Source of the DNA: an archaeon
GTDB lineage: Archaea; SpSt-1190; DYHY01
Length of the DNA stretch: 28,604 nt
Direction: 5' to 3'
NCBI GenBank assembly: GCA_037442745.1
Contig: JBBIPP010000015.1
Location: 1-28,604 of the forward strand
The position numbers and the translations under genes are program-made. Shown in pieces: positions 1 through 28,604 of this stretch (position 1 is its first letter; every line of letters starts with the position of its first letter). The notes under the pieces are model-generated. The model was not told the DNA's origin. It saw only the letters and a list, made by a program, of their open reading frames with translations, and ran no database searches.

Positions 1-13
1 GAAGGATTGCGAG

Positions 14-97
14 TGCAGGGAGAGGGATTTGAACCCACGAAGGCACTAAGCCACAGGATCCTAAGTCCTGCCCCTTTGACCGCTTGGGTACCCCTGC
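14..97 (-). tRNA. trnL: tRNA-Leu(TAG), no intron, CCA not encoded
   Basis: Reverse complement GCAGGGG...CCCTGCA folds as a cloverleaf: anticodon arm CAGGA-CT TAG GA-TCCTG, long variable arm, T loop GGTTCAAATCC. Confidence 0.97.
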
Positions 98-126
98 TTT
101 TCCTAGAAAACTAGAAGAAAACCACC

Positions 127-158
127 TTTAATAAAAACTTCCCAAATCGAGTTAAATA
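127..158. promoter_or_regulatory. Divergent TATA boxes for tRNA-Leu (minus) and the ZIP gene (plus)
   Basis: Minus-strand TTTATTAA at ~128-135 lies ~30 nt before the tRNA start; plus-strand GTTAAATA at 151-158 lies ~28 nt before ATG 186. Confidence 0.55.
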
Positions 159-185
159 CTGGAAACTAACTTCCAATACGGAAAA

Positions 186-938
186 ATGCACCTTCCGTTT
201 GACGAGACCCTCCCAATTGTTGGGGGCGCCTCCTTAATCGTTCTAGCGACAGGTCTTGGGGCAATTCTCCCGATTTTCCTTCTTCACAGAAAAACCCCGA
301 AACTGAACCACCATGATTTTGCGTGTTTTTCCGCAGGAATAATGGCATACTCGATTTTCGAGATTGCCTCCAATTCTTTTTTCTTCAACGGAATCCAAAA
401 GACAATTCTCGGCTTCCTTTCCGGATTTCTAGCATTCCTTTCCCTCGAATATCTCCTCCAGAAAACAAAGCTATTGGAAAAGTTCTCCTTCCATATGCGC
501 TCCCTGTTTGTCGCCCTCTCGATGGCATTTCACAACATTGCTGAAGGGGTTGCTGCAGGCTCAGCCTTTCTCCTAGGGGAGAGAGTCGGCTGGGAAATAT
601 CAATTCCAATTTCTCTCCAGGACATTCCGGAAGGCTTCCTCGTCTCCGCCCCGCTGATTTCCAAGGGAATGAACCCCTTCCTTGCAATTCTGATAGGCAC
701 ACTCTCCGGAATAGCGGAAGCTGTTTTTTCCCTCCTCTCCTGGGAAACCCTCAGAACCCTTCTCTCAAAATTAGCCCCCTATTCCCTCGGGGCGTCCGCA
801 GGGGGAATGGCGTTCATTGTGCTGTTCGACCTTCTCCCGGAAATCGAGGAATATTCCGGAGCGGATTCCCGGAGAAAACTTGCCCTTGCCCTCTTCGGAT
901 TCGCCCTAGGGGCTCTCTCCCTTCTGGTGCTTTTATGA
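186..938 (+). CDS. zupT: ZIP (ZupT/GufA) family divalent metal transporter
   Basis: Multi-TM protein with ZIP signature HNIAEGVAAG...QDIPEG, plus FSAGIM and AGGMAFIV...LLPE segments. Confidence 0.9.
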   Translation: MHLPFDETLPIVGGASLIVLATGLGAILPIFLLHRKTPKLNHHDFACFSAGIMAYSIFEIASNSFFFNGIQKTILGFLSGFLAFLSLEYLLQKTKLLEKFSFHMRSLFVALSMAFHNIAEGVAAGSAFLLGERVGWEISIPISLQDIPEGFLVSAPLISKGMNPFLAILIGTLSGIAEAVFSLLSWETLRTLLSKLAPYSLGASAGGMAFIVLFDLLPEIEEYSGADSRRKLALALFGFALGALSLLVLL

Positions 939-940
939 AT

Positions 941-1513
941 TCAGCCCTTCAGTTCATTGTCAAGAAAGCTCTTGAACTTGTCGAGGACTATTTTTCGGTG
1001 GCTGATCTTGTTCTTCTCAACCTGCCCCATTTCAGCAAAAGTCTTCTCGCTTCCGTCAGGGACGAAAATCGAGTCCCACCCGAAATTCGATTCACCCCTT
1101 GGCATTGTTATTTTCCCCTTAATTGACCCCTGGAAAATTACTGTCAAATCCTTTCCGTCATAATATCCAATTGTTGCCCTGACTTCCGCACCGAAATTCC
1201 CGCCCATCCTGTAGCAGAGCTCAGATATCCCCTCTCTCCCGATTGCAAGAAGGAAAAGCCTGACCATTGGTCCAGGAAGCCTGCCATTTAAACAATTCAA
1301 ATGGAGGGAAGTGTCCTCAACGAAGAAGGGGCCGTCGACAACGAGCTTTCCCGCCTCAATTTTCGTTCTCACAACCTCCGTCGACTCAAGGCTCTGGATT
1401 TCTGGAAGGTTGACCTCGGACTGCTCGATTATCCAGTTTGAGAGTATTGCCTGGGCTTCCTCGCGCTTGTTCTTGCTGCTTGTGACGAAAACAATCCTTT
1501 TTTCCTTTGACAT
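941..1513 (-). CDS. rdgB: Non-canonical purine NTP pyrophosphatase (ITPase, Ham1/RdgB family)
   Basis: FVTSSKNK, EIQ, VEDTSL, LPGP, FGWDSIF and KNKISHR motifs; TATA-like CATTTAATT about 27 nt upstream. Confidence 0.95.
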   Translation of the reverse strand: MSKEKRIVFVTSSKNKREEAQAILSNWIIEQSEVNLPEIQSLESTEVVRTKIEAGKLVVDGPFFVEDTSLHLNCLNGRLPGPMVRLFLLAIGREGISELCYRMGGNFGAEVRATIGYYDGKDLTVIFQGSIKGKITMPRGESNFGWDSIFVPDGSEKTFAEMGQVEKNKISHRKIVLDKFKSFLDNELKG

Positions 1514-1635
1514 TTGGAGGCGAAAATTGTACCAGTTTCAATTAAATGTCTTTTCCAAGAACGGGGGTGTTGGACAGCCCCCCGGGCTCCTGCACGGGAA
1601 AACTGTCCGGATATTTCCGCTAACGAGGAGACATC

Positions 1636-2037
1636 CTAGTTGGTTCCACAAGGGTAGTTTCCTGCTATTTGGCCCCGCAGTCTCCTCCCCTCGCCGGAAC
1701 CGTTCCGCATCTTGCCCTGCCCAAGACCATACTTTGCCCTGAATGCAGTCAAGTCTCCGGATTCACGGGCAGCTGCGAATTCCCCGAAATTCTCGGAATT
1801 CACGACTGAGAGAATCTTCGGTTCCCTTCCGTTCCTTCCAGCAACCCCGGACATTAAGGCAACCCAGGCTGAATAGTCCCCGCTCTCAAAAGCGGACGCC
1901 ATTGCCTCGTGCCTCTCTTCCGAATAGTTCGGTCCGCGGACGCTCTGGTTCCCCATGTATGCGAATGCGGCGCCAATCCCGCCCACTGCAACAAGGAGAA
2001 CTGCGAGAGCCCCCGCAATTTTCCATTTCTTGTCCAT
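1636..2037 (-). CDS. Exported or membrane-anchored hypothetical protein with Gly/Arg-rich C-terminus
   Basis: Signal-like N-terminus (MDKKWKIAGALAVLLVAVGG...AFA). Start moved to ATG 2037 because the track's GTG is part of an SD-like AAGGTGA upstream of that ATG. Confidence 0.8.
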   Translation of the reverse strand: MDKKWKIAGALAVLLVAVGGIGAAFAYMGNQSVRGPNYSEERHEAMASAFESGDYSAWVALMSGVAGRNGREPKILSVVNSENFGEFAAARESGDLTAFRAKYGLGQGKMRNGSGEGRRLRGQIAGNYPCGTN

Positions 2038-2073
2038 TTCTTTTTTCACCTTAAAAGGGCTTACGCTCTCCAG

Positions 2074-2128
2074 ATTAAAACCGATTTTCCGAGTTTTCTC
2101 TCAGATAATACCCAAATCTTGCCCCAAT
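2074..2128 (-). promoter_or_regulatory. TATA box (TTTTAAT, 2074-2080) preceded by four 11-bp imperfect direct repeats (2085-2128)
   Basis: Minus strand ATTGGGGCAAG / ATTTGGGTATT / ATCTGAGAGAA / AACTCGGAAAA, contiguous with an 11-bp period and ending just upstream of the TATA box. Confidence 0.55.
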
Positions 2129-2131
2129 CAT

Positions 2132-2563
2132 TCACTCGTTGCTCGCATATGCGAGGAACCCGACAGCAATTACTGAAAAGACGAGAGGGACAATTGAGAA
2201 AACCCCATAGCCAGTGTCAATCCCGAGAAGGCCCATTATTGTCCTGCTCGAGGTTGCCATGAAAAGGGAGATTGAAAGGACAAAGACAGCTAGGCTGAGC
2301 GAGAATTTCGACCGCACTTCAAGATAGCTCCGCAAATACCCTTGGAGAACGAATGCTGAGACTGCGAGCCCGAGGATTGAGAGAATGTCTTTTGCAGTCG
2401 AGAGATGCGGGATTGCCTGCCCCCTTGCCGGAAGGAGAAACGACGCGATTTTGAGGAGAGCAATTCCCAAAATAATTGCCCCTAGTGAAAGCGCAATTGC
2501 CTTCATAGCGACATCGAATTTTCCAACCCCATTGATTTTCTTATTTTCCTTTCTTCCTGACAT
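2132..2563 (-). CDS. Multi-pass (about 4 TM) membrane protein, partner of the wHTH gene
   Basis: Four hydrophobic segments with YLRSYLEVRSKFSLSLAVF; overlaps the wHTH gene by 23 nt. Confidence 0.8.
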   Translation of the reverse strand: MSGRKENKKINGVGKFDVAMKAIALSLGAIILGIALLKIASFLLPARGQAIPHLSTAKDILSILGLAVSAFVLQGYLRSYLEVRSKFSLSLAVFVLSISLFMATSSRTIMGLLGIDTGYGVFSIVPLVFSVIAVGFLAYASNE

Positions 2564-2846
2564 TCTTGTTCACTCCAATTATTTTCCTCAAAAGTTCCGC
2601 TTCGGATTCAGTCTTTTCAGAGAGGACGAGCATTTTCCCGTATCCTCCGCCGACAGACTCAATCACGCCGTTGTCGAGAAGAACTTTGACATGGTGCTCA
2701 GTCGTCTTATAGTCAAGTCCGGCCTTTCCAGAGAGCCTGTTCGTGTTCATCGGCTTTTTTGAGAGGAGAGCCAATATCCGCGTCCTGCTTTCCCCTCCCC
2801 TAGACCCGAAAAAGAGCCAATAGAGAATCCGGCCGAAAGGAGTCAT
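2541..2846 (-). CDS. ArsR-like winged helix-turn-helix transcriptional regulator
   Basis: GSRGGESRTRIL...PMNTNRLS...LDYKTTEHHVKVLLDNGVI followed by wing GGGYGK; start overlaps the mbf1 stop (TGATG). Confidence 0.9.
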   Translation of the reverse strand: MTPFGRILYWLFFGSRGGESRTRILALLSKKPMNTNRLSGKAGLDYKTTEHHVKVLLDNGVIESVGGGYGKMLVLSEKTESEAELLRKIIGVNKNVRKKGK

Positions 2847-3322
2847 CAGTTCTTTCCTTTCTCCCCGGACGCTTTCATTTTTATCATGTCCCCAAAAGTC
2901 ATTCCCGCGGAGGCTTTCGGCCCCTGAACCCGCTTTCCCGTCTCCCCTTCCCCGGTTTCAATAAGGGAGATTCCAAGTATTTTCTCAAGCTTCTTTGCAG
3001 TGGGAATTGTCGGAACGAACTCCCCCTGCTCGAGTTTGGCAATTACCGATTCCCGCTCATTGGATTTGTCCGCCAATTCCTTCTGGGTGAGTTTCATTCT
3101 CTCCCGCCCGGCCCGTATCTTCTTTGCGTAATCGGGCGCAATCTGCGGTTCGGTATCATCTTCGGAGGGATCGGCTCTCCTGAACGAGCCCTTCTTGACG
3201 AAAACGTTCCGCACTTCGCTACCGAATTTCCCGCATTTTTCGCAGACGGAGAGAATCGCTCCCTCGACAGCGTGCTTTCCCCGGGCGGGACGGCTTCCAC
3301 AGATTTCGCACAAAAGGACCAT
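2846..3322 (-). CDS. mbf1: Archaeal multiprotein bridging factor aMBF1
   Basis: N-terminal Zn ribbon CEICG...CEKC, HTH (IRAGRERMKLTQKELA...KLEKILGISL), C-terminal TFGD motif; AAAAGCATTTAAT promoter upstream. Confidence 0.95.
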   Translation of the reverse strand: MVLLCEICGSRPARGKHAVEGAILSVCEKCGKFGSEVRNVFVKKGSFRRADPSEDDTEPQIAPDYAKKIRAGRERMKLTQKELADKSNERESVIAKLEQGEFVPTIPTAKKLEKILGISLIETGEGETGKRVQGPKASAGMTFGDMIKMKASGEKGKN

Positions 3323-3481
3323 TTGGTTTAGGGAATCTTCGGAGGATTAAATGCTTTTGCCAGAGTGGAAATACAGAAAAGCCTCCATTGACAGGGCTTT
3401 ACAAAATATGCCAGTTTCGATCCAATGGGATTCTCCCCAAATCCCTTTATTCTCTAATCTTTCTATAGCTACACAATAGCA

Positions 3482-3703
3482 ATGGCGAAGAACTCGACGA
3501 CAATACAGGTACGTCCGAAACTGCTCCCCTTCCTGAGGAAAAGAAACACTGGCCTGAAAGATAGTTACGCTGACGTTATTTGGGAAATTATCGAGGACTC
3601 TTTGGAGCTCGGAAAAGACAGAGGCAATAAGGCGATCTGAAGAGAATGTCAAGGCAAGGTAGTTGTTACCCTCGATAAGCTAAAGAAGGATTTGGAACTG
3701 GAA
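3482..3703 (+). pseudogene. Frameshifted archaeal antitoxin (RHH-like, RelB position)
   Basis: MAKNSTTIQVRPKL...DSYADVIWEIIEDSLELG in frame 0; TEAIRRSEENVKAR in +1 frame from 3618; VVTLDKLKKDLEL back in frame 0 from 3662. Frame 0 hits TGA at 3638-3640. Confidence 0.75.
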
Positions 3704-3705
3704 AA

Positions 3706-3957
3706 ATTACCTATTCAGCCGAAATCCCGGATTCCGCGAAAAAGGACATTTCTTCCCTTGAGAGGGCGCTCCGGGAGAGAATAGTCGCCATGTTGGAACA
3801 GGCGAGAACACGCCCGTTCTCGTTCGCAATACTGGTTGTAGGTTCCCCTTTCCATCAGTTCCGTGTCGGGGATTATCGCATTATTGCCAAACTATCCATT
3901 CCCGAGAAGAGGATTTTCGTCGTCAGGGTCGGGCGTTGGGAAGGTGTTTACTGCTGA
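3706..3957 (+). pseudogene. relE: RelE/ParE-family toxin remnant; start codon reads ATT
   Basis: (ATT)TYSAEIPDSAKKDISSLERALRERIVAML...FRVGDYRIIAKL...IFVVRVGRWEGVYC*. RVGDYR is present, the usual GHRxxVY is replaced by GRWEGVY, and there is no in-frame ATG/GTG/TTG before the N-terminal strand. Confidence 0.8.
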
Positions 3958-4007
3958 GAAACTTTCCGTACATTGCTGGACGAACTATTTAAGCAAAAAC
4001 GGATAGG

Positions 4008-4897
4008 ATGAGGGGAAAACTCGGGTTTTTCGGAATTTTACTTGTCACAAGCCTAGTTATTGGAACAGGATTTTCAGTCAATATTCCTTACAATTGATTG
4101 ACATTGACTTAGTGAATTTAACAATAATGTCAAAGAGTATCCGTCAGCCAACATCGCAGAAAAAGAAAATATGATCTGCTCTTACACGAGAATTAACGCA
4201 TCAGCATTCGAGCAGACAGATCTAGTGAATTGATTTGAAACCGAACTCAATTCTTCTGGATACTTTGTTTATGGAGAAAATGCTTCGCACTTCATAGGAA
4301 CCAATTCGTCTCTTGGCGACGCCTATCTGTGCTGGGGCTCCTTACATAGTAACATTGCTATCTGAGAATGTCTCTCTAGCAGATTTCGGACATGTTGATT
4401 CAATAGTTTTGACGAACAAGACAACTTCTGAATATGACACTTATTCAAACGAGTCGGTATATTATCTGCCTGAAAATACCAAGGTGTTTTTCTATAAGAA
4501 AACTGGATTGAAGATAAAACAAGAATCGGAGCAACCCTATATGCATTTGACTTCAATTCTCGGCTTGTTGAATAAAGCGCGATCAACGAGCCTTGAAATA
4601 AAGGAAAACAACATTGACACGGATTTAGACGGACTCACAGACATGTCCGAATTACCAAAGAACGGAACGGACCCAACAAAAGAAGATTCGGACGATGACA
4701 GCATAAATGACAAAAAAGAGATTGAGATTGGAACAAACCCCCTCTCCAAGGACTCCGGCGAGTTCTAGTCAGATTATTCCGATTTTTCTCCGAAAAACGC
4801 TTTATTTCCAAACGCATTAATCGGGTTTGTGGTATTGGCAATTTTGGCATCCGGAGCCGTTTTTGTTTCAAAAAGCAAGAAGAAGCACTCCAAATAA
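4008..4897 (+). pseudogene. Disrupted cell-surface protein: signal peptide, TSP3-like Ca-binding repeats, C-terminal TM anchor and basic tail
   Basis: ATG 4008 gives MRGKLGFFGILLVTSLVIGTGFS then TGA 4095. Fragment 4313-4768 contains DTDLDGLTDMSE...GTDP and DSDDDSINDKKE...GTNP. In-frame TAG 4766-4768 is followed by ...LIGFVVLAILASGAVFVSKSKKKHSK* ending 4897. Region is AT-richer than its flanks. Confidence 0.75.
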
Positions 4898-4911
4898 CCC
4901 GTTCCAAAACA

Positions 4912-5007
4912 ATTTTAAACCCCCTTTCCTTCCCGAACACTGCCCAAAAATCAGTACTACTCGGCTTGTGTGTCCGAAAGGATATGCCAGTAGAAGGGCA
5001 GAAGGAA
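4912..5007 (+). promoter_or_regulatory. TATA box and structured 5' leader of the rpl1-rpl10-rpl12 operon
   Basis: ATTTTAAAC at 4912-4920. Nested pairings CTGCCC(4940-45)/GGGCAG(4996-5001), CTACT(4957-61)/AGTAG(4989-93), and GTGTCC-GAAA-GGATAT(4970-85). Confidence 0.6.
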
Positions 5008-5015
5008 CTAACAGA

Positions 5016-5657
5016 ATGGTAGAAAAAAAAGCAGTATTGGAAGCGCTAAAGCAAGTCAGAGAGAACTCCGGAAAGCGGAACTTCAAGCAGTCCATCGATT
5101 TCGTGATAAACCTCGTCAACGTTGACATGAAGACCCTGAAAGTGGCTGACTCTATTGAGCTCCCGTCAGGCAGTGGAAAAGCAGTCAATGTTGCGGTAAT
5201 TGCTGACGGAGAAGCGTCCATTCAGGCAAAGACCGGAGGCGCCCATACAATTGTCACGAAGAAGGAAATCTCCCAATACGACAAGAAGAAAGTCAGGAAA
5301 TTGGCCGAGCAATGCGAATGGTTCGTTGTCCAGGCGCCCCTGATGCAGCCGTTTGCCGCAACGTTCGGTATAATTCTTGGGCCGCGAGGCCAGATGCCCT
5401 TTCCAAAGGATGTCCTAGGGCCCGTTGCCGACCCGAGCCCGATAATAAAGCGCCTGAAAAACAGCGTAAGGGTCAGGGTGAAAGACAGGCCGGTAATCCA
5501 CGCGTTCGTCGGAACCGAGGAAATGACGGACGACGCGCTCTCAGAGAACGTTGTCACAGTTTACAAAAGCGTTCTCGCAAAGCTGGAAAAGGGTCACCAC
5601 AGCATTGGGAAAATGTACCTGAAAACAACAATGGGAAAGCCCGTTACCTTGAAATAA
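5016..5657 (+). CDS. rpl1: 50S ribosomal protein uL1
   Basis: KRNFKQSIDFVINL, LGPRGQMP, IHAFVGTEEM, YLKTTMGKP; real start is MVEKK at ATG 5016. Confidence 0.97.
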   Translation: MVEKKAVLEALKQVRENSGKRNFKQSIDFVINLVNVDMKTLKVADSIELPSGSGKAVNVAVIADGEASIQAKTGGAHTIVTKKEISQYDKKKVRKLAEQCEWFVVQAPLMQPFAATFGIILGPRGQMPFPKDVLGPVADPSPIIKRLKNSVRVRVKDRPVIHAFVGTEEMTDDALSENVVTVYKSVLAKLEKGHHSIGKMYLKTTMGKPVTLK

Positions 5658-5682
5658 TCAAAGGAGAGAATTAACAATACCA

Positions 5683-6513
5683 ATGGCAAAATCAGAAAAC
5701 ATTTCAGAGAACAAGAAGAAAAAGATGGCGCAGTCGAAAGCTCTCTCGGAGAAGCTCTCTGGCGCGAAATCAATTCTCGTAGTCGAGATGAAAGGGACTC
5801 CGGGTGGCCACCTTTCCCGCATGAGGAAGGTTTTCGGCAAGAATTCGGAGGTTATTGTGAGGAAAAAGGCGGTTGTGCTAAAGGCTCTTGAACAGGGCGC
5901 GAGAAAGAACCCGAACCTATTGAAGCTTGTCCAGTTCGTCGAGCAGGCCCAGCCGGCGCTTATTCTCTCAAATGAGAGCCCTTTCAAGGTCAAAAGCCTC
6001 GCTACAAGGGAGAAGAAACCCACAAGGGCGAAAATCGGACAGGTCTCTGACAGGGAAGTTGTTGTTCCGGAAGGGGACACAGGCCTTCCTCCGGGACCGG
6101 CAATTGGCGATCTTCAGAAAGCGAACCTTCCGGCTAAAATCCAAAAGGGGAAAATCCTAATTGAAAAGGCGACTGTTGTCGCAAAACCCGGAGAGACAAT
6201 ATCGAAGGAAATTGCGGACGCTCTCCTAAAGCTCGGCCTCGAGCCATTCGAGACTGACTTGAACATCTTGGCGGCCATTGAAGGCGGACTTGTATACGGA
6301 CAAGACGTCCTTTCAATTGACGAAAAATATGCTCTGAACCAGATTGTCCAGGCTCATTCCTGGGCATTCAACCTAGCAATTGAGGCAAGCTATCCGACCG
6401 CGGATACAGTTGAACTGCTTGTGCAAAAAGCGGTTCTTTCTGCGGCAGGGGTTGCTCTTGAATCAAAGGCGGTTCCGGGGGAAACAATTGAGCAGATACT
6501 CGCGAACGCCTGA
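5683..6513 (+). CDS. rpl10: 50S ribosomal stalk protein uL10 (P0), C-terminally short
   Basis: GDTGLPPGPAIGDLQ...KIQKGKILI, LLKLGLEP, and spine helix AFNLAIEASYPT; lies between rpl1 and rpl12. Confidence 0.95.
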   Translation: MAKSENISENKKKKMAQSKALSEKLSGAKSILVVEMKGTPGGHLSRMRKVFGKNSEVIVRKKAVVLKALEQGARKNPNLLKLVQFVEQAQPALILSNESPFKVKSLATREKKPTRAKIGQVSDREVVVPEGDTGLPPGPAIGDLQKANLPAKIQKGKILIEKATVVAKPGETISKEIADALLKLGLEPFETDLNILAAIEGGLVYGQDVLSIDEKYALNQIVQAHSWAFNLAIEASYPTADTVELLVQKAVLSAAGVALESKAVPGETIEQILANA

Positions 6514-6553
6514 TGGAACGGGAAAAAGGACGCGAAACATCTATAAAAAACGG

Positions 6554-6592
6554 AAAACAAAACAAAACAAAACAAAACAAAACAAAACAAAC
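6554..6592 (+). repeat. Pentanucleotide microsatellite (AAAAC)7 plus AAAC
   Basis: Read directly; abuts the SD-like GGAGTGA (6593-6599) of rpl12. Confidence 0.95.
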
Positions 6593-6607
6593 GGAGTGAA
6601 AAGAAAA

Positions 6608-6907
6608 ATGGAATATGTATATGCGGCAATGCTCCTGCACAAGGCGGGAAAAGCTGTTGACGAAGCTGGTCTGAAGGCAGTCCTTCACGCGGCAGGAATT
6701 ACTGCTGACGAAGGCAAGGCGAAAGCTCTTGTCTCCGCTCTCTCAACAGTCAATATTGAGGAAGCAATAAAGAAGGCGGCAGCAATGCCGGCAGCCGGCA
6801 CATCATCTCCTGCAGATGAAGCGAAGAAGGATGACAAGAAGGAAGAGGCGGATAAAGCTGCGGAAGATGCGGCAGCCTCTGCTGGATTGGCGGCGCTCTT
6901 CGGATAA
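6608..6907 (+). CDS. rpl12p: Archaeal stalk protein P1 (L12p)
   Basis: MEYVYAAMLLH N-terminus, Ala-rich hinge, acidic region, GLAALFG C-terminus. Confidence 0.97.
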   Translation: MEYVYAAMLLHKAGKAVDEAGLKAVLHAAGITADEGKAKALVSALSTVNIEEAIKKAAAMPAAGTSSPADEAKKDDKKEEADKAAEDAAASAGLAALFG

Positions 6908-6908
6908 A

Positions 6909-7027
6909 ACCGGAAGGCAGTTCCCCGGGATTAGTCCGGCATTGCATTGCCATTTTCGGTTAAGAAAGCCAAAAATCGGGGGAATTCTTAGCCAAGAGGC
7001 TCATTTCCCCCATTTCTTTTTATTTTT
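6909..7027 (+). terminator. Two hairpins followed by a T-rich tract after rpl12
   Basis: ACCGGAA/TTTCGGT enclosing GGCAGT/ATTGCC (6909-6960); GGGGGAA/TTCCCCC enclosing AGCC-AAGA-GGCT (6978-7011); then TTTCTTTTTATTTTT. Confidence 0.55.
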
Positions 7028-7323
7028 CAGAAATCTATCTGAAATGCTCCTTTTTCAAGCAAAAGGCCCTCAATTACTCTCTTTCCAACATCATTGAACA
7101 CTTTTGGTGTCACTGCCCGGGAATTCTAAGGGGTATAAATTCTCGTAAAACACACTATTCTCGGGAGAGGGGAAACTTGGGACTAAAAGGACCAAAAGTA
7201 AAAAAATTTTCAGAAAGTGGCGATAAGAAACTCGATAATACTTTCCATCTAGTTGCCAGGGAAGCTGTTGAAAAATATTGCTCAATAAATGTCGGCGAAC
7301 GGGGTTGCTAGGGGGACTTTCCA

Positions 7324-9027
7324 ATGGGCAAAAAGTCGAGGGAAAAGATTGAAGCCAGGAAGTTCGCAGTCGAGAAAGTTTCAGAAGAAGGTCCCTTTTA
7401 TCTCTCAATACACTCCCTCCACGGAACGAACATTGGAGAGGGGACTGCTGTAAGGTATGACCTCTACAATTCCTTTGGGGAAAAGATTTACACAGTCCAG
7501 GAGGACGCAGGAATCGGGTTCTCCGACATGGGAGGAGGTGGAGCTTCCGGAGGCTTCCGAGGGGATGTTGACCTGATCCTAGTGACACACACCCATAACG
7601 ATCACATAAACGGCTTCACCAAACTTGTGGATGCCTGCAAGAGGAACGGCAAAAATCCCCAGGTAATACTCGGGAACGAGGCATATTCTGTAATGGCGCC
7701 AGTCCTAATGGACAACATTTCCGTCAGGAAAAAGCGCCATGAGCTCGAAGGCAATAAATATGACGACGAAAAGAGGACAATAAGGCGGCTGTTTCCCGGA
7801 AGAATACAGGAGAATTCCAGCAGGAAGGGCGCGGGAAAAAGGCAGGGGAAATATTGGAAGGAAGCGGAGGAAATAGATTCCGGCACAAGCTACCTTCCGT
7901 TCAGGAAAATAGGCAACAACGAGAAGATTCGCTTCGGTCCGGGAGGAGTCCACTCAGTCAAGGCATTCGCAGGGCCGAAGGGGCTCGAGCACCTTCCGGG
8001 AACGAGATATTACAAGCTTATTTTTTTCGAGGGCACAAAAAACGAGATATCGGTCTCAACCCTCTTTGACTTTTACGCGGAAAGCACAGGAAACAGGGAA
8101 AGGGATTCCAAAAAACAACCCTTCCTTAGGGCGCTTTCCGGCTCTGACGCCCTGATAATTGAGGGGACGACCGCATACAAGACGGAAGGAGCAAAGACAA
8201 GGGCTGAGCGCGAGCAGGAACTTGTGAAAACTTTGGCCGAGACTGTCCGGGAAGGGAAAAAGTACATTGTCCTTCCGGCGTTCGCCCAAGGAAGGGCGCC
8301 GTCCATTCTCGATTCAATTGACGCGGCATGCGAACTGGCAGGCCTTGACAGGGGGCAGTATGAGATAAATTATTTGGGCAAACTTTCAACGAACTTGATT
8401 ACTTGCGAAGGCAGTCCCTATGCAAGGCACAGGCCGGAAATAAAGAAAGCCCAGAAGAAAATTGGCTGGAAATATGGAAGCGACAAAGGCTCGAACAAGA
8501 TACATTTCGTTGTCGCAACCTCCGGCTTCTGCCTTAAGAACACTGCATCCGAGAGCCACCTTGGAAAAGCGCTAGAAATTGACAAAGGCGTCGTAATATT
8601 GACATCCGACTATGCTCCGCCCTCAAGTCCGCTACGGGAAATACTCGATGACACCTCTCCAGAAGGCTTTCTGGGGACTGGAAAAGTTAGGGTTGTCTCC
8701 CAGACAGGGCATCCGGGCCCTGGAGGATATTCCCTCGCAGTCGACCTTGCCCGCCCGAAGAAGGGAGGCGCTCTCGTTTTGGTCCATTCCGGGCCTGAGG
8801 CAATCCCCTCTTTCACGGAAATTGTTTCAGGTCAGGGACATTCCCCCGTGCCTCCACTTTCCGCTGGGCAGAAATACTTACTCCAGAGCAGTCCGGAAAC
8901 TTGCCTATATCTCGGGTCGAGGAGCGAGACATTGGTAATAGGCTCTGATGGCGCGCGCGCACAGTCGTCGAGCCTGTTTGTCCCGGAAACTGTCAGAATT
9001 CTTTCCGGAATGGCCAATTCTCGCTGA
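7324..9027 (+). CDS. Divergent MBL-fold beta-CASP family nuclease (CPSF73/YSH1-like)
   Basis: EDAG, THTHNDH (HxHxDH), EHLPG, LFDF, LIIEGT, PAFAQGRA, ATSGF, QTGHPG and LVHSG occur in canonical beta-CASP order. Confidence 0.8.
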   Translation: MGKKSREKIEARKFAVEKVSEEGPFYLSIHSLHGTNIGEGTAVRYDLYNSFGEKIYTVQEDAGIGFSDMGGGGASGGFRGDVDLILVTHTHNDHINGFTKLVDACKRNGKNPQVILGNEAYSVMAPVLMDNISVRKKRHELEGNKYDDEKRTIRRLFPGRIQENSSRKGAGKRQGKYWKEAEEIDSGTSYLPFRKIGNNEKIRFGPGGVHSVKAFAGPKGLEHLPGTRYYKLIFFEGTKNEISVSTLFDFYAESTGNRERDSKKQPFLRALSGSDALIIEGTTAYKTEGAKTRAEREQELVKTLAETVREGKKYIVLPAFAQGRAPSILDSIDAACELAGLDRGQYEINYLGKLSTNLITCEGSPYARHRPEIKKAQKKIGWKYGSDKGSNKIHFVVATSGFCLKNTASESHLGKALEIDKGVVILTSDYAPPSSPLREILDDTSPEGFLGTGKVRVVSQTGHPGPGGYSLAVDLARPKKGGALVLVHSGPEAIPSFTEIVSGQGHSPVPPLSAGQKYLLQSSPETCLYLGSRSETLVIGSDGARAQSSSLFVPETVRILSGMANSR

Positions 9028-9099
9028 AAACCCGGAATTTCCGCGTTAAAAGGGGAGAACAATCACGCTTTTAAACCCTCGAACAATTGCTAAAACGGG

Positions 9100-10248
9100 A
9101 TGGTCGACAAATCATCTTCCACTCAGGGACAAGCAATAGGTCCGGAGGCCCAACCTCCACTGCCGGAAGCTCAGGCTCCGGTTGAAAAACCAAAGGAAGC
9201 CAAAAAACGGGCTCCGAGGAAGAAAAAGGAAGATTCCCAATCCCCTTCCGAAAAAAAGCCCCGGGCGAAAAAGGAAGCTCTTTCCCAAGATTCCAAAGAC
9301 AAAGCCGAAGGGCAAGCCGAAGGGCAAGCCGAAGGGCAAGCCGAGAAAAAACAGTTCCCCCGCGAAGAGCAAAAGTTCGAAATACCCGACCTCCCGAAAG
9401 ACAAATCAGAGCTTCAACAAGTGTTCTTCAACGAAAAGCGCAAGCGCGACGAATCAAACACCAAAATAAGGGAGCTGATAGGCGAGCTGCGCCTTCTCCG
9501 GGATGAGCGGGACAAGATAAATTCCGAGATTTCCCAATTGAAAAACAGCAGGAACGAGAGCAGGAAAAAGGGAAGGGAAGTCCTGAAACGGGCGAAAAAC
9601 ATCAGGGAAATTGTGAAAACTGTCCAGATTCCAAGAGGCCTTCCTTCAGAGGCAATTGCCAGGCAGATTAGGGAACTGGATTTCAGGTATCAGACAACAA
9701 CAATTCCCTTCGCTGAAGAGAAAAGAATTGTCAAGAAAATAGAGGAACTGAAAAAACTCTACCGCGCAAAGCGGATAATTGAGACTAGCAGGAAGAACCT
9801 GAACAACCTGTCCGGCCAGGTGGACGACCTTTTCTCGGAATCGGACGACCTCCACAAGCAAATAATTGAAAAGGCGGCCAAGTCGGAAGCGACTCACACC
9901 CTCTACATCCAGAAAATAAAGGAAATAGAAGCCCTCCGGAAGAAATCGAACCAGGCGCATTTCAATGTAATCTACTATGCTAGGGCGCTCGGCGACACGA
10001 AGGAATTGGAAGAGGAGGAGAGAAAGCAGAAGCGGGCCGAGCAGATTGTCGAGAACGAAAAGCTCATGAAGGAGCGCGCGGAAGGGGTCAAAGCAACCGT
10101 TGCCGCGATCGCGACATCCACTTCCGGCAAGAAGAGCTTCAATTTCAGGGACCTACAGGTTTTGGGAGCAGTAGGGGAGGATTTCAGCCTTGAGAAAATT
10201 GCCAAGAGCGCGGAAGAGTCAGCGGAAAAAAAGCCCAGCAGGGATTAG
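9100..10248 (+). CDS. Archaeal long coiled-coil protein (COG1340-like) with low-complexity N-terminus
   Basis: Heptad-rich body, RDESNTKIRELI...RDKINSEI, and LDFRYQTTTIPFAEEKRIVKKIEELKK; CTTTTAAAC box about 25-30 nt upstream. Confidence 0.75.
   Translation: MVDKSSSTQGQAIGPEAQPPLPEAQAPVEKPKEAKKRAPRKKKEDSQSPSEKKPRAKKEALSQDSKDKAEGQAEGQAEGQAEKKQFPREEQKFEIPDLPKDKSELQQVFFNEKRKRDESNTKIRELIGELRLLRDERDKINSEISQLKNSRNESRKKGREVLKRAKNIREIVKTVQIPRGLPSEAIARQIRELDFRYQTTTIPFAEEKRIVKKIEELKKLYRAKRIIETSRKNLNNLSGQVDDLFSESDDLHKQIIEKAAKSEATHTLYIQKIKEIEALRKKSNQAHFNVIYYARALGDTKELEEEERKQKRAEQIVENEKLMKERAEGVKATVAAIATSTSGKKSFNFRDLQVLGAVGEDFSLEKIAKSAEESAEKKPSRD
9302..9344 (+). repeat. In-frame 12-bp tandem repeat GCCGAAGGGCAA x3.5 (AEGQ)
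   Basis: Read directly. Confidence 0.95.
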
Positions 10249-10876
10249 GGCAGTAATCTTCGACCTTGACGGCGTTCTTGTCAATAGCGAAAGCGTTTTT
10301 GCCCGGATTGTCGGGAGGTTTCTCAGGAAAGAATACAAAATCTCCCTGACAAAGGAGGACTTGTCGAACGCAACGGGAATGTCGGATGAGGGCCTCTTCA
10401 ATTACATTCTTTGCAAATACAAAATAGCGGTTGACCCGGAGAAATACAAGGGGGTTGCCTGGAAATACTTCAGGGAGAGGAAGCGCCTTCCCAGGACCAA
10501 AAACGCCCTGCGGACAGTCAGGAGCCTCTCCCGGAAATTCCCGCTAGCAGTTGCGTCTTCTTCCTATTATTGGTATGTGGAAAAGTTCCTCAGGAAAGAG
10601 GGCTTTCTGAAATACCTAAAATTCTGCCTAGGCCGGGAGAACGTGAGGAAGGCGAAACCCTCTCCAGAAATATACATTCTTGCGGCAAAGAGGCTGGGAA
10701 TCCCGCCCGAGAACTGCCTCGTTATTGAGGATTCTTTCCCCGGAATATCCGCAGCAAAGCGCGCTGGGATGACTTGCTTTGCCCTGAAAGGCTCCCACAA
10801 TCCTGCCGGAATAGACTGCTCGAAAGCCGACCGCGTGATTTCCGACCTTTCAGAGATAATTGAGCTTCTTTCCTGA
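10190..10876 (+). CDS. HAD-superfamily phosphatase (beta-PGM/CbbY-like); start uncertain
   Basis: IFDLDGVL, VASSS, KPSPEIY, IEDSFPGISAAKRAGM. The only canonical start before motif I is TTG 10190, with GGAGG 9 nt upstream. Confidence 0.9.
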   Translation: MRKLPRARKSQRKKSPAGIRAVIFDLDGVLVNSESVFARIVGRFLRKEYKISLTKEDLSNATGMSDEGLFNYILCKYKIAVDPEKYKGVAWKYFRERKRLPRTKNALRTVRSLSRKFPLAVASSSYYWYVEKFLRKEGFLKYLKFCLGRENVRKAKPSPEIYILAAKRLGIPPENCLVIEDSFPGISAAKRAGMTCFALKGSHNPAGIDCSKADRVISDLSEIIELLS

Positions 10877-10912
10877 AAAACCTATTTAACCATTGGCTGG
10901 CATATTCCTCGC

Positions 10913-11194
10913 ATGGGAAACCTAGTCAACAAAATCCAGCTTCCCATAAAGTGCTCGAAATGTGGGAACAAAATTTTCCGCGCGCAGTACACAGCCCCCT
11001 TTGACAGGAACCTACATTCCCTCGATTATTGCGCCGAATGCGACAAGGAGCGGGAATACAAGCTGATGAAGGAAATGGATGCCGAAAGGTCGGTGAACCT
11101 CAGGAACAAGAACCTAGCGTCAGTCGCCCTGATACTAGCAATAGTCGCCCTTGTCCTGTTAATCCTTTCCCAGTTGGGTTTCCTGAATATGTGA
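10913..11194 (+). CDS. Small Zn-ribbon protein with C-terminal TM helix
   Basis: CSKC...CAEC and a hydrophobic C-terminal segment; own TATA-like CTATTTAAC at ~10882-10890. Confidence 0.75.
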   Translation: MGNLVNKIQLPIKCSKCGNKIFRAQYTAPFDRNLHSLDYCAECDKEREYKLMKEMDAERSVNLRNKNLASVALILAIVALVLLILSQLGFLNM

Positions 11195-11241
11195 AAATAG
11201 AAACATTTTAAGCCCGAGATGCCGGGCGCTTCTTGAGCGAA

Positions 11242-13674
11242 ATGGCAGAAGAAAAAGACGCAATAATTGACACTTCCCCGGCCGAAAGTTCCCAATGGTC
11301 AATCTCTGAGAACAGATGGGACCCGAAGCTTGAGGCAGTCGTTTTCAGGGTATGGGATTCGGAGAGGACGTTCCAGTTCAAGCGCATTCCGGGAAGGAAA
11401 ATCTGGACAATTGACACGCCTCCTCCCTATGCCTCCGGAACCTGGCATTTCGGGGGAGCTGTCCACTATTCCAGCATTGACATAATTGCCCGCTACAAGA
11501 GGATGAAGGGCTTTTCAGTCAACTACATGATGGGAATTGACCGAAACGGCCTTCCGATAGAGGTGCAGACGGAGAAAGAGTACAAAATACGGATGTATGA
11601 GACTGACAGGAATCACTTCCTCTCCCTCTGCAAAGCCCTCCTAGACAAGTATGAGACAGAGATTCTAAGGGTTTGCAAAAAGCTCGGTTGCTCGAACAAT
11701 TCGCTCGAGCCGACAGGAGTCTATAGGACCGACTCTCCGGAATACAGAGCAGTCACTCAGGCGACATTCATTGAAATGTGGAAAAAGGGCTTGGTCTATC
11801 AGGACGACCGCCCGAACAACTGGTGCACTGACTGCGGGACAACAATAGCTGACGCCGAAATAGAGTACAAGGACAAGGAGTCAACCCTCCTCCACCTGAG
11901 TTTCCAGGTGAAAGATTCGGGCGAGAAATTGACAATAGCAACATCTAGGCCCGAACTGATATGCTCGTGCGCCTGCGTTCTTGTCCATCCGGAAGACGAG
12001 AGATACAAAAAATTCCACGGCAAAAAACTAATAACCCCGATTTTCGGAAAAGAGGTCGAGATAATTGCCAATCCGGAGGCTTCAATTGAGTTCGGAACGG
12101 GCGCGGTAATGATATGCAGTTTCGGGGACTATACAGATGTCCGCCTTTTCAGGAGCCGCGGGCTCCCGGTGACAAAGGCAATATCGCCGGACGGGAAAAT
12201 GACTGATGCTGCCGGGCAGTATTCCGGCCTGAGAATCGGAAAAGCTAGGAAGGCAATAACTGACGACCTTGAAAAGCAAGGGTATGTCGTAAAGTCGGAA
12301 AAAATCGTGCACAGGGAGCCCGTCTGCTGGCGTAGCAAGACCCCAATAGAGTTTGTCTCAATGCCCGAATTCTATCTCAGGCAGAAGGACTATGTTGAGA
12401 GCATTCTCGCATCCTCAATGGGAATAAGGTTCCACCCAGAATCATCCCGCCAGATACTCGAGGACTGGCTCGCGTCAGTGACGCTAGACTGGCCAATCTC
12501 GAGGAGGCGCTATTACGGAACCGAGATCCCAATCTGGTACTGCCAGTCATGCGGTGAGGCGGTTCTCCCGGAGCCAGGAAAATACTACCAGCCCTGGAAG
12601 GAGCCCTGTCCTGTGAAGGAATGCCCAAAATGCAGGGGCGCAGAATTCTCTGGCGAGAAGAGGACTTTTGACACCTGGTTTGACTCGAGCATATCGGAAC
12701 TCGTTGTCACCGGATACTCAAAGGATCCCGAGCTTTTCAAAGAGTCCTTCCCTGTCTCCGTTCGTCCCCAAGGGAAAGACATTGTCAGGACCTGGCTATA
12801 CTACACCCTTCTTCGGGCGTACCTCCTCTTCGAAAAGCCAGCGTTCGAGCATGTCTGGATTTCTGGGCACGGTGTCGATGAAAAGGGCGAGAAAATGTCG
12901 AAATCTGTCGGAAACGTTGTAATGCCAGAACCAATAATTGACCGCTATGGAGCGGACGCTTTCAGGTTCTTTGCCTCAAGCGAAGCGCTTCTAGGGAGCG
13001 ATCTCCGGTTTTCGGAGGAAAGGCTTTCCGGCTCCGCCAAATTCATACAAAAACTCTACAACATTTCCAAGTTCATCTCCGGCTTTCCGAAAGTTGACAT
13101 AGCTCCTGAGAATCTCGAGCCAGCTGACGAATGGATTTTGGGCGAGCTGGATTCGACAGTCTCGGAAGCTGAGAAGGGGTATGAGAATCTCGACTTTTTC
13201 ACACCAGCAACGAAAATAAGGGCGTTCGCATGGGACTTATTTGCCAGCCACTATCTTGAACTTGTCAAGGGAAGGGCATACAACAGGGACGGTAAGTTTT
13301 CAGAGAGCGCCCAGAAATCTGCGCACCACACGCTTCACAAGTGCCTGCGGACAATACTTTTGCTCTCCGCCCCGATATCCCCGTTCGTCACCGAGTACTG
13401 CTGGAGGGCTCTTCAGTATTCGAGAGGCTCAATCCACCTGGAGAGCTTCCCCGAGAGCGAGGGCAAATACGAGAGGAAACCCGGCGTATCCGATGCCCTT
13501 GTCGAATTCAACAAGCTTTGCTGGAAAACGAAGAAAGACGCCCAGAAATCAATGAAAGACCCGCTTGAGCACGCCGTCTGTCCGGAGGAAATCGCAGTCT
13601 TCGGGGCGGATCTTGTCGCAATGCACAACATTTCAAATCTCAGGGAAGGCAGGTTTTCGTCTGCAGGGATCTAG
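11242..13674 (+). CDS. valS: Valyl-tRNA synthetase (archaeal type)
   Basis: DTPPPY...WHFGG (HIGH equivalent), GTGAVMICSFGD editing segment, DWPISRRRYYG, RPQGKDIVRTW, KMSKS; start taken at ATG 11242. Confidence 0.96.
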   Translation: MAEEKDAIIDTSPAESSQWSISENRWDPKLEAVVFRVWDSERTFQFKRIPGRKIWTIDTPPPYASGTWHFGGAVHYSSIDIIARYKRMKGFSVNYMMGIDRNGLPIEVQTEKEYKIRMYETDRNHFLSLCKALLDKYETEILRVCKKLGCSNNSLEPTGVYRTDSPEYRAVTQATFIEMWKKGLVYQDDRPNNWCTDCGTTIADAEIEYKDKESTLLHLSFQVKDSGEKLTIATSRPELICSCACVLVHPEDERYKKFHGKKLITPIFGKEVEIIANPEASIEFGTGAVMICSFGDYTDVRLFRSRGLPVTKAISPDGKMTDAAGQYSGLRIGKARKAITDDLEKQGYVVKSEKIVHREPVCWRSKTPIEFVSMPEFYLRQKDYVESILASSMGIRFHPESSRQILEDWLASVTLDWPISRRRYYGTEIPIWYCQSCGEAVLPEPGKYYQPWKEPCPVKECPKCRGAEFSGEKRTFDTWFDSSISELVVTGYSKDPELFKESFPVSVRPQGKDIVRTWLYYTLLRAYLLFEKPAFEHVWISGHGVDEKGEKMSKSVGNVVMPEPIIDRYGADAFRFFASSEALLGSDLRFSEERLSGSAKFIQKLYNISKFISGFPKVDIAPENLEPADEWILGELDSTVSEAEKGYENLDFFTPATKIRAFAWDLFASHYLELVKGRAYNRDGKFSESAQKSAHHTLHKCLRTILLLSAPISPFVTEYCWRALQYSRGSIHLESFPESEGKYERKPGVSDALVEFNKLCWKTKKDAQKSMKDPLEHAVCPEEIAVFGADLVAMHNISNLREGRFSSAGI

Positions 13675-13714
13675 CGCAATTGGTTTGAAGGAGACAAAGG
13701 AGGTAGTCTGAAAA

Positions 13715-14944
13715 ATGGGTCTTGAAATGTTCGAATTCAAAAAACATTTGAAAGAGCTAGCCGGAAAGAGGGCCCGCCACACTGAGCTGATAACAGTATA
13801 TGTCCCGCCGGGAACGGAGTTGGCAAAGGTAATTGGCCAACTGAAGGAGGAGCAAGGGACTGCGACCAACATAAAGTCAACAGCAACAAGGAAGAACGTC
13901 CAGACCGCTCTCGAGCGGATGATTCAGCACCTCCGCCTCTTCAAGGAGGTCCCGGAGCACGGCCTTGCGGTTTTCTCGGGGAACACTTCCGAAAAGGAAG
14001 GGCGGGACAATTTCGAGATATTCTCAATAATTCCCCCGCGTCCCCTGAAAACAAGGACCTACCTATGCGAGCAAAAGTTCTTCCTCGACCCCCTCTTCGA
14101 GATGGCTGAACACAGCGAAGTCTATGGTCTGATAGTGGTTGAGCTAGGGGGTGCGGCAATCGGCCTTCTCAAGGGGAACGCCATAGAATTCGTCCAGGAA
14201 GTCAAGTCAATTGTCCCGGGGAAATTCAGGGCAGGCGGGCAGTCCTCAGTACGGTTCGCCCATGTCAGGGAGAATCTGGCAAACGACTTTTTCAAGGAAG
14301 TCGCGCAGGTCTCAAGGGGAATTTTCGAGAACACAAAGAACCTGAAAGGGATAATAATAGGCGGGGCCGGGCCGACAAAGGAGAGCTTTGCTAACGGGGA
14401 ATTCCTGACGCGCGAACTCCGAGCCATTGTCCTCGGGATAAAGGACATCGGAACTGACGGGGAGGCGGGCCTCAGGGAGCTTGTTGCGAGAAGCGAGGAT
14501 CTCCTTGCAACAGCGGAGATAACAAAGGAGCGGACCCTGATGAACGAGTTCCTACGAAGGCTTGCGACAGGGGGCCTAGTCTCCTACGGGGAGGCGGAGA
14601 CACGGAGGGCAATTGAACTGAACGCAGTCGAAACACTTCTGATATCAGACAAAATCGAGCGCATGAGAATATCAGTAAAGTGCTCCAACACCTCCTGCGA
14701 TTTTGCAAAGGAGACGACAATTGACACTAACATTGATTCATATTACTTTAAATTGAGGAACGAGCAGTGCCCGAAATGCCAATCAAGTCTTGAGATTTCA
14801 GGCAAGAAAGACATTATTGAGGAGTTGGCGGAGACAATGCAAGTCCGTGGAGGGGCGGTCGAACTAATCTCTTCAGGGACTCCTGAAGGGGAACAGCTCT
14901 TCAACCTCGGGGGAATTGCGGCTCTCCTGAGATACCGGATATAG
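13715..14944 (+). CDS. prf1: Peptide chain release factor aRF1
   Basis: TATNIKS, YLCEQKF and AGGQS motifs, C-domain Zn ribbon, GGIAALLRY; SD AGGAGGT upstream. Confidence 0.98.
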   Translation: MGLEMFEFKKHLKELAGKRARHTELITVYVPPGTELAKVIGQLKEEQGTATNIKSTATRKNVQTALERMIQHLRLFKEVPEHGLAVFSGNTSEKEGRDNFEIFSIIPPRPLKTRTYLCEQKFFLDPLFEMAEHSEVYGLIVVELGGAAIGLLKGNAIEFVQEVKSIVPGKFRAGGQSSVRFAHVRENLANDFFKEVAQVSRGIFENTKNLKGIIIGGAGPTKESFANGEFLTRELRAIVLGIKDIGTDGEAGLRELVARSEDLLATAEITKERTLMNEFLRRLATGGLVSYGEAETRRAIELNAVETLLISDKIERMRISVKCSNTSCDFAKETTIDTNIDSYYFKLRNEQCPKCQSSLEISGKKDIIEELAETMQVRGGAVELISSGTPEGEQLFNLGGIAALLRYRI

Positions 14945-14947
14945 GAA

Positions 14948-16201
14948 ATGGAGGGACTCGCAGAAAAGGCACGGGAGGAGATATTATGCTCTTCCGAGGG
15001 TAAGCGCATCTTTTCCGAATTCCCGGAGCTAGTCTTCCCAGACTATCGGAAGTTCTCAATTTCCAACATCGGCAATTCAATTCTTTCCTCTTTCGGATTG
15101 AAAGCGGGAAAGGGACGGGCGTTTGAAATTCCCCGTGCGGATTCCGGAAAAGTTGTCCTGATAGTAATTGACGGCCTTGGAGCGTCCCTCCTGAAAAGGG
15201 CTTTCCCGAAGATTTCCAAGAAGGCCGGGATATTGACGTCAGTCTTCCCCTCAACAACATCCTCCGCATACACCTCAATACTCAGGGGAGCCCCCCCTTC
15301 AGTCCACGGAATAACCGGATATTGGCAGAGGGATTCATCAGGGAATTTCGGGCAACTAGTGAAATACAAGAACCATCCGTTTTTCGAAAAGCTCTCACTC
15401 CCGAAAAATCCCGTGTCCTTGCTATTGGAGAATGGAGCGATTTGCGGAAAGCTTCTCTCGGAAAAAATACCTTGCACAACAATTGTCAAGAAGGAGTATG
15501 TCGGGCGGGAATTCTCGAAAATTCTCGGGAACCAGGATGAAGGCGTCTCGACTGTCCCTTTCTCAGGCTGTGCGAAAGACTTGGGTGACCAAATTTCCCG
15601 CGCAATCAAGGAGTCTCCAAAACAGGCATTCATAAGCGCTTATTATGACGGGGTTGATTCGGAGAGCCACTTGAAAGGGCCATATTCCCCGGAAGCTCTT
15701 GCCAAAGTCAGGAAGATTTTTCACTCGCTTAAAAGCGCCCTTTCGAATATCGGAAAGGAGACATTCGTTGCAATAACTGCGGACCACGGCCAGGTTCCGG
15801 TATTCAGGGAAAAAAACAGGCTATTTTATCGGAAAGACGAAAAGCTCGCCTCCCTCCTCTCAAGCCCCCCGGCAGGGGACAATAGAGCAGTCTATCTTTA
15901 TCCGAAAGAAGGATATGGAGATTCCCTCGGAAAGCATCTCTCGCGCTCGGAATTCTTCTCGCAGAATTTCGCAGTCTTTAGGTCAAAGGAGCTTGTTGAC
16001 GGAGGACTTTTCGGCCCAGTCCTGAAGAAAAACCGAAGGGAGCTTTATGCAAGGGTCGGGGAATTCGCGCTCCTCTCAAGGAACTCGTCCCAACTTGGCC
16101 ACACAGAGAAAGGAAGGCTTCTTGGGAACCACGGCTCGTTGACTGAGGAGGAAATATTTGTCCCCCTGATTGCAGGAGGAGCACGGGAGATTTTTCGATA
16201 A
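14948..16201 (+). CDS. Alkaline phosphatase superfamily nucleotide pyrophosphatase/phosphodiesterase
   Basis: VIDGLG, SVFPSTTSSA (Thr nucleophile), DSESH, ITADHG, GNHGSLTEEE. Confidence 0.9.
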   Translation: MEGLAEKAREEILCSSEGKRIFSEFPELVFPDYRKFSISNIGNSILSSFGLKAGKGRAFEIPRADSGKVVLIVIDGLGASLLKRAFPKISKKAGILTSVFPSTTSSAYTSILRGAPPSVHGITGYWQRDSSGNFGQLVKYKNHPFFEKLSLPKNPVSLLLENGAICGKLLSEKIPCTTIVKKEYVGREFSKILGNQDEGVSTVPFSGCAKDLGDQISRAIKESPKQAFISAYYDGVDSESHLKGPYSPEALAKVRKIFHSLKSALSNIGKETFVAITADHGQVPVFREKNRLFYRKDEKLASLLSSPPAGDNRAVYLYPKEGYGDSLGKHLSRSEFFSQNFAVFRSKELVDGGLFGPVLKKNRRELYARVGEFALLSRNSSQLGHTEKGRLLGNHGSLTEEEIFVPLIAGGAREIFR

Positions 16202-16259
16202 TTGCGTTCCAAGAAATAAAAAAACTCCGGACATTTTCATAATTCCATAACAATGTCGA

Positions 16260-16280
16260 CGGGGAAATTGGTAGCCCCGG
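16260..16280 (-). repeat. Direct repeat of the tRNA-Gln 3' end plus trailer
   Basis: CGGGGAAATTGGTAGCCCCGG (16260-16280) versus CGGGGAAAATTGGTAGCCCCGG (16339-16360), differing by a single A indel. Confidence 0.9.
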
Positions 16281-16348
16281 TCTCCCGTGTCTCCAGACAC
16301 GGACCTCGGCCAATGCCTCGGGATTCTTATTACTTGCCCGGGGAAAAT

Positions 16349-16424
16349 TGGTAGCCCCGGGCAGATTCGAACTGCCGTCCCGGGCTCCAAAGGCCCATAT
16401 CCTTGACCGCTAGACGACGGGGCT
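16349..16424 (-). tRNA. trnQ: tRNA-Gln(TTG), CCA encoded
   Basis: AGCCCCG...CGGGGCT ACCA, A1-U72 pair typical of archaeal tRNA-Gln, anticodon arm TGGGC-CT TTG GA-GCCCG, T arm GGCAG-TTCGAAT-CTGCC; TTATAAA box 27 nt upstream. Confidence 0.97.
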
Positions 16425-16468
16425 GTTAGTTCTGATTTGAGGAAATCCGGTTTATAATGTTTTAACAA

Positions 16469-16549
16469 GTTCCGGGCTCTTGAGCTCTAGAGAAATCCAG
16501 AGGAACGAAGGACAAAGGCCAATATCCCTGACCGCTAGACGACGGGGCT
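16469..16549 (-). pseudogene. Partial tRNA-Gln(TTG) copy with a 33-nt hairpin insert directly after the anticodon; no T arm or 3' acceptor strand
   Basis: 16513-16549 matches the first 37 nt of the tRNA at 35/37; insert spans 16480-16512; GAGCCCGGAAC (16469-16479) matches the next 11 nt at 10/11. Confidence 0.8.
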
Positions 16550-16689
16550 TTTGCGATTGTCTGCAAAAATCTTATCTGTATTTTCCAAGAAACGCCTGTC
16601 TGGGCGTCCGGATTGATATGTTGTTTTTTCAGGAAAAACTTCCCTTGACAAATCATCCTTAAAAACCCCCCCAACCGTCAAATTGCAAT

Positions 16690-17433
16690 ATGGTCAAAAA
16701 AGCCCTGAAATCCGCAGTGAAAAAGACCCGGTCAATCTTCTCCCGGAACTGGAAGGTGATTGGCGGGATTTTCCTGATGGTCCTAATGCTCGCCTCAGTC
16801 TTCGGGGGCCTAGTCCTCTCAGGAAACGAGCAGGCCCGGGGGCAAGAGGGGCAGAAATCCTCGGGAACGCATGTCGGAGTCGTGAACGGGGTTGATGTCT
16901 ACAAAATCGATGACACGGACTATTTCGCGAACCTGGGGGGAGTTGAGGTGCATTTCAGGGCTAACCCTGTTGTTGCAGCAGAATTCAAAATAGACGCCCG
17001 CCAGAAGCTGATACTCTCCTCAGTAATGAACGGCCCCGGAACGTTCGACATTGTCACGGGAAAGAAACTTTCCAAGGCATACATACTCATCGAGCCGGAA
17101 ACCCCGACAACCCCGAAAGCAACGGTTGCAGCAGCCGAGATTGCAACAGCTCTCGGAGCGAACCGTTGGGTGCCAGAGGTAGCCTTCACCCGCGAGTCCG
17201 TTCAGCAGCCGGGTTCGAAGGTGATAACAGTCTCCGATGCCCAGAACTTTTCGGAAGATGCAATAGTTTTCTATTTAGCGGTCTCCGAAGGGATTCCCTC
17301 GAACGCAACCCTCTACACATACCAAACTCCAGAGTCGAAAGGAGTCTCCCTTTTCCTGATAGGGAAGGATTTCCCAAATCTCGACATTGTTTCCGTTGCA
17401 GTGAAAATGTTCCTTCTCGGATGGACTGGGTGA
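16690..17433 (+). CDS. Membrane-anchored hypothetical protein
   Basis: Basic N-terminus and one TM (VIGGIFLMVLMLASVFGGLVL) followed by a soluble domain; first gene of a tightly packed run. Confidence 0.8.
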   Translation: MVKKALKSAVKKTRSIFSRNWKVIGGIFLMVLMLASVFGGLVLSGNEQARGQEGQKSSGTHVGVVNGVDVYKIDDTDYFANLGGVEVHFRANPVVAAEFKIDARQKLILSSVMNGPGTFDIVTGKKLSKAYILIEPETPTTPKATVAAAEIATALGANRWVPEVAFTRESVQQPGSKVITVSDAQNFSEDAIVFYLAVSEGIPSNATLYTYQTPESKGVSLFLIGKDFPNLDIVSVAVKMFLLGWTG

Positions 17434-17435
17434 AA

Positions 17436-17783
17436 ATGGGGGAGTTAAAGCAGGTAATTGTTGTCCGCTCCGATCTTGGGCTATCAAAGGGGAAGCTTGC
17501 AGCCCAAGTCGCCCATGCGTCCCTCGATTCCTACAAAAAGGCGAGGAAATCCCTTGCCGAGGAATGGGAGCGCTCCGGAGCGAAAAAGGTTGTCCTGAAA
17601 GCGGAGAGCCTATCAGAACTAGATTCAGTATTTTCGCAGGCCCGAATTGCAAAGCTTCCGTCATCGAGAATTACTGACGCCGGCCACACTGAACTTCCTC
17701 CGGGAACAACCACTTGCGTAGGAATAGGCCCATTTGACGAGGAGGAAATTGACCGGATAACAGGGCACCTGAAAATGCTCTAA
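17436..17783 (+). CDS. pth2: Peptidyl-tRNA hydrolase Pth2
   Basis: KQVIVVRSDLGLSKGKLAAQVAHAS, KKVVLK, DAGHTELPPGTTTCVGIGP, ITGHLKML; start ATG 17436. Confidence 0.97.
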   Translation: MGELKQVIVVRSDLGLSKGKLAAQVAHASLDSYKKARKSLAEEWERSGAKKVVLKAESLSELDSVFSQARIAKLPSSRITDAGHTELPPGTTTCVGIGPFDEEEIDRITGHLKML

Positions 17784-17797
17784 CGGGAAAGAATGAA

Positions 17798-18379
17798 ATG
17801 CTAAACGAACTTGACAAGAAATTCGAAGTAAGGAGGAGGCTTCTTCATCCAATTGCTCCGAACGTTAATCCGAACCTGATCTCGTCAATAGGTTTCCTCA
17901 CAGGCCCGCTCGCGGGATTCTTCCTCTGGAACCGGCTGTTTCTTCCGGCAATCCTAATGATACTCGCGAACGCGTTCTCCGACACGCTTGACGGCGTGAT
18001 TGCAAGGAAATACAAGCGAGCATCCCTCAAAGGCTCTCTTGTCGACGACCTGGCCGACCGGGTTTCCGATATTTCAATTTCAATAGGCCTCGGCGGGTCG
18101 ATTGGAAGCCCCTTCCTCGGCGCTCTTGGAGCCCTCTTCCTCGTCTTAAATTCATATCTTTCCCTCCAGGGCCTTGCTCTCTTTGGAGAAAAGGCAAAGT
18201 TCGGAAGCTTTTCCAGGGCGAACCGCACGCTTGCTCTCCTGATAATTATTGCGCTCTCCTTCGTTTTTCCATTCTCTCCAGGGGAACCTGCGCTGTTTCT
18301 GGTAATTCTCGGGGGATTTGCCACAATAATTGAGAGGGCGCTCTTCCTTCTCACAAGAAAGGAAAGTGAGAAGAAATGA
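17798..18379 (+). CDS. CDP-alcohol phosphatidyltransferase family protein
   Basis: Signature DTLDGVIARK...GSLVDDLADRVSD, NPNLIS, multiple TMs. Confidence 0.93.
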   Translation: MLNELDKKFEVRRRLLHPIAPNVNPNLISSIGFLTGPLAGFFLWNRLFLPAILMILANAFSDTLDGVIARKYKRASLKGSLVDDLADRVSDISISIGLGGSIGSPFLGALGALFLVLNSYLSLQGLALFGEKAKFGSFSRANRTLALLIIIALSFVFPFSPGEPALFLVILGGFATIIERALFLLTRKESEKK

Positions 18380-18876
18380 TTTTTCTCCTGAAGCTTTGGT
18401 ATTTCCTCCCGGCAGCGGTCGCAAACATTGCGCCGGTATTCGCGAGGCACCCCTTCATAAAAAAGCGGATTGGCAACGCGCCCCTCGATTTCGGAAAGAA
18501 CCTTCAATACGACAAAAGGAGGATTCTTGGGGATGGAAAAACATTCCTCGGGACTTTTCTCGGGCTTTTATTCGGGACTATTGCTGGCGCGCTCCAGGGC
18601 CAGCCAATCCTAGGGCTCGCCCTCTCGGCAGGGGCCCTCTTTGGGGATATTGCCAAATCGTTCTTAAAGAGGCGCGCAGGCTTTGAGCGCGGAAAACCCG
18701 TTATTCTGGTAGACCAACTCGACTTCGTTTTCGGAGCAGTCCTATTTTCCCTCCCCCTCGGGTTCTTTGACTGGACAATTCCGGAATTCATCCTCCTCTG
18801 CCTAATAGTCCTTCCTCTCCACAGGCTCTCCGGAATGTTCGGATATTTCATCAGAATAAAGCGTGAGCCGTGGTAG
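18376..18876 (+). CDS. carS: CDP-archaeol synthase
   Basis: LPAAVANIAP, PLDFGK...RRILGDGKTF, GDIAKSFLKRR, DQLDF, and IKREPW C-terminus. Confidence 0.94.
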   Translation: MIFLLKLWYFLPAAVANIAPVFARHPFIKKRIGNAPLDFGKNLQYDKRRILGDGKTFLGTFLGLLFGTIAGALQGQPILGLALSAGALFGDIAKSFLKRRAGFERGKPVILVDQLDFVFGAVLFSLPLGFFDWTIPEFILLCLIVLPLHRLSGMFGYFIRIKREPW

Positions 18877-18878
18877 GA

Positions 18879-19598
18879 ATGGTGGAGCTAGTCGCAATAA
18901 TCCCTGCATACCGGGCGGAGCGGACAATAGCCCAAGTAGTTAAACTGACCAGCAAATTCGCTCCGAAAACAATAGTTGTCGACGACGGCTCGCCTGATGA
19001 AACCGCGCGCCGTGCCAGGCTTGCCGGGGCAACGGTAATTCGCCACCCGAAGAATCTGGGGAAAGCCGCGGCAATACTGACCGGGATCTCAACTGCGAAA
19101 AATCTCTCCCCTGAATATGTCATTTTCCTCGATTCCGATCTCCAGCACAACCCCGCGGAAATCCCCGCAGTCCTATCTCCACTGAAGGGAGGATTGGCAG
19201 ATGTCTCAATTGGCTCAAGGTTACTCTCGAAGAATGAACATGGAAGGAAAATGCCGACTAATAGGATGCTCGGAAACATTATATCGAGCAGGACGACTTC
19301 CGTCCTGATAGGGACAAGGCTCACCGACGTACTTTCCGGATTCCGAGCGTTCAATAGAAAGGCGCTTTCAATCCTGACATTCAAGTCGAGCGGATACGAC
19401 ATTGAGCTCTCAAGCGTTCTTGAGGCCGCGGCGAACGGCCTCAGGATAGCAGAGGTTCCAATTGAGACAATATACCTCGAGGAAACATCCCATATCCGCC
19501 CAGTAAAGCTTATTATCGGGACTCTGGGCCTCTGGGGAAAATGGATTCTTTCGAGGAAGAGCTTCCGGAAATCCCGGAAAAATTCAGGAAATTCCTGA
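18879..19598 (+). CDS. GT2 family polyprenol-phosphate glycosyltransferase (DPM1-like)
   Basis: IIPAY, VVDDGSPDET, NLGKAAA, FLDSDLQHNP, GSR, DVLSGFRAF, EVPI. Confidence 0.92.
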   Translation: MVELVAIIPAYRAERTIAQVVKLTSKFAPKTIVVDDGSPDETARRARLAGATVIRHPKNLGKAAAILTGISTAKNLSPEYVIFLDSDLQHNPAEIPAVLSPLKGGLADVSIGSRLLSKNEHGRKMPTNRMLGNIISSRTTSVLIGTRLTDVLSGFRAFNRKALSILTFKSSGYDIELSSVLEAAANGLRIAEVPIETIYLEETSHIRPVKLIIGTLGLWGKWILSRKSFRKSRKNSGNS

Positions 19599-21889
19599 CA
19601 GGACTCTCCTTCGGGGTGGAACCCTCGGAAATTGTCCTATATTCCGGAAAGGATTCGTTCAAGGTTTCGTCCTTCCACCCATATTTCTATTTCCTCGGAA
19701 AAAAAGAGCCCGAAAAAACAGAGGGAGTAATCAGAACAAGTGAGGAGAAAAAAGTCCGCCCATCAAAAGGGCTCCCAGAAGGGGAGAGGCTCTTCAAAAT
19801 ATTCGCCGACTCTCCCGGACGCGTCCCGGAAATAAGGGGCAAGTTTTCTGGCGGGACTGTTTTTGAGGCGGACATTCCCTTTATCCGGAGGTTCCTCCTT
19901 GACAATTCCCTCAAATTCTTCTCGGAAAAGGACCCTTCCTTTCTTATATTCGATATTGAAGTTTATTCAGAATCCTCCGGAATGCCAGATGCGAAAAAGG
20001 ACGAGATTGTAATGATAAGCTATTCTTTCTTCAGCGATGGCGCATTCGTTGAGGAACGCGTTCTCTCGGCAGTTCAGGGGAGAACCGAGGGGCCTCTTCC
20101 GGAATATGCGAGAGAATTCCCCTCGGAAAAGGCCATTATCGAGGAGTTTGTCTCAGTTCTCAGGCGCCTCGACCCACAGATAATTGCGGGATACAATTCG
20201 GACAACTTCGACTTTCCCTACCTATCTACTCGGGCGGAACTTCTCAAAGTTCCCCTTTTCCTGGGAACTGCCGAAAATTCCCGGCTTTCTTTCAAGAAGA
20301 GCCAGAGGATTTCGGCTGGAATCCCAGAGATTCCCGGAAGGCAAGTTGTCGATGTCTATCTTTTCGTCAGGTATATTGTCAGCCACGACCAATTGTTCCA
20401 TGCCCGGACACTCGACCTCGATTCTGTCGGAACTGAGATTTTCGGGGAAGGAAAGACTGACTTTGATTTCGAGGAGCTTCCGGAAATTATGCGGACCGGA
20501 AAAGGGGTCCTGAGATTTGTCGAATATTCCCTCCGGGACGCAAAAGTTACGGCGAGGCTCTTTGAAAAGTTCCTTCCCCTGATGCTAGAGCTCTCCCGCG
20601 CGCTATATCTCCCCCCGTCCGAAATTTCCCGCATGACATCTGGCCAGATTGTGGAGTGGTTCTTGGTGAAAGAGGCGCACGAGAGGGGGATTATTGTTCC
20701 GAACAAGCCCTCAAGCGAGGCCTCTCAGGAAAGGGATGAGCAAAGGTTCGAGGGCGCCTTCGTCCGCGACCCTGAAAGGGGTCTTCATGAGAAAGTCGCA
20801 GCCTGCGATTTCAGGAGCCTCTATCCCTCAATAATAATCAGCCACAACATTGCCCCGGAAACCTTCGGTAAATGCAACCATCAGGAATGCGCAGGGAACA
20901 TCTCGCCGACAGGAGACAGCTTCTGCCAGAAAGCCCCCGGGCTGATTCCAGTCTCGCTGAAAAAAATCGTGTCGGAACGGGCAATCCTGAAAAAGGAGCT
21001 GAACCTGACTGCTCCCGGTTCTCCTGAAAGGATTTCAATAAACGCGAAACAGGCGGCTCTGAAGCTTGTCGCAAACAGCTTCTACGGCTATCTCGGATAC
21101 CAGAACTCCCGATGGTATTCCTTTGAGGGCGCCCGCTCAACAGCTGGCTGGGGGCGAAAATACATCAAAGACACAATAAGCCTTGCTGAAAGGAGGAATT
21201 TCAAGGTAATTTACGGGGACACGGACTCAATATTCTTCTCATATGTCGGCAAAGACCTTCCTCCCGAATCCTTCGAGGACCGGGTGAAAAAATTCGTTTC
21301 CGAGATAAACGGGGCGCTTCCCGAGGAAATGGAGTTGGAACTCCAAGATATCTATTCCCGGGGGATTTTCCTTACAAAGAAAAGGTATGCGGTGATAACA
21401 ACCGATGGCCGGATTGTGATAAAGGGCCTGGAAAGGATACGGAGGGACTGGGCAGGGATTGCAAGAAGAACGCAGGAAGAAGTCCTTATGGCAATATTGA
21501 AGGAAGGGAATCCCGAAAAGGCTCGGGGAATTGTGGAAAAAGCGGTCTTGGACCTAAAAGAAAGAAAAGTTTCCCTAGATGACATTACAATATACACCCA
21601 GTTGACCAAAAAGCCGGGCCAGTACAAGCTAACATCCCCACATGTAGAGGCGGCGAAACTCTCGAAAAAGCCGATGAAGGCGGGAACTGTTGTTCGCTTT
21701 GGGATTGTGAAGGGAACTGGGATGATTTCCGCCCGGGCCAGACCCCTGGAACTCCTGACACTCGAGAACTATGACCCGGACTATTACATTGATAACCAGC
21801 TCCTACCGGCAGTTACGAGGATTTTGGATGCTGTCGGATATTCTGAAGACGCCTTCAGGAGCCAAAAGAAGCTAGATGGCTTTTTCTGA
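19541..21889 (+). CDS. polB: Family B DNA polymerase with 3'-5' exonuclease, no intein
   Basis: FDIE, GYNSDNFD and YSLRD exonuclease motifs; DFRSLYPSII, KLVANSFYGY, YGDTDS, KKRYA, KGLERIRRDW. Confidence 0.97.
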   Translation: MDSFEEELPEIPEKFRKFLTGLSFGVEPSEIVLYSGKDSFKVSSFHPYFYFLGKKEPEKTEGVIRTSEEKKVRPSKGLPEGERLFKIFADSPGRVPEIRGKFSGGTVFEADIPFIRRFLLDNSLKFFSEKDPSFLIFDIEVYSESSGMPDAKKDEIVMISYSFFSDGAFVEERVLSAVQGRTEGPLPEYAREFPSEKAIIEEFVSVLRRLDPQIIAGYNSDNFDFPYLSTRAELLKVPLFLGTAENSRLSFKKSQRISAGIPEIPGRQVVDVYLFVRYIVSHDQLFHARTLDLDSVGTEIFGEGKTDFDFEELPEIMRTGKGVLRFVEYSLRDAKVTARLFEKFLPLMLELSRALYLPPSEISRMTSGQIVEWFLVKEAHERGIIVPNKPSSEASQERDEQRFEGAFVRDPERGLHEKVAACDFRSLYPSIIISHNIAPETFGKCNHQECAGNISPTGDSFCQKAPGLIPVSLKKIVSERAILKKELNLTAPGSPERISINAKQAALKLVANSFYGYLGYQNSRWYSFEGARSTAGWGRKYIKDTISLAERRNFKVIYGDTDSIFFSYVGKDLPPESFEDRVKKFVSEINGALPEEMELELQDIYSRGIFLTKKRYAVITTDGRIVIKGLERIRRDWAGIARRTQEEVLMAILKEGNPEKARGIVEKAVLDLKERKVSLDDITIYTQLTKKPGQYKLTSPHVEAAKLSKKPMKAGTVVRFGIVKGTGMISARARPLELLTLENYDPDYYIDNQLLPAVTRILDAVGYSEDAFRSQKKLDGFF

Positions 21890-21924
21890 AAACATATAAA
21901 AGCCGGGGCGTTCGCTCTCCTTCA

Positions 21925-22137
21925 ATGCCGAACATGATGCTCTGCCCAATATGCGGGAACGAAGTTATGCCCGAGAGTGACGGAAAGGAGGGCGAGATTG
22001 TCTCCTGCCAGAAATGCGGAACTGATCTCCGGGTTAGGGACAAGAAAGCGTTCAAGAGCTTCGATCTCCCGGGAGCGGGGGATTCGGAGGGCTCTGAGGA
22101 CGGGCCCGGCCTCGGCGGGAGGGTATCTTTCCTGTGA
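21925..22137 (+). CDS. Small LysW-like Zn-ribbon protein
   Basis: CPICG...EGEIVSCQKCGTDLRV; TATA-like ATATAAAA at ~21894-21901. Confidence 0.7.
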   Translation: MPNMMLCPICGNEVMPESDGKEGEIVSCQKCGTDLRVRDKKAFKSFDLPGAGDSEGSEDGPGLGGRVSFL

Positions 22138-22364
22138 TTTTCCCGGAGAATTACGGAAAAAAGCTCATGATTGGCGCAGGGATTTCAATTGTCTTTTCAG
22201 CAATAGTTTTCGTCTCAACGCTCCAGTTCACAAACCCTTCCTATGCCTTCTATTCGTCCCTGATTTCCGCAGTTGCAGGGCTTCTCCTAATTCCTCTAGC
22301 AATCGGTAACGGGGCTTTTACGGACGAAGAATTCCAAGGGAAAGAAGGAAAACACACGAAATAA
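22134..22364 (+). CDS. Small 2-TM membrane protein
   Basis: GTGA start/stop overlap with the previous gene; two hydrophobic helices. Confidence 0.65.
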   Translation: MIFPENYGKKLMIGAGISIVFSAIVFVSTLQFTNPSYAFYSSLISAVAGLLLIPLAIGNGAFTDEEFQGKEGKHTK

Positions 22365-23151
22365 CCGCTCCGAGGGACAGGGGGGGTATTCCAGGAAGCC
22401 CGGTTTCCTTGGATTTGGGGCTCTCAACAGTCATTTTCTCCAAAAGCAAAAATGAGAGGAAAATAATTCCAGCGGAAAATAGTCCTGCAATGAGCCCCCC
22501 GTCCTTTCCAACCGAGACAACTAGAAGGGAGGCTAGCGCAAAATCCCCGGCGCCAATTAGGGAGAGCCCGTCCCCACTCTTCGGGAAGAATATGCCAAAA
22601 GTCTCCCTCAATTTAGGGTTCTCGATTTTGTCAAGAACGCCCGCAAACCAAAGGAATTTCATGTGTTTTGTGTAGAGGACTGCCACAGAATCATAAACCG
22701 CAATCGATGAAATTATCAGGAGCGCGAGCTTCCAAGGGAGGAATATTCCGAAAACAACCGAGAATGAGACAATCGAAATTGTTGCGAAAGCGTTCAGGAA
22801 GAAGAGGTATGGAGTTGCCCTTAGGACTATTGAGAGAATGCCCCCGACAATTCCGTAAATCTCGTTCCCCAGGAAAATGCCGAAGAAATAATATGCTCCT
22901 GAGAAGTTCCCCGCCTCAACGAAGATTCTGAGAGTGAGCCCGAGGAGCTTTGCAATTATCAGGACTGCCGTTCCAGCAAGAACAATTCCCAATATCCCGA
23001 GGACATCGAACGCTCCCGGGGATTCGGAAATTATTTCCGGCCGGTAATCGGCAATGTTTGAGCCAGGCATTAGGGAGAGCCTTGAGAGGAGAAGGGCGGA
23101 TAGTATTATTGCCCCGAAAAAAATCGCCTCAGTTTTGCCCAATGAACCCAT
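22318..23151 (-). CDS. Presenilin/signal-peptide-peptidase family intramembrane aspartyl protease (A22)
   Basis: AVYDSVAV...HM, IGAGDF (GxGD) and LPGIPPL (PAL-like) motifs in a multi-TM protein; start taken at ATG 23151. Confidence 0.88.
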   Translation of the reverse strand: MGSLGKTEAIFFGAIILSALLLSRLSLMPGSNIADYRPEIISESPGAFDVLGILGIVLAGTAVLIIAKLLGLTLRIFVEAGNFSGAYYFFGIFLGNEIYGIVGGILSIVLRATPYLFFLNAFATISIVSFSVVFGIFLPWKLALLIISSIAVYDSVAVLYTKHMKFLWFAGVLDKIENPKLRETFGIFFPKSGDGLSLIGAGDFALASLLVVSVGKDGGLIAGLFSAGIIFLSFLLLEKMTVESPKSKETGLPGIPPLSLGAVISCVFLLSLGILRP

Positions 23152-23200
23152 TTCGCTCAATGCATTTATATTAGTGCTCAAAAAACCAGCGAATAACTCA

Positions 23201-23791
23201 ATGTCAATCCTTCTCAAGGAAGCAATCCTTATACTGAAACGGGGCGGCGTTGTCGGCTATCCGACGGAAACCGTATATGGAATTGGCTCAAGGATTGACA
23301 ATCCCGGTGCAATTTACCGCCTGAAGAAGCTGACGGGGAGGGACAGGAAAAAGCCACTCCTTGTTGCCTTTCCCTCCGTTTCCGTTGCTGCAAAATACGT
23401 TTTCCTATCGGAAAAGGAAAAAAAATTCCTCCGGAAAATAATGCCCGGCCCAATTTCGGTAATTGTCAAGTCCCGCCCCGGAAAAATCCCAAAAAGCATT
23501 ACCAATGGAGGGGATTTCGTCGGAATACGGATTCCCGAGAACTCAACTGCAAGGAGGCTTGCATCCTCTATTGGGGCAATAATATCGACAAGCGCGAATC
23601 TTTCAGGAGACCGGCCAGTCCTCTCGGCCGATGAAGCGGAAAAAAGACTCGGAATATTCTCCGTTGTCTCCGGGAAATGCAAGTACAAGAAAGCGTCAAC
23701 GCTAATCGAGCTTTCAACCGGGAAAATACTCAAGGAAGGTGCTTATCCTAAAAAGCGCCTGTTACGGAAATGGAAGGAAGCGTTTTCCTGA
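23201..23791 (+). CDS. tsaC: Threonylcarbamoyl-AMP synthase (TsaC/YrdC domain only)
   Basis: GGVVGYPTETVYGIG, PGPISVI, GIRIP, STSANLSG, ASTLI; start ATG 23201 with TTTATA about 30 nt upstream. Confidence 0.92.
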   Translation: MSILLKEAILILKRGGVVGYPTETVYGIGSRIDNPGAIYRLKKLTGRDRKKPLLVAFPSVSVAAKYVFLSEKEKKFLRKIMPGPISVIVKSRPGKIPKSITNGGDFVGIRIPENSTARRLASSIGAIISTSANLSGDRPVLSADEAEKRLGIFSVVSGKCKYKKASTLIELSTGKILKEGAYPKKRLLRKWKEAFS

Positions 23792-24467
23792 GAAATAGGC
23801 TCATTCAGGCAGGAATTGGAGAGCAATTCGAAGAAAGAGGCGCTCAAATCCGGCTCTCGCGGAAACGAGCAAGGAAGATAATTTTTTGGAGCCAAGACGA
23901 TCCTGAATGTGCTCGGGATAATCCACGGACTCGCCGTTGCCTTTGCGGAATCAATTTCAATTGGCGCAGTCGCATATACAACCTCCCGGGTTGAGCCGGA
24001 CAAGTGCATTGCCACGGAAAAAACGAGATGCGGAAAATTGAGGAAATCCCTGAAATTGAGCGCTAGGAAATACCGATAATTTACCGGAAAAGGGGCTTTT
24101 TCGGAAAAACCCCGGAAGCGCTTGTGAGGAAAACGACATCTAACAAGAAGCCTTGGCTTCGGACAATGATTACTGAGGAGCTCTGCCTTTCCCCAGAACA
24201 GGGCAAATAAAGCCCCTCTCAGAGTCGGCAACAGTATTTGTCCCCTCCCTTGCAGGGTCAATTATTCCAATAATTCACCCAACTTTCCCGGCAACCTCAT
24301 TTTCAATACGAATTGCTCTCCTGTCATTGTTCATTCTCAGCTATTACAAGGGCAAATTGACAACGGGAAAACCCCTTCTCATTTGGCCGGAACTCGGGGC
24401 AATAGGAATTGCATCAGCGTTTGCAGGATATTTTATATGGGCAGTCTTTTGGAAGGGAATTGGCTGA
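23770..24467 (+). pseudogene. VIT1/CCC1 family iron/manganese transporter pseudogene; 5' boundary uncertain
   Basis: Successive frames give RKIIFWSQD / NVLGIIHGLAVAFAESISIGAVAYTTS / EMRKIEEIPEIER*EIPIIYRKRGF...WLRTMITEEL...GK* / SLAGSIIP...YKGKLTTGKP...IGIASAFAGYFI...G*. These match VIT1 motif order, with at least 3 frameshifts and 2 internal stops. Confidence 0.85.
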
Positions 24468-24468
24468 A

Positions 24469-25368
24469 ATGGAAGAGGAATTTTCAGAAAGCGACTATAT
24501 TAAAGCGGGCTCAATTGCCGGGCAGGCAAGAGCCTTTGGATTGGAACTAATTGCCCCGGGAACTTCCCTTCTTCAAGTTGCTGAGAGGGTTGAAGCAGAG
24601 ATAATTCGCCTTGGCGGAAAACCAGCTTTCCCTGTGAACATTTCCCGGAATTCCGAAGCTGCCCACTACACTCCCGTTCCCGGGGACAAGGGGGTTTTCA
24701 GGGAAGGGGATGTTGTGAAGCTCGACTTGGGAGTGCACATCAACGGGTTCGTTGCTGACACGGCCATGACAAAAGTTCTCTCTGAAAACCCGCTTCATCT
24801 CTCAATGAAAAAGGCGGCGGAAAACGCCCTCAGTGCCGCGGAAAAAATCCTCTCCCCAGGAGTAAGGGTCTCGGAAATCGGCGCGGCAATTGAGAGCGAA
24901 ATAACTGCGCTCGGCTTCAAGCCAATATACAACTTGACTGGCCATATGCTCAAGAAATACGACCTGCATGCCGGGCTGTCAATACCAAATTATCCTGCGC
25001 TCTCCGGAACTGTTCCGGAAAATTGTGCAGTTGCAATAGAGCCCTTTGCAACTGACGGGGATGGATATGTTTATGACGGCCCTCCCTCTGAAATATACAT
25101 CCTTGAGCAGTCAGGGAAAAGGCCCAGGCTTCCAATAGAGCGCGCCCTTGCGGAGAAGATACAAATGCGTTTCTCAACCCTCCCCTTCACCTCAAGATGG
25201 CTTCCGGGAGAGGGCCCTGAGCTGGCAATTCTCCGGCGCCTTGTCCTTGGCAGGCAGGTCCATAATTATCCGGTCCTTGTTGAAAAATCAGGGGGAATTG
25301 TTGCCCAAGCAGAGCACACTTTCCTGGTTTCCGGGGGCAAAGCCGTCCCGACAACCGCCCCGGAATAA
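24469..25368 (+). CDS. map: Type II methionine aminopeptidase
   Basis: AFPVNIS...AAHYTP, KLDLGVHINGFVADTA, NLTGH, AIEPFAT, VAQAEHT; start ATG 24469. Confidence 0.97.
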   Translation: MEEEFSESDYIKAGSIAGQARAFGLELIAPGTSLLQVAERVEAEIIRLGGKPAFPVNISRNSEAAHYTPVPGDKGVFREGDVVKLDLGVHINGFVADTAMTKVLSENPLHLSMKKAAENALSAAEKILSPGVRVSEIGAAIESEITALGFKPIYNLTGHMLKKYDLHAGLSIPNYPALSGTVPENCAVAIEPFATDGDGYVYDGPPSEIYILEQSGKRPRLPIERALAEKIQMRFSTLPFTSRWLPGEGPELAILRRLVLGRQVHNYPVLVEKSGGIVAQAEHTFLVSGGKAVPTTAPE

Positions 25369-25402
25369 ACATTTATTAACAGAAAAAACGGCGTTGTTCT
25401 CT

Positions 25403-25642
25403 GTGGCAAGGCAAGCTGTTGTTAATAGATTGGAATTCCCCAGAGCTAGAATTGACGAGATTTTCAGGAAGAATTCCCCCGATTTCAGGGTTTCTGAGGA
25501 TGCGAAAGACGCCCTAATGAGCGTCCTCCAAATACTCGGAGTCGAGATATCGAGGCAGGCCATCGCATATGCAATTTCCGAGAAGAGGAAATCAGTTGGC
25601 GAAAAGGACATAAAACGTGCAATAGCGGAGCTTTGGGACTAG
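25403..25642 (+). CDS. Archaeal histone-fold protein
   Basis: EFPRARIDEIFRK...RVSEDAKDAL...EISRQAIAYA...KRKSV...DIKRA; GTG 25403 lies about 25 nt after ATTTATTAA. Confidence 0.88.
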   Translation: MARQAVVNRLEFPRARIDEIFRKNSPDFRVSEDAKDALMSVLQILGVEISRQAIAYAISEKRKSVGEKDIKRAIAELWD

Positions 25643-26517
25643 TGGTTTTCGGCTATTTCCTATTCTGCGCCTCGCTGTTTTTCCTCGGATATGCTAGCTA
25701 TACAGATCTCAGGGGAAGGGAGGTTGCTGACGAGATTTCAGTCGGCTTCCTAGTGTCCGCGCTCTCAATAAGGCTAGCCTGGTTCCTTGCAACCGGGGAT
25801 GAATCGGTTTTCCTGCCCGCCCTTTTGGTATCATTCGGGTTCCTGCTAATATCAATTGCAATGTATTTCTCTAGGCAGTGGGGCGGAGGGGACCTCCTCA
25901 TTCTTACCGCTCTTGGCGCGGCATTCGGAACGCTTCCCCCGGAATTCCCGGACAGAAACGGACCACTTCCCCTGTGGGCGGGAATTTTCATTAACGTTTT
26001 TTTCATAGGGGCGATTTACGGAATTCTCTGGATATTCTCCTTCCTCCTTGCGAGAAGGGAGGTTCTGTCGGAGACTTGCGGGAAAATTGCGAAATATTGG
26101 TTCGTGTCCGCTCCAATACTCCTTGCCGGAGCCCTCTCAGCGGTTTACATGGATTTTATAGGCAAGATTTTCGGAGCAATCCTTGTCCTCCTATATTTCG
26201 CTCTCCTCTCCTCCAAGTCAGCCGAGAACCTTGTTTTTACCAAAAAGACCTTGCCCGAGAACCTGCAGGTCGAGGACTGGATTGTTGGGAAGGTGACTTC
26301 AAAGGGCAGGCCAATTGTCAGCGAATCAACAACTGGCCTTACGCGGGCGGACATTTCGAGAATAATTTCCCTATCGAAGAGAGGGCTCCTTGACCAAAGG
26401 GAAGTGTCCGTAAAGGAGGGAATTCCATTTGTCCCAGTCTTCCTGGCATCCCTTCTAGTGTCCCTCTTCCTAGGAAACCCGGTCTCCTGGCTTTTGGGAA
26501 TGCCTCTTATTGCCTGA
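25642..26517 (+). CDS. Prepilin/prearchaellin peptidase (A24, FlaK/PibD-like)
   Basis: ASYTDLRGREV (first Asp), WGGGDL (GxGD), C-terminal IPFVPVF; GTG start overlaps the histone TAG. Confidence 0.9.
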   Translation: MVFGYFLFCASLFFLGYASYTDLRGREVADEISVGFLVSALSIRLAWFLATGDESVFLPALLVSFGFLLISIAMYFSRQWGGGDLLILTALGAAFGTLPPEFPDRNGPLPLWAGIFINVFFIGAIYGILWIFSFLLARREVLSETCGKIAKYWFVSAPILLAGALSAVYMDFIGKIFGAILVLLYFALLSSKSAENLVFTKKTLPENLQVEDWIVGKVTSKGRPIVSESTTGLTRADISRIISLSKRGLLDQREVSVKEGIPFVPVFLASLLVSLFLGNPVSWLLGMPLIA

Positions 26518-26712
26518 CTATTTCGGTGGCTTCACTTCGCCAATAATGGATTTTACGGCCTTCTTTGAAGTGAAAATCCCGGCATATGCAATTACAGTAA
26601 CTGCAATGAAGAAGAGGAGCGCCCAGAAAATCGGCTCTCTCCTTCCAGTTATCAGGGCGGAAAGAGTTGCTACAATTATTACAGCATATCCTATCTGGAT
26701 TGGTGCAGCCAT
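26518..26712 (-). CDS. Small 2-TM membrane protein
   Basis: MAAPIQIGYAVIIVATLSALI...IFWALLFFIAVTVIAYAGIF with basic tail; minus-strand GTTATATT about 27 nt upstream. Confidence 0.7.
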   Translation of the reverse strand: MAAPIQIGYAVIIVATLSALITGRREPIFWALLFFIAVTVIAYAGIFTSKKAVKSIIGEVKPPK

Positions 26713-26804
26713 TCTCCCAAATAACCAACACCCCCCCAAATATAACCTTTTTCAAGAGGGAGTTGAATGAAACCTTTATTAGCCGGAAAGGAAAATAACT
26801 CGGC

Positions 26805-26978
26805 ATGGGAATAATCGAATCAGTCTCTGGCGCCCTGAACGCCATTCCTTGGGACTTGGTTGTCGCATCAGTTCTTGGGTTTGGAATATGCTTTTACATC
26901 GGGAAATTCTTCGCGGAGGACGCAGGAGAACAGGAGAGGTTTGAATATTTGTCAGGAAAAAGGAGGCTCCGGGAATAA
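26805..26978 (+). CDS. 57-aa single-TM protein (below ORF-track cutoff)
   Basis: MGIIESVSGALNAIPWDLVVASVLGFGICFYIGKFFAEDAGEQERFEYLSGKRRLRE*; CTTTATTA box about 25-30 nt upstream. Confidence 0.65.
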   Translation: MGIIESVSGALNAIPWDLVVASVLGFGICFYIGKFFAEDAGEQERFEYLSGKRRLRE

Positions 26979-27133
26979 TGTCCTTTTCAGCAACAAACCT
27001 GCAGATTTTGATTGCCCTAGGGGTTTCAGGGGCGCTCGGTCTTGCCACGGGTTTCTTCTACGGAAGCAGGATGTCTGTCCCGAAGAAATTCTACAAATAT
27101 CCGTCAAGCCATTGGAAAATAAGGAAAAGGTAG
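26978..27133 (+). CDS. 51-aa single-TM protein (below ORF-track cutoff)
   Basis: MSFSATNLQILIALGVSGALGLATGFFYGSRMSVPKKFYKYPSSHWKIRKR*; TAATG overlap and AGGAGG upstream. Confidence 0.65.
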   Translation: MSFSATNLQILIALGVSGALGLATGFFYGSRMSVPKKFYKYPSSHWKIRKR

Positions 27134-27142
27134 TCCGGAAAA

Positions 27143-27568
27143 GTGGTCGCAGGTTCAAGGAAGCTCCGGGTCGCGATAATTGGCTCAAGCGAGGATTCCG
27201 CTCTGATTGATGCTGTCTCCACAGTCTGCGCAAGAAGGGGAGCAATCCTTCTTGTCGAGGGCTCCCCGTTCGGGGAGGAAGCTGTCTTGTCGGGGTCGAA
27301 AATAGCCTCAATGAGATATCTTGCGTTCTCCTATCCGAAATCAATTGGCGCGCTAGATGTCAGAGCCCGCTTCAATACGAGGTTCTCGGCAATTGAATGC
27401 CTCTGCAACTCGGCGGACGGAATAGTTATTTTAGGGGAAGACCGCCTGGCCGAGGAGATTTGCAGGGCAATCGGAAAGCCCCTCTCAAAGCCTGCAAAGC
27501 CGGAGCAGGCGCTCTTCGAGGTGGGCGACCTTATAAACAGGATTATTGCCGATTCAATAAACAAGTGA
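27143..27568 (+). CDS. Degenerate SLOG/LOG-like Rossmann-fold protein
   Basis: RVAIIGSS...ARRGAILL...NSADGIVILG...GKP pattern; the glycine-rich CGG and GGxGT motifs are missing. Confidence 0.55.
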   Translation: MVAGSRKLRVAIIGSSEDSALIDAVSTVCARRGAILLVEGSPFGEEAVLSGSKIASMRYLAFSYPKSIGALDVRARFNTRFSAIECLCNSADGIVILGEDRLAEEICRAIGKPLSKPAKPEQALFEVGDLINRIIADSINK

Positions 27569-27654
27569 CAGCATACCTGAAATAGTCGGGCAACCGGTTC
27601 TCCGAATAGAACGGTTTCGACACGGGCGAAATCCGGAAGATATGCATTTTGTTG

Positions 27655-27954
27655 TTAGGCAATTATTTCTCCGACAGCGAAATTCCGAAGAACCCTGACA
27701 ACTTTGACCCTGCATTCGAGGCCGACATTCCCTCCAGGAACGAATAGGACAAGACCCCTTACTGTCACAATCCCATCTCCCTTCCCCCCGGTCTTTTCAA
27801 TCTTGACATCAAGTTCCTCTCCAATTTTTAGGGGCTTGAACCTGTCAAAGTGCCGTCTTTTTCCCCCTTGATATTGCCTTTGCCCAACTTCAACAGCCTG
27901 AGCTTGCGTAGGCGCTTGCGTAGGCGCTTGCGTAGGCGCTTGCGTCTATTGCAA
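27655..27954 (-). pseudogene. Single-TRAM-domain RNA-binding protein; in-frame TAG at codon 3, or a non-canonical start
   Basis: TTG CAA TAG then TQAPTQAPTQAPTQAQ...KPLKIGEELDVKIEKTGGKGDGIVTVRGLVLFVPGGNVGLECRVKVVRVLRNFAVGEIIA*; the TRAM domain itself is intact. Confidence 0.75.
27902..27945 (-). repeat. 12-bp tandem repeat ACGCAAGCGCCT x3.7 (TQAP in the TRAM frame)
   Basis: Read directly. Confidence 0.95.
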
Positions 27955-28057
27955 TTAAATTTCCCGGCGCCGGTTTTCCGGCAATTCAAAGGAAGTCATT
28001 GTCGGGAAATCCCCTTTCCGAGCCATTTTTAAACATTCCTTGCGTAGCAAAAATCCG

Positions 28058-28525
28058 ATGGCGGATTTCGTTTCCCTTACTGAAAAAAGGCTTTCAAGTC
28101 TTCGAATCCCCTGCCAGATTGTTTCCCACAGCACATATGGGAGGAAGACTGAACAGATTGCCCCATTTTTCGGAATCGGAAAGGGAGGGCTCCTAAAAAC
28201 CCTCACGTTTGTTTCCGAGAGCGGAAAGGCAATAATTGCAATTCTTCCAAAGGGCAGGGAGGTTGATGTTCCCCTTCTTGAAACTGCTGCCGGAATCGGA
28301 AGCCTCCGGCTTGCGAAATCCCCTGAAGTGAAGGCAATTACAGGAATGGAAATAGGGGGCGTCAGCCCCTTCGCCATCTCTCTTCCAGTATTCATTGACG
28401 CTTCAATTGAAGCCGAAAAAACAGTAATCCTCTCTGCCGGGGATCCGGAAATCTCTGCAGTTATTTCGGGGAAGGACATTGAAAAAGGGTGCCTCGGAGC
28501 CTTAAAATGCAGTTTCACTAAATAG
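28058..28525 (+). CDS. YbaK/ProX-family aminoacyl-tRNA deacylase
   Basis: LLKTL, LRLA...EVKAITGMEIGGVSPF, PVFID, SAG motifs; TTTTTAAA about 25-30 nt before ATG 28058. Confidence 0.9.
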   Translation: MADFVSLTEKRLSSLRIPCQIVSHSTYGRKTEQIAPFFGIGKGGLLKTLTFVSESGKAIIAILPKGREVDVPLLETAAGIGSLRLAKSPEVKAITGMEIGGVSPFAISLPVFIDASIEAEKTVILSAGDPEISAVISGKDIEKGCLGALKCSFTK

Positions 28526-28604
28526 GCGTTCTTGTCTGGTCTTTTTAACCCCTTGACAAAGATTAGCGAAAAATCCGCAATCCTGACCTTCTCGAAGTTG
28601 AAAG

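Follow-up and report, generated by a model that had tools for sequence, protein, structure and literature searches.

The window, by which we mean the whole 28,604-nt stretch of archaeal DNA analysed here, contains an intact tRNA-Gln gene that is called by ARAGORN and recognised as a tRNA by Rfam with 56.3 bits. It is the only call at the locus when ARAGORN allows introns; between 15900 and 16900 nothing else attains the Rfam gathering score, and at a permissive threshold Rfam again reports the tRNA alone. The gene is flanked by fragments of its own 5' and 3' ends (Table 1), an arrangement described in the initial annotation and borne out by ARAGORN, Rfam and a repeat search. The latter delimits three repeats: D1 (40 nt, 93% identity, 16388-16427 vs 16513-16552) represents the 5' half, D5 pairs 11 nt (91%, 16377-16387 vs 16469-16479), and D2 (20 nt, 95%, 16261-16280 vs 16341-16360) represents the 3' end with its trailer. 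The intervals between intact gene and fragments are 44 nt on the 5' side and 68 nt on the 3' side. The second of these, measured from the CCA to the second 3' end, had been put at about 58 nt, a figure that fits the non-repeated part once the 10 repeated nt are subtracted. The closing element CCCCGTCG, initially read as a separate feature repeating tRNA nt 3-10, is rejected as such; it is mostly the repeated trailer ATTT(T)CCCCG, with only three further matching bases, which is within chance.

Table 1. Features of the tRNA-Gln locus in minus-strand order (positions in the window)
Feature	Position	Strand	Basis and remarks
Displaced 5' copy, tRNA-Gln linear nt 1-37, ending with the anticodon	16513-16549	-	35/37 identical to intact gene
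33-nt insert in the anticodon loop of the displaced copy, directly after the anticodon	16480-16512	-	Sequence, folding
Displaced copy continued, linear nt 38-48	16469-16479	-	10/11 identical; copy stops at start of T arm
44-nt promoter/leader of intact gene, TTATAAA at 16451-16457	16425-16468	-	37/46 identical to segment preceding the L279 upstream copy
Intact tRNA-Gln(UUG) (anticodon ttg), CCA encoded	16349-16424	-	ARAGORN, Rfam
Trailer, first 10 nt, repeated after second 3' end	16339-16348	-	Repeat search
58-nt non-repeated insert	16281-16338	-	Motif recurrence, folding; orthologous to G001 element, 44/62
Displaced 3' end of tRNA, last 12 nt plus about 9 nt of trailer	16260-16280	-	Copy proper 16280-16269; starts at T stem/acceptor stem junction

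The upstream copy differs from the intact gene at 3 of 48 positions, has lost two stem-relevant bases and is preceded by a region that is only 19/45 like the promoter. Its 33-nt insert forms a local hairpin at about 16485-16502 (z -2.0 for the hairpin alone, folding against shuffles), ends in GCTCAA, as do inserts beside other tRNAs, and resembles by eye the insert after tRNA-Met. Inside the 58-nt insert lie a T-loop remnant (GAATC), a hairpin at 16285-16302 (z -2.4) and a 23-nt motif (16301-16323) that is found again, at 96%, after tRNA-Glu(CUC). The repeat search found no inverted repeat joining the ends of this insert, and no terminal inverted repeats were seen by eye in other inserts. The 81-nt pseudo-copy folds no better than its shuffles (z +0.56) and shows no bulge-helix-bulge in its minimum-free-energy fold; the 3' part has a z of -0.13, and only the two small hairpins, with z about -2, stand out. 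An intron-containing, split or permuted tRNA gene finds no support here, since the upstream copy ends at nt 48, without a T arm, and the downstream piece has 12 nt, which leaves no complete exon set for a cloverleaf. Of the three origins offered in the initial annotation, repeated integration and excision scars come nearest; an intron-bearing ancestral gene is not supported. The locus is best read as one working tRNA-Gln gene between dead partial copies of its own ends, with the remainder as scar tissue. Misassembly appears unlikely, because the repeated pieces are short and diverged and because two independent assemblies share parts of the locus, one (G001) the 3' part and the other (L279) the 5' part.

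A search of genome contigs for relatives of the Gln locus returned one locus, which from its position and range is probably on the contig of the congeneric genome G001. The 3' element is common to G001 and the window, with 44 of 62 positions identical; the 5' mosaic is not. By eye, G001 has a hairpin of different sequence at the equivalent 3' position and a single TATA-like box, which precedes the 5' fragment. It has also gained an additional, perfect 45-nt repeat adjoining the tRNA. L279, a closer relative recovered in one metagenome scan, shares the 5' part; its contig begins inside the mosaic, and the 3' side lies beyond its end. The 5' mosaic of L279 is a tandem duplication of the promoter and nt 1-48, with no filler, in which the upstream copy also ends at nt 48, as in the window. 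This copy is identical to the intact gene of the window at 48/48 positions and its promoter is pristine, whereas 5/33 positions of the insert differ (28/33 identical) and the insert hairpin is broken, by our own count, in 3 of 7 pairs. A pristine copy with a diverged insert is not predicted by plain neutral decay and needs gene conversion or some constraint. From these alignments the 5' mosaic is read as a tandem duplication that includes the promoter, and the short spacer, initially regarded as foreign DNA, is the promoter duplicated within it. The initial annotation had stated that its reading would fail if relatives showed a simple, neutrally decaying tandem duplication without conserved hairpins; the 5' half of the locus points that way, being a tandem duplication whose insert hairpin is not conserved in L279. 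G003 has a degenerate upstream copy of its own at tRNA-Gln (by eye), and neither G002 nor G003 has a 3' copy there. As the relatives share single sides (the 3' element only in G001, the 5' part in L279) and G003 has its own upstream copy, one integration event cannot explain both sides, in agreement with what had been suspected from the window.

The window belongs to a genome of 1.14 Mb with 46 tRNAs (G000). Counting self copies of at least 10 exact nt, 19/46 tRNAs are followed within 250 nt by a copy of their own 3' end, and 7/46 are preceded by a copy of their own 5' end. For non-self tRNA pairs, a 3'-tail match lies downstream in 21/2070 (about 1%) and the 5' equivalent is about 0.5%; with tails upstream, heads downstream or reverse complements as controls, the count is 0-1/46. 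Placement of the copies is polar, and their frequency greatly exceeds chance. The 3' and 5' copies number 23/35 and 8/35 in G001, 12/35 and 0/35 in G003, and 10/34 and 1/34 in G004. Among more distant archaea, G006 has 2/33, both T-loop-only matches, and no copies were found in G019 (0/32). In four genomes of one archaeal order, a small-genome lineage, about half (30-65%) of the sampled tRNA genes bear the pattern, and the tRNA-Gln locus is not a special case.

The breakpoints of these copies are concentrated at a few positions. The 64 3' copies have two main start sites: relative to the T-loop end (61|62), 23 begin at +1 and 6 at 0, and a second group, at 56|57 in the T loop, comprises 17 copies at -4 and 5 at -5; outside tandem arrays, the repeat ends at most a few nt from the tRNA 3' end. 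Exact lengths of the 3' copies cluster at 13-15 nt, and the commonest copy begins with CC right after the T loop. The 5' copies break off between nt 10 and nt 25, in most cases within the D loop; that of tRNA-Gln does so at nt 48. Repeat length varies from 10 to about 92 nt (10-82 nt for the 64 3' copies). At most loci only the tRNA end is repeated, with a non-repeated insert in between, and perfect tandem arrays of mutually identical units occur at Lys, Ile, Arg(CCU) and Arg(UCU) in G000 and at His, Pro and Arg in G003. Many copies have decayed; others are often perfect while the inserts diverge. Of the copies of at least 13 nt, 20 lie within 400 nt of their own tRNA. Far copies of tRNA ends were considered as signs of large islands and rejected, their number (32) matching our own chance estimate of about 31. 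Since all 20 above-chance copies lie within 400 nt and the far copies match chance, the events are intrinsically small.

The inserts measure 30-140 nt and are built from short modules that recur at different tRNAs and in different genomes. In a comparison of 80 inserts, 31 pairs share modules at E<1e-3, including 20 between different isotypes, and shared modules occur on both sides of tRNAs and in both orientations. A strict pattern for the Gln motif matches 15 genome sites; 7 fall no more than 260 nt from a tRNA, in a zone that makes up about 3% of the genome. For the hairpin pattern, 22/40 matches lie within 300 nt of a tRNA, a zone again covering about 3% of the genome. In displaced copies, modules are located in the T loop or the anticodon loop and have no duplicated overlap, which disfavours a conservative site-specific recombinase. 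In full texts without supplements, with subscription journals mostly uncovered, no paper was found on lineage-wide miniature inserts with copied tRNA ends.

Which enzyme could act on these sites? No integrase was found by Pfam among 20 window ORFs scanned, as the initial annotation had held for the vicinity of the locus. The only full tyrosine recombinase (PF00589) in G000, an integrase of 426 aa, lies on contig C12 at 40936-42216, 72 nt downstream of tRNA-Cys, in a low-GC island. Members of its family have a same-strand tRNA just upstream in 35/72 loci; in G006, the stretch between tRNA-Glu and an integrase gene of this kind contains a 21-nt copy that extends from the T loop to the 3' end. 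According to passages of the Islander paper (PMC4383910), the att subsites for crossover are the anticodon loop, the T loop and the T/acceptor junction, and islands occur in tandem. The foremost candidate for the agent is a tyrosine integrase from mobile elements that target tRNA genes. As a resident agent a tyrosine recombinase was rejected, PF00589 not being found in G001-G005 or G007 (assemblies 84-94% complete), and no homologue of the G000 integrase turned up in G001-G004 at E<=1e-5. Its family has no match in viral contigs, and a scan of genome contigs with the single protein yielded nothing closer than a distant bacterial match. A search for the other end (attR) of the tRNA-Cys island found no tRNA-Cys 3'-end copy within 3 mismatches and no repeat by short-word BLAST. 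A Cas1 gene (PF01867) is found in G000 at a contig end, between ORFs of 185 and 90 aa, a gene order resembling that of an adaptation module; in G001-G004 (assemblies 84-92% complete) no Cas1 was detected. G001, in which neither a tyrosine recombinase nor Cas1 was detected, has the most copies, including perfect ones. In G000, neither an HUH transposase (PF01797) nor a TnpB (PF07282) was found, and a reverse transcriptase appears only below threshold.

We consider the fragments to be, very probably, non-functional DNA by-products. The Gln locus itself would have accumulated three or more separate small events around a single working gene. In an older event, common to G001, a 3'-end copy would have been displaced behind a short insert made of the recurring motif and a hairpin. 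Another, common to L279, would be a filler-free tandem duplication of about 92 nt (promoter and nt 1-48) that left a promoter-bearing 5' pseudo-copy upstream, and in a third a 33-nt module would have been inserted into the anticodon loop of this pseudo-copy. As to the general mechanism, we infer, with about even confidence for and against, that small modules are inserted at loop-coding positions of tRNA genes and that the target segment is duplicated. These modules would be short non-autonomous DNA pieces of 30-140 bp, and the enzyme, encoded away from the loci, would act in trans. Selection would retain only products with one intact gene, which would account for the confinement of 3' pieces to the downstream side and of 5' pieces to the upstream side, and the displaced pieces would decay afterwards. 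Points against the mechanism are the lack of terminal inverted repeats, the variable repeat length, unlike that of a fixed-ruler transposase, and the pristine L279 copy beside its diverged insert. The Gln 5' event also counts against it: no insert lies between its two copies, which makes it a plain tandem duplication. A point against an integrase is that D-loop breakpoints are absent from the att subsites named in the passages of the Islander paper (PMC4383910). A bolder version, which we regard as possible though doubtful, is that an archaeal order, probably DPANN and related to Undinarchaeota, harbours a still-active, undescribed process that recognises any tRNA gene by its stem-loop geometry, cleaves it at set positions (56|57, 61|62, the D loop and the anticodon loop), inserts 30-140-bp non-coding modules and duplicates the gene end, giving CRISPR-like arrays of tRNA ends and inserts without Cas1.

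Other origins have to be weighed against module insertion. Breaks or template switches during replication or repair, at tRNA DNA that is hairpin-forming and heavily transcribed, could yield local duplications, with REP/MITE-like palindromic modules settling later in the dead copies. The filler-free tandem duplication on the 5' side of Gln, the perfect tandem arrays at several loci of G000 and G003, the breakpoints at loops and stem boundaries and the lack of a dedicated enzyme in the assemblies are all consistent with this; yet it is rather unlikely as a full account, as the end-only repeats with a non-repeated insert at most loci go beyond plain tandem duplication, the two single-nucleotide-sharp junctions over many tRNAs and four genomes look enzymatic, and other archaea with the same tRNA structures show nothing (0/32 in G019). 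We also judge it unlikely that the fragments are attL/attR scars of kb-sized integrase islands and the inserts what deletion left of them. There is no continuum of sizes, the 20/20 above-chance copies within 400 nt being accompanied by none at kb distance, and short modules recur across tRNAs and genomes. Moreover, the Gln 5' repeat carries the host promoter and lacks an insert, no attR was found for the sole real island, and no integrase was found in G001-G004. In favour of such relics are the integrase island at tRNA-Cys in G000, the start of the Gln 3' copy at the T/acceptor junction, a subsite named in passages of the Islander paper (PMC4383910), and the standing of fragments that flank 9-23 kb elements as the textbook source of archaeal partial tRNA genes in the relevant parts of two papers (PMC9897764; PMC3293823).

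A functional arrangement, in which the pieces would, for example, signal the processing of leader or trailer, act as terminators or as decoy attachment sites, or form part of an intron-containing, split or permuted tRNA, is very unlikely. The motif is found in both orientations and many copies have decayed; the 5' copy of the window has lost two bases relevant to stems, and its upstream region resembles the promoter at 19/45 positions. The L279 insert hairpin is broken, neither a bulge-helix-bulge nor a folding signal is seen, the pseudo-copy lacks a T arm, the 3' piece has only 12 nt, and G002 and G003 are without a 3' copy at tRNA-Gln. These observations outweigh the persistence of the habit over order-level divergence, the often perfect copies beside diverged inserts (Gln 3' flank 44/62, G000 vs G001), the hairpin of other sequence at the equivalent place in G001, the pristine upstream copy of L279 and the sole TATA-like box of G001 (by eye), from which the 5' fragment would be transcribed. 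Integration of the Cas1/casposase type, with the T loop as leader motif, the tRNA end as the duplicated 'repeat' and CRISPR-like arrays as the outcome, is highly improbable. It is suggested by the CC start of the commonest copy after the T loop and by the exact lengths of 13-15 nt, but copy length simply reflects the distance from nt 62 to the tRNA end, and the identical units within an array are unlike successive acquisitions. Cas1 is in G000 only, not found in G001-G004, and terminal inverted repeats are missing.

Partial tRNA genes normally mark kb-sized integrated elements; here the inserts are too small for elements. With inserts of this size and the signature at about half of the tRNAs, annotation pipelines and island finders would misread such genomes. 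The pattern points to an unrecognised tRNA-structure-guided DNA process in very small genomes, with no tyrosine recombinase found in the relatives G001-G005 and G007. If module insertion is an active process, it would lend itself to direct tests in vitro, given its sharp cut positions and small substrates, and it would bear on archaeal tRNA gene disruption and on repeat-insert arrays without CRISPR machinery. If true, the bolder version would amount to either a novel class of miniature integrative elements that target tRNA genes or a novel recombinase activity, with unbinned viruses or plasmids as possible carriers.

Among known systems, the casposase of A. boonei, as described in parts of two papers (PMC6614799, PMC4779613), targets the 3' end of tRNA-Pro and needs an upstream TCAAATC and CC at the start of a 14-15-bp duplication; tandem casposons have one duplication in common. 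The likeness lies in a tRNA-gene 3' end read from a T-loop motif, a short CC-starting duplication of about 14 nt and its sharing by tandem units. Unlike casposons, the Gln and lineage pattern has neither terminal inverted repeats nor a casposase, its repeat length is variable, the T-loop spacing is 0-1 nt vs 8 bp in A. boonei, and Cas1 was not found in 4/5 pattern-bearing genomes. MITE/REP-like repeats are similar in being short, non-coding hairpin modules at many intergenic sites in both orientations; they differ from the present modules, which have no terminal inverted repeats or fixed target duplication, strongly prefer tRNA flanks and are those for which no matching transposase was found. 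Disrupted archaeal tRNAs, as exemplified by the Caldiarchaeum tRNA-Thr fragment model in the relevant part of PMC3293823, also have an insert at or near the anticodon loop and a 5' fragment displaced from the intact gene. In contrast to these, the interrupted Gln copy is truncated at nt 48 and has no partner half, the working gene is uninterrupted, and no recombinase-bearing 1.8-kb element as in that model lies between the pieces.

The remaining comparison is with tyrosine-integrase islands, for which we rely on passages describing the Islander principle (PMC4383910) and PYG1 at tRNA-Gln(TTG) of Pyrococcus yayanosii (PMC9897764). Our intervals measure 0-140 nt vs 9-23 kb and hold no integrase or cargo, and about half of the tRNAs are affected. 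The 5' repeats carry the host promoter, breakpoints occur in the D loop, and loop modules lack a duplicated overlap. The ratio of 5' to 3' copies is 7 vs 19 in G000 and 159 vs 3760 in the Islander paper. Of the features that define a tDNA island, the integrase inside the interval and the kb-sized cargo are missing at tRNA-Gln, whereas the same-orientation fragment beside an intact tRNA gene is present. Breakpoints coincide in part with the T loop, the T/acceptor junction and the anticodon loop of such islands; the Gln 5' copy ends at nt 48 and most other 5' copies in the D loop. Both systems combine an intact tRNA with a same-orientation partial copy, and 3' fragments predominate and tandem units exist in both.

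Fragments of tRNA-Gln do lie around an intact copy of the gene, as the initial annotation had claimed and as both sequence reading and a repeat search showed. The window, contig C15 of a 1.14-Mb assembly (G000; 20 contigs, 94.5% complete), holds a single tRNA in this region by ARAGORN and Rfam, tRNA-Gln(UUG), with an encoded CCA. Its surroundings are ordinary housekeeping genes, and no integrase was found among the 20 window ORFs scanned. Some details of the earlier description needed adjustment. The spacer put at ~58 nt does contain 58 non-repeated nt, but is 68 nt in full, and the closing CCCCGTCG, taken for a repeat of tRNA nt 3-10, is mostly repeated trailer instead. The 3' copy begins where T stem and acceptor stem meet. 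On contig C4 of a same-genus relative, G001 (locus L009), the interval from the eRF1 end to tRNA-Gln lacks a match to the phosphodiesterase gene of the window and spans only ~880 nt versus ~1400 nt in the window. The second tRNA-Gln (CUG) of G000 has neither encoded CCA nor copied ends, and its surroundings are strikingly AT-rich, unlike the rest of the genome.

Coordinates and order of the features discussed, all in G000 (mosaic parts in minus-strand order)
Feature	Contig	Position	Strand	Description
Class I aminoacyl-tRNA synthetase (Ile/Leu/Met/Val group), eRF1, CDP-archaeol synthase, PolB	C15 (window)			housekeeping neighbours
Phosphodiesterase	C15	14948-16201		neighbour
Unknown ORF	C15	16690-17433		neighbour, 247 aa
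Mosaic part 1	C15		minus	copy of nt 1-37, 35/37
Mosaic part 2	C15		minus	33-nt insert, immediately 3' of anticodon
Mosaic part 3	C15		minus	nt 38-48, 10/11
Mosaic part 4	C15		minus	44 nt with TATA box
Mosaic part 5	C15	16349-16424	minus	intact tRNA-Gln(UUG)
Mosaic part 6	C15		minus	68-nt spacer
Mosaic part 7	C15		minus	second copy of last 12 nt, plus ~9 nt repeating first trailer bases
tRNA-Leu	C15	13-97		opens contig
tRNA-Gln(CUG)	C9	43469-43542
'tRNA-Stop(tta)'	C2	121347-121458		35-nt intron
N run	C2	~110360		after copied end of tRNA-Met
T-rich hairpin module	C7	~17240-17290		3' of tRNA
T-rich hairpin module	C8	~21520-21565		3' of tRNA
T-rich hairpin module	C12	~15175-15230		3' of tRNA
tRNA-Cys	C12	40791-40864
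Tyrosine recombinase	C12	40936-42216		426 aa, zinc ribbon
Cas1	C3	101153-101950		very end of contig

The tRNA-Gln locus is not special within this genome. Calling that allowed introns returned 47 tRNAs, of which one was plainly false, and the remaining 46 were scored for exact copies (at least 10 nt) of their own ends in their own flanks, the 3' tail within 250 nt downstream. Copies of the own tail lie downstream of 19/46 tRNAs as against 21/2070 non-self pairs, which are mostly isoacceptors or adjacent tRNA genes, and copies of the own head lie upstream of 7/46 as against 11/2070; the reading of a unique locus fails on these counts. Controls (tail upstream, head downstream, middle part, reverse complement) gave 0-1/46. 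Both sides are copied at three tRNAs, Gln(UUG), Thr(CGU) and Gly(GCC), and at several loci (Lys, Ile, Arg(CCU) and Arg(UCU)) the tRNA end and the insert form perfect arrays. The 'tRNA-Stop(tta)' reported by ARAGORN resembles tRNA-Lys in its body and 3' end and is probably a miscalled intron-bearing tRNA-Lys(UUU). Like the window, contig C4 of G000 opens with a tRNA-Leu gene at 13-97, and the 12 bases trailing the two genes are identical; assembly breaks seem to fall in repeats beside tRNAs.

The starts of the 3' copies are bimodal and sharp to the single nucleotide. Among 64 copies from four genomes, 23 start 1 nt past the 7-nt T loop and six exactly at its end (junction 61|62), while 17 start 4 nt and five start 5 nt before the loop end (junction 56|57). 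Tandem arrays excepted, the end of the repeat is no more than a few nt from the tRNA 3' end. CCA is present in copies only where the gene encodes it, so their source is DNA rather than mature tRNA. The ends of the 5' copies range over nt 10-25 and mostly fall in the D loop, and a hairpin of the form TCCGTG...CACGGA often follows immediately; of 40 matches to this pattern, 22 are no more than 300 nt from a tRNA, a zone of ~3% of the genome.

The inserts are 30-140 nt long and draw on a small vocabulary of modules. Comparison of 80 inserts gave 31 pairs at E<1e-3, 20 of them across isotypes, including 5'-side against 3'-side pairs and both orientations. For example, a 23-nt motif of the Gln insert recurs with a 96% match after tRNA-Glu(CUC) and in reverse orientation after Trp, Lys and Ile; its strict pattern has 15 genome sites, and seven are no further than 260 nt from a tRNA. 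By eye, the 33-nt insert of the displaced upstream copy resembles inserts after tRNA-Met of G000 and after tRNA-Arg(UCG) of a same-family relative, G003. A further recurring module of G000 consists of a T-rich hairpin, TTTTCTTTT..AAAAGAAAA, and after it a small CCGTTGACGGG hairpin. It sits directly 3' of many tRNAs, is also found within the tRNA-Cys 5'-side insert and at contig ends, and may be either mobile or a unit resembling a terminator.

The same end-copy test was applied to other genomes at 30 tRNA loci per genome; 32-35 tRNAs were scored in each because the loci also took in neighbouring tRNA genes. Copies of the 3' and 5' ends were found at 23/35 and 8/35 tRNAs in G001, 12/35 and 0/35 in G003, and 10/34 and 1/34 in G004 (same order). 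A 3.6-Mb genome of the same class (G006) gave 2/33, both T-loop-only matches, and another archaeon (G019) 0/32. An ungapped 16-nt tail test (self at least 13/16) agrees with the exact-copy test, with 10/43, 14/33, 8/34 and 8/32 as against 1/31 and 0/32, and at most 2% for non-self.

At the Gln locus itself, the two sides differ in age and distribution, so at least three events are needed. On the 3' side, the syntenic G001 locus has an orthologous element, in which the same motif and a hairpin are followed by the tRNA 3' end (44/62 aligned between G000 flank 20-78 and G001 135-190). By eye, this old insert is placed in G001 exactly between GAATC and nt 62 of a displaced copy. G001 also carries a newer unit adjoining the tRNA, a perfect 45-nt repeat from T loop to trailer, and no 3' copy was found at tRNA-Gln in G002, another compared assembly, or G003. 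On the 5' side, G001 has only a 10-nt fragment and a 14-nt repeat, with a TATA-like box upstream of the fragment, and G003 has a degenerate upstream copy with its own inserts (both by eye).

The 5' mosaic is best read through a single metagenome locus of a closer relative (L279), whose contig begins inside the mosaic and whose neighbouring protein is 92% identical to the window's. There the order is promoter, nt 1-37, 33-nt insert, nt 38-48 and TTG, and the segment before the upstream copy has 37/46 identity to the 44-nt 'spacer' that serves as promoter of the window's intact gene. The 5' mosaic is therefore a filler-free tandem duplication of ~92 nt (promoter plus nt 1-48) that predates the split of the two genomes, and the 33-nt module occupies the upstream copy's anticodon loop. 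The tRNA parts of that copy in L279 are identical to the intact gene of the window at 48/48 positions, and its TATA box is perfect; the window's own copy has 3/48 mismatches, and the region before it is only 19/45 like the promoter. The insert matches at 28/33 (five differences), and its hairpin has 3/7 pairs broken in L279 by our count. A pristine upstream copy beside a diverged insert calls for gene conversion or some constraint. Of the earlier interpretation, scars of repeated events and not of one integration stand, while an intron-bearing or split tRNA-Gln and a unique locus are not supported.

The fragments are very probably non-functional by-products at the DNA level. For their origin, we give an even chance to a trans-acting agent that would insert miniature modules at the loops of tRNA genes, with duplication of the target. 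The main rivals are duplication driven by repair and the decay of full-size islands. The sole full tyrosine recombinase of G000 lies 72 nt downstream of tRNA-Cys and is followed by a C5 cytosine methylase and unknown ORFs at 38-45% GC over ~11 kb, to ~52000. The region is an integrated mobile element; its second end was looked for and not found. This integrase family is widespread in archaea, with a same-strand tRNA just upstream at 35/72 loci, and G006 has a 21-nt copy (T loop to 3' end) between tRNA-Glu and an integrase gene; tRNA-targeting integrases therefore do visit this class. Copy distances form no size continuum: 20 copies of 13 nt or more are found no further than 400 nt from their tRNA, and 32 lie far away versus a chance estimate of ~31 (920 words x 2.27 million positions x 4^-13).

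A recognisable recombinase is missing from most genomes with the pattern, and no agent gene lies near the Gln locus. PF00589 was not found in G001-G005 and G007, six small genomes of this class (84-94% complete), not even in XerA-like form, and all 14 control genomes have one; G001-G004 lack a homologue of the G000 integrase. Cas1 was found in G000 and in none of its four closest relatives (G001-G004); flanked by ORFs of 185 and 90 aa, one each side, it looks like part of a CRISPR adaptation module whose array did not assemble. In G000, searches for an HUH transposase and for TnpB were negative, and reverse transcriptase appeared below threshold only. It follows that the assemblies do not contain the agent, which may be carried by unbinned viruses or plasmids; alternatively, repair may drive the process.

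According to PMC4383910, the tRNA gene is restored upon integration and a displaced fragment stays behind, with crossover subsites in the anticodon loop, in the T loop and at the T/acceptor junction; 3' fragments are far more numerous than 5' fragments (3760 versus 159), and tandem islands are known. Archaeal cases in PMC9897764 are elements of 9-23 kb with repeats such as 44 bp, and the Caldiarchaeum model in PMC3293823 involves a 1.8-kb recombinase element. The A. boonei casposase targets TCAAATC + CC with a 14-15-bp duplication at tRNA-Pro (PMC6614799); M. mazei casposons at tRNA-Leu have 14-bp duplications, and tandem casposons in other Methanosarcina strains share one duplication (PMC4779613). 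A full-text literature search returned no description of a lineage-wide miniature form of this kind. The present pattern shares with tDNA islands and casposons its polarity, loop-centred junctions and arrays. Unlike these systems, its interval is without enzyme gene, cargo or terminal inverted repeats, and it has repeats of variable length, a promoter within the 5' repeats and D-loop junctions.
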